This document shows positions 1 to 64,000 of a stretch of DNA of 64,000 nt, piece by piece (the first letter of the stretch is position 1; the number at the start of each line of letters is the position of its first letter). The stretch comes from Chrysomallon squamiferum (taxonomy: Eukaryota > Animalia > Mollusca). The notes under the pieces were generated by a model. It saw only the letters and a program-made list of their open reading frames with translations. It did not search any database and was not told the origin of the DNA. The position numbers and the translations under genes are program-made. Where the stretch lies: NCBI GenBank assembly GCA_012295275.1, contig CM022671.1, positions 1,550,001-1,614,000 on the forward strand, given 5' to 3'.

Positions 1-1143
1 TGTTCAGTTCAGAACTTTTCACAGTGAAATTAAGTGTTGGGTTCTGATGCTTGCACTGTTATCATCAACTCTACCTCATGAAATATCAATCGACTGCATT
101 CAGAGGATGATCTGCTTGAAACCGGTTTCCTGGGTGAATCAGAATTTATGCATATTTTCAGAGATTTTCAGGAATTGTACATCTGTACTTTAACAGACAG
201 AAAGACGAACAGACAGGCAGACAGATGGATAGATTAATAATAAATGAATAAGTAAATGGGTATTTAAAAATAACAACAACAACAGTAATAATTCAGTAAT
301 AATGAAAAATTACTGATTATGGTGATTAAAAGAAGAAGAACAAGAACAAAAAAATTAAAATTAATTATTAAAAAAAAAAAATGAAAAATGCAGTTGAAGC
401 AAGCTCAACAGCATCATTTAACACATCAGACAGTAAAAAAATAAAATGCTATGATACAAGAAAGAGAAACAAACAGTCGTAACAAAAGTAAACAAAGCCG
501 CGACAACAACAGCAAACGAATATCACACAAACGTAGTAAGCGCTTACTGTTAACAATGACACGAATTTACTTACCAAAGCAGAGTTTTACATCTTCGCTA
601 ACCATGCACTGACTAATTAGCACAGTAGTCCTCAATACAACGTTTATAAAATAAAACCAATTAAGTTGTGATTCTTAATCTTTTGATGCATCAGGTTTCA
701 TTAATAATTAAGCTGTTAAGACAAGTAAGTGTATGTTGGAAACCACGTAAAGATAATAATCTTGACATAATGAACAAGATAAACGAATCTGAAAAGTCTT
801 AGCTTTTGAATTTAGTAAAGTTTTTTGTAGTTTATTATCCTTGTTAAATAAACTTTCTTTCTGTGAATATGTCCTAAGCTAAATTCTTTTTCCTCATTTA
901 TTTTTTTGTATAAATTTTTTTTTTTTTTTTTTTTTTTAGTGATAGAAACTGTTAAGACTGTTCAAGATTTAATCGAATGAGAAATAATGAAATAAAAGTT
1001 ACTACTACAACATGAAATAGCAAAGATATTTAGAAAAAAATCAATAACAAAAGATAAAGTGACATATAAATAGAGGGACGGAGAAAGAGAGATATGAAAG
1101 CATACAGCAGAAAAAGAAAGAAGAGAAAGATAACGAGTGTGCG

Positions 1144-1146
<3 letters not shown>

Positions 1147-1241
<95 letters not shown>

Positions 1242-1323
1242 AGAGAGAAAAAGAGAGAGAGAGATTTACAAAATTTATTATCATGTGCACGCAAAGGAAA
1301 AAACGGTTCATTTTTAGTTTCCA

Positions 1324-1403
<80 letters not shown>
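1147..1403. repeat. (GA)n followed by (CT)n and (CA)n microsatellites
   Basis: Directly visible. Confidence 0.95.
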
Positions 1404-4400
1404 TTTTCGCATTTTCTCTCTATGTATGTATCTGCCTTTCAGGTTCAAATGGATGAATTCTGAAGCAAAGAAATTTCGTTTTCACTTTAATCAAACTGCT
1501 GACGTGAAGTCAATTCTAGGACGTTACCTATCTGATTCTGTCACTCCACTCCGCACAAGCACTTGAAAACTACAACCAACCATAACATCTCTTCCTATCT
1601 TTTATCCTGGCAAATTTTTAAAAAGACACTGGGCTAAATTAGTTAATGGACTCTTATTATTCCTCTGATACGGTCCGGGAAAGCATCCCTGGTCTTCTAT
1701 TGCGGCTATTAGCCTTATTTGTTATTTGATTTGTCAAGTGAACGCTGCTTCAGTCGGCCTTTTTAAGGACAAGCCGAGATGGAGCAGGCGGCTTCCTGAT
1801 TCTTCTGAGTCTCTCCAGGCGAAAAAGTGCCATTTCCTTTTAGCTCTTGGAAGCGCTTAAAGACAGCGATTTGCAGAAAAAGAAAGAAAAAAATAACCTT
1901 CTGAAAAAGTGAAGATAAAAAAAGACAAGCCCTGGCTGCGCGGACTGCACGAGATGAGCGCGTGAATCGAGAGGCTCCTGCTCCAGAGCGAGAGCGAGGC
2001 TGAAAGGAGGATCTTTGGACCTGCCCTCCGACATCTTGCTCTTTCCTCGTTTGCTTGACACAAATGGACATCAGAGATGCATTTCCTTTTGCCGTCTCTT
2101 TCTGGCTACTTACTGTAAGCCAATTAGTGGTAATGTGCGTTAAAGAAATACGTGAGTCACGCGAGATTTGCTTTGCCTCGTGCGGGCAGCGAGAGAGAGA
2201 TTCTCTTTAAAGCTAAGCACTGCTTCCGTGACCACTCTCTGAGGACAATACGACAGATTAAAAGGATGTATTGTCTCCACTAGAAATTATTGAATGCTTT
2301 ATCACTTAATCTTCTTCCTTCTCTCAATTAGTTTCTGTCTGTAACTCTTTCTGAATCGTTATCTGTAAGTCGTCAGTCTCTGAAGTAATTTTGAACTCTG
2401 TGTATATATATGTATATATTTACTTTATCGTGTTTATATTTCAGTGTGCAAGCTTCTTTCTCTCTCTTTCTATTTCTCCGTCTGTCCTATTGTTTCTCAG
2501 TCATGTCAAAGTGAATTCAATTCAAAAGGTGTTAGTACCAAGACTTACAATATTTTTAGAGTATTATATCGAATGTTATTAGACAATCTGATATTCTCAG
2601 ACAGACATCCAGACAGACAAGACAGTTACTATGATACAGATACAGACAGACAGAAATACAGACACAGGCGGACAGACAGAAGGAGAGAGATATTTGAATT
2701 ATAGACTGGTTTAGCTACTTTTGTACTAGCTAAAGAAGGCAGTCTAGTTTGAACGTAATGTTTTCCAGACTTTAGAAAGTTTGGGGTGATTCAGTGGCAT
2801 AACAGTATCACCAAAATATTGGTCCTCTGGATCAGTATTCCTCGGGCTATTCCGTTTCATGACCGGTGAATCAAACACTATGGTACGTGCTTTCATGTCC
2901 TTCATAATCACAGCTGATAGGAAATAGATATTTGGGAACTATAACAGGTGTGATATTTCTTTAAAAAGTTAATGAGAAATAATCCTTTTTATCAGAAAAA
3001 CTCCAGAATGTGCTTCTTCGAATTTCCTTTTTAACCGTATCATCGTTCTCGGCTAGTTCTCATAGCGCAAATTTTGTTTTCATTTTTATCATATTCAGTA
3101 GTTTTTCACCCCGCATGTTTACTAATTAGCACTTCAGTGTGATCGTATTGGATAAATCTGGTCTGAAAAGGGACAGGTCATATCGATATAAAAATGTGGG
3201 AAGGGAAAGGGACGCACAAAGACAAGTGCTGGGAGACAGTTAGCAAGCCGCGGATCCTCCAACACTCGATGGTGATGCGGAGTCAAGAATTAACTCCACG
3301 AGGGGTGGGGATGGGCGATGTTTTCCCCGAGGGCGAGGCACTTCACTCGTTTGTGGCCAGGTTCAGTGGCCTGAAGCGGTTTCGAGAGGAAAGCTCAAAA
3401 CAGTGAAGTATCCGTCCAAGAGGGATGTCAGCCATCTTGAATTTCGATTGTCCTTGAACTCTGAACTTGTAAAGGTCATGAGTTATTTGCAAAATGTCCA
3501 GTCAAGAGTTTGTTGGATTTTGAATGAAATTATTATTGTTGTTGTTGTTATTATTGTTATTATTATTATTATTATTATTGCTATTATTATTATTGTCATC
3601 ATCATCATCATAATTATGAGTATGACTGGATGTAAGTGAAATCTAATCATTTTATAAAAAAATATATACTGGTGCTGTTCTTCTTTTCAGAGATGCAAAT
3701 AAAAAAATAATAATAATAATTGAGAATTTTTAGCAGTTAAAATATATATATATATTTACTCTAGAATTTGGTGCTATTATCATGTTATTTTTTTCGTTAA
3801 GAAGATGAAAAGATTTTAAAACAGAAAGTGATGTGTTTTATTATTCTTTAATTACTAAATGATTTTCAGTGTCTTTTACTCCTTTTTCTTCTTTATGAGA
3901 AAAAAACAAAACAGAGAATATTTAAATTAAAAACAATTTTTTTCTTATCTATAATTCTAATTTAATATTAATACTTTTTGTTTCATTTTTTGAAAATTAT
4001 TTATTTATTTATGTTGTTGTTTTCATAATGATAATTATTTTCACGGGGAAAAAAAGAACAGAAAATATTTTTTTAATTATTTTTATTTTAAATTTATTCT
4101 TCGAAATATTTCACCATTATCATTATTTTTTCATTACAATTTACATCATCATCATCATCGTCATCGTCATTAAAACATTATCATAATCATTTTCCATTTT
4201 CATCACTGCTTCATCGGTATTAATTTGAAACATTTAAATATAACGGGACAAGCGGCTTGTTTATTCTTCTCAATCCTCTTTCCTCGGAGAGCCGCACAAA
4301 TGAGTCTTTGAATTAATGCTCACTTTAACACGTCTGTATTTTAACCTCCGCAAACCGATATTGAAAACGAGTCTTTATATTTCAATCGGAAAGTTTTATT

Positions 4401-4849
4401 CCGGACGTGTTGTAGCTGGCGAATCATTCCCAGAGTGCCATATGGCACTAATAAAAATTCAGATGCGCGTGCGTTTCGCGTGCCGTGACGACATCGCGGA
4501 CAATTGCAGGGACGTGCTCAGACGGCGGCCGCTGCCTGTGTTGTTTGATTGCTGTTCGGTTTACGGTTCGGTCCCGCGACTACACGACGATGATAACCTT
4601 ATGTTTAGCTCCATCAAATCTAATCTCCATTCTTCTGGGACGACAACAGCGGCATCAATCACCGCCGTCATTCAGGCAGGAATCGGACGACAGCAACATA
4701 CGGTGCATTTTTGTAGTTTCCTTTTTTGAAGAGTGGAGAAAAAAAAAGGGGAAATAAGCGGTCATTTTTTACTGTTTGAACGTTATGTTTTTTAAATTTA
4801 TTTTATAAAAGGCACAGAATTTAATAGTATGCACTTGTAATTGTAAAAG

Positions 4850-4876
4850 ATAATAATAATGATGATGATGATGATG

Positions 4877-4934
<58 letters not shown>

Positions 4935-4980
4935 TGATGATGATGATAATAATAATAATAATAAAATAATAATAATAATT
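4850..4980. repeat. (AAT)n/(GAT)n compound microsatellite
   Basis: Directly visible. Confidence 0.9.
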
Positions 4981-5505
4981 TTATCATCATCATCAACATC
5001 ATAATAATAAATACTATCATCACTATCATCAGCAGCATCTACATAACATACAACAATGCATCAACAGCGCCTGTAATTTTAATATAATAAATAATAAAAC
5101 TGGGGAATGTAACAAATTAACAAGAAAGGAGGCATCTAATAAAAAAACATGACTTCAGTGTACTGAAACGAAACAAACGTACTAAATAATAATTCTCTAT
5201 TATTTTAATAAATATGACTACTATGTTTACTATTTAAAACTAAATTATAAACAGTTAAACAAACAAAAAAACAAATAAATTTATACGTGAATAAATAAAA
5301 TAAAATAAAATGAAATAAAATTAAATAAAATAAAATATCATAATAAATAAATATGTGATTTGTACAAATTTATTTTATACTTTATTATTACTGTTGTTGT
5401 TGTTTTAAATAGTAAGCCGTATTATCTTTGTAAGTTTTTATTTTATTGTATTGTACATGTCTTTATGTCTTTGACATTTTTTTAATATTAATGTGTTGTT
5501 AATGC

Positions 5506-5562
<57 letters not shown>

Positions 5563-7213
5563 ATTTCACCTTTAAAATACTCTTAAAATTGCATTGAAAG
5601 GATTTTTTTTATTTTATTTTTTTTATTAAACCCACATTTTCCTAGCTTTCTTTTGTTGCTGTGCGATTAACACAGGTTTTATTGTCCAATCAAATTGCCG
5701 GCACACAAGCAACTTAGATAAACATTAATGTACGAAATCTATTAATGCACCCTAATTACCGAATATCATTAAAGGATTAATTAAAGCAGCTGGTGGATAT
5801 CTTATGCCAATTAGCCTGTATCAATTTTCTTCAATCCATTTCTGGATCTTGAGCATTAGCGGCATTGAATTCAGAACATACCATAATGAAGCGAAATACA
5901 AACAACTTTACGCCAATTTCAGCTAATTTAAAACCACGAAATATGAATATATCTTGTAACAACAAGACCTTAACTACCCATTAGATCCCAAAAAGCTTCA
6001 GTATTGGAGGATTTCTTTTTTCTAAACGACACAGCGATCTGCTTAAAACCTGCATGAGCTAAGTTCCTGGTGTGCTATTGTAACAAGTCCAGCCAGCAAT
6101 AATTCTACGTTTTTGTAAATCTCACTCAAACAAGAAAAAAAAAAAAAAAAAAAAAAAAAAAATCGTTATACCTGAGCACATTAAGCTCTTGTAAAAGACT
6201 TTTGCACTCGCCTCTTCGCGACACACTTAGAGGAAGAGTCTGCGACGCTAATTGGTTAATTGCATCAGTTACGCGCTTTTCCATTGGCAGTGAGCGACGC
6301 ATCCTCCAACAGACCCGTTCTTCACTAATCAGATAATGGCGCTTGGTCCAGGTAACGTCTCTTGCTGGATGAATCTCTTTTCCGGACTGGGGCTATATTT
6401 TCCACTTAATTGCTACTGGCTTTTTATTTCCAAGCTGAATTGGATGGCTTATCCCGTGTCGAACACGTGTCCTAATTGAGATGCATTACTTCCGGGGCGA
6501 AATGCACAACGGAAGAAAGGGAAGACGCTAAACAATGGAAGGACATTAGAGGACGAGCTAGACTGCGCCATTTTTACCTGTGCACCGCTGATCAAAGTAG
6601 GAAGACGAACAAAGGAGGAGTATTGCGAGTTACTGACCCGGGTAGTCACAACTAAACTCTTGTAATATTTTTAAATTTTCACCTACTTCATCAACTTTGA
6701 TCTCTGAATACTGACCGGTACAGTAGGTCATAAAGGAACAAACGAGTTTGTGTGCATAGGAATAAATATTTGGACAGAAATAAATATTTAAATGAGTTTT
6801 CAGTAAATAATCAATGAATATCACCTGTATCAGGACAAAAGAAAATATTTCTAAGACAAATTTTTAAATTCTTTAAAAAATTGTAAAAATGTTTCTGTGA
6901 TAAGTTTTATTGTCATCACTAGCTTTCCCCGTAACTGTCTCATGAAAACTGTCTCAAGGCGAAACAAGAACAAGAGTTAGAAACAAACCATGTTGTTAAG
7001 CGTCAAAACATTAGATTTACAGCTGATTTCACTGACACTACATGTTTGTTATACACATGAAAAAATATGTAAAAGATAGTTTTGGTACGTAATAGAAGTT
7101 TGTGAATAAGATAAAATATAATAAATACATTTTAATATACATGTATTACTACCATTGTTGTTGATATTTTAATCCGGTAATAAAGAATTATTGTACAGAG
7201 GCGTATGGGTGAT

Positions 7214-7216
<3 letters not shown>

Positions 7217-7308
<92 letters not shown>

Positions 7309-7327
7309 GTGAGTGAATGAGAGAGAG
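7217..7327. repeat. (GA)n microsatellite
   Basis: Directly visible. Confidence 0.95.
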
Positions 7328-8325
7328 TTTATGACCTGTCTCTAAACCTTCACTAATTCACTGTATACACTGTTTATCACGTTTTTGTTACGCCACCCTT
7401 CCAAAAACGCTAGTTAGGAAAGAATAACAGCCTCTCGCCTGGGGATTATAAAGAAGACAAAAGAGGAGAACGAACTCTTTGTTGCTTGCTGTATTTTTTC
7501 GCCTGCGTGAATCTGCGAGCAGGCAAAGCTTGGGACAGAACAAGGGTTAGGAACCGATCTCGGATGCGGACTCCATCAACCATATGTTTCCCCCAGTCCT
7601 GGTTAAGCGTCAGAACGTGAGATTCGCGGCTCATTTCAATGACAATAATCTCCATTAATGTTATCAATCATGTCCAATCGCATTTCATGGGCCTCAAAGG
7701 GACCGTTCCTTGCAATTAAAAAGTGTTCCGCTTAGGTGGCCAGGCTACAATAGGATTGCGACCAGTGTAAAAGTTTCGACTGACAATCGGTTGGGAAGTG
7801 TCCAAATGGATTTTTGTTTTGTGATAATTGCCTCTCGGTGTTAAGTGGTGAAGTTAACAATTTTCGCCTGAAATGAAAACATGTAGAAATTAAGTGAATG
7901 AGAAATTCGGGGAGTAATGAGGTGAAGTTGATCCTGCGCGCTCAACTCTGGCGGGATCGCGTCGTGGTAGGCGTAGCTGTCCTCAGAACCGTGACGTAAT
8001 AATATTAATTATTATTACAATCTTTGAAGACGATGACGAAGAAGAAATTAAAAAATATATGAGTCTGATTAATTAAAATGAAACAGAAAAGAACATCTTT
8101 TTTTTTTTTTTTTTTTTTTTACTTTAAAAGATTAATAGAAAAAAAATAGAAGAAGAAGAAGAAGAAAGTAAATTGGAAAGAAAACTAACATACTATGTCA
8201 AACATATTTTCTCTAGTAGCATATAAACAACAACAACAACAATAACATACAACTACCACTGATAATAATAATAATAATAATAAAATAACCTTTTTTTTTT
8301 TTTTTTCTTTTTTTTTTTCAAATGT

Positions 8326-8369
<44 letters not shown>

Positions 8370-10467
8370 GAAACCAAAAAACACGAACAATATCATGTAA
8401 TACATCTTTCCCGCGTGCAGTCGCGTGCTATCCACGTGGTATCTTAATTTACTTCACTCCGGTGTCAGATTTCCGTCTGATAGCGTAATGACCACTTACC
8501 ATACAACCGCTGCATTTCGCCAAATTACGGTCCACCTTCGGCTTACTTCGTAGATTACCCGAATTAAGACGACGTATGTTCGCGGGAGCTGGCGGATAAT
8601 GCTTTATGGTGAACGTAATTTATTTCCGTTGTCTTTTTCTTTTTTCCTTATTTTTCTCGTACAAAGGGTTCCTCGTGACCCCTGTATCCTTTAATGAAGT
8701 ATTTTAAACAAATGGCGACAATCTATGACAATATATTTACCCCGAAACGTCAGCGTAAATCAAAGTGAACATAAGGCCGCGTGATGGAGTGATGAAATGT
8801 AGTATTCTCCGCAAAGAACCGAAAACTACCATCTCTGCAAAAAGAAAAGAATCTTTTGTGAAATCGAACTTTTCTACTTCGTAGGTTTGTGATTTGAGTA
8901 TGAAAGCAAAATTATATATTTCATGATGTTGCATTTTCGGCTAATTATGTTTACCGGGCTTGTTGGAAATTAAGGCCTGAGATAGGGTATAGAGACCTGT
9001 ATTACACGAGGTTTAACCGACATATTAACTTTAGTGATTGTTGTAATTACCACCAGAGTGTTTACTACTGGCTACTGGGTGACCGGGTCATCGTATACTT
9101 TTCATAAAGTTTCGTTTTTTAAATACAGGCTTGAATTTCACCATAATTTTATTTCTTCTTCTGTGTTTTTTTTTTCTAACCATTTCCTTTCAGACATCGT
9201 ATTCGTGTGTGACTTTTATTGTTACTTTTATTATTTATTTTTAACTTGTTGTTATATATTTTCTTGTCATTTGTTTTGTTTATTCTGTATTTATTATTAA
9301 TATTTTAATTTGTTTAATTAATTTATTTTTGTTGCTTATATTATTTATTTCGATTCTATATTAAATTCATCAGCATAGTGTTATTAATGTAGTTTTGTAT
9401 TTTTGTTTCCGTGTTATTTAATTTTTAAATCACTTTAATTTACTTACTTTTTATTATTTCTTTTATGGATTCTTCATATCTTGCAGGCATATTATTCACT
9501 GTGGACATCTTACTATACAGTTTACCATTTATATATTTAGTTATTAAAAAGTGTTTATGTTAATTAATGTAGTTTTATTTGCATTTCGACATTAGACTCC
9601 GCACGATCTTTGTACACAATACTTTTTTTTACTCTTAACTAATTTTAATAACACTATATTTTAATTTCTATTATATTTAATATTTAATTTATGTATAAAA
9701 ATTGACCATTCACCCTTGTTTTTAAATTACACATCTGTGTATGTAACTGTTTCATAATGAAAGGTATGTTTTGATTTTACCTATATATAATATATATATA
9801 TATATATATAAGGTTAGCGAATCAACAGATAAAATATACTTGTTTAACGACACCCATTTAAATGTTATGTTATGAAATGTCAGCATTTTTTATTACTGTT
9901 ATTTTTTCATTATTATTTTATTTTTCTGATGTTTTTAAATTGTGTTTTGTTTTGTTTGTTTATTATCGTATTTTATTTTATTTTTGTTTTTATTTTATTT
10001 TATTATTTATTTCATTTTTATTTTTCATTATTATTTTTCATTCTTCTTCTTCTGATTATTAATACTATTATTACTATATATAATGAAGATTATTACAAAA
10101 GATATCTAACATTTTGTTTTTAGTGTAATAACGCAGCATTATATGTGACATTTCAAAGGAAAGTCAATGGCAGGAACGGGAAATCACACAATCTGAGCAA
10201 TAAGTAGCATCGATCCCTTTACTCGTTTACCTAAACCCTTCTCCTAAATCACTGGTAATAGAATCATCCCGGGAAAATGCTAATAAACAGTCTGCAGTAT
10301 TATTTCAGACAATGTTTTCCTGTCAACTTTAATATCATTCATTCATTAGGATTAGAGTACAAATTCGTCTGTCTGGATTTTTCATATTTTTTATTTCGAT
10401 TTTATTTTTGGGCGTAGTTCACTGCACCTGATCGTTTAACTCGCACCCAGCCACCCTCGGGCAATAA

Positions 10468-10505
<38 letters not shown>

Positions 10506-11000
10506 CAGTCAGTTTACAAGCAAATCTGAAGTTAATAATTTCCTAATGCAAATTATTTGACTATCTCCGACTTTATGTTTAACAGGCAATTTGCGTGGCG
10601 GTCCTGCAGGTTCAGGACGGTAAAGATCGTTGTTTTGAATGGCCCATTCCTTGTCTCTTGCTGGCCATAAAACGAAACCGGAAGCAGTTAGAAGAAGCAA
10701 TTGCACATTACTTGCTCAGCGTCCTATAACACGAGGTCTTGGCCGGGAGTGTAAATTGAAATTGTTTTAGCGACAATAAAATGATACCATTTACTTTTCC
10801 CCGTGCTCATATCAGATGTTAAAGTCCTAATAAAATTGATAGCGCGACGCGAAATACGGCTGCGAAATAAAAAAAAAAAAAAAGAGAAAACAAAAAAAAA
10901 ATGATTAAAAATCACAGCTTTCTGTTCGATAGTTTGATGAATAATTTTTTCCTTGTTCTTTTTTCTTTCTTTCAGGTTTTCTCCCTTTTTTTAAATTCTT

Positions 11001-11001
11001 T

Positions 11002-11044
<43 letters not shown>

Positions 11045-11060
11045 TTACATTTTATTTTAT

Positions 11061-11119
<59 letters not shown>

Positions 11120-11151
11120 TTTTTCTTCTTCTTCTTCTTCTTCTTCTTCTT

Positions 11152-11182
<31 letters not shown>

Positions 11183-11200
11183 TTATTATTATTGTTATTA
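11001..11200. repeat. (TTTA)n-(TAT)n-(TCT)n compound microsatellite
   Basis: Directly visible. Confidence 0.9.
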
Positions 11201-12163
11201 TTGGTTTGTTTTCTTTCCTTTGGCTCTCTCATTCTTTCAGTTTTTCTTTTCTTTCATTCCACATAATTTTTTATATTTTTCTTTTCTTTTTTTTTTTACA
11301 TTTTCCTTCTTTCTTTTTCTTTTTTTTAAATTCTTTTTTATTTATTATTCATTCATTCATTTATTTACTTTCTTTCTCCATTCCTTTATTCCTCTTTCTT
11401 TCTTTCTATTTTTGTATTTTCTTTCCTTTCTTTTTTCTAACTCTTTCCTTCGTTTTTGTTTCTTTCCTATTGTTTTAACATGTGTTCATTGCTTTTAAAA
11501 AAAAAAAAAAAAAAAGCCGTGAAAGCTAAAAACAAAAAAAAGCCAAACAAGCGTTAGAGATTTTTACGGCCACCATATGGCTACTGTCAGAAATGGCCAT
11601 TATGGAAACGAGAATCCGCCTCGATTCTTCGTCACTCTGTTTTCATGCGGACGAGATAAATACCGTGTCTTTTGACAAGCCTGGCGCTCGCCTCAAACGT
11701 GTATTAATCTCAATTAGACGGCCAGATTATTATCTGCGTTTTTATTTTTACACACCCAGCTGGAAGTCGCACGGAGACAGAGGTAAATACAGGTGTGTTT
11801 CGCTGATTGGAAAAGCGCGAGATGCTCGGAAACGTAATAGCGTTGAAATTGAAAATCTGTGATTGTCAGAGAAGTGGCTGTTAAAGATTAACTGTTTTAT
11901 AATGGATTGTTTTCTCGATAGATGTTTGGACACAGTCTTGATGCAGGCATAATTACGTTTATAATTACATACGTAGTTATTTTTATGTATATATTTTCAT
12001 ATGTGTAATATTATACGTGCGAGGATACACACACACACACATATATACATGTGTTAACTGCATCGTGCATAAACACGAACAGGCACTTACGAACATACAT
12101 TCATAAATGTACGCATGCGTGCAACCTTTTGTTATACGATTATGACGTAATTATATTTAAGCC

Positions 12164-12195
12164 AGTGGTAGTAGTAGGAGTAGTAGTAGTAGTAG

Positions 12196-12231
<36 letters not shown>

Positions 12232-12276
12232 AAGTAGAAGAAGAAATAGTAGGAGTGGTAGTAGTAGTAGTAGTAG

Positions 12277-12312
<36 letters not shown>

Positions 12313-12338
12313 AAGTAGAAGAAGAAATAGTAGGAGTG

Positions 12339-12370
<32 letters not shown>

Positions 12371-12401
12371 CGTAGTCGTAGTGGTAGTGGTGGTGGTGGT
12401 G

Positions 12402-12458
<57 letters not shown>
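12164..12458. repeat. (GTA/GTC/GTG)n compound triplet repeat with an internal ~81-bp duplication
   Basis: Block gtagaagtagaagaagaaatagtaggagtggta occurs twice. Confidence 0.9.
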
Positions 12459-15315
12459 TTGATGTTTTAGTAATATAAAACAATTAGAGTTCTTACTCTC
12501 TGTTTAACTTTCACTGTTCTAAAATTCTGTCCTTCCCACAAACACATTTTCTACAATCACACAATTCGCCCTCAACATGCTAATCGTAACTTAAGTATTA
12601 ATATAATTCCATGACAGACAACAAACCGTTCCGACATTTGCAGGCTTTGTGGAAGTTCTAAACAAAAGTGACGTTAACAAGTGGACTGTTTTAGATCGGA
12701 CAGATAACCACGGCGGATCAAAACACGCTTCTCCTTCACTCGCCCGCTAACCGACATCGACAAGTTCTTATTCACGTCTCCTTTTCAGTCTTGTCTTTGC
12801 TCTGCTCGGTTCCCTTTAACTTCGAGATTTTATCTCTCGTCCCGTCTCGTTCACAATCAGCATTCTTGTGCAGAGGAAAAAATATCAAATCATTTTGTGT
12901 TAACGTCGACCCTAAAAATTCTCCAAGCTAAACTAGTCAGAAACCCCCGAAATCATGAAGGTTATTATTATTTTTTTTTTTTTATTTTTTTTTTTCCTTT
13001 CTTTATCTTCTTCTTCTTTTTTTTTCCTTTCATTCTTTCTTTTATTTCTATGGTCATATGTTCAATAGGGACCTCTGGACCCCATGATGCGTGCTTTACC
13101 AGAAAGCGAATGCGATAATGCCTCGCTATTCTAACTCGCGGCGGAGACTGTGCTCGGAGCCTAACAATCTGTTGATTTAAAACGAAAAGCGAAGAATTGG
13201 ATTTCGCGGTGGGAACGCGGATGAAAACCCCCACCGTGCGTCCTTTTGTTGGCGTGTCAGGTAGGACTAACCGAGGGGGAGGCTCGCTCGTCTAATCCGC
13301 AGTGAATGCTCTTTTCTGCCCGGGCGGCGGGGGGTGAACCGCTCTTTCACTAATTACTAACCCGAGTTGCGGGTGTGGCCCTCGGCAAAGGTTCAGGTGA
13401 CTCGGTGACCCTGGTGGAAATGTGACACAATTATTATGTGAACTCTTCGTCTTCAGTCCGTACGTCCATCCCATCTTCTGTCTGTCCCTTCTTCCCTCCC
13501 AGTTCACCTCTCTGTCGAACCTCCTCCAATTTTCCTTTCAGCATCAAAACTACTACTGCTACTACTACTGTCTTACCTTCTACTGGTGTAAAGGATACTT
13601 TTGCTTATATTACTACTATTATTTTTACTATAGTTTCCATTCTTAAGCTGCTATTTAATTTTTTTTATTGCTACTGCTGACTACTTTTTTTTTGTAGTTT
13701 TCACTAAGCTGCTATTCATGTTTTTACTGCGACTGCTTTTAATACTAGTACTAAGACTTATCATTATGCTACAGCTGCTACTATTACTATTACTAATAGT
13801 CCTGTTACTAATTTATCATACTGACATATTAGTAGATTACTGACACTATTAAATTTATCAAGAATAATTTAAGAAGCCATTATTAATATTTTCAGTATTT
13901 ACAATCAATATTTTGATTTTGAACTGAAAAGGAAAAAAAAAATTAGTATTAAGTATTTTAAATAATGCCCATTATTTTTCTAGTAATTTTACTTAATGAC
14001 ATGGACATCAGTTTAGAATAAATAAATAAAAGAAAACTGAATACTTTCAATTCTGCTAACCGCACGCCCAATTACGTTTAAACATCCACTTTGTTAAATT
14101 CAAACACATTGGCGGTTATTACTCTCACTAATTTTAAATCGAGTATTTCACTTTAAAAAAATGCATTATCTCCGATCGTTGAATCGCAAACAGTTAAAAC
14201 TCACAAAGAGAAATATTAGTAAAGTGAACTCTTTCAATTGACATTCATCTGACACTTAATTATTTTAAAGCCCGATTAATGAAGCGTTCGAGCTTGTAGG
14301 TGAATCTTTTGTTCAAAGTTTCGTTTTAAGAGTTATCAAACAGTCGTTAAGGTAAATTTACCACGTAAGTTGAAAATCATCAATCAGCAATACTTTCTGA
14401 GAAATTGAAAAATATTCTCCGTTACTTTGATCATATTCTGTTACAAATGGAAGCTCGGGTAAATTTTGGTAATGGCGCCAAAAAGTGATACCGTTTTCCA
14501 AATATTACTGTTTGTTTTTGCACAAATGATTTTGTGGTGAACCAGAGTGAATTATTTTAAATTTCGCTACGTGAGGAAAGTGTTGTGCTCCTGATTTTTC
14601 TAAAACTAATGTAAACGTAAATTATATTTAATTAACTGACCCTTACCAACAAAGTTATTTCACTCTGTCAATGGGAAATTAGAGAAATTGACCATTAAAT
14701 ATACGCATTAAATAATTAATTTAAAGTACATCCTTAATACACACCTCTGTAAAATTTATTTCCTTTATACGTCCATTCGTCCGTCTTTCTCTTTTTCTGA
14801 TGGTATATTGAAAACTCTAATTACTCTTTCACTTTTTCTATCTTTATCTTTCTTTCATTATTTCTCAAAACATATCATAAATACAGGTTTAAAGAAATAT
14901 GAACTGCGTTTTGTTTATATATATATAAATTAGTGGAATATTCCAATCGAAATGATGCAGTATTAAAATTAATAAAATAAAATAAAATAAATTAAAATAG
15001 AATAATTTCTTTTTTTGATTGCGCTTCCAGTTAGCAGAAATAAACTGACAAATTAACACTGATAACGTAATATTTGTATAAATTAATATTTTTGAGATTA
15101 ATCATCCGTGTTGTTTAAACAGTATAATTACAGTAAGAAATAGGTTTGTAAGTACTATGAACTTATTTCACTTACTTGTCTCTATAATTCTATTTGTCAG
15201 ACTAAAGAGAACACATTTCCTTCTCTTATTTGCTGCAATTTATATCTGATGGTCAATATTTACTAAGAAATTCATGTAATTATTAAAAAAAAAAAAAAAA
15301 TAAATAAATAAATAA

Positions 15316-15396
<81 letters not shown>

Positions 15397-15811
15397 AACA
15401 AATAACAATAAAAATAAAAATTATTCCTAAATTTGAAAATACACTTATAAATTTAAAATCATTACAGAATATTTTCTTTCTTTTCGTATTAAAATAAATT
15501 TTGACATTCCATCGATCGCTCTGCTCTGCTGTTTGAAACTGGGGTTTTCCTGCTTTTTAACCTTTATTTATTTTCGTTTATTTAGAAACCGGATAGGATC
15601 TTATAAATATATTATTATCTCCCCTGCAACTGTTTTGTTCCCGTCTTTTCAAGCACGTTCTAGTATGACCCGTCTCCATTTTGAATAATTTAAATCTATA
15701 ACAGGTGGCGCTGTTGTATCACTTCACTGCAAACAAATAAATGCTGCTGTTGTTGTCGCTGGTGATGAGTTTTCGGTATTTTCTGGATGACATTATAGAT
15801 AAATCACAACA

Positions 15812-15813
<2 letters not shown>

Positions 15814-15846
<33 letters not shown>

Positions 15847-15849
15847 TTT

Positions 15850-15888
<39 letters not shown>

Positions 15889-16005
15889 CTTACTTACTTA
15901 TTTATTTTATTTTATTTTGAATTATTTTATTTTATTTATTTATTTATTTACTTATTTATTTTATTTTATTTTATTTTATTTTATTTTATTTTATTTTATT
16001 TTATT

Positions 16006-16044
<39 letters not shown>

Positions 16045-16080
16045 TTTGTTTGTTTGTTTATTTATTTATTTATTATTATT
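15814..16080. repeat. (ATT)n/(TTTA)n/(TTTTA)n compound microsatellite
   Basis: Directly visible. Confidence 0.9.
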
Positions 16081-16775
16081 TTTGTTATTGTAGTTTCTTT
16101 TATTATCATCATCATCATCTCAGTTATTGCTATTTTAGAATTTCAAAAAGCGTGGGTTATAACTGTACAACATTCAAAATAAAACAAGTTTCAGAATAAG
16201 ATCCATGAAAACTATGAATGCTGCTACTAAATTATGAAAAATCTACCTATCTATGCTATAATTAAATATATTATTGTCATTACAGTTTATATTTATGTTT
16301 TGTTTAAAATACATTCTACCGATGTCACTGAATATGCAGTATGCGTATGCCAGTATTTAATATTGTTTTTCTTCTTTCAAGCCTTTTTAGTAGAAATACA
16401 TTCTAATGAATATTTTATGAACTCTTTTGTTCACCAACGCTTATTTCACAAGAGATAAAAACATTCACGTGTATTTTCAAACTATACGGCAAGCAATGTG
16501 ATTGGCTCACACCGCGGTGTTATCAACCAATGAAACGTCAGGGATTCATTTATAGCTTGTTGAGATTAAAATGAAAATTTTCATACAGTTTAAATGTAAC
16601 TGATTAAAAAATAATTTTTTATGTGAAATTTATCATCATCATCATAATTGTTATTACTGTTGTAGTTGTTTTTGTTGTCGTTGTTGATGATTTTCTCCTT
16701 CGCTGCTTGTAAGAGGTGGTCTTTATTAACTTCAAATTAATACATCAAAAATATCAAACATATTTACATTCTCTG

Positions 16776-16832
16776 AAGAGGATTTGAACCCATTTGCTCT
16801 CAGTCTTAAGACACAAGGATTAACCATTAAAA
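16776..16832 (-). mobile_element. Degenerate tRNA-like/SINE remnant
   Basis: Minus strand TAATGGTTAA ... GGTTCAAATCC (B-box consensus) at tRNA-like spacing; no complete acceptor stem. Confidence 0.35.
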
Positions 16833-18149
16833 CATTTTATGATGTATATGTCTAATATATTATTGTAGACATTTTAGAATCAGAACGCAGAAATACCCTG
16901 TTTTACTGGGCTGTTTGCAAGTGAATAAATAAAGAGTATTTTGTCCATTCATTAGTCTCGACTGTGTGACGTTTTGTTTCTGTGTTAAAATTCTGACACT
17001 GCAGCGAGAGCCTGGAGACACCGGGAAACAAAAATAACACAATAAATCGGGAAGCTTTAGAAACTTTAGAAGAATCCGCTTCAGGTTCTTGGTTTGATGT
17101 TCATATAGAGGCTGCTAACGGGCAAGACGAGAAATCACGAGATCTGTTTGAAAGACCAGTTCTGTTTGAAAAACGGAAAAAACGAGAAAAAAAAACCGGT
17201 TGACTAATTGAATTAATTTTCCATGCAGAACCGAGGTACAGTCGAAACAACGGAGAAATATTACGTAAAATAAACAAAGGCTAAACTCCGGTTCCTTACT
17301 TGTCCTTTTGGTCGAGTAATTGTGGTTCTTTGCGGGGGAACAAAGGACCGGGCCCGCAGATACTGGCACGAAAGGCGAGCCGTGCCTCTTAACGTGACAG
17401 AAAATGAGAGATGCTCGCCTACTTGATATTTTCCTCAACAAAACCGCCAGCCAGTCATTAAATGTTGTTGGTTGTTCATGTTGTTTCCACCCTAGGCTCT
17501 GAGCACCGCGGTTTCGAATTAAACCTCGTTAAGCACGTAGAAAACATTTGATAGAGAAGCTCTGCTTTTTGTCCTTAGGAATATGTAATTTTATGAACGT
17601 CTGTCAGTCTCTTTATGATCGGTTATCAAGGAGATGAGTGTTTCTAACACTGCACGCCAGCCATTGTCAGCGGTCTCTAATTCTTCTCTGCAGCTCTCTG
17701 TTACTGAAACACTCGACACTGTTCCCCACGATGTTCACTTGTTTTTGTCTCATCTCCAAAATTATCAAATCTGTTTAAAAGTATATTTAGAGGCAGAAAG
17801 AGAGATAAATTTCTGCAGACGTTCAAGTTATTGTTTTAATTATTACTCGTCGTCAGTCTTTGCTGATAATAAAAGCTGACAAGCAAATACCATTATTGTG
17901 AGGATGCGTGAATGGTCACATATTTCGAATATATAAATTTAAAAATTATAACTGACAGATAACTATCCAGTTTATGTAGTCAGCCTGACAGGTTATTATT
18001 ATTATTGTTGTTGTTGTTGTTGTTGTTGTTGTCGTCGTCGTCGTTGTTGTTGTTGAAATAACGAAGAATTTAGAAATTTACATGGAGCAGAATTTGCATT
18101 AAACCCAGTTATAACTGCTAACATTTTCAAAAAACAAAAACAAAACAAA

Positions 18150-18229
<80 letters not shown>

Positions 18230-19945
18230 AGATATAAAGACATATACACCTACATACACACAGATGTATAGACATTTTTTTCTCTCACATCACTTCATTT
18301 TAACAGCAGATAATTCAATAAACAAATAAACCTTCCTCCAGCTAGCAAAAATGAAATCAGGCTGACAGACAGACACAGCTCATTTATTTAAACAGATCGG
18401 AAATATCGCTACACAAAATCTGCATTACACGATTAATAATGCATCTTTCTTTCTATCTCTCATTTTTATTTTTTTATTATTTTTTTTTTATTATTTTTTT
18501 TTTCTGTTGTTCTATTTCGGGACGCGGATGACATTATACGCGATCTGTTCGCAATCAAACTGACACGCGCAGTAATTTTCAAAATGCTCTCTTAGTGAGT
18601 AAACCTGTTAACGTGCTGGTCATTTATCCGTTTCACGCGGACTCGTTTTGACGGCTTTGGTATTTTCGCCACAGCCTCTGCTCTTCGATTAATGAAATGG
18701 CGCGGGTGTTCGAATGACAAATGGACATCAAAGGTTGTTTCCCCGAGGAGTTCCACTGACTGCTCCGTTTCCTGTATGATAAATAAACTACTCATTTATT
18801 GTGCATGAGATTCAAAGTACGGCCGGCGCGCAAGTCCCAGTGCAGACGTTACAGTCGTCCGATCCGCTTTCGTTTCATTTAGGATATTGAAAAGTGTGTA
18901 CATTATTAATGTCAGCGCGCACAGAGGCGCTGGGAGACGGTCCCGCGTGAAAAATCAAATCGGGGAAAATCATCTGATGGCGCGTTACGAAAATTATCGA
19001 CTGGTTCAGCCTTTCAGTCTCGTGTCTTGTTCGAGTCTGAAAGCGCGCTGTTGTTAATTCGTCAAATGATGATTATTAACAGTGGTGTGTACTTCGTTTG
19101 CATATTCTTTCTTATTTTATTTTTTTCCTTCATTAATTTTTTTTTTTTTTTAATTTTCATTGCGTTTCTTTCGTTTTTATTTTTTTTTTTTTTTTTGGTT
19201 CTGCCTTTTATCCATTATTTGCGCATTTTTCAATTTTAAAATTAAATTATACAAATATATTCATACTTATATAATAACAAGACGAACGCGCGCGTAAATA
19301 CATACATACTGAAACAGAGACAAACCTATACATGCAAATACACATGCATACATTCATACATATATACATATATACACACACATACAAACATACACACACA
19401 TATATAATACATTCATACATATATACATATACACACACATATGTACACAAAAACATTGTAAATGAATGGTAGTATCGTTATAATTCAAAGCTATTACAAT
19501 TACCACAAAAAACTGTTACTGCATGTGCAGCTACCACAGCTACCCAGACTACCATTAGGACTATTACAAATATACTTCTTACACTGCTACTAATAATACT
19601 AATACTAATGCTACAATCATTGGTACTACTGTTACTATATTATTATAACTACATATAAGAATCACTATTATTTAAAAATAATAATAATACTAATACTAAT
19701 AATAATAATACTAATAATAATACTAATACTAATAAATAATAATAATAATAATAATACTACTACTAATAATAATAATAATGAAAAAAAAAGTTATCTGTGT
19801 TTTAATGTGTTAAAATAAGAAAATATATATTAACTCATAAAAATATATAAAAATACAACAAGAACCTGGACTATCTGTCTTTAAAGAATTCGTAGAAAGC
19901 AAATTCTTCTTTTAATTTTCGATATTTTTGTCATAATTATTTCAT

Positions 19946-19946
<1 letters not shown>

Positions 19947-20040
<94 letters not shown>
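19947..20040. repeat. (CT)n microsatellite
   Basis: Directly visible. Confidence 0.95.
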
Positions 20041-20042
<2 letters not shown>

Positions 20043-20832
20043 GTTTGCTATAATTAACTTCCAGTATATATTATTTTTACAATAAACTGTTCTTAAACAT
20101 CACGAACTGTCGGGACAAGTACTTAGTCACGCTTACAAAGAACAAAACTGTCCCTTAATAAACAGAAACGAGTCCTATTAATCAAACAATAATTAATAAC
20201 CAAATATCGAAACACACACATCCCTCGCAAACAGTTCACAAATTAATCGTGTACAGTCACACCACAATGTCCCTCTTGTCGTGTTCGGTGACAAATACGG
20301 TCGCTAGCATACGGGACGGAACCTCCCGAGGGATACCGAAAACTCTCGAGAGGGGCCGAACGAAGTAGACTGTTTGTCCAAGGTCGTAATCAGCGGAATC
20401 ACCGTGTCCATTTTTCACGGCTAACCCGGCTGAAACTTCACTAGATAGATGGATCGTGTGAACAGCAATTTAACAGCATTTGTGTCACACTTGTCTGGGG
20501 CGAGTTTTCGCACGTTCAGAACTGCAAGGGCCCGTTTGTCACAGAATATGAACATGTCTCGAAGCACGCGACTGGACTGAGAATTAATTAATTATTCGCT
20601 GTTAATTGACTCGGTGAAAAATTAATCTTACTTTGCAGACCTCGCCAGGAAACTTGTCGTCTTAAAGATATGTTGTTTTAAAGTTGTTGTTTTTTTAATA
20701 CTTGTTTATTTTGTATTTTGATTTTATTATTATTATTTTTTGTTTTTTATGGGGTTTTTTTTTGGTTTTTTTAGCAAAGGTATTATGCAGATGTACATTC
20801 GTAGAGACGAATTAATATATGCATGGATGTAT

Positions 20833-20871
<39 letters not shown>

Positions 20872-20996
20872 TTGTATGTTTGTATGTATGTTTGTATATG
20901 TGTATGTCATTATAGACATACAGGGCTAACGGCAGGTAGGTAAGCAAGTACGCAGTGACAGACAGGCAGTGAAACAAACAGATAGCTAGATAAATG

Positions 20997-21034
<38 letters not shown>

Positions 21035-21292
21035 GAGACAGACAGACATACACACACGAAAACAAACACACCAAGCTCAAGTGCGTATAGAACTATGTAA
21101 AAAATATAAAACAAATTTATATTTTCCAGATTTATATCTTCTGAATAGGTAGCTATACTAAATAATATTATAATACGTATTAGATATGTTAAATAAAACA
21201 ACTGTTAAATATTATTAATAACACATAGGAGATTAAATATATTTATTATCAATACAGTATTTTGTAAATAATAATAATAATAATAATAATAA

Positions 21293-21323
<31 letters not shown>

Positions 21324-21679
21324 AAGAAGAATTAATTAAATAAATAAATAAATAACCTGAATAGTTTTTTTTACTAAAAACCATCGATTTAAAAAATATA
21401 TATTTTATAATAAATTACAAACTTGACATAAACTCGCGACTGCTCTTTTTTTGAACCAAAAATATATTTTGATATTATCTTTTCCGTTTTAAATATTTTC
21501 TAAAATGATAAAGTAATATAAAAAATTTCAGTTATCTATTTTAGAATATTTTCTGTTCAATTCTATAAAATCGCACAGAAGGAACTTCTGTTAATCTATT
21601 TTACTGATCATAAATGTTTTGCTAATACTGAACAATTTTCAAGAAGTAATGAATTTCTATCTATATGTATGTATACGGA

Positions 21680-21781
<102 letters not shown>

Positions 21782-21869
21782 ATTTGGAGTCACTACATGT
21801 ATTTAAATGTCTGCTTCTTTTTATTTTATCTTGACAGTTATAAATTAAAATAAAAATAAAAATAAAAAA

Positions 21870-21908
<39 letters not shown>

Positions 21909-22710
21909 ATTACTGCGTTACATGTATAGAAGACATATGGTATATTAACTGGAGAAAAAGAAAACAATGTAACAGAAATAACTGCTGTCTAACATTTGGT
22001 GATTGTGTCTTTAATTATCTTTATTTTTCTTTTTTTACAAACAGTACGGTATGAACCTTGCCTTAATCAGAAAATATCATTCCCAACGCCTTATAATCTA
22101 TCTCTTCATAGCACGCTTGAAAACATCACTAACAAATCTGTTCTTCTCTAAAGCGTATTCCAATAAAATATTTAAGCAGGGGCCATAATTATTATGAATT
22201 GTTTTGAATCTTTTGGCGTCTGCGTTCTTTTGAAATGCGCTCGTGCAGAGAAATAACGTCACGTGATTGGCTTGTGGTGCATAAATATTTGAAATCTGAG
22301 ATATTCAATACAGGAGTAGTTTAAAGAGTTTTTTAAAAATTCAAACATCACCTTGGAGTGTTTAACAATGAGGTGTTGAATTATATATTAAGCATGTTTT
22401 CTTTGAACCCTGATTTTTAAAATTATTATTCTGTTTGTTTTCTTGGTGGTTTTAAAAAAAAAAAAAAAAAATTTTTAGCTGTACGATTTGATTATTATTT
22501 TTATAATTATTATTATTGCATTTTTATTAGTAGTATCATTATTTTGGCGAAATATCAAAAAGAAAAAAAGAAAAAAAAAAGAGGATTTGAGAGACAGAGA
22601 GAGCTTCTGAATTATTTATCTACTTTCATCATCATCATCATCATTATTATTATAGACTGACCTCAACATCGGCTTAAGCTGATGTCCGAGTTATTGAATA
22701 ATTTATTCAA

Positions 22711-22781
<71 letters not shown>

Positions 22782-23154
22782 ATATAAAATTAGAGTGCGA
22801 ACGTCTTATCAGCACTTGCTACGCCCTGTTTTAGTAATTGCACACACCTGCTCTCCGACAAAATGGCTGCGAAGTCATTTCGATTCGCTACGATACACGA
22901 TCACAGAGAGAGCGTCTAAGAAAACGAGAATAGTCTGAAAGAAAATAGTATTTCAAGTTTGACGAGCAAAGATGTGGTACATTTTGTTGTGACACTTCAC
23001 AGTTTAAGTGCCGATACTTCGGTAAAGAAAAATATAGTAGGAGGCTGTAATAGGATTAATGAAGCCATATTAATAATAACAGTAGCAGTGCACGTGATTC
23101 TCTGCCTGACATTGATAAAACTAGAAAACATTCCTGTTCAGTCCCCTTTATTAG

Positions 23155-23258
<104 letters not shown>

Positions 23259-23536
23259 AATGTCTCAAAATAAGACAACAGTATTTATACTAATAATAAT
23301 GAGCAGGACAAGAATGATAATAACAACAAGAAAAACACTAACAATAAAAACAGAAAATATAATAGAAATTAAAATAATATGCCATCACCTATATGATATG
23401 AACAACAACATGATATGAATTATTCAATAGCACAAAGATAAAAAAAAAATTCTGTTTTTTTTTTTTTTTTTTCCGTTCAAGACTAGTTATTTCAGCTCCT
23501 GTTTTAACATATTCCGAGTGATTCAACTGAAAAACG

Positions 23537-23720
23537 ATATTTAAATTACAGAATGATTGCAATATGACAAGGTGAAAAACGATAACAAAAAAAAAAAATA
23601 AAAAAATAAATAAAATAATATTAAAAAAAAGAATAATAATAATAATCAAATTATACACAAAAGTATTGTAGAAATTTCAATACAGGTTAAGAAGAACAAT
23701 CAAAAGTGACTAAACAAAAA

Positions 23721-23750
<30 letters not shown>
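23537..23750 (+). repeat. Diverged direct repeat, copy 1 (copy 2 at ~24786-25050)
   Basis: Shared tatgacaag.tgaaaaa.gataacaaaa ... attgtagaaatttcaatac..gttaagaagaacaatcaaaagtgactaaac. Confidence 0.85.
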
Positions 23751-23751
<1 letters not shown>

Positions 23752-23904
23752 CAAATGGCGAAGAAGAAAAGAATAAGACAAATAAAAATAACACGAAGAA
23801 CAAACTGAATCTTCAAAAACGTTTTCTTTCATCTTTATTATAAACGAATTTAAAAAAAAAAATAAAAAAATGAAAGGATAGACAGACAGAGACAGACAGA
23901 CAGA

Positions 23905-24385
23905 TAGATACATACAGACATACAGAGAGACAGATAACAGACATAAAGATAACTATATTCATAGTTACACAGATAGATAAATAGATACATACAGACATAC
24001 AGAGAGACAGATAACAGACATAAAGATAACTATATTCATAGTTACACAGATAGATAAATAGATACATACAGACATACAGAGAGACAGATAACAGAATAAA
24101 GATAACTATATTCATAGTTACACAGATGGATAAACAGATACATACAGACATACAGAGAGACAGATAACAGAATAAAGATAACTATATTCATAGTTACACA
24201 GATGGATAAACAGATACATACAGACATACAGAGAGACAGATAACAGACATAAAGATAACTATATTCATAGTTACACAGATAGATAAATAGATACATACAG
24301 ACATATAGAGAGACAGATAACAGACATAAAGATAACTATATTCATAGTTACACAGATGGATAAATAGATACATACAGACATAGAT
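23905..24385. repeat. Tandem repeat, 76-77-bp unit, ~6 copies
   Basis: cagataacag recurs at 23931, 24008, 24085, 24161, 24237 and 24314; core aagataactatattcatagttacacagat. Confidence 0.95.
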
Positions 24386-24785
24386 AAAGTGAAATAATGT
24401 AAAATAGAAATCACGAACGTCTACATCATTATTACGTATTAAGACGAATCACTGTACTATGTTCGTGTTGTCTTGTGGGAATGGTTGTGTGGTTAGTAGC
24501 ATTTCGAGTGTTGTTTATAATTAATACTTCTGCTACCGGTGTTTGTGAATTATCGCAAATTATGTTTGACTTTCATCACTTGAGACTCTACCACGCCCTG
24601 TCTGAGAATTATACAGCACGTCAGCATCATTGATAGAAACTAGTTTGTGTTTAAAGACACACAAACACTGTACGTCTTGTAATAACGTATTTTCCTACAT
24701 GTTTGGGTCTAGTTGGCTACGGAACATTAGCAATAAATAAACAGCCGCGTTTAAAAGTGTTTACAGAACAATAATAATAATAATA

Positions 24786-24838
24786 ATATTTAAATTACAT
24801 AATAATTGCACTATGACAAGATGAAAAAATGATAACAA

Positions 24839-24881
<43 letters not shown>

Positions 24882-25012
24882 TTAATGTATTATATAATAA
24901 TAGTAATAATAATATTAAAAATATATATAATAATAATCAAATTACACATAAAATTATTGTAGAAATTTCAATACGTTAAGAAGAACAATCAAAAGTGACT
25001 AAACCAAAACAA

Positions 25013-25050
<38 letters not shown>
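24786..25050 (+). repeat. Diverged direct repeat, copy 2
   Basis: As above, with expanded (AAT)n in the middle. Confidence 0.85.
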
Positions 25051-25054
<4 letters not shown>

Positions 25055-25062
25055 TATTATTA

Positions 25063-25126
<64 letters not shown>

Positions 25127-26544
25127 GTTATTATTATTGCAAGATGTACAATCTGTATATATCTATATTATAACTTTTTCATTTACAAAATGTTAATTTT
25201 AAAATAAATGAAAATTGGCGTTACCACTACTGATGAAATCGGAAAATTAAATTGAATGAACAAACTAGATTCTATTATCAAAATTTTCGTAACATACACA
25301 TAATCTTGTAAGTGATTTGCAATATGTGTTTTTTGTTGTTTGTTTGTGTGTGTGTGTGTGCGTGTGTGTTTGTGTGTGAGTGTGTTTTCCTTTACTAAGT
25401 TAAAACTTATTATATAATTATATGAGTTGTGAGAAACCCGATGTGCAATTTAAAAAAAAAAAATTGTATTAGTGAGGTGAATAAAAGCTATTCTCGTGTT
25501 CAAGGGCGGATTACTGTTTTGTGCATTACGTAACAAGATGTACGTTTTTTCTGTTTTCTCTAGCTTTTGATAGCGCAGTATCAACAAAATAAAATTATCT
25601 TAGAAACTATAGAGCAGTATGAACTAGACAGAGACAGATAGACAGAAACAAAGATAGATACAAGGTGTAAATGGTTGGACGGATGAATGAATGGATGGAT
25701 GGGTTTCTGAGCGGATAGATGGATGGAAGAACGGACGGACAAATAGACTGACAGATTCTGGATGTACATAGAACCATAGACAGTTAGCTATAGCCAGCGG
25801 GAGTAATGAGACAGACAGAAAAACAGACAAACAGACTAGTCAGACAGACAGATAGGTACTGATAGAAAGACAGATGAATAATTGGATATTCTCTTGTTAA
25901 AGATGAATAGTTAAAAACAACATCTTTTAAAGTCAAACAGCCGAAAACGTTGTTTAATTTTTGTGCTTGAACATCTTTCTCAGAAATCATCGTTATTACC
26001 GTTGTTTCTAATAACATGTAAGATGAATTAACCTTGCGTTGTGACAGGCTCTAACGCTTTGAGTCTTCGTGGTCAAATCACAGAGAGGATTCAGTCAAGT
26101 GGTTTGCTGATGACGTAATTTGCCATCAAAACAGTAGTCACAGTCATGACGCCTGCAGTGAAAACAACCAATGATTAAATCAGCTTTTGCGTCACAGTGG
26201 TGCTCTGAAATCATCACAGGAATTTACGTTGCGGATAATACTTCCGTCTCAAGTAGTGTCGATAGAATCGTTTATAGTAATTAGAGAAATTAGTGAATAT
26301 TCCCCGAAGCTGACCAGGATGTTGAGAATCATATTAAAACTTATTGGTTTACAAAATTTAGAATTATGACTTAGGTTATGAGATTTGAATCATTTTGTGG
26401 TCGAGAGAAAAAAATATATATACATATAAATATTATTCGTCGACTACAATTAAATAAATTCTACCTTTAGTTATGCAGTTTATATTTTAACGTTCACAAT
26501 AAAATACTTTAACAAAATGATGTTCATTTATAGCCAATATGTTT

Positions 26545-26638
<94 letters not shown>

Positions 26639-27722
26639 GATATATATTAATAATTCTTCAAAATGTAAACATGAAGATTCCTTGATAAGTTAAAACGGGG
26701 CTAATAAAACTGTCATCATTATCAATGATTTTATGAAGAGAAAAAAACTAGAACAAGATTTTTAAAAAGAGTAAAGGAGGACAAAGACTTTGAAATTAGC
26801 ACATTTATAAACTGCTAATTAACGAACTATTATTTTTGTCAATTGTTATTATTGTTAAATTAACTCATATTTGACAATAATTCAGTTTATCTGCTATGAA
26901 TGACTGGTTAATAAATGACAAACTATTGTTTTGTTATGTAATGATGATGACACGAAAGGAGAAGATTACGGAATGAGTATAATCAGATACTTGTAACAGT
27001 CAGTATTCACAACGGAAGACAAAACAAAATGGATATAAAAGTGTATTATGAGTAAACCGCCCTTCCTGTTTAAACATGACAACAGATTTTATTCATCTGA
27101 CTAATACACAAAACAAATCAATGTAAATCTTTATTAAACACCTCGGAATTCTCGCATCTCGTATGTATAATAACAGTTTTAATTTCGTCGAGAAATACGT
27201 AAACAAACCACCTTTATTACTACCAAGTACAAAACGTCTGTGACGTACCAACAAGTATTAATGAATTATCTGGGTTGTCTGCCTAGGTCAGAGTTGTATT
27301 ATCAAATATATCACTGGTTAGAGAGAAGAGAGGATGTCTCCCCCAGAATCAACGAGTAACAGAAACAAAGAGTATTGGTAGCAAGGAGTTTCACATTTAA
27401 CATCATGTCTGGTTAACAATTAGAAAATTTCCATAGGTTTTAATTTCTATGATTGTTTAACCTGCAAAATTACTGAATCTGTAGTTTTGGAATTATATAC
27501 TGCAGTTGTAGAAAATAATAATAATATTAAATGTATTAAATTCTTTAATATTTCAGTACCAAGTAGCACGATTCAAAATCTGGTTGTAATAATAAAATGA
27601 TATAAATAATAAGTTATTATTTTCTTACCTAACTTCTCACCAATCCATCTTTCAGTCTGCTCAGTTAACTGCATTTGTGCATTTGTCTGTCTACTTATCA
27701 ACCTATCTAAATATAAAAATAA

Positions 27723-27773
<51 letters not shown>

Positions 27774-28908
27774 CATACAATTTGTAATAAAATAAACCAA
27801 CAATAATATGTATTGTATAAAGTAAAAATAAATAAGCAAAAGAAGAACAAAAATCAAAACAAAGAGTCTGTAAAAAGATAAAACACGCACGTTCACACAT
27901 AAAATTCATGAACATTCCACGAACTCGCACAAACACACACACACGTACACACACACACACACACGTACACGTGTACCTGACTGATAGAAAAATAAACAGA
28001 AACAAGCAGCCGACAACTGTTTCCATTTGTAAAAACTATTTAGTCACCGTAGTAATGACAGTAATACACCATGTTACTTTGCCTGTCACAGTACGATTCC
28101 AGTTCGTCATTAAACGATAGTAAAACGTCTGTAAAAGTCTTTGTTTAGGTTTTATTGGGTTTTTTTGTCATAAACGTCTGTCAGTTTTCACTGTCTAGGG
28201 AACAGTATAGTTCACTGCTCAGAGAACTAATTTGAAGCGTGGTGGTTCACTAGATCAGTGCTCTTTGGTGTGTTTAGTGAGCTATTTACCGTTCCAGACA
28301 GTGTCCTTAAAACCAATAGATCAAATGTCGTGGTATGTGTTTTCCTGTATACGGGAAGGTGCACATATTCATAAGAGAAGTCCACAAAGGAATGTGACAG
28401 CATGCATTTTCCTCTTTAATCATAATTATTGCATTAAGGTTATATAAGTGATACATAATATATATTATAGTTTGTGATCCAAGCCTTTGGGCATAGACTT
28501 TGTTCTCTTTCTATGCATCATGCTGACACATGGGTTTTTTTGTTGGGTTTTTTTTTGGCATCAGTTTCATAATAACCGATAATATTAAAATGTCATGTAT
28601 CATTAAACATTCATTCATTAATTTTTTGTAGTTAAAGTAAGTGATACTTAAAACTGTGTAAAATTCCTTGTTTAGACGTTTATTGTTATGTGATCGTAAA
28701 TTTCTGTCAGTCTTTACTACCTAGGGAGCTTTTCACAGTAGAAAAAAACAAACAATCAATCAATAAACAATACCAACAAAAAAAAAAAAAAAGAGGAAGG
28801 AGACAGATGGAAAGAAAGAAAGAAAAAAAGAGGTTAAAGGTAGGGGGTGAGAACATACCATGCCGTATGCTAAAATGTGTTCCTTAATTAATTAATTAAA
28901 TAAATTGT

Positions 28909-28967
<59 letters not shown>

Positions 28968-29944
28968 TTCATTCATTCATTTATTTATTTGTATTTTATT
29001 TATTTTTTTGTTTGTTTGTTTGCTTGTTTGTTTTCCTCAGTTATTTATTCGTCTGTTTGTTTTGATATTTTATTTATTTTTTTATTTCTTCTTTATCTGC
29101 TTCTTTTATTATTATTATTTATTTATTTTTGTGTATTGGATGCTTTCCAAAGAATCGGGATATACCTAAACAGCTCTGTATGTGTCTGTATAGCTCTATT
29201 TAGGAAGGAATAATCTGTTGTCTTGTGTACGTTATGACTAGATTCTGAACATAGAAAAAACGCACTGGCACAGGAGAACAAAGTCGAATCACGAACTGTT
29301 CTATGTCAGACGAGACTGAAATGTACGGCACCCGAACTCCATATGCTGATGATGACAAAAGAGGGTCGCTTAATAACCGAGGGTAATCATCGCCATTATT
29401 TGACGCTTTCATCATTTTTTTCCTTCTTTGTTTTTCACTGCATCTAATTTGGGGTGAAATCTGGCACTCTTTATGTTGACAGTATTATGTTACTCACTGG
29501 CACATGAGGACAAAGTTCAGTTACAACCTCAAAATATAAGGTGTCATATGTGTGTGTGTGTGTGCAGGTAAGCAGACAGGTCTGTATGCATGTATTTGCG
29601 TACATGTATATATTTGTGCCTGTGTACATTTTTGAATGTGTTGATATTTTTAACTTCTGTGCGTGAGTGCAGAACATTTTTTAGTGCAGCCAAGATTCAT
29701 CTTTTGTGATTGTCGATTGTTTATTATTTGTCTTAAAGTTTAACATTACATTTAAATATGGGCGTTATTAGCGTAGTTAAACAAATGTGCGTGGTGGAAT
29801 ATCATCGTCAGATAGGGGTAATTACTGATGGATGGCTGGAAATGCACGCAGTAACACTCAGTTCATGACATCACTGTTTGATGCTTAAAGAGACAGAGAA
29901 AGCACCGTGGAAAAAAAAAAAAAAAAAAGAGAGAAGGAACAGAG

Positions 29945-30067
<123 letters not shown>

Positions 30068-31466
30068 CAAAATAATAGAGAACAAGTGGTAAGAAGTAAA
30101 AAAATAAGAAGAAATAAATTATTATTCTGTGATGTTTCTCTAATTTCTTATTATTTCTAAATGTACGTTTTCCCTCATTTCGCTGTCTGACAGACAGACA
30201 GACAAAGAGACAGGAAGAAAAAGCATAAATACAGTTATAACTAAATTAATAAATATAAGTTAATTAATTAATTATTGATTTATTTAGTAAATAAAAAATA
30301 TAATTAAATAAATGAATAAATAAATAAATAAATAAAGAAATATATAAATGCTGTAATATATCAGACTGATAAAAGATTTTACGGAATATCACTAGTTTAT
30401 TAATAGTAAATGCAGTACATAGTATTTCTTTGCGTGTAACATAGGTCAAGGGAGATAACCCTTATTCGCCCAAATCTTTTAGATTCCATGAGTTATCGTT
30501 TTAGAAGAGGACGGAAATGGAAACTCGCAAAATTTATAAATATTTTATTAACACTTTAATCTAAAAAAAAAAATAATAATAATTATAAAAAATTAAAAAA
30601 AAAATATATATATTTTTTTTTTAAATCGAAAATTATAATAAATAAATAAATAAATAATAAAAATTAAAAATGAATTTCTAAATTTGTCATTAGCCTCTAA
30701 TTTTTTTTCCCTACTCTTAATTTATTACTAACTTAAAATTATTGATATATTAATGATAAAACACATTTCCGACTACAATTTTTTATATATATATATTTTT
30801 TTTTCCCCTCATCTAAATTAGTATAAAAATGAGAAAAATAAAATAAAATAGTTTGAAAAGAGATCTGTGACTCTCCGACATAAGCCTCTAATTTTTCGTT
30901 CTGTAAAAATCGATTCATCAACGGTGACGTAACAGCCCTTCATGACACTTCACGTTGATTCGCACTTGGCAGTCGTCAAAAATGAGCAAGAAAACTCGCC
31001 AGTAGAAATTGATTATTCTGTGAAATCGTGCACATGTTGCAAACAGATCCATGTTTTAAAAAGGTCCTTTAATTTGAGATGGAGAGTTGAAGCAAATACG
31101 CGATTTAAGAAATTAAACTTGAAGATGCTAAGTCATTTTGAGCTGTCCAGATTAATTATTTGAGATGATAAGGAGTGTTTATCCGTTAAAATTAATCTTT
31201 TGTGAAGTTAATGTTTTGTTTGAAAAAAAAAAAAAAAAAAAAAAAAAATTAAATTTTACTGACAACATTCTGTCACCCCTGGCAACAGTATTATAGCTAG
31301 CAGAATGAAAATCCCTACGATAAACCATATTGTGACTGTTCCTTACCCGTTTCTGTAATCAGCTATCCTGTCTACCTGTATGTCTTTCCTGTAAGTCTGA
31401 GACATGGAGTCGTATAAATCATGAGTCCACCTTTCACACTTCTCGAAATGTTTCACTTCTTTACTG

Positions 31467-31554
<88 letters not shown>

Positions 31555-33065
31555 AAGAGAGATAGCAACTAATAATAGAGAGATTCAGCAGATCTTGTTT
31601 CATTTTATATCGACTCAGTGTGAAACTCATTATGAAACTATGTAAACACATCATCTGTCTGTCTGTCTGTCTGTTTTTTTTATCCATGCCATATCATTCT
31701 ACACACTTATAAAACAAACCAAAATTGAAATAATAACGTTAACATCTCAGTCGACTTTGTTCTCATTATAATCACTATTACAACGATTCTCTCGTTTTGC
31801 TGGATGTTTTGTCTGTGTGAAGAATCAGAACTTATCTGTGACATTCTTAGTATCTCCTCTAAGTCCTTAAAGTGGCGACCGCAGAGCTTCTTATTCCTCC
31901 TCGACTTCATGTTAAAATGAATAAAAATATCCACAGGTATAAATAATTAAAATATATTTATCAGTTTCGTCTGTCGGACTCTGTGTCTATCGTTTGTCTG
32001 ACGACTCTCTATTTAGAAATCTCTCTCCGTTTGTTTATTTCCCCATCCACCTGTGTATTAATATGTCAGTCGAGTTACACCGATCTATAGGTCTGTATAT
32101 CTAGTTATATTTCGATATGTTTCTTTGTTTGTCTGATGGTCTGGTATCTGTTCTTTTGTCTGTCTGTGTTTGTATCCATATTATTATTAATGATTAGCCA
32201 CATTTCATTCAGTCTGTATCGTTTATAATTTAACTAAATTAAAAAGAAAGAAAAAAAAAAAAAAAATGAAAGAAAAGAATCTGCACGAAAAAAAGTACAA
32301 TAATGAATGAAGAAGAAAATTTGTTCTGTCCAATAATCAATAATTTTTCTTGTCTTTTCAGCATCAGTAAACATAGATGATTATGTTAATAAGTATAAAT
32401 TAATAATGTTTTACTGAATCACCATATATACCATAAAGCTCTGCATCTTAAATCGGTGAATGATTCACCCAAGAGCAAATGAAATTATTCTGAGATCAAT
32501 GCAATTAGAAATGGAAATGACAAAAATAATAATAATTAAAAAAAATTTAAAATAAACACAGAACATAGTCGACTGTGAATGATATTTCGTGATATTGCTG
32601 AATATTTCAGAATATTGCTGTATACGTTTACCGTATCCAACCCAGATATCGTTTCGGTGCAAGACTTTCACCTTGTCGTATGTCTTTAGTCTTTACCATA
32701 CCTTTCTACTGGTTCTTCTTCACTTTCTGGACACCGTTCTTCAAACTCGAAATAGTCGTGAGACCATCTCTCCATTCTGTCCGCTGCGTTTTCCTTCTCA
32801 AATCCAGTGAGGTTATTTCCAGGCCGCAGATGAAGAAAAAAATGACTGACTGACTTATTCATTGACTGACTGACCATGTGTCTGACTGACTGACTTACCG
32901 ATAGGCAGCAAAGTGACTCAGTAAACTACCTACTGACTGTCTCCTTGAACTACTGACTGTGCAGTGTGACAGACAAGCCAGCCAAATCTGACACTGTAAC
33001 CAGTTTACTATTTTTGTGTTTAGTGCATAAAACCGACAACTCAGTTTACAGTAAATACAACATAA

Positions 33066-33152
<87 letters not shown>

Positions 33153-34479
33153 TTAGTATTAGTATTATTATTATTGATTTTTTTTATTGATACTGGTAAT
33201 ATATAATTTTTAGATTTGCTGTTGTTACTGTTATTATTGTTGTTGTTATAATATCACACTGAATTAAGATGCTGACAGCTTACTCTTCAAGCAATGTCGG
33301 CAAAGTGACTGTCGTGTTCGAAGTATCGCCTGCTTCTGGGCACGAGTGAAGGACGAATTTCACCTCTATTTTGGTTCAAGGTATTCTTTTAGTTAAAATA
33401 CAAAAGAAAAAAATTCAAAAACCAAGATGTCCTGTATGTAGAAGAGGATTTTTTAAATCACCTGCAAGTCTGCTGAAATATTTAACTGCCGCAAAATTCT
33501 AATAACTGAAAAAATAATTATGTTCTGTTTCAGATGCGGATTAATTATTCTGGCAACTTAATGATTATGAGAATGATGATGATGATGATGATGATTATTA
33601 CTCTGTTTCTGACTGGAAAAATAATGTTCAATGAAAAAATCTCTCTCTCTGTCTCTCTCTCAGACTGTTTATGGGAGTTCCTTTTTTTTCTGTGTCCAAA
33701 ATTTAAATGATTAATTTCAAATCATGATGTCTCTATTCAAAAGGATATCTAAATCACTATACTTTTATTTAATAGTTTTGATAGTCCTTTAAACCGACTT
33801 TATTCAACTCTACATTCAAACGAAATTTCCCCATTTTAACTGCTTAACTGGCATCAACTGGTGATGTCATTATATGTGACGTCAGGGTAAGGTTTGTTCT
33901 TATCGGTATGACAAGAAATATAATAATAATTTGCTTGCTTGTGTCTCGCGCTTTATGTGAATGCTGGAGATTCTAAGGAGACTTGTTACTAAATGTTGTG
34001 TATACTGTAAAAGTTTGTAAATAAGGTAAATAAAAAGTAATAATCGTCGGATGAAAAATTTTAATATTAATTTCAAGAAAGCACCTTATTTAATATAAAA
34101 ATGGCCTCAAATTATTATTATTGTTGTGTTGTTTCGATTCGAAGGCGAGATCAGACAAGTGCAATTTACTCTATTCAGAGTATATTTTATTTTCTCTTTC
34201 AATATTACTAGGCACAAATAAAACGATTACTTATGCTAAATAAATTATAATGTTATGGGACTATCTACAACAGATTTTTCTCATTTTATAAGCGCGCAGA
34301 TTGCAGTCATCTGATATTTGGCATATTATATTGTATACAACAAAAACATTCTATTTATTATTTTGTCACAGAGGAATGTTTTCTAATAAATATATAGTCC
34401 ACTGGGGTATTTGCCGTTCCATCTATTTTTATCCTATTGGTTTTTAAATGCCTTTTTATGTTTTCCATTGAGAAGACAA

Positions 34480-34810
34480 CATTATGACATTTCCTCGCGA
34501 CGACACAGTTTGAAACCGTGACGCTGCCAGTTAATAAAAGTAGTCTATTAATAATAATGATAAAATAGTTGTTTCACAAATATTCATTGAAATGAGTTGT
34601 TTATGTCCATTAAAATGTCAATAACATTTGCAAAACCTAAAATAAAAATAATATTAAAGCGAGAGGACATGTAATTGGAGTTATCTACTCTTGGACCGGT
34701 TCCAACAAAATGGAGGCGAATCCTTGAAAATTATATATAGTCGGAGTTACATGAACAACAAAATTAGTCAAATATAGGACTGGTTTGATGAATTATTAAT
34801 ATTTAGGTAT
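34480..34810 (+). promoter_or_regulatory. Candidate PHKG promoter / non-coding first exon
   Basis: Among the last CpG-containing patches before the CpG-depleted gene body; YY1-like CAAAATGGAGGC at ~34706; possible donor ttag|gtattg at 34806. The exon at 36008 needs an upstream exon. Confidence 0.35.
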
Positions 34811-36100
34811 TGTTATTTCTATTAATTTTCATAGTTAAAAGAAACTGGCATTTATGGTTTATTTGATTAATTTCAGAATAGTATCTTGAAAGGACCGATT
34901 TGTTTTGACCGCAAATTCGACTTCTCAATCGAATCAACATAAATATAAACAACGTTCGAGTTTCATTTTTCTTATATATGTCTGCATTTTACTGAATCAA
35001 AACAGTAATGTAAAAAAACAACAACAATAAAGCAGAAATATATATTAAGCCCTCAAACTTCGTAATAAACATTTTCGACATTTTGAAATGTTTGATAGTC
35101 AACCCCGCCCCAAAATAATAATATTAGTAACTATAAAACAAAACAACAACACTAATAAATATGTTCTACTGTAATACTGTACAGTTTAAATAATCTTATA
35201 TCTACAACATGACCTTTGGGTGGGAAAAAACACAATAAAACAGTAGTTTGTGGGTGAATTTCATTTCAAAATTTAGCTTGTGTTAGTAGGAGTAGTAAAG
35301 TGCTGGACAGGACAGGTCTTCTGCATAATCCAGTTGAAATTTACAAAGATTTAAGTGCAGGAACCAGTATCTACTATTTGCATACCATACCAGAACATTT
35401 AACAAGTAGTGAAGACATATAGAGCCTAAAGAATTAGAATAATTTGTATCAGACATATAACTAAATTACAGATTGTGATACTGGGAAACCTATTAAAATG
35501 AAACAGTATATAGTGGAATTCCTCAAACTGAATTATGCCTGAACTCTCATAATTAATCAAGTACTTACATATGTAAAACCTCAGTAAACTGAACTTTTTA
35601 ACTTATCCTGATGTTGGTTTTAACAAGTTTCACTGATTCATCTCAAGAAATATTTTTCACTTCATATTTCCTATCAGTATTAAACAATAATTAATTCAGC
35701 AGAAGTCTGAAAAGGAAAGGGACAAATTTTTTAAAACATTTGGGGTAATCTGATGTATCAATATTTTTAATGTGATGCCTTTGCCTTAGTAAATAACATT
35801 AATGTAACAGCTGAACAGTTGAAATATACAGTTTTGTTTACATACATATTTGACAAGTGCACAAACACACACACGCACACACACACACACATGCACATGC
35901 ATTTTTTTCTCTCAGACATGTTCACACACCAAACAGATAAACATTAGACTGATATTTTTATTATGTATCCAACTGCAGTTTCAGCTGTTATTTCTTCTCT
36001 GTTTCAGTTTTTGAATAATGTGGAAGACATCATATCATATATGTAGTCAATTCGACTAGATAAATCTGACTTGGACAGAGATTATATCTTTTGTGGCATA

Positions 36101-36198
36101 ATGACCAAAACAAAGGATGAACTGGATGCTGATTTGCCAGATAAGGATCAGGCAAAAGAATATTATGCTCAATATGAACCCAAAGAAATCCTTGGCAG
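36101..36198 (+). CDS. PHKG: PHKG coding exon 1 ([32 protein letters not shown][R])
   Basis: ATG at 36101, donor AG|gtaagt in phase 2. Upstream acceptor tctctgtttcag| (exon from 36008) implies an upstream 5'UTR exon. Resembles the PHKG N-terminus (LPD...AKEFY..Y.PK..LGRG). Confidence 0.9.
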
Positions 36199-37990
36199 GT
36201 AAGTAATTTTAATGTTTATTTCTATGGTTGTTTTTTCTGATTTGGTTAACTGGAAATTTGATTTATTGTTTTAATGGTAAAGGTTATATTTTTCTTTATT
36301 TCATCATTTTGTTTTCTTCTTTCTTTCCTTTTGGCTCTTCTGTCCTTATTGTTGTTATCATGTATTTTGATTTCTCATTTTTTCTCATTCCAACTTATAC
36401 TCTACATCTGGTTAATTATGAAACTTCAAACCTAGGTAATATATACATACACATATATACATATATACAAAATGGATAAACATTAACATGTAAATTTGTG
36501 GAATTTATTATATAACTTGTATAACATATATGTTTTTCTGTCTGCATTAATGTGTATATATGCATGTATATTCAAAAACAGAAACAAAATCCTTTATTGC
36601 AAATCAGAGAAGCTAGTTTTGACATTTAATAACAAATGTTTTAAGTATTCATTGATTCATTCTTTGCCCTAGTTTGTGCATTTGTAAACAGTGTGGTCAG
36701 ACTGGGTAATTTATATAATTCAGACATTTGTAAATGTTGATCTGCTGATTACATGTGTAAGAAAATGTTAATTCAAATTTAAAATAGCAAGAATGGTAGA
36801 ATATTATTCTAGTTCTAATAGTATGATAGTTTGGAGAAGAATAAAAATGTTTACTTTTACATCTATCTTTTACATAAATACTTTTATAATAATTTGAAAA
36901 ATAAAGGTTTAAAATATAATTATAAAATAAGTAGTTAATTTTGACTGGTTAATATTTTTTAATTTATTATCAGTATTAGAAGAACTTTGAACCTAGGTAT
37001 ATATACAAAATGGATAAAATGGATAAACATTCAGATTTGTGGAATTTATTCTAACTTATTACAGTTTGGAGATTTTCTTTCTTTCTTTCTTTCTTTCATT
37101 CTTATTTAATGATAGCAAAATTTATCTTTCCATTGTTTTGGTCCCATTCACCAGAATAATTAAAAACAGATTCATGTTGATGTTCTTTAACCTTCAGAGA
37201 AGTCAACCATATCAAACTGCTGATTTATTCATTGATTAACTGATTTAAGAAACAAAGAAAAGAAAAGGTGTGGGTATTTGACACCAGGTTATTACCTATG
37301 TAATATTCATTATATAATTTATTTTATTATACTGTGGAATTAGTTAATGGGATGACCTAGGCGAAATATTTTTTCTGTTTAATAGTAACAAAGGGAAAGT
37401 TCCAGATGAGGAAGTAACAATTAAGCTGGGTACATCAAGCAGTTTTTATAGGAGTTGCCTTGTGTCAGACAACCCTTGCACTCTAGGTTTATAAACAGCT
37501 AAAACTTTAACAACATCAAGGTTTTTCGATATTATAAGTATATATAAATTATTGATATCAGTATAGAGTTAGTGATGCAAATACAAGATTAATACTTTTA
37601 AGATGAAAAGGAATAAATAAAAATATATATTTGAAATGTCTAGAATACCCCCTCTAGAACTGGCCCTTGGAGGTTTTTAGTGTGGGCAGTGAACCTTGTC
37701 TTTGTTTCACACCGTTTGAGTGCATAGCTTGACTCCCTCAGTTTGGTCATTCACTTCTGATAAGAGTTTGAGGTTCTTAGCTCATAAATAATTACTAGCA
37801 GTAATAGGACTTTATCAAGCCAAGCTGGAAATTAAAAACTGATGTTAAAGAAAATGAAAGAAAAAGATGATATGAATCTTGGCTGTTGTTAGGAGAGATA
37901 AAAACATTTAGAAAATTGAAAAAGAAAAGAAGTATAACAAATACAAATATAAAGAACTAAAAATAGTAAAATAAAAATATATCTCTTTAA

Positions 37991-38022
<32 letters not shown>

Positions 38023-41000
38023 ATTCTGAAATGTATTTTAATTTTTTATTTATAATTTAATTATTTTATTTATAATTTAATTTTTTTTTTATAATTTAAT
38101 TATTTGTATGCACACTTATTCACCCACACAACACCAACCCACAAACACACACACAGGTACACAGATTGAAATGGAAGCAATGAAATCAACTTGTTATTTT
38201 GAGATATATAACAAAGTGACTGTATTCAAATTAATGAATTCAGTCTGTTTATTTAGGTGAGATTATATAGGTAGATACGCAGCTAGGCAACCCAAAACAA
38301 ATAAAAGTATTTACATTTGGTTAAGTATAAATGTCTGTTAGCTAAATACATTTGTATATAAACATGTACATTTGATCATAGTTATGTGTTAAATTAAAAA
38401 AAAAAAATTAAAAATTATACTTATGTATTTGTTTGAAAATAAAAACAGGTAAAATAATAAAGATCACCTGGAAAAGTGAATTTGAACAAGTTTGTTAAAT
38501 TCATGATAATATATTTATCATATTATAAAATATATATTTTTTTGACATTATTTCTGCTGTCAAAGAACAGAACACAACAACAGGTACTGATCAACTCCAT
38601 TTCCTTGTTAACCAGCTAAAAATAACTTTACAAATCTCCCACTCCCACTCTCAGTTCTGCAGGATGTTTCCCTTTGACCTATGACACCTGCATCTGTCGG
38701 CATCTCTGATTGGCTTGTTTGTGGGTGACCCTCTTGCCTATGATTGGGTCAAGACATGTGCACCGACTATGACAGCAGAGTACGAACTGTGTGTACACAT
38801 TTCAAACTCAAGTCATCAGCTGAAAGATGACTGCTAGATGATGTTGCTCAGAGAACAATGGCTGGAGTCTAACATGAATTTCTGTGATCAGGAGTTTACA
38901 ACGAGGAAAGGACATTACATTTTCTGTGAGGTGATTGGAGTGTGAGTAGTGTCTGAACATCATCTGTTATATGTTTTTCAGAGAGGCTTAGCCCAAGTTT
39001 CGCTTATGTAATCATTGATCACTTACATACAAATCAGTCATGTATGTGTATTTATTCCCAGTATTCATCAGTTTCATTAGTTACTGTGTCAGTTTTATTT
39101 GTCTGAAATAAACCCACATCATCATACAAAATGATGGTATTAAAACAATAATAAAATAATGATAATAAGAGAAATTCAATACAATACTGTCAGGATAAGA
39201 AATAAAAACAGAGCCATTTTTATTCTGTTTTTGTGTCCAGAGATGTTTAACATCTGTGAACAACAGTAAAAAAATAAAAAATGAAAGGATAAAATGGTTT
39301 GTCATATAAAAACCTCAACCCACCTTAAGCCACTTTTTGTATAGATTTAAAAACAAAAAAGAAATTAAATTTCTGCCCTTTTCAGTTTCCCTTTCACTTT
39401 TATTATGGCTGATTCATATTACATTTTCATTACTGAATTGAATGAAATCCCAGGATTATTTCAGTTACATGTATGATTAAAATTACAGTTATTTTCTCTT
39501 TCTGTCTTGTCTCTATTATATATTTACTATATGGTAATCATAATAAAAATAGTGTGGTGTATATTTATGATTGTATAATTATATACACATATATACACAC
39601 ACACACACAAACAAACAAATGCTATATATACCATATACACACATATGTTATTTTAATATAAACCTAATGACTTGCTCCAGTTATCTGAGTAAGCAGGCTG
39701 TAGCTCAGTGATTAGAGCACATATTTGAGAAGTGTTAGGTCACAGAATCGGTTGTTCTTAGTGCATTCTTTATCTTTTTTCCTAAACCCTGGGTAGAAGC
39801 TAAACACCTTTATATGTCTGACTTTTACATGACCTGCCTCTCAGATCTCCATGTCTGAAATAATACTAAGGAAAAATATTTTTTATTCTTAAATAGGTGC
39901 AGATGAGTGCATCTTTTATAAAAATAAATACAGAACTCTGAATATTAGAATATCTCATGGCATTACAGCAGATGATTTGTTCTGTTTGTCAACAACAACA
40001 TACATCAAAAATTAATTAAATCATTAATTAATTGTTGTGTGTTGAGACTTCAAACATTCAGTTATGGATTCTAATTAGCAACAGTGTTAGTCATTCATGT
40101 TATGTTTTGACCAGTCACTGAATCAGTTGTTGAATCACAGACTGAAAAATGATGAGTAATTTGGAATATTTAAACAAGGAAATTATGAGTTAGGCTTAGA
40201 ATAATTTGAAGTGATAATTATCATAGATTAATTGAAATTTCAGATATTCATTTAGAATTAGAGTGATTATTGTGATTGTTATGATTGTAACTAAGAGTAT
40301 TCACATATAGACTGTGTTAGTAAAACAGAACATTACACAATTAAAACCTGTTCATAATTTAGTTTCACCTCGTAATTGCATTTCCGTGAAACTGCTATAG
40401 ATATTTTATTAGTGTTTCACATGGGTTTGATTAAACTCATATTTTTCTCTGAGATAAATTTAGATGAGACTGCCAGGACAATGTCACCTTAACTTGCTCT
40501 TTCAGATAATGAGGAAGCAGTCACTCACAGAAAGTATAGATTTTTCTAGTCTGATTTTCAAAATGTTTAGTCTGGAGAAAAGGTCATAGTAAAACATTCT
40601 TCTCACGACCACACCTAAATACAAGTTATTTAAAACATGGCAGTGTAGTAAATGGGTCAGACTTTAAGATGGTTTTGAAAAATGATTCATGAAATATTTC
40701 CTGTTTCGGAAATGGTAAAAAGGGCTGACTGAACAGAATCTATTTTTCCTAAGATGATCAATTTAGAAAGAGGCTGTTATCAAATGTAAATGAAAAAAAA
40801 AAAATCATTAAAATATAATAACTGCAATAAATATATTAGATGCCTTGTATGTTTCTAAAATTTAGAAAAAAAATATATATATTTCTTGTAATATATATAT
40901 TGAATTTTTTTTTTTTTTTTTTTTTTTTTTGTATGGTTACATGGTTTCAGTAATAATAATAGCATCAGACTGATAACATTATAACATAATCTTGATATTA

Positions 41001-41921
41001 ACATGCTCACTTTATTAGAATACACAGAAGGAAGTAACTTGACAGAAGTAATCTAACATGATCAATGAAGTGATTGACTGACATAATGTCTGTTACATCA
41101 CTCTATTGTGATTTGGCATTTTATTATATTGTTATTGTTTTAGTACTTTATCTCTGTTGTGTTAGTGCATGCATCTCTCCATCTCTCTAGCCTCTGTTCA
41201 TTCATCCATATTTAAATACATATCTCCTCTCACATACATACATACATATGTACATACATACGTACATTCGTACATACCTGCAAACATACTTACAGACTTA
41301 CATATTAACATATTTACGTACCTACATACCTAAAGACATACACAGTCATACTAGTACACACACACACATCTATATTAATTTGTAAAGTACTTCAGCTGAA
41401 CTAAACTGAGATTGCTTTGAAAATTATAAAGTATCAAATCTGTTATTTGTACATAATGTTTAAAATGATAAAAGGATTGTAAGAATAAAGGATTTATAGA
41501 AATTCCTTGTGGATTTTATCATTTACCAGTTATAAGTTCTCTTAGTATATTTACATTAAAAAAATAATATATACATATATATATATTATTACTATTATTA
41601 TTGTAGTTTTAGTATCACTACCTAACAAGGTCACAGAGTACTGACACAGTAAAATAGACTACATGTGGACATGTCCTCCAGGCCTTGGCATCCAAAGATC
41701 TTTTTGCACTAAACTGTAAATAGTATATAGTAATGTGTAACTGAAAACTGAGCACTCAGCCCTTTATATTTGTGTTGGGTTGTGTTACATGTAGTAACAT
41801 ATATTCATTATTAAATCAGTACACAAGATTTTTCTTTGTTGCTATTTTTCTTTATTTTATTTTATTTTATTTTATTTTATTTTATTTTGTTTCATTTTTA
41901 TTTTATTTTATTTTTTTTTTT

Positions 41922-41977
<56 letters not shown>

Positions 41978-42747
41978 TTCATTTTATTTTTTTTTTTTTT
42001 TTTTTTTTTTTGTTTAATTATGATTTAGAATAATGAAAATATTCAAACTTGTGTACATAATTTCACACACATTCAAAGATGTAGTGAATAACAGGCACAC
42101 ATACACACAAACACCCACTATATACAAAGAGACACATACCAAGACTATTGTTATGTATTTGTTAGGGTCAGAATACCTCTTGTTTGATTAACAGAGTATA
42201 GAAATTGTTTCTAGATCAACAATAATGTGAGTCACAAAAACAAACATTTTACATAGGAAAACTGAAATAATTTGAGCAGTTTGTGAAAATGTGTCAAATG
42301 TATGAGTCATCAGTTTCCATTGCTGAGTCTTCAACAAACCAGAAAATAAACAGAAAAAACACATCAATGAGTCAGTTTTTCTTTTAATGTTATACATTCC
42401 TACTTTCAGTTTAAATACGTTTAAAACAGTTTACTTCCAGTTTCAGGCTCCAGTTAATCTATTGCTCTTATATACTGCAATAATTCTTTTTTTTTTAATT
42501 TAATTTTTTAATTATTTATGTGTGTATATATATTTATTCTTTATTTAGTTTAATCTTCTAAATAATTTCTTTTATTTTGTTTGAAAGGAAATGTTCTTTG
42601 TTCTTTATACTGACCTGTTTGCACATTTATTATTATTTTCATTGTTTCTTTTTCTGTTATTCAGATATTTTGACGATTTTAGCAGTTTCTAATTTTGCAA
42701 ATAACAATGAGATATTATTTGGTATATTTTACAAACAAGCTTTAAAA

Positions 42748-42794
<47 letters not shown>

Positions 42795-45700
42795 TAATAA
42801 TCACTAAAACAAAGTTATATTTTAAACCTCTTTTTTTATGTTTTTGTAAAATAGAAAAGTAATTAATATATTTGTAATGTATATTGTACACAAAATTTGT
42901 CATATACTTCATCTGTATGTAATACATATCTTTACTATTTCACCTCACAGTAACACATAGCTATTTCAAATAAGTAACCATCTTGATATATGTATTAAGA
43001 ATTTTATGACAGATTCTTGATCATTTAAGACTATTGTAATCTATTCTGATTGGTTTCAGCTCTAAAACATTAAATGTCTATTAGCTAAATAAATCTGTAT
43101 GTAAAGATAAAATAAATGAACAAACCCAAATGTTCATATAACACAATTTTCAGTCATTTTAACTGTGTTCACCCATCAGATGTTCATGTACAAATGTAAT
43201 GGGTGCAGAGAGGAATCAATATTATCTAACTAGACATCATGTTAGAAGATCAATACAAAGAAATTGTCTTATATTTGCCTGATCAGCCAGTCCTGGGAAT
43301 TTATCTCACTGTCTACAGTAAAATAATATCAATAAACAAAAGCTGTCTGTTGATGCATAATGTTAGTTTACAATTTAATAAAAATTTGATATTTCTTATC
43401 CATGAAAAATAAAGGATCATATGACTTACAATGTAGGGGGAAATAAAGTTGTAATTTCACACTTGTAGGTTTTGTACTAAGAAGGATATAGTTTTTCTTT
43501 AAGCAGAACAGTAATGAGTACATTCAGTAGTAAAAGTATTAGTATATAGTTCATGAATATAAAATAATACCCCAACACAGACTGTTGGCAGTTACCACAT
43601 AACAAACAAATGATTAATGTCATTCTTTTTTTTTTTTTTTTATATCAGTGGCTTTGAAGAGATGTCCTCAAACAGTTTAGAGTCACTCTTCCTTTGAGTT
43701 TCTCTTATCATATCATGTACTTTAAATAATTAACCTTTATGTTTTATGATGTTTTAAGTAAACATTTTTCAATGTAATTAATGGTGAAAAATTAACCAAT
43801 GCATTCTGGTGTTGTCATTTTAAATAAAACATTTCAAAGTTATTTTTTATTTATATTATATATTATATTTTTTACGTCATGTTATGTTATGTTATAATGT
43901 TATGTTGTATTCTGCGGGTACTGAAAAATAAAAAAAACTCTTAAAAAGAAGAAGAAATTAATTTTTTTTTTTTTTTTTCACAGAGGGGCATCAGCAGCAC
44001 TGTGCGCCGATGTGTTGAGAAGAAGTCTGGAAAAGAGTATGCTGTGAAAATCATTGATGTGAGTGGAGAGAAGATTGAGGACTTTCAGACAGAGCAGACA
44101 AAGAAAGAAACTCTGCGCGAGATCAACATTCTCCGCACCTGTTCAAACCACCCGCACATCAGTAAGTACCAGCTCACTTTTACTTTTAAATACTAAAGTA
44201 ACAGCTCGTTTTACTTTTAAATACTTAAAGTAACAGCTCGTTTTACTTTTAAATACTTAAAGTAACAGCTCACTTTTACTTTTAAATACTTAAACCATTT
44301 TACTTTTAAATACTAAAAAGTAAAATACTAAAGTAACAGCTTGTTTTACTTTTAAATACTTAAAGTAACAGCTCACTTTTACTTTTAAATACTTAAACCA
44401 TTTTACTTTTAAATACTTAAAGTAACAGCTTGTTTTACTTTTAAATACTTAAAGTAACAGCTTGTTTTACTTTTAAATACTTAAAGTAACAGCTCGTTTT
44501 ACTTTTAAATACTTTAAGTAACAGCTCGTTTTACTTTTAAATACTTAAACCATTTTACTTTTAAATACTTAAAGTAACAGCTTGTTTTACTTTTAAATAC
44601 TTAAAGTAACAGCTTGTTTTACTTTTAAATACTTAAAGTAATAACTTGTTTTACTTTTAAATACTTAAAGTAACAGCTGGTTTTACTTTTAAATACTTAA
44701 ACTAACAACTTGTTTTACTTTTAAATAGTTTAAATAATAGCTCGTTTTACTTTTAAATACTTAAACCATTTTACTTTTAAATACTTAAAGTAATAGCTCA
44801 CTTTACTTTTAAATACTTAAAGTAACAACTGGTTTTACTTTTAAATACTTAAACCATTTTACTTTTAAATACTTAAAGTAACAGCTCGTTTTACTTTTAA
44901 ATACTTAAAGTAACAGCTTGTTTTACTTTTAAATACTTAAAGTAATAGCTCGTTTTACTTTTAAATACTTTAAGTAACAACTCGTTTTACTTTTAAATAC
45001 TTAAACCATTTTACTTTTAAATACTTTAAGTAATAGCTTGTGTTACTTTTAAATACTTAAAGTAACAACTTGTTTTACTTTTAAATACTTTAAATAACAA
45101 CTCGTTTTACTTTTAAATACTTTAAGTAACAACTCGTTTTACTTTTAAATACTTAAAGTAATAACTTGTTTTACTTTTAAATACTTAAAGTAATAACTTG
45201 TTTTACTTTTAAATACTTTAAGTAACAACTCACTTTACTTTTAAATACTTAAAGTAATAGCTTATTTTACTTTTAAATACTTAAACCATTGCTTGAAAAA
45301 CTGCCTATCATACTGTGTATAATGTCTTAAGCAAAATTTGATTAATAAAAGCAGAAGTGTTATTCATCTCAGAATAATGTGTTATTATATAAATTAAAAT
45401 TAAGCTGTTGTCAAAGTACTGAAAAGACAATGGTAAAAGTTTTTGCACGCTACACTTTATAATGTGTTGATTGTTTGAAATGTTTTTCTGGATGTCTCTG
45501 TATTAGGTAAATTGCATACATGTACATCCAAGTTGATTTCAACATTTAAAATGATTCTGTCAGGTTTGAAGGAGAATTAAAGGAGGTACAGTTGTGTGAT
45601 AAATATGTTATTTGTCCACAGCTTGAAACTGTCACTGAAATAATGTAAGTCGTTACACAATGTAAATAATTAGATACATAATGGTTTATGGTGTTTGTTT

Positions 45701-48550
45701 CTTTATATCCACAACTTCTAAAAATGCATACATTTTCTTTCTTGCAGTCGAATTACACGATTACTTTGAAACAAGTGCTTTCATATTTTTAGTATTTGAA
45801 TTGTAAGTATAATTATGTTTTTTGATTCACATTAAATATATTTTAAAATAAATAAATAAGTTAAAGTTTCAGAATTTAACAAATTTTAATGTTGCATTTT
45901 AGTGTGAAAAGACTCTGATCACCTGTCCACAGTGTTCTTGAATGTTCGGGGTTACTCTGTGAAGATTATTTTAAGTTAAAATAATAACAGTCTTTATTTA
46001 TTAATTTCTTTCTAAAATAAAAAAGTGAAGTAATATTAACAGAACATTCACTGATGCCTACAGAAACTGAAAGAAAAAAAGCCTGTAGAATTTAATTAGT
46101 CTATGACATTCTTATTGAATGTAAATATTTAAACTATGATGACACTGAGGAAAACTGAACCAGCAGTCTGTCATCCCATAGTTCTGACCACTGAGTCACA
46201 GCTACCTTTCATTGTAGTGTTTTGTGTTTAATTTACAGGTGTAACAAAGGTGAACTTTTTGATTATTTAACAGAAGTAGTATCTCTGTCAGAGAAAAGAA
46301 CAAGGTATGTTAATTGTTTTGTCTTGAATACAAGTACTCAGATTCTTAAATTAAACCATTATTACTACTACTACTACTACTGCTGCTACTACTACTACTA
46401 CTACTACTACTACTGCTACTGCTACTATTGCTACTACTACTACTATCACTAGTAGTGGTAGTGGTGGAGGTGGTGTTATTGTTTTATTGTTTGTATTTAT
46501 ATTTTAAAATAATTAAATTACTTCTAGGTTTTTATTTATTTTTTGTATTATTTTATTTTAAATTGCAGTCTTAAAGATATTTTGCTTGTTATATAACTAT
46601 TATTAATTTAGATTTTGCTTCATTGTTATAATTGTATGTATGTATGTGTGTGAATCAGTATATGTTATATTCTAAGTGTGTTTTATATGTAATTTGTACA
46701 TATATTTTTTTTTACAGATTAATCATGCGACAGTTGTTTGAAGCTGTTGACTTTATCCATGGCAAAAATATAGTACACAGAGATCTGAAGGTAACTTAAT
46801 GTATTTATGGTATTTTTATTCATGTGTTTTTCACTTTTTATTTGAAGCTGAAACCAAGTATACACCTTCTGTGAATAAACATTCTTGGTTAATTGTTTTA
46901 AATTGAGGTGAGAACATTTTCACTTAATACTGGCTTTGTTTCAGTTTCTGTTTTGTCATAAATGTAATGTGGCAACAAAGACAATGTGACTGTCAAATAC
47001 TTTAATCTGGTTAATAAGAAAGCATTTATATACATTTATATATCTTGTGTGCCTGTCTGTGTGTGTGTATTTGTATGTGTGTGGGTGTGGGTGTGTTTTT
47101 TTTTTTTTATATATTTTATACTTTATTTTATACTTTATACTTTATATTTTGTATTTTTTTTTTTTTTTTTTTTTTATTATTTATTTCCAGCCTGAAAATA
47201 TTTTGCTAGATGACAACATGAACATCAAAGTGTCCGATTTTGGTTTTGCCACAGATATCAAAAGAGATGATGAATTGTTAGGTAAGAAAGATTTACTTTA
47301 TATTTTCTAGTATTTTCTCTTCTTTACTTACACAGCAGATGTTTTATCTACATAAAATGCTTTAGTCTTAGTAGTCATGTTAAACCTAACAGACAGACAG
47401 AGAAACAGAGATAGCTATATCAATAGGTCTTTTATTACTTAGCTTTCTCTCTTTGTCTTTTACTTTTATGTATCTAAATATTCTCTCTCTCTTTCTCTTT
47501 ACTTTTTTCTCTTCTTCCTTCTTTCCATTCTGTATGATTTAGCTACACATGTAAAAGATGAAAAGAAATAATGCTCAACACTGTATACACTGTGTATCTG
47601 TTAACACTTTTGGAGACTAACTGGTATTAATTACATGTTTTATTCAGAACTGTGTGGAACCCCTGGTTACCTAGCACCTGAAGTTTTAGCTGTTTCCATG
47701 TATGAAAATGTCAAAGGCTATGGGAAACCTGTTGACCTGTAAGTTAATGTCATTAGATCAGTAACCAAGAAAAAAGTTTAAATAAAATAAAACAAGAGGC
47801 AAAATGGTAGAGTCTGGCCAGTTGAAAAATCCTAGAATGAAGATGATAAATATTGATGACTGGCTAGTTGAAAATAAAATCTGATCAGTGTTGATGACTT
47901 AATAGTGGATAAATATTGATGACCAACTAGTCAAAAATAAATTGATATCAAAGTTGATGACTATATAATTTAAACAAGATGAACAAGAATTACAGAATGA
48001 ATTATTATTAAAGTTGATGATAAAATTGCTTTAGATGATTTGATAAATGTGGAATTTTTTTCATTTTTTTTTTTTTTTTTTTTTAATGATTTGCAGGTGG
48101 GCTTGTGGTGTGATTATGTACACTTTGTAAGTTTTATTTTATTTATTTTGTTTCTATTTTAATTTCTTTTTTTTCAAAGTAAAAAGTGAAATGTTTATTC
48201 ATTGTACAGCTCATGCCTGTGCATTCTCAAACGTTTGCACAGATACATCAAATTTAAATGTGCATACAGATGCACACACACACATACATACACAATTACA
48301 CCCACACAAACATCCATGCATGTTCATGCTTGATGTTTAAAACAAACTGAGACACATTCTGGTTTTATTCAGACTGTGTGGATCTCCTCCACACACACAC
48401 ATACGGACACACAGACACATACACACACACAGACACACACTCATACACACAGACACATATACACACACAGATACACAGACACACTCATACACTGAGATAC
48501 ACTGAGATACATTGCTGTTTTATTCAGAATGTGTGGATCTCCTCCACACA

Positions 48551-48593
<43 letters not shown>

Positions 48594-48783
48594 ACACTGA
48601 GACACATTGCTATTTTATTCAGATTGTGTGGATCTCCTCCATACACAAACACACACACAAACACACACACTGAGATACATTGCTGTTTTATTCAGATTGT
48701 GTGGATCTCCTTCATACACAAACACACACACTGAGATACACTGCTGTTTTATTCAGAATGTGTGGATCTCCTCCACACACACA

Positions 48784-48832
<49 letters not shown>

Positions 48833-49388
48833 AAACACACACACTGAGACACATTGCTGTTTTATTCAGAATGTGTGGATCTCCTCCATTCTGGCACAGG
48901 AAGCAGATGTTGATGTTGCGAGCCATCATGCAGGGCAGCTACTCCTTCAACAGCCCCGAGTGGGACGAAGTCTCAGACACACCAAAAGATCTGGTATGTA
49001 ATTCCCTGCTGTCACTATTTTGTTGTTGTTGTTGTTGTTTCAGTACTGCTTTAGAACACCGTATGATCAGCCTTCACTTCTACGTTGCTAAATTTGTCCC
49101 AAGAGAATGAGTGGGTGAGTGAGTTATAGAGCAAGCTGGCATTTACTTGATTCACACAGCTAACTCACATCTGATCCATCATTTTTAATACATGTAAGCA
49201 GATAGCATTCAGCAGTAACAGAAAAAACCCAGAAGTAGTGTAATAGAAAAATAAAGTTAGGTAATAATGATGTCTGTGTTTGTTTAGATAAGAAAACTGT
49301 TGGTTGTTGAACCCAGTGAACGAATCACAGCCAGCGAAGCATTGAATCACACCTTTTTCAGACGTGAAGTAAGTGACCACAGTTTTAC

Positions 49389-49445
<57 letters not shown>

Positions 49446-49670
49446 ACTTACACATATACACATACACATACATATACACTTACACATATACACACACACA
49501 CACATTCACACACACATACACACACCAGACACACACACACATTCACACACACATACACACATCACACACACACATACATACATACATACATACATACATA
49601 CATACATACATACATACATACACACACAAACACACCCATACACACATCACACATACACACATACATACAT

Positions 49671-49703
<33 letters not shown>

Positions 49704-50738
49704 TACACACATCACACACACACACATACATACATACATACACACACACATACACACACAAACACACCCATACACACACACACATAGACTTACACACACA
49801 CACAACAGACACACACACGCACACACATGCACACACACACCAGACACACACATACACACACACATACATACACACAGCAGACACACATATACACAGACAC
49901 ACACACTCACATACAGACACACAGACACACACACAGATACACACACACAGACACACACAACACACACACACACACACACACAATTAAGAAAAACTACCTC
50001 ATTTTATTTAAAATTGTGTTTACAGTACTAATTTTTCAAGCAGATTTTTTAATACATTTGATTATATTTTTGTGTTATTTCAGATGGTTCCAAAAAAGAA
50101 GTTTATGGCAAAAAAGCATTTTTTGGTGAGTGTATTTTTATTCTTAAAAACATTTGACAAATTTGTATAAACTTAGTGAAATAATAAAATAATACTTAAA
50201 AAAAATTATTAGTTGCCTTAATCTTTATAACTCTTTTTTTTTTCTTCATAATTCAACTATATAAATGATATTGTACTGTTTATTTATTTTTTTATTTACT
50301 TAGTTTGTTATGTATTTTCATTTTGATTCTCGTTTTAATTATATATATATATTTTTTTTTATCCAAATTCCTCTTATATTTCACACTTACAGTATTTATA
50401 TAATAAATGATTTTATCTCTTTTATTCAAATTCTGGGCTATCACATACTCAATCTTTCTGTTTGTGAATTATATATAAAATCTTGTTTTCTATTCCAGTC
50501 TGCCATTCTTTGTGTGAGATTCTTTTACCGCCTCCAGTATTTCTATCACCACCCAACCGCGATCTCCTACGAAATAGTGACGACAAATCCTTACAGTGTC
50601 AAACTGCTGCGCAAACTCATAGACGGGTGTGCTTTTGGCATGTACGGACACTGGGTGAAGAAGGGAGACAATCAGAACAGGGCTGCTCTCTTCGAACACC
50701 TCCTGAGAGAGGACTGGAAGGCATCAACACCGACATAA
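36101..50738 (+). CDS. PHKG: Phosphorylase b kinase gamma catalytic chain, 12 coding exons: join(36101..36198,43986..44161,45748..45802,46239..46304,46718..46790,47191..47281,47648..47738,48097..48126,48870..48993,49288..49368,50084..50125,50499..50738), 1167 nt, ~388 aa
   Basis: Manual splicing on GT-AG sites with consistent phases gives [82 protein letters not shown] and the PHKG-specific tail [26 protein letters not shown]. Length is similar to vertebrate PHKG1/2. Confidence 0.95.
38670..38760 (+). promoter_or_regulatory. Candidate internal PHKG promoter
   Basis: Two reverse CCAAT boxes (ctgattggc ~38706, tgattggg ~38740) and TGACCT/TGACCC/GGGTCA nuclear-receptor-type half sites directly upstream of the candidate alternative exon. 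Confidence 0.35.
38838..38941 (+). CDS. PHKG: Candidate alternative first coding exon of PHKG ([34 protein letters not shown])
   Basis: Open frame from ATG (in-frame TAG immediately before) ending in a kinase subdomain-I lead-in Y.F.EVIG, followed by overlapping donors GGA|gtgtga and GT|gtgagt that both join exon 2 in frame. CCAAT boxes lie upstream. Confidence 0.55.
39696..39770 (+). mobile_element. Degenerate tRNA-derived SINE head
   Basis: ggctgTAGCTCAGTGATTAGAGC A-box/D-arm-like; decayed B-box region; no cloverleaf. Confidence 0.45.
43986..44161 (+). CDS. PHKG: PHKG coding exon 2 ([23 protein letters not shown]...HPHI)
   Basis: Gly-loop and VAIK-type lysine. Long T tract then cacagag|; donor A|gtaagt. 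Confidence 0.9.
44164..45290. repeat. Minisatellite, ~32-bp unit (aaagtaacagctygttttacttttaaatactt) with interspersed 24-bp variant (aaaccattttacttttaaatactt), roughly 35 units
   Basis: Directly visible; starts at the PHKG exon 2 donor. Confidence 0.95.
45748..45802 (+). CDS. PHKG: PHKG coding exon 3 ([18 protein letters not shown])
   Basis: cttgcag| ... TT|gtaagt, phases 1 to 2 consistent. Confidence 0.9.
46239..46304 (+). CDS. PHKG: PHKG coding exon 4 ([22 protein letters not shown])
   Basis: tttacag| ... AG|gtatgt; GELFDYL motif. Confidence 0.92.
46718..46790 (+). CDS. PHKG: PHKG coding exon 5 ([24 protein letters not shown])
   Basis: tttacag| ... AAG|gtaact; catalytic loop HRDLK. Confidence 0.92.
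47191..47281 (+). CDS. PHKG: PHKG coding exon 6 ([30 protein letters not shown])
   Basis: tttccag| ... G|gtaaga; DFG motif. Confidence 0.92.
47648..47738 (+). CDS. PHKG: PHKG coding exon 7 ([30 protein letters not shown])
   Basis: ttattcag| ... CT|gtaagt; APE motif; activation-loop Glu (ELCGT) as in PHKG. Confidence 0.92.
48097..48126 (+). CDS. PHKG: PHKG coding exon 8, 30-nt micro-exon ([10 protein letters not shown])
   Basis: ttgcag| ... TT|gtaagt; subdomain IX. Confidence 0.9.
48347..48887 (+). repeat. Six copies of a ~44-bp intron/exon junction (ctgagayacattgctgttttattcag|aHtgtgtggatctcctcc) separated by CA-rich spacers
   Basis: Copies start at ~48347, 48502, 48597, 48670, 48731 and 48844. 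Confidence 0.95.
48870..48993 (+). CDS. PHKG: PHKG coding exon 9 ([41 protein letters not shown])
   Basis: ttttattcag| ... CTG|gtatgt; [12 protein letters not shown] signature. Confidence 0.92.
49288..49368 (+). CDS. PHKG: PHKG coding exon 10 ([27 protein letters not shown])
   Basis: tgtttag| ... GAA|gtaagt; subdomain XI. Confidence 0.9.
49391..49981. repeat. ~590-bp degenerate (CA)n/(CATA)n array filling the PHKG intron after exon 10
   Basis: Directly visible. Confidence 0.95.
50084..50125 (+). CDS. PHKG: PHKG coding exon 11 ([14 protein letters not shown])
   Basis: tatttcag| ... TTG|gtgagt; phase 0/0; position corresponds to the start of the calmodulin-binding tail. Confidence 0.75.
50499..50738 (+). 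CDS. PHKG: PHKG last coding exon ([10 protein letters not shown]...[19 protein letters not shown])
   Basis: tattccag|; conserved [28 protein letters not shown]; TAA ends at 50738. Confidence 0.92.
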   Translation, partial: SAILCVRFFYRLQYFYHHPTAISYEIVTTNPYSVKLLRKLIDGCAFGMYGHWVKKGDNQNRAALFEHLLREDWKASTPT

Positions 50739-53700
50739 TGAGACTTGACCTTTAGGTGTTCACGTTCTTGTCAAAACATGAAACAGCACTCATTTTGCTG
50801 ATGATCTTTTGGAACTGTTTGATGCTGGCGAATTCTGATATTGAACTGATTGAAGCTGGAATTGATTAAAAAATGCTAACATAACGAGATGTGATAGTTA
50901 GGTGTTGTTATGTTTTCTTCTAGCTGATATTCTGCAGATGGGAATAGCACTGTTTAACAGATGAATTTGTGTTTACCCTACTTACAACTTCTTCAAAATG
51001 TATGCAGTGTAGTTTGAACTAATCAGCAAGATGCATGTAGTGAATATTTGTTTTTTCAAAATGTTTTGTATTATCTCATCAGACTGTAGCATGTGATGCT
51101 TATACTTGACCCTGCACAATTCACAGACGAGTATGTTTAGAATTCCTTCTTGAACTGCTCTTTTTTCTTCAGTGTTTGTGAGTGTCCATTACAGATAACA
51201 GTTCTGTAGATAGAGATTGTGGTTCTTCAAATAATTTTGTTATTTAACTTTTACTCTTTCATAATGTTAACACACAAAACAGGTTTACAGTAGATCCCTT
51301 TAGAATGGGTTTCATGGGATGTATCTTTTGAAACTTTCACTAACAGAACAACTCAGAATTGACATCAACATGGTATTGTTTTATGGATGAATTCTCAGTT
51401 TAGAAAATAGTCGACAGTGTTTCTTCAAGCAGTCATTCTACAAACAACAAAGAGTTATTATCATCAAAATTATGTTGAAAAGTGTGGCTTTTAGAAGTTT
51501 CATTTTTAATATTTTGTTAAAATGGATTTAGATGTGTTCATACTTGTTACTATTATTTAAAATTAAATTGATATTTGAACCTAGTCTCATAGGTTTAAAA
51601 AAAAATTAAAAATCAAAGAAGAAGAAGAATGTAAAATTTTAAATTTTATTTACAGATAATCTGAAGTAATCTTTTTAAAGTGTGCCTGAGATGGTTTGAA
51701 CAAATTATTATTTTTTTTTTTTTTTTACTCATTTATAAAAGTTTGCTTATGCATTATAAACTGGTAAAATAAGAAGCCTTTGACAGTATGTTAAGAATTT
51801 TGACCTGAAAGCAAAACTGGCTTGAAATAAGTCTGCTGAATGTTAGTGTTTTGAGCTTATTTTGTTTATTATTGTTATATTTGGGATACAATCCAAAAAT
51901 GTTACATGGACTGATTAATTTTGTTTGTACATTGCCATGTTTGTGTGTCTTTATTTATCCTTTATTATTATTATTCCCTTTTATTGGTTCCAATAAAATA
52001 TTTTGTTTAAATGTTTTTATTTATTTATTTATTTATTTATTCATTCATTCATTTATTTATTCTTTTATTTTTTATTTATTTTATCAATAAGATAAACCCA
52101 CTAAACATTCACTGATATTATTAAAACACTCATACATTTTTAAAATCTGTTTAAACAACAGTGGATTTCTTTGTTTTTTATGAAGGTTAGATGTCAGCAG
52201 CAAAAAGGAAAAGTCATTTTGGTTCAGTTCACTGCTGGGAACAGGAAAAATTTCTGTTCTTTATTTAATGTCAGAAAGTGAAAGAAAAACTGATAGGATT
52301 TTCTTTCTCTCTCTTTCTTTTTCTTTTTCTTTTTTTTTCTTTCTTTCTTTCTTTCTCATAAAATATTTAATTTCATAAACAAAATCTTGATGGGTGGCAT
52401 GTTATGAATAAAAATTTAACAACTACTGACATATTCTGATAATGAGCCAGTTTTTATATTTTATTTACTGTTTATATTTTATTTACTGTTTATATTTTAT
52501 GGTTAATATAATTTTTTCATTTATATTTGGTTTATTTAAAATTGTGTGTGTTGAATATACTTCTTTATATGCTACTTTCCACATTCCATAAAATCTGTCT
52601 ATTACACATTTTTAGTTATTAATAAATTAAGAAATCTTCAAAAATTTTGTAAAATAAATTTATAGAAATTACATTTTTTGGAAGAATTAAAATAAAATTT
52701 TAAGAGATGTTTGTTTTGTATATGTAATACATGTAAGCAAATTATAATTGTCATCAACTTTATAATTTTGTTATAGCTTTCATCAGTTGGAACATAATGT
52801 AGAAGATATTTAAGGGGACATTTATAAAATGTGGGTTACATATATTAAAATTTTTCTAGTTTATAAAACTGATACTTTTAGGTAATAAAAATATTTCTGA
52901 ATTTTATTTCTATTTATTTTTTTTATTTATTTATATTAATTTTATTTGTTTGTTCTGCATATTATTATATTTTTTTTATTATTCTTTTTTTTCTTTTTTT
53001 TCCTTGATATTACTGCTGGATTAGTGCTTTAGTAATAACAAATACACCTCAGTATAATTTGATTGTTGTCATTTCATTGTTATCCTGATCTCTGTGTATT
53101 TCAAAATATTTATTCAGAAACCTTTTCTTGATTGTTCTTTTATTATTTTGTGAATTCCTTTAGGCCTTTTTTTAAAAATTATTTTAATTATTATTTTTTT
53201 TCTACTCATGTTTATTTTCCTGTTTGCACATTTGTTTTGCTATTTGCTACTCAGTCTGAACGTAACAACAAGATTTTTCAGTTGGTAAAAATGAGTCAGA
53301 CGATTACAAATTTCATTCTGACTAGTTTCAGTGCCTGATACATGTGACAGTATCATTTGCATGATTTAACATAAACACAGCCAAACATAAAATTTTGACA
53401 ATGAAATCAGAGCTTTACATGTATATTTAATGCATTTGAAAAAAAACATGTTTTTATGCAGTGATTGTTTTATAAGTCTGCACAATACACCAACAGTCTA
53501 AATGTTGGTGAACTGGAAAATGTATTATTTATGTTGTAAAATATAAATTAACAAGTCTTCTGAATGCCAAGTGCAGTTAGATGCAAAACTAAAAGCACAA
53601 ATGCAAATACAGAAAACTATGTTTTTATATATGTGCTGTAACAATCTACGTTACTTGCTAACTTTTCTTCACAAGAAATTGCCACTTAATTTTGTTTTTC

Positions 53701-56192
53701 AATTGTCACTTATGTGAAAAATCTGTTTGAACAGTCACCTACTTAAATAGACCAGTAATATGGACATTTATTTATTTTTTATTTATTTATTTATTTATTT
53801 ATATCCATTTTTAAGTCTATTTTTTAAAATCTGGCTTGAAAAGACAAGTAAAATAATGTTTTATTTGGTTTCAAACCTGTTAGAGGACATTTATTACAAG
53901 ATGACTGATATTTACTGAAGTTTATTTACTGTATTATTTTGTGAAAGAATAGTTCCATATAAAAACAATTTAAAAAAAAAAAATTACGCTAACATGTTTT
54001 TTGTTAATGTAAGATTAGAACTTTTCTTATAACATCTTAGATTTTTTATTTATTTTTTTATTCATTTTGCCACTGTTGATGTTTCAAGAATTTAGAAAAC
54101 ACTTTTCACTCTAATAAAAATTAATATTAGTATTAATGAATAACAGACATAATATTTTATTAATAAATTTATTAAATGAACAAGAGAAAGCAAAAATGAA
54201 GAGAAAACAATTTTTAATAAGATTTTGATGTATCTGTGTGTGTGTGTGTGTGTGTGTTTTTCTATAGATGTATATTTAATTATTATTAAATCTTACTTTA
54301 ATCATGAAACTGATTTTATTTATTTATTTATTTATTTTAATCTTTTTACCTGAAATTAAAGCACACTGTGTTACAGCTTATAACAACATAACAAACTTTA
54401 TATTCATTAGCGACTTTTATAAAGTTCACAGACCCTCCAGTCTTGTTTTTTTTAATTTTATTTAATTTATGTGTACAATCATATAAAATTCCAGATGTGC
54501 ATTTCATCTATATATATATATTTTTAAAAAGTAAATTAATACTGAATATAATAGCAAGAATCACATATACTTGTTTCAAAATTTATTTATTTATTTATTT
54601 AATAAATTAAAAAAGTTATACATAAACAGATATTTATTTTTGTCATTTTTTTTTTCTTTGCCTTCATTACTTAACTGTTCATATTTTAAAAGTTTATTTT
54701 ATTAAATTCTTTGCAGTGTGATCAACATTTGCTATCTGTTTACATGTATTATAGTGACTGTGTTATACGTTTATTATTAGAATGTGCTAAACATATACTG
54801 AACAAAAACAGATTAGGGATCATGGAATATTTGTTCAGTGTTTTAATTCATTTAATGTAATAAATACATGAAATTCAAGACTGATGGTACATGTTGATGC
54901 ATCATGCTTTTTTATGTTGGTAATAAACCTGTTTCATCAGCTAGATATTTCTCATTTCACACTTGAAAATAATTTCATGATACCTAACTTTTTTTTATTA
55001 GTATATTTATTGTTAGGATTTATTAGGAACGGCAACCTAAGACCATGGTTTTCAACTTAATATCTGGTGTGTGTGATGAACAGCATTTAAAACAATAAAT
55101 ACCAGAATGTTTTAACAATTGTTTTAACTGTTATAGCTATGAATTGTTGTTTGCTTACATTGGTATCTTGGGAAATTAATTTCAGTATGAGTTAGTTTGA
55201 ATTTTAGATGAATTTTCTATTGTTAGATGTTGGACATTTGGTTTTCCTATTTTTCCATTAATAGCAGAGGCTGTTTTGTATGTTTTCTCACAGGAAAGTT
55301 TAAACAGATGGGTGCAATGAGTGATTTGATCCCTTGACCATTACACTGACCTGCATCAAATGTTTGATTATTTTAAAGGTGTCTTTATTAAGTTTTACTG
55401 AGAAAGGGAAGACAACGTTAAATATAAATTCATTTAATTCTTATTTGCTGTGTGATATTTGTTGTCCCCCAAAGGGAAAGTTGCTATGTATAGCTGTTCT
55501 GTTCATCCCAGATGAAAGATTGTTCACATAAATTACCAGTCCATGTGTCACAAAGTTCAGGAAACCGCTCACTGTTTGTAGATGTTAGAAAATTATAGCT
55601 TTTTCATTTTTCTACAGGCTGTCCACTGGAATCACAGACAAAAAATATATATTAATCCACGTTTTATTTTACTCACATCATTCACAGTAGGTTTTTTAAT
55701 AGGGCAACGCATGTGATGTAACTGATGAAGTTATTCCGTGTATCATTTTATATATATTTTTTCCTGTGATTTCAAATTGCCTGTTTGTTTAGAGAAATTT
55801 AACAGCATGTGTTAATGAGTTCTCTCCCTTTATTTATTTATTTTCCTATTCTCTTCTTGACATCTAGGATAGTGTTTTAATTTTGTTTAATTCTTCAATA
55901 AAAATCTGAAACTGAACTTGTGATCCTGTTTTTTGTTTAATAAATACATTCGAAAGAAATAGCAGAATTGCATTGTTAGAAAGTATTTCAAGATACTGGA
56001 CCAATCACAACATGACATACATTAACACACATTAGATTTAAAAATAATTTTTATATTATGGCTTTATTAATAAAATAATAAAAACAATTGCACTGAAATA
56101 GAGATAAATCAAAATTTTGTATTCCTTTTCTCACTTATTTGTTTTCTGTGTATTTATTAATGTATGTGTATTTACACAGTGTCAGTTTGAAT

Positions 56193-56375
56193 CTATCTAT
56201 TTACAATTATCTCCAAGTCTTCGTCATCATACACTGGCTCTTCATGGTTTTGCCAGAACGAATCTGACAAGTGATTTAATTTGTTTTCGAGAAAGAAATG
56301 AACAGAAAGATCATTGAAAACTTCATCATGGAGAAAAGTCTGTGGAAGTCTTAGTTCTGTAGTGAAAGGCTGAAT
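56193..56375 (-). CDS. SRRD: SRRD last exon (IQPFTTELRLPQTFLHDEVFNDLSVHFF...DEDLEIIVNR*)
   Basis: U12-type acceptor ttccttaacagattcctag|; TAG ends at 56193. Confidence 0.9.
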   Translation of the reverse strand: MQPFTTELRLPQTFLHDEVFNDLSVHFFLENKLNHLSDSFWQNHEEPVYDDEDLEIIVNR

Positions 56376-57604
56376 CTAGGAATCTGTTAAGGAATGAAGT
56401 AAAAAATATAAGTGGAAGTTTTAATTATAATACTGATTTTAAAAAACTCCTTTTATCCTGTATTTACTAATAATTTTCTTATTATTTATTTATTAACTTT
56501 TAATTATTGCATTATACAAAATGATAGTACTCATCTTTAAAAAGAAACTAAAGTACATTATGTTAATAAATAAAATTGTTCTCCAGCAAAATATAACATA
56601 AATAAAAAATTTTACTCCCCCAAAATAAAGAAAAAATATTTATGTAATTATCTATTATCTGACTGTCAGTTTAGTTTTAGATATTAATCATCAAACAACC
56701 TAATGAAGCTTAGATTTATTTACACTTAAACAGAAATTGTCATTTGATTTGTTTAAATATTTTCAAATGCTCTGACCATTTAAACTATCACTAATGTAAA
56801 ATATGAATGAATATATTGCTGAAATTTTATCTTGTAAATATTATAGTGAGTTACATATTTAGGTTTAAACATCTGCTCTGGACTCACAAATTATAATTCT
56901 GATTTGTTATATCACAGTTTTATCTTTCTAACTAATTAAAATCTGAATGAGTATACTTTTGAAACTTTCTGTTGTAAATGATAGAGTGAATTAAATTTTA
57001 ATTAACAAATATAATGTTATTAATACTGAAGTTTTGCAGAATGTAAAGGATACTCTGATAATGTAAGAACCAGTTTTCTCTAGAAGTCGTTTTGGTGTCC
57101 TGAATTAAAATAAAAAAATAAACAGAAATCAGTTATATCTGAATGTACCTATATTTTAGATTAGTCTACTAATCTGTAAATGTACTTCATGATGTTTCAT
57201 ATTTCACAAATATTTAATAACGTTTTGCCACAATTTATTAACGTTTAAAATATAAATGTATTTTATATCAACTTATTAATGCCTAAAATCCTACACTGAT
57301 CAACATTTTCAAAAATTCTATTTCTGATTAGTCATGTAACAATACTTAGACTTTGACCAATGAACAAGGGTAACTAACTACCTGTGTATCATAGATGAGA
57401 AACTGTTTCCTACGAGAGTGATGTTTGTCAGGTTTTTGAGATTCCAGTTTTCATAGAGTAAATTGTTATACAGAGCTTTACCACAGTGAGGCATCAACAC
57501 CAGACTGGGAACTTCACACTGTCGTTTTCCTTCCTGGGTAGTAATAATAATAACAATAACAATAATAATAATAATAATAACAACAATGACAACAACAACA
57601 GTAA

Positions 57605-57645
<41 letters not shown>

Positions 57646-57649
57646 ATTA

Positions 57650-57690
<41 letters not shown>

Positions 57691-58959
57691 GTAATAATGA
57701 TAATAATAATAACAACAATGATGACAATGACAACAACAACAGTAATAATAATAGTAGCAGTAGTAGTAATAATATTTATAATAATAATGATTATAATTTT
57801 AATTATAACACCAATAATAACAGTATAGTAATAATAAAAATAAGTACAGTGATAGTAAGTATAATGACATTAACCATAACCATAACCATAACAACAATGA
57901 TAACTGTGGTGGTGGTGGTAGTAGTAGTAGTAGTGCACCAGTAATGTTGTAGTTGTCAACTGTACCTCATTTTCTGAAAGTGTGTGGAAGCCAAATTTTT
58001 CTAAAGCTTGTTTTTCCACTTCTGAAAACACTGGATCATAAATATCACTGTTTGACAATGGAATCTAGAAAATAAATAAAATTCTTTTGGAAAGAGAAAA
58101 ATGAGAGAAAAATAGACATTCTTCAGTATATCTTTTAATAATCTAAAACATGCACTGCATATTTCTTCCAAGATATATTTTCCTAGACAGTTCTAGACGG
58201 TAAATATATTTCCATATAATAATCACAACAGATGCTACTTACCTTCAACTGTTCTTGAATAGCCATCAGAAGACAGAGTTGGTACCGAGCAATCAGGCAG
58301 GTGGAGAAATGTCCAATTCCATAACAAACAAACTGTACAACAGAACACTCTGCAGTCTGTTGTGACTCTGAAAGACTGGACTTCTTCAGTAAATCTGAAT
58401 GAATGAATGAATGAATGTTTAATGACACTCCAGCACAAAAAACATAACGGTTGAACAAAAGTAAATGTAACAAACTGGTGATTTACTTTACATAGAAAAA
58501 TTCAAAATTAGTCAAACCACAATGTAAAGAGCTTTACTTAAATTAAAATTTATAGTAAAATTCTGTAAACTCTCAACAATTTTAAAACAAGTTTCATCAT
58601 TTATTTGACAAATATATCCTTCTCTATCTGCCTAAGATGATCACACTCCACCAAAATGTGGTGCACTGTCTGAATACACTGAAGTGTTCACTCTGAGGTA
58701 AGAAATCCTTCTTCAGGATAAATGAATGGGTTAAAATCGAAAAAATATATTGGTGAGTTTGATGCTTAAAATCATTGTAAGGCACATCAACCTCATCACA
58801 AGGCAAATCTAAAGCAGACTTGTTTTTAACATATTTTAGATGGGTACAAATGATAATTTCCTGTTGAATATAATCCCCAGAAATTTAGTCTCTTCCACAA
58901 TAGGAATTGGACTTTTGTCAAGTAAACTGTGTGAATGTTTGTGTGTGCACACACATGCA

Positions 58960-58990
<31 letters not shown>

Positions 58991-60065
58991 CACATTTGTG
59001 AAATTGTGGATACTGAGAATCTGGTTCTCGTATTTTCTGATAATCATGCTCTAAACTTCTACTGTAAACTTCTCAAAATTATCAGAAATATATAACAATT
59101 ATTTATTAAATAAATTACTTTTGTTTTTAAATTATTTATTATATTTGTACTATTCCTTCCCCCCCCATCCATTCAAGGAACTCGATTTACCAAAGAATAT
59201 TTATTATTTAATTTTTAATTTTTAAATTTTCAATTTTAAAAATTTAACAACATCTTGAAAGAATCTGTTTAATAAATCATAAACTTACTGCAAACATCTC
59301 TAAAAAAGTTGCACTCTTTTACTTCATCCCTGTAAAATAGAAAATATAAATTTATTTATATTAAAATTCTCTTTCTAAAAATAACTAAGCAGTGTCTGTT
59401 CAAAACAAGTTTATTTAAAAATAATAACAGTAATTAATTTTTTTAATTTCTTTCTAAAACTAATATTTTCATGCTGAAAAATATACAAAATGTACTGATC
59501 ACTACAAATTAATCACCCATTATCCAAGATAAAACAAGACACTGTCAATGTTTGAACAACATAATTATAATCAGAGGTGATACAAACACACAACACACAT
59601 TATGTAAGCATTAATTCCTCAGTAATATTAGATATTTACAAAATTTATAACTGCAGTGTTCTACATAATAATTTTTCTTTTCTTCAAATATTACTATAAT
59701 ACGATCAACAACGTGAATAATATTAACAAAACAAAAACTAAATAACTAGTGTTAGATGTAAAAAGGGTATCTCTATCAGTTCAGTCAGTTCTGCACTGGA
59801 TTCTCAGCTTCAGTATTTATTAGTGGGCACTGAGTTAACTTATATTCTGAATAAGACATTTAATACAATTACCAGCAACGTTCCACTTTTATTATCAGAT
59901 CCTCCAGAGTTATCTTCAAATCTGCTGTCTCTAGTGTACTGAGGTGTGGATGTTTAACTTTTGTACTTCTTATTTTCCTCCCTTTCTTCTGAGTCACCAA
60001 ACAGAAACCACCATCATCATCATCATCGTTATTGCAATGACATTTAGCTACAACATATTTTAAAT
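56193..60065 (-). CDS. SRRD: SRR1-domain protein (SRRD / SRR1-like): exons 60065 (or 60047)..59873, 59329..59289, 58394..58243, 58064..57966, 57533..57382, 57099..57054, 56375..56193
   Basis: Phase-consistent exons spell GFCLVTQKKGRK, FVCYGIGHFSTCLIARYQL, IYDPVFSEVE, LSENE|EGKR, MPHCGKALYNNLLYENW, VGNSF, VFNDLSVHFF and EEPVYDDEDLEII. These match SRR1-family motifs as recalled from human SRRD (CVCYGIGNF, YDPLFS, SENEEGKR, HCGTALYNNLL, GNSF, FNDTSVH). Confidence 0.92.
56376..57053 (-). other. U12-type (minor spliceosome) GT-AG intron in SRRD
   Basis: 5' site GTATCCTTT (57053-57045) and branch point TTCCTTAAC (56394-56386) ending 10 nt before the 3' end of the intron, with no polypyrimidine tract. 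Confidence 0.92.
57054..57099 (-). CDS. SRRD: SRRD exon (TPKRLLEKTGSYIIR)
   Basis: aattcag| ... AGA|gtatccttt (U12 donor). Confidence 0.85.
57382..57533 (-). CDS. SRRD: SRRD exon (EGKRQCEVPSLVLMPHCGKALYNNLLYENW...VGNSFSSMIHR)
   Basis: tacccag| ... AG|gtagtt. Confidence 0.9.
57541..57935. repeat. (AAT/AAC/GTA)n triplet low-complexity tract filling an SRRD intron
   Basis: Directly visible. Confidence 0.85.
57966..58064 (-). CDS. SRRD: SRRD exon (IPLSNSDIYDPVFSEVEKQALEKFGFHTLSENE)
   Basis: ttttctag| ... GAG|gtacag. Confidence 0.9.
58243..58394 (-). CDS. SRRD: SRRD exon (LLKKSS...FVCYGIGHFSTCLIARYQLCLLMAIQEQLK)
   Basis: cattcag| ... AAG|gtaagt; SRR1 core motif. Confidence 0.9.
58397..58925 (-). 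mobile_element. Internally deleted, degenerate non-LTR retrotransposon (RNase H-bearing, I-like LINE) fragment with (CATT)n tail
   Basis: Broken frames give LDKSPIPIVEETKFLGIIFNRKLSFVP (RT C-terminus), KSALDLPCDEVDVPYNDFKH (end of RNase H region) and LTHSFILKKDFLPQSEH...TVHHILVEC (C-terminal Zn-knuckle region). Ends in gtgctggagtgtcattaaa(catt)n. Recognised from recalled family motifs. Confidence 0.7.
59289..59329 (-). CDS. SRRD: SRRD 41-nt exon (DEVKECNFFRDVC)
   Basis: ttttacag| ... A|gtaagt; bridges phase 2 to phase 1 exactly. Confidence 0.8.
59873..60065 (-). CDS. SRRD: SRRD first exon, no in-frame ATG ((D)LKYVVAKCHCNNDDDDDGGFCLVTQKKGRKIRSTK...KVERC)
   Basis: Open frame across the exon; donor TG|gtaatt; 5' boundary uncertain (acceptors giving exon starts 60065, 60047, 59988). 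Confidence 0.7.
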
Positions 60066-60510
60066 CTGTTAATACATTTGTTATTATAAGTGTGAAATAA
60101 TTTGCATAATACTGTTGTACATATCAAATATTTAATTTTAATGTGTCATTAATTTAAAAAAAGTCCCTTTACAACTTACATTGTTTATTATATATTTTTA
60201 AATCTTTATTTGTGAAACTGATAATTTTAATCTTTATAAATAATAAAAAAAATTGTTTTAAAAAATTATATAATTCAACTGATAATTACAATAATAACAA
60301 AAAATCAAAAAATTAAAAATATTTTGAACATATAGCAGATAACAGGAAATATCAAAATATAATGGCAGATAATAATAAAAGAATAAAATATATTTCACTG
60401 TACAAATTTCTAATATTTAAAATAATAAAAATATAAAGGCAACTAATAACAGTTAGTATTAAGAAAATGCAAATTAATGATATACAAATTAAATACCTAC
60501 CTATACATAC

Positions 60511-60973
60511 CTTTCTCAGTTTCTTTCATACTTTGGTTTTCTAACTCATGTTTGCTATCACCAGCCAAGTCACTTGATTTTTTATCTGATCTTTCACTTT
60601 CTATCATTTTATACCCTGTTTCACATTCGTCTTCCATTTCTAAATTCCCAGATTTGAATAAAACTGACGACTTTCTCTCCATTTCTTTATTTGTGTTCAA
60701 ACAACAATTTTCTCCAGCACTGCATTTGTCAAGTATGATTTTATCTTTTTCACTGCTCTCAGTTACTGGCGGTTTATCCATTTTCAAATCCTTTTCCTGG
60801 ATGATGTCACCAGCCTCATTTCCAGAAGTCCTGATTCTGATTGGTTGAGACCTGCGAGATCGCTGAGGTCTGTGGACCTCATTGTTAACAGTCCACGGAC
60901 CCAAACTGTCGTTAGCGTAAAAGTCCATGGGATAAACATCTCGCCACTGTGTGCTGTTCAGAGCTACAGACAG
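60511..60973 (-). CDS. DPH1: DPH1 exon with conserved end ([17 protein letters not shown]) plus ~120-aa charged low-complexity extension
   Basis: ccactcag|; phase-1 donor GAG AAA G|gtatgt at 60511. Read-through would stop at TAG 60497 (GMYR*). Confidence 0.85.
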
Positions 60974-62010
60974 CTGAGTGGAAAGAAAAACTATTTTTAT
61001 ATATATATAGTCTGAACACACTGAATAATTTTATTTATAAATGCCCAAATTATTTTTTTATTTATTTTTCACAACTACTCTTTGCTAATTATAGAGTTTG
61101 ACAACGTGAAGCCCTTGGAAGTGCATAGAAGGCTATCTTGCCATACTGATTTTATACATAAACTGCATAAAAGCCTTCTTACTGAGCAAACAAGTGTTAG
61201 CTTCTTTATTTTTTATTTTAATGTCACTCTTTATTATTTGCAAAAATTGGTACATATAAAAACATACAAGGCAGTTTGTTCATAACACAACAATTTCAAC
61301 TTAAGCTGAAATAAAATTAAATAAAATAAACAGCTGGTCTGAAACTTCCATATATGCAGATAGATATTACGGAACACATAAACACATTTAGCGTATTTTC
61401 ATGTACATATTTAATTTTACTTTATCTCTTGACACAACTATTTTGCTTGTGTAAAAATTTCTGTAAGATACCTTCACTAATATTTAAACAGCTAAAAATA
61501 ATAATAATAATAATAAAAGAAATGTAGACTTACTTCATAAGGTGACAGCAGAGGTTTATCAAAGGCTGCACCCCAGTCTATGGAAAGTCTAGGACAGGCT
61601 ATCTGAACCCATCTGAAAACACATAACATCTACATTTTACTTTCTATGTGGTAAAGTGATTTTTTACTTAGTTTATTCTGTTAACAAATTCTGCAGATGT
61701 TTGTTTCTAATGTCTTCTAAACATTAAATCAAAGAACAACTTCAGTCATAACAGTTTACAAATTTAATGACAATATTTACAATTTTTCTCTTGAACAATA
61801 TTTTTATCAGTTTAAAATAAACTTTGACAGCTGTATATCGTAAACGTGATCCTGTGATGAGAAATTTGTAGTGAAAATAACACTCACGCATCAACATCTG
61901 AAAAGAGTTTGAGTTTGTCAGGATACAGTTCTGACAGTAGAACTGTCACACTCTGTCGGCCAGTGTCAGTGATCCTCTTTTGAAGATGCTGATAAAAAAT
62001 ATATGACATA

Positions 62011-62041
<31 letters not shown>

Positions 62042-62518
62042 ACCAGTATCTGTACATACATATATACACACATACACACACATATACTTTGACAAGCACT
62101 AAAAATACAGAATAAGCTTTCTGAAAACCAGAAAACCAGAAAATATCAGAAAAACCATTCTAGTATTTCAGCCACTGTCTTTCTTTAAAATCAGTTAACA
62201 AAAACAGACAACTAATTTGCCACATCTTGGTTCTAATAACATTCTTATTTCTTACATTTACTCTGTATTTACAATTTCTTTTTTCTAAAATGTTCTTTCT
62301 GATTAAAATATGTTAAACAATTGTCTAAGGATTATTTTGATGAATGTATGAATGAATTATCGTGCTGAACTATATATATACAATTTTATTATTATTACTA
62401 ACACTACTACTACTATTTCTTAAATTAATTCAAAATTTTAAAATTTTTAAATAAATTAAATCCTAAATTATCTATAGAGAACAAATGTTTAAAAAAAAAT
62501 AAAATAAAAAATATAAAA

Positions 62519-62549
<31 letters not shown>

Positions 62550-64000
62550 AATTTTAAAAAGAGGAACATGTCAATATATTCACTGACGAATTTTTCCGTT
62601 ACACTGTACCTCCAGTATTTTTGGTGATCCCTGTCGACCGAGAGTTCCAAACACAATTCCAATCCTGCTGGCCTGTGACGCGATTCTAATAGCAGACTGA
62701 CGAACTTCGTGCATTTTTTTAATGTCATAGTACTCACGTGAGAAATCTTTACTGTACGGATCATATCTGAACAAAAACAAAAATAAAACTATTAAGAATA
62801 TGTTAAGATATGGATCAAATGTGAAACAAAAGATTTTCATTATTCTATGGATCATATATGAAATTAATGACCAACCTGTAAGCTGGAATGGTTGGATTGT
62901 GAATCATTATAGATTCTAAGTGAAATCTCCCATCTCCGAGATATCTGAAAATATCAACTACAAGATAAGTAAAACATGAACATTTTAAAATAAAAATGAT
63001 ATTTTTAGATTAGGCGCAAAAGATAGTGTCCTGTCAAATACATTTTTTGTCTCCTTTGCAACTGTTTTGAGAATTTTGTCAAGCTATTACTGTGTTCTAA
63101 ATAAAGACACATTCTGACAGAAATGCATTCAGAACACACCACATGTAAATGATTAAACTACAATCTGCAGAATAAGTAACATAAATTATTGCTTTTCTTT
63201 CTATTATAATTACATTTTTATTGAAACAAGGAATGAACTTAACTAAATTTCATTTCTAAAAACACAAACATAAAACAATATTTACATGATTGCATCTGTG
63301 TTATGAAGTCTGGGAGAGGTACACCCGAGAATCTCACCAGGAGAGAGAGGTTTTGACTGTGGGATGTTCACTGTGAAGTCTTTACTGAGAACACTGCTAG
63401 CTGACTGAAATTAGATCAGTTATATAAATATATACCAGCTTAAGAAACCTGAAATACTTTTATACAACATTTATACATCTGTTACAACATAATAACCAAA
63501 AAATGAAACTCTCACTGCAACATTAAGGGATATTCAAAAAAACTATTAGTTTACCTGTAACTAACTGCTTGATGAGTGACAACTACATTTCTGAGCAAAG
63601 GGCTGTTCCTAATGATTAAACTGAATGGTCAATAAACTACAGCCATGTTTGAAAGTAAAATGATATTGCTAATGACTACATAGCTGACAAGTGACAACTG
63701 TGTTTCAGAACAATAAAGTCTTTCCTAAAGGCTAAAGAGCTGAGTTACCTGAAAACTGTGTTTCAGAACAATAAAGTCTTTCCTAAAGGCTAAAGAGCTG
63801 AGTTACCTGAAAACTGTGTTTCAGAACAATAAAGTCTTTCCTAAAGGCTAAAGAGCTGAGTTACCTGAAAACTGTGTTTCAGAACAATAAAGTCTTTCCT
63901 AATGGCTAAAGAGCCAAGTTACCTGAAGGGCTGTGACAAACTGAATGGTGCTGACGAATGCCAGAGAAGACCCAGGTGTGAAGTTAAACTGAACAGTCTC
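60511..64000 (-). CDS. DPH1: DPH1 (2-(3-amino-3-carboxypropyl)histidine synthase subunit 1), 5'-partial: exons 64000..63923, 63404..63286, 62944..62876, 62766..62610, 61988..61888, 61612..61534, 60973..60511
   Basis: Phase-consistent GT-AG exons spell [93 protein letters not shown] and [15 protein letters not shown], all DPH1 hallmarks. The gene continues past the window edge. Confidence 0.95.
61534..61612 (-). CDS. DPH1: DPH1 exon ([26 protein letters not shown])
   Basis: ttttcag| ... GAA|gtaagt; ACPRL motif. Confidence 0.92.
61888..61988 (-). CDS. DPH1: DPH1 exon ([33 protein letters not shown])
   Basis: ttttatcag| ... GC|gtgagt. Confidence 0.9.
62610..62766 (-). CDS. DPH1: DPH1 exon ([14 protein letters not shown]...[13 protein letters not shown])
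   Basis: ttgttcag| ... GAG|gtacag. Confidence 0.92.
62876..62944 (-). CDS. DPH1: DPH1 exon ([23 protein letters not shown])
   Basis: ttttcag| ... AG|gttggt. Confidence 0.92.
63286..63404 (-). CDS. DPH1: DPH1 exon ([39 protein letters not shown])
   Basis: tttcag| ... AT|gtaaat; GEILGCT motif with a conserved Cys. Confidence 0.92.
63696..63927. repeat. Tandem repeat, 58-bp unit, 4 copies, spanning a DPH1 donor site
   Basis: tttcagaacaataaagtc recurs at 63703, 63761, 63819 and 63877. Confidence 0.95.
63923..64000 (-). CDS. DPH1: DPH1 exon (partial; [26 protein letters not shown])
   Basis: Open frame to the window edge; donor CAG|gtaact. Confidence 0.88.

Follow-up and report, generated by a model that had tools for sequence, protein, structure and literature searches.

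The window (the whole stretch of 64,000 nucleotides of Chrysomallon squamiferum analysed here) carries on its minus strand a splice-switched DPH1-SRRD unit that is supported by RNA and is in kind like the known MOCS1; a colinear fusion of Gigantopelta aegis already stands in RefSeq, where it is not labelled as such. DPH1, a subunit of the Fe-S radical-SAM enzyme for the first step of diphthamide synthesis on eEF2, and SRRD are normally encoded by two separate genes. Here the fusion is real at the RNA level, DPH1 being joined to SRRD in frame, and a shift of the donor by 10 bases likely decides between DPH1 alone and the fused protein, which is probably this animal's only source of SRRD.

The full explanation that we favour, with a probability of about 0.8, is that of a DPH1-SRRD spliced unit switched at its 5' splice site. 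In the RNA contigs the DPH1 and SRRD exons are spliced across an intron of 463 nt with two donors and a single acceptor; donor 60511 keeps the frame open and would give a DPH1-linker-SRRD protein, and donor 60501 leads to a stop just past the junction and would give DPH1 alone. In earlier gastropods the two genes would have been separate neighbours, as in limpets, and in the snail lineage SRRD would have lost its own start and become the downstream exons of DPH1. SRRD would then be made only as the fusion and from the DPH1 promoter, the ratio of the donors would set the SRRD:DPH1 dose, and the two folded domains would probably be independent of each other on a flexible, fast-evolving linker.

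Organization of the DPH1 and SRRD halves

All sequence statements of the preliminary description proved correct at their coordinates, the minus strand being read. A phase-1 donor (AAAG/gtatgt) closes the DPH1 exon 60973-60511. Acceptor 60065 or 60047 leads on in the SRRD frame, acceptor 59988 leads to a stop after 11 residues, and if the intron is retained, a stop follows at 60497. As described, the gap is AT-rich (17% G+C and 0 CpG in 60500-60048), and the first SRRD exon has no start codon of its own, no ATG being present in the SRRD frame between 60507 and 59873. The features of the locus are listed in Table 1.

Table 1. Features of the DPH1-SRRD unit in the window (positions of the window; all on the minus strand)
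Feature	Positions	Strand	Evidence
DPH1 exon, 3' part only (5' exons of the gene outside the window)	63923..64000	-	77% identity to G. aegis DPH1 residues 171-196; GT donor
DPH1 exon	63286..63404	-	Pfam Diphthamide_syn E 9.7e-5; AG/GT ends
DPH1 exon	62876..62944	-	AG/GT ends; colinear with G. aegis DPH1
DPH1 exon	62610..62766	-	Pfam Diphthamide_syn E 1.3e-12
DPH1 exon	61888..61988	-	Pfam Diphthamide_syn E 6.6e-4
DPH1 exon	61534..61612	-	Pfam Diphthamide_syn E 3.4e-11; 3' end matches loose end of X1 contig at 60973
Last DPH1 exon: end of DPH1 core (~36 codons) and 118-codon linker	60511..60973	-	X1 and X2 contigs
Donor 1, AAG/GTATGT, exon end 60511; with 60047 gives in-frame fusion	60505..60513	-	X3 joint
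Donor 2, TAG/GTAGGT, exon end 60501; with 60047 gives frameshift and DPH1 end	60495..60503	-	X1 joint
Joining intron, former intergenic gap; 463 nt (donor 1) or 453 nt (donor 2)	60048..60510	-	skipped in RNA
TAA stop of the DPH1-only form; not in the reading frame of the fusion	60044..60046	-	sequence
SRRD exon 1, N-terminal acidic-GF-x-x-V-basic motif, no in-frame ATG	59873..60047	-	joined to next exon in 4/4 runs (loose ends)
SRRD exon 2	59289..59329	-	start matches loose ends of 4/4 runs; AG/GT ends
SRRD exon 3 (YGIG motif)	58243..58394	-	Pfam SRR1 E 3.8e-9
SRRD exon 4 (YDP motif)	57966..58064	-	Pfam SRR1 E 6.7e-6
SRRD exon 5 (PHCG motif)	57382..57533	-	Pfam SRR1 E 1.6e-11
SRRD exon 6	57054..57099	-	76% identity to G. 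aegis residues 729-745
Last SRRD coding exon, stop 56195-56193	56193..56375	-	65% identity to G. aegis residues 745-804

A Pfam scan of 11 exon peptides placed Diphthamide_syn (PF01866) on four of the upstream and SRR1 (PF07985) on three of the downstream exons, the gathering score being exceeded by two of the four Diphthamide_syn matches and by all three SRR1 peptides. The DPH1 family has three conserved Fe-S cysteines; two of the Cys motifs lie in the DPH1 exons of the window and the third is expected in the exons outside it. All six SRRD motifs checked are kept, including G-x-G, D-P, H-C and G-N-S-F (conservation taken from 75 rows), and the SRRD stop is followed by AATAAA at 56158 and 56068. 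The joined frame comprises 637 residues in the window with a single terminal stop, and none of eight RNA alleles breaks it. Judged from sequence, neither half departs from its family, each being ordinary and intact.

The linker is rich in E, S and K and is stop-free over its 118 codons, whereas its other two frames contain 8 and 17 stops; none of 10000 shuffles was likewise free of stops. It contains five in-frame Met codons, one of them 6 codons before the junction; an internal start at such a Met near the junction (in Gigantopelta aegis isoform X1, Met513 and Met520) could give a stand-alone SRRD. Within the 282-residue SRRD part itself, the first in-frame Met is residue 116. The N-terminal motif lies no more than 12 residues from a Met in 44 of 80 full-length-looking SRR1 proteins, and the SRRD proteins of Haliotis, Nucella, Patella and Bradybaena have their own Met start; here the motif follows a splice junction. 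A single SRRD exon of 50 residues, a weak query, retrieved no homologue among 11 candidates.

Splice joints between DPH1 and SRRD in RNA contigs

The RNA evidence consists of de novo contigs from four runs of one study at low depth, which were compared with positions 59860-60990, junctions farther out being seen only as loose contig ends; such contigs do not represent single molecules and do not reveal where transcription starts. A contig of run X3 carries the joint 60511-60047, giving the in-frame DPH1-linker-SRRD form (depth 2.6, the shorter side having 103 letters), and a contig of run X1 carries the joint 60501-60047, giving the stop form (depth 7.6, the shorter side having 176 letters). 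Each joint was thus listed in one of the four runs with one contig, and both have GT..AG ends and the common acceptor 60047, with donors 10 nt apart. With its 1347 nt, the X1 contig connects upstream DPH1 sequence, by way of the linker, to SRRD exons 1 and 2, and the whole last DPH1 exon, linker included, is covered end to end by contigs of X1 and X2. In run X2 one contig ends exactly at 60511 and another begins at 60049, a break pattern which, we infer, is that expected with both splice forms present. Depths in this run were 16.1 versus 6.78, contig depth being unable to rank gene parts; in run X3, cover by the low-depth contigs was patchy elsewhere too. No RNA contig of runs X1, X2 or X3 covers 60050-60500. 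The joining intron contains AATAAA at 60210 and 60189, which may be used even though RNA cover is absent there.

A stop well upstream of exon junctions marks an RNA for nonsense-mediated decay. The DPH1-only RNA has 171 nt between its stop and the next junction, and six junctions follow the stop; this RNA may therefore be partly removed by that route.

Fused and separate proteins in other molluscs

A search for proteins with both domains, as suggested in the preliminary description, was successful: RefSeq holds two fusions of Gigantopelta aegis, XP_041349563.1 (770 aa, isoform X2) and XP_041349562.1 (804 aa, isoform X1), both predicted models and both named only as 'DPH1-like' isoforms, SRRD being missing from the name. 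Both Pfam domains score above their cut-offs in these proteins (Diphthamide_syn in the orthologue 397 bits, cut-off 33.2). Like the window, they consist of Diphthamide_syn, a linker and SRR1 in colinear order, with the junction just before the N-terminal SRRD motif, and both models begin with the start of DPH1 and reach the end of SRRD. Identity to the window is 85% in DPH1, ∼61% in SRRD and ∼30% in the linker, which drifts while the SRRD motifs stay. The two isoforms differ only by 34 residues, located at the junction, which suggests from the protein models a choice of donors there too. Unlike the situation in the window, neither of the listed isoforms leaves the frame, and no stop form was found among the two members of the G. 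aegis cluster. A word search of the main text of the G. aegis genome paper (PMC7895826) found neither gene mentioned.

In the SRRD tree the fused halves of the two species are sisters (support 92/92); as 6 of the 10 inner branches are open, the tree gives no order of events. In three limpets DPH1 and SRRD are separate proteins with consecutive accessions, namely ESO97944.1/ESO97943.1 in Lottia gigantea, XP_050408878.1/879.1 in Patella vulgata and SNE40_003593/003594 in P. caerulea. Because of these consecutive accessions, the two genes were probably neighbours before fusing, adjacency in the limpets being known from the accession numbers alone.

Beyond G. aegis, the SRR1 domain was listed in none of 36 other DPH1 matches, and none of 150 SRR1 matches also matched DPH1. 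Three of 1603 candidates passed a search at lengths of 423-1348 aa, which used shared words and lengths so that other fusions can escape it, the two domains occurring together in the G. aegis protein only. Among the long SRR1 matches considered as further fusions, P0062 (711 aa), a Nucella SRRD that contains an internal repeat, has no DPH1 domain, and this domain is likewise absent from P0046, P0043, P0116, P0144, P0081, P0079, P0042, P0158, P0040 and P0041. On the proteins searched, the fusion appears to be limited to one snail lineage. Literature searches, with most subscription journals outside their scope, found neither a paper on a DPH1-SRRD fusion nor a link between SRRD and diphthamide.

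Competing readings and comparison with MOCS1

The proposal of one unit that yields either the fusion or DPH1 alone was borne out by the RNA joints, its attribution to a 3' splice-site switch was not. A switch in which donor 60511 chooses among acceptors 60065, 60047 and 59988 agrees with the presence of all three AGs in the predicted frames; the gap and the first SRRD exon contain, however, 27 AGs downstream of this donor, so that the acceptor could not be decided from sequence alone and was settled by the RNA contigs. These use 60047, show no joint 60511-60065 or 60511-59988 in any of the four runs, and cross 59988 unbroken in runs X1, X2 and X3, and the stop form stems from donor 60501, a second donor in use that had been missed. 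An acceptor switch is thus very improbable, although 60065 and 59988 may have minor use, since rare RNA forms get dropped from contigs. Equally improbable is that the joint reflects noise, i.e. occasional read-through splicing of close neighbours that yields no useful fusion protein. Depth is indeed low, with a single study and a single contig per joint, and annotated fusions confined to one lineage frequently prove to be artefacts according to the available part of PMC12964723; yet the two signs of artefact given there, lack of de novo RNA support and a break in cover between the domains, are absent here, the joint being present in de novo RNA contigs. Furthermore, a colinear fusion recurs in a second species, and SRRD is intact and conserved even though its own first exon has no start codon. 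Two overlapping genes, with a second promoter within the last DPH1 exon or shortly before it and SRRD made from a linker Met (e.g. 60529), are unlikely but deserve more weight than either. A short RNA would then use donor 60511, and full DPH1 RNAs would mostly use donor 60501 and its stop. Such an arrangement is consistent with the sole contig with the in-frame joint (X3), which extends just 103 nt upstream, to 60613, with the stop joint of the contig that holds upstream DPH1 exons (X1), and with the Met 6 codons before the junction here and those at distances of 7 and 14 residues from it, on its upstream side, in G. aegis isoform X1, a spacing typical of SRRD starts. The short reach of X3 is, however, also consistent with low depth and patchy cover. 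Isoform X2 of G. aegis is in frame though without a Met at residues 405-506, and this, together with the full span of both G. aegis models and the stop-free linker, argues for the single unit.

A different matter is whether the two genes were brought together by function. The preliminary description saw in the fusion a hint of a link between SRRD and diphthamide, which the data consulted here do not support; the probable earlier adjacency can explain the fusion without shared function. In its strongest form, which we regard as doubtful, SRRD would be an unrecognised, SAM-methyltransferase-like diphthamide partner acting with DPH1-DPH2 on eEF2, neighbourhood and fusion would have been selected for that, co-expression would have held the pair together in molluscs, and vent snails would have built it into one protein, in an amount set through the 10-nt shift of the donor; if true, the fusion would be the first pointer to a biochemical role of SRR1/BER1/SRRD. 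The adjacency in three limpets would fit, as would the equal length of the longest contig in the Octopus bimaculoides DPH1 and SRRD entries and a weak match of the predicted SRRD fold to class I SAM-dependent methyltransferases, a likeness already noted in the available part of PMC10219947. A predicted model of Haliotis SRRD (pLDDT 87.5) gave a best Foldseek E of 1.9e-3, with 0 matches at E <= 0.001, and a best Z of 8.4 (rmsd 3.3 over 152 residues), Z >= 8 being reached by 1 of 48161 chains; the SRR1 domain has a conserved G-x-G after the first strand, a putative SAM-binding glycine motif. Like fold is, however, no proof of function. EEF2 is up in SRRD-knockout cells in two tables of PMC10868785 (logFC 0.37, adj. 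P 4e-4; 0.85, adj. P 3e-5), but DPH1 is unchanged in the knockout tables, and the human SRRD proximity table in the supplements of the same paper contains no DPH1, DPH2, DPH3 or DPH5 and shows no enrichment of EEF2 (logFC -0.26, adj. P 0.31). Moreover, the main text of PMC12067850, on partners of diphthamide enzymes, contains BER1/SRR 0 times, in the available part of PMC4924995 the finding for SRRD, but not that for DPH1, held for endogenous SQSTM1, and the searches of SRR1 and DPH1 proteins found the fusion in one other named species only.

The favoured reading, a spliced unit switched at its donor, would mean that two ancient housekeeping genes merged in an animal lineage into one splice-switched unit with RNA support, the likely earlier state being still visible as separate neighbours in limpets, and would offer a direct view of read-through splicing turning into a fixed fusion. 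SRRD would tolerate, and perhaps here need, a whole enzyme at its N-terminus. Entries named only 'DPH1-like' conceal the SRRD of this lineage; as a pointer to shared function the fusion is weak, since prior adjacency alone explains it.

Besides the G. aegis proteins, a close known counterpart is human MOCS1 (MOCS1A/MOCS1AB), in which, according to the available part of the sources, alternative splicing where the first ORF ends likewise leads to the first protein on its own or to a two-domain fusion in frame, a difference of only 15 nt in exon 9 marking type II (bioRxiv 10.1101/429183). The same kind of choice was found here in the joints 60501-60047 (stop) and 60511-60047 (fusion). The second MOCS1 ORF has no independent expression; here the first SRRD exon has no ATG, and linker Mets are present. 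MOCS1A and B carry out two steps of one pathway, whereas a shared pathway is not known for DPH1 and SRRD. In the MOCS1 fusion, which is cleaved in mitochondria, the A domain is inactive, whereas both forms found here keep the complete DPH1 core. Unlike in MOCS1, the stop comes after the junction, and the fusion is seemingly confined to one snail lineage.

Exon structure of the DPH1–SRRD locus

The locus is embedded in AT-rich, microsatellite-rich animal genome sequence, with its genes on the minus strand. When the peptides of 11 exons were scanned with Pfam, Diphthamide_syn was found on four and SRR1 on three, and the joined frame comprised 637 residues with a single, terminal stop. The elements listed in the preliminary description, namely the phase-1 donor at 60511, the AGs at 60065 and 60047 in the SRRD frame, the frame-shifting AG at 59988 and the intron read-through stop at 60497, were all recovered from the sequence. 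The first SRRD exon indeed lacked an in-frame ATG, the earliest in-frame Met of the SRRD part being residue 116 of 282, within the domain. As 27 AGs follow donor 60511, the DNA by itself cannot tell which acceptor serves.

Features of the DPH1–SRRD region in window coordinates
Feature	Position	Strand	Remarks
DPH1 exons (n = 7)	window edge to 60511	minus	all inner ends AG/GT
SRRD exons (n = 7)	60047 to 56193	minus	all inner ends AG/GT
58-nt repeat unit	63692–63927		4.1 copies, 97% match
Protein kinase gene, exon-like pieces	about 46990–50738	plus	facing the SRRD 3' end

The 58-nt repeat begins at a DPH1 donor, so that the 5' splice-site sequence is present four times in that intron. One of the four kinase-like pieces scanned gave a weak Pkinase match (E 3.5e-5, under the cut-off); these peptides seem to resemble phosphorylase kinase gamma.

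Splice junctions in RNA contigs

Five public runs contain this stretch, and four of them (X1–X4) are RNA from one study. The contigs of these four were compared with window 59860–60990; they are of low depth, a contig is not a single molecule, rare forms are dropped and transcript starts are not visible. Two joints were present, both GT..AG and both into 60047. In run X3, 60511 was joined to 60047 (depth 2.6, shorter side 103 letters) with retention of the SRRD frame, which is one of the two in-frame DPH1–SRRD junctions anticipated by the preliminary description. In run X1, 60501 was joined to 60047 (depth 7.6, shorter side 176 letters), so that DPH1 ends in GMYS followed by a TAA at 60046–60044; the loose ends of this 1347 nt contig matched the preceding DPH1 exon and SRRD exon 2. 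One contig of run X2 stopped exactly at 60511 and another started at 60049, its extra two letters being common to both donors, and we infer that the break is a branch arising from coexistence of both splice forms. The contigs of run X4 did not cover the junction.

No contig of runs X1–X4 covered 60050–60500 or used acceptor 60065, and those of X1, X2 and X3 passed through 59988 uninterrupted. The switch had been proposed to operate by acceptor choice; since both joints share acceptor 60047, the observed switch instead consists of two donors 10 nt apart. Between 59919 and 60757 the contigs differed from the window at eight positions (seven altering a residue, one silent, none breaking the frame), which may be alleles or errors.

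Distribution of the fusion

A protein with both domains, a search target of the preliminary description, was found in Gigantopelta aegis. The best match of the last DPH1 exon (37 passing of 228 candidates) was a 770-aa RefSeq protein (XP_041349563.1, isoform X2), in whose cluster the 804-aa isoform X1 (XP_041349562.1) also fell; both are predicted models and exceed the Pfam cut-offs for both families. The window's joined frame aligned end to end with the longer isoform, with identities of 200/236 in the DPH1 core, 32/106 in the linker and 170/280 in SRRD. The window thus comes from another species than G. aegis, and, judged by this nearest named protein, probably from a related neomphalid snail. 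Over their first 492 and last 278 residues the two G. aegis isoforms are the same, the difference between them being 34 residues at the junction. These 34 residues span a short internal duplication in the linker (P0038, residues about 470–527), as if the donor region had been duplicated.

SRR1 was listed in none of the 36 other DPH1 matches, and DPH1 matched none of the best 150 of 613 SRR1 proteins from a 1.84-billion-sequence library. Three of 1603 candidate proteins of 423–1348 aa passed as matches of the SRRD half, with DPH1 only in G. aegis. In Lottia gigantea, Patella vulgata and P. caerulea, DPH1 and SRRD are separate, with consecutive accessions or locus tags and equally long source contigs; in Octopus bimaculoides the sole agreement is equally long source contigs. 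From such accessions and records (examined for 20 of the 150 best SRR1 matches), rather than from locus DNA, we infer adjacency, strand and order in limpets and octopus.

SRRD of Haliotis, Nucella, Patella and Bradybaena starts with its own Met. Of 80 SRR1 proteins that look full-length, 44 have the SRRD N-terminal motif no more than 12 residues from the Met, and 51 no more than 60. In the window and in G. aegis this motif comes right after the junction, indicating that SRRD was taken in as a whole and lost nothing but its start. In the SRRD tree, most of whose branches are open, the two fused halves were sisters with support of 92/92, under the starred threshold. In Patella DPH1 (P0007 and P0010) the last conserved motif is followed by 117 and 148 residues of low-complexity sequence; limpet DPH1 thus has a long tail too, and such a tail seems older than the fusion. 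A 611-aa DPH1 from ENA (P0028) has a weak Yae1_N match at residues 492–525 (E 3.3e-5, under the cut-off) and may be a further DPH1 fusion, to an Fe-S targeting factor.

Products of the locus and comparison with known systems

The fusion is real, splice-switched and apparently lineage-limited. The best explanation, to which we assign a probability of about 0.8, is that the neighbouring gene SRRD became downstream exons of DPH1, and that donor 60511 would give a DPH1-linker-SRRD protein and donor 60501 DPH1 alone. Both splice forms retain the whole DPH1 core, and the position of the first in-frame SRRD Met precludes an intact SRRD from the stop form. All SRRD conserved motifs checked are kept and the linker drifts, a pattern that speaks for translation of the SRRD half and for selection on it; the kept positions include D-P and H, matched by motif to fission yeast Srr1, where they matter according to PMC10219947.

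The main rival is that SRRD is made from an internal start, at one of the linker Mets. The sole in-frame contig (run X3) extends only to 60613, and Mets lie close to the junction in the window and in G. aegis isoform X1; G. aegis isoform X2, however, has no Met near the junction, and both models begin at the DPH1 Met. In the stop form, six junctions follow the stop, the nearest 171 nt away, and decay of this RNA is therefore possible; it is nevertheless the assembled form in run X1.

DPH1 also uses SAM, and a predicted structure of Haliotis SRRD (P0047; pLDDT 87.5) gave weak matches to SAM-dependent methyltransferase folds, so that action of SRRD and DPH1 in one pathway keeps a low probability. 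The nearest solved folds of this SRR1 domain were almost all class I SAM-dependent methyltransferase-like, with middling scores, a likeness pointed out before in PMC10219947. The functional link to diphthamide hinted at in the preliminary description gained no support: in a word search of 10 supplementary files of PMC10868785, two of them truncated, DPH1, DPH2, DPH3 and DPH5 were absent from the SRRD proximity table and EEF2 was unenriched. In the SRRD-knockout tables of those supplements DPH1 was unchanged; among many changed genes, EEF2 was up in two tables, and DPH2 was down and DPH5 up in one. The main text of PMC10868785 contained no match to DPH or EEF, and PMC12067850 none to BER1 or SRR. 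PMC12455975 calls the biochemical function of SRRD uncharacterised, and PMC3709272 reports yeast Dph1 C-terminal truncations as null-like in one assay.

RefSeq already contains this pair of domains, but without a label to that effect. No published description of a DPH1–SRRD fusion was found in a search that misses most subscription journals, and the main text of the G. aegis genome paper matched neither gene; new here are the donor switch and the probable limpet DPH1/SRRD neighbourhood. Because the junction is spanned by contigs assembled de novo from RNA, DPH1–SRRD does not fit the annotation-artefact fusion pattern outlined in PMC12964723. In human MOCS1, according to bioRxiv 10.1101/429183, splicing at the end of the first reading frame yields either the first protein alone, MOCS1A, or an in-frame fusion, MOCS1AB, and ORF2 is not made independently. 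The splice switch of DPH1–SRRD resembles this, whereas a shared pathway, inactivation and cleavage are known for MOCS1 and none of these for DPH1–SRRD.
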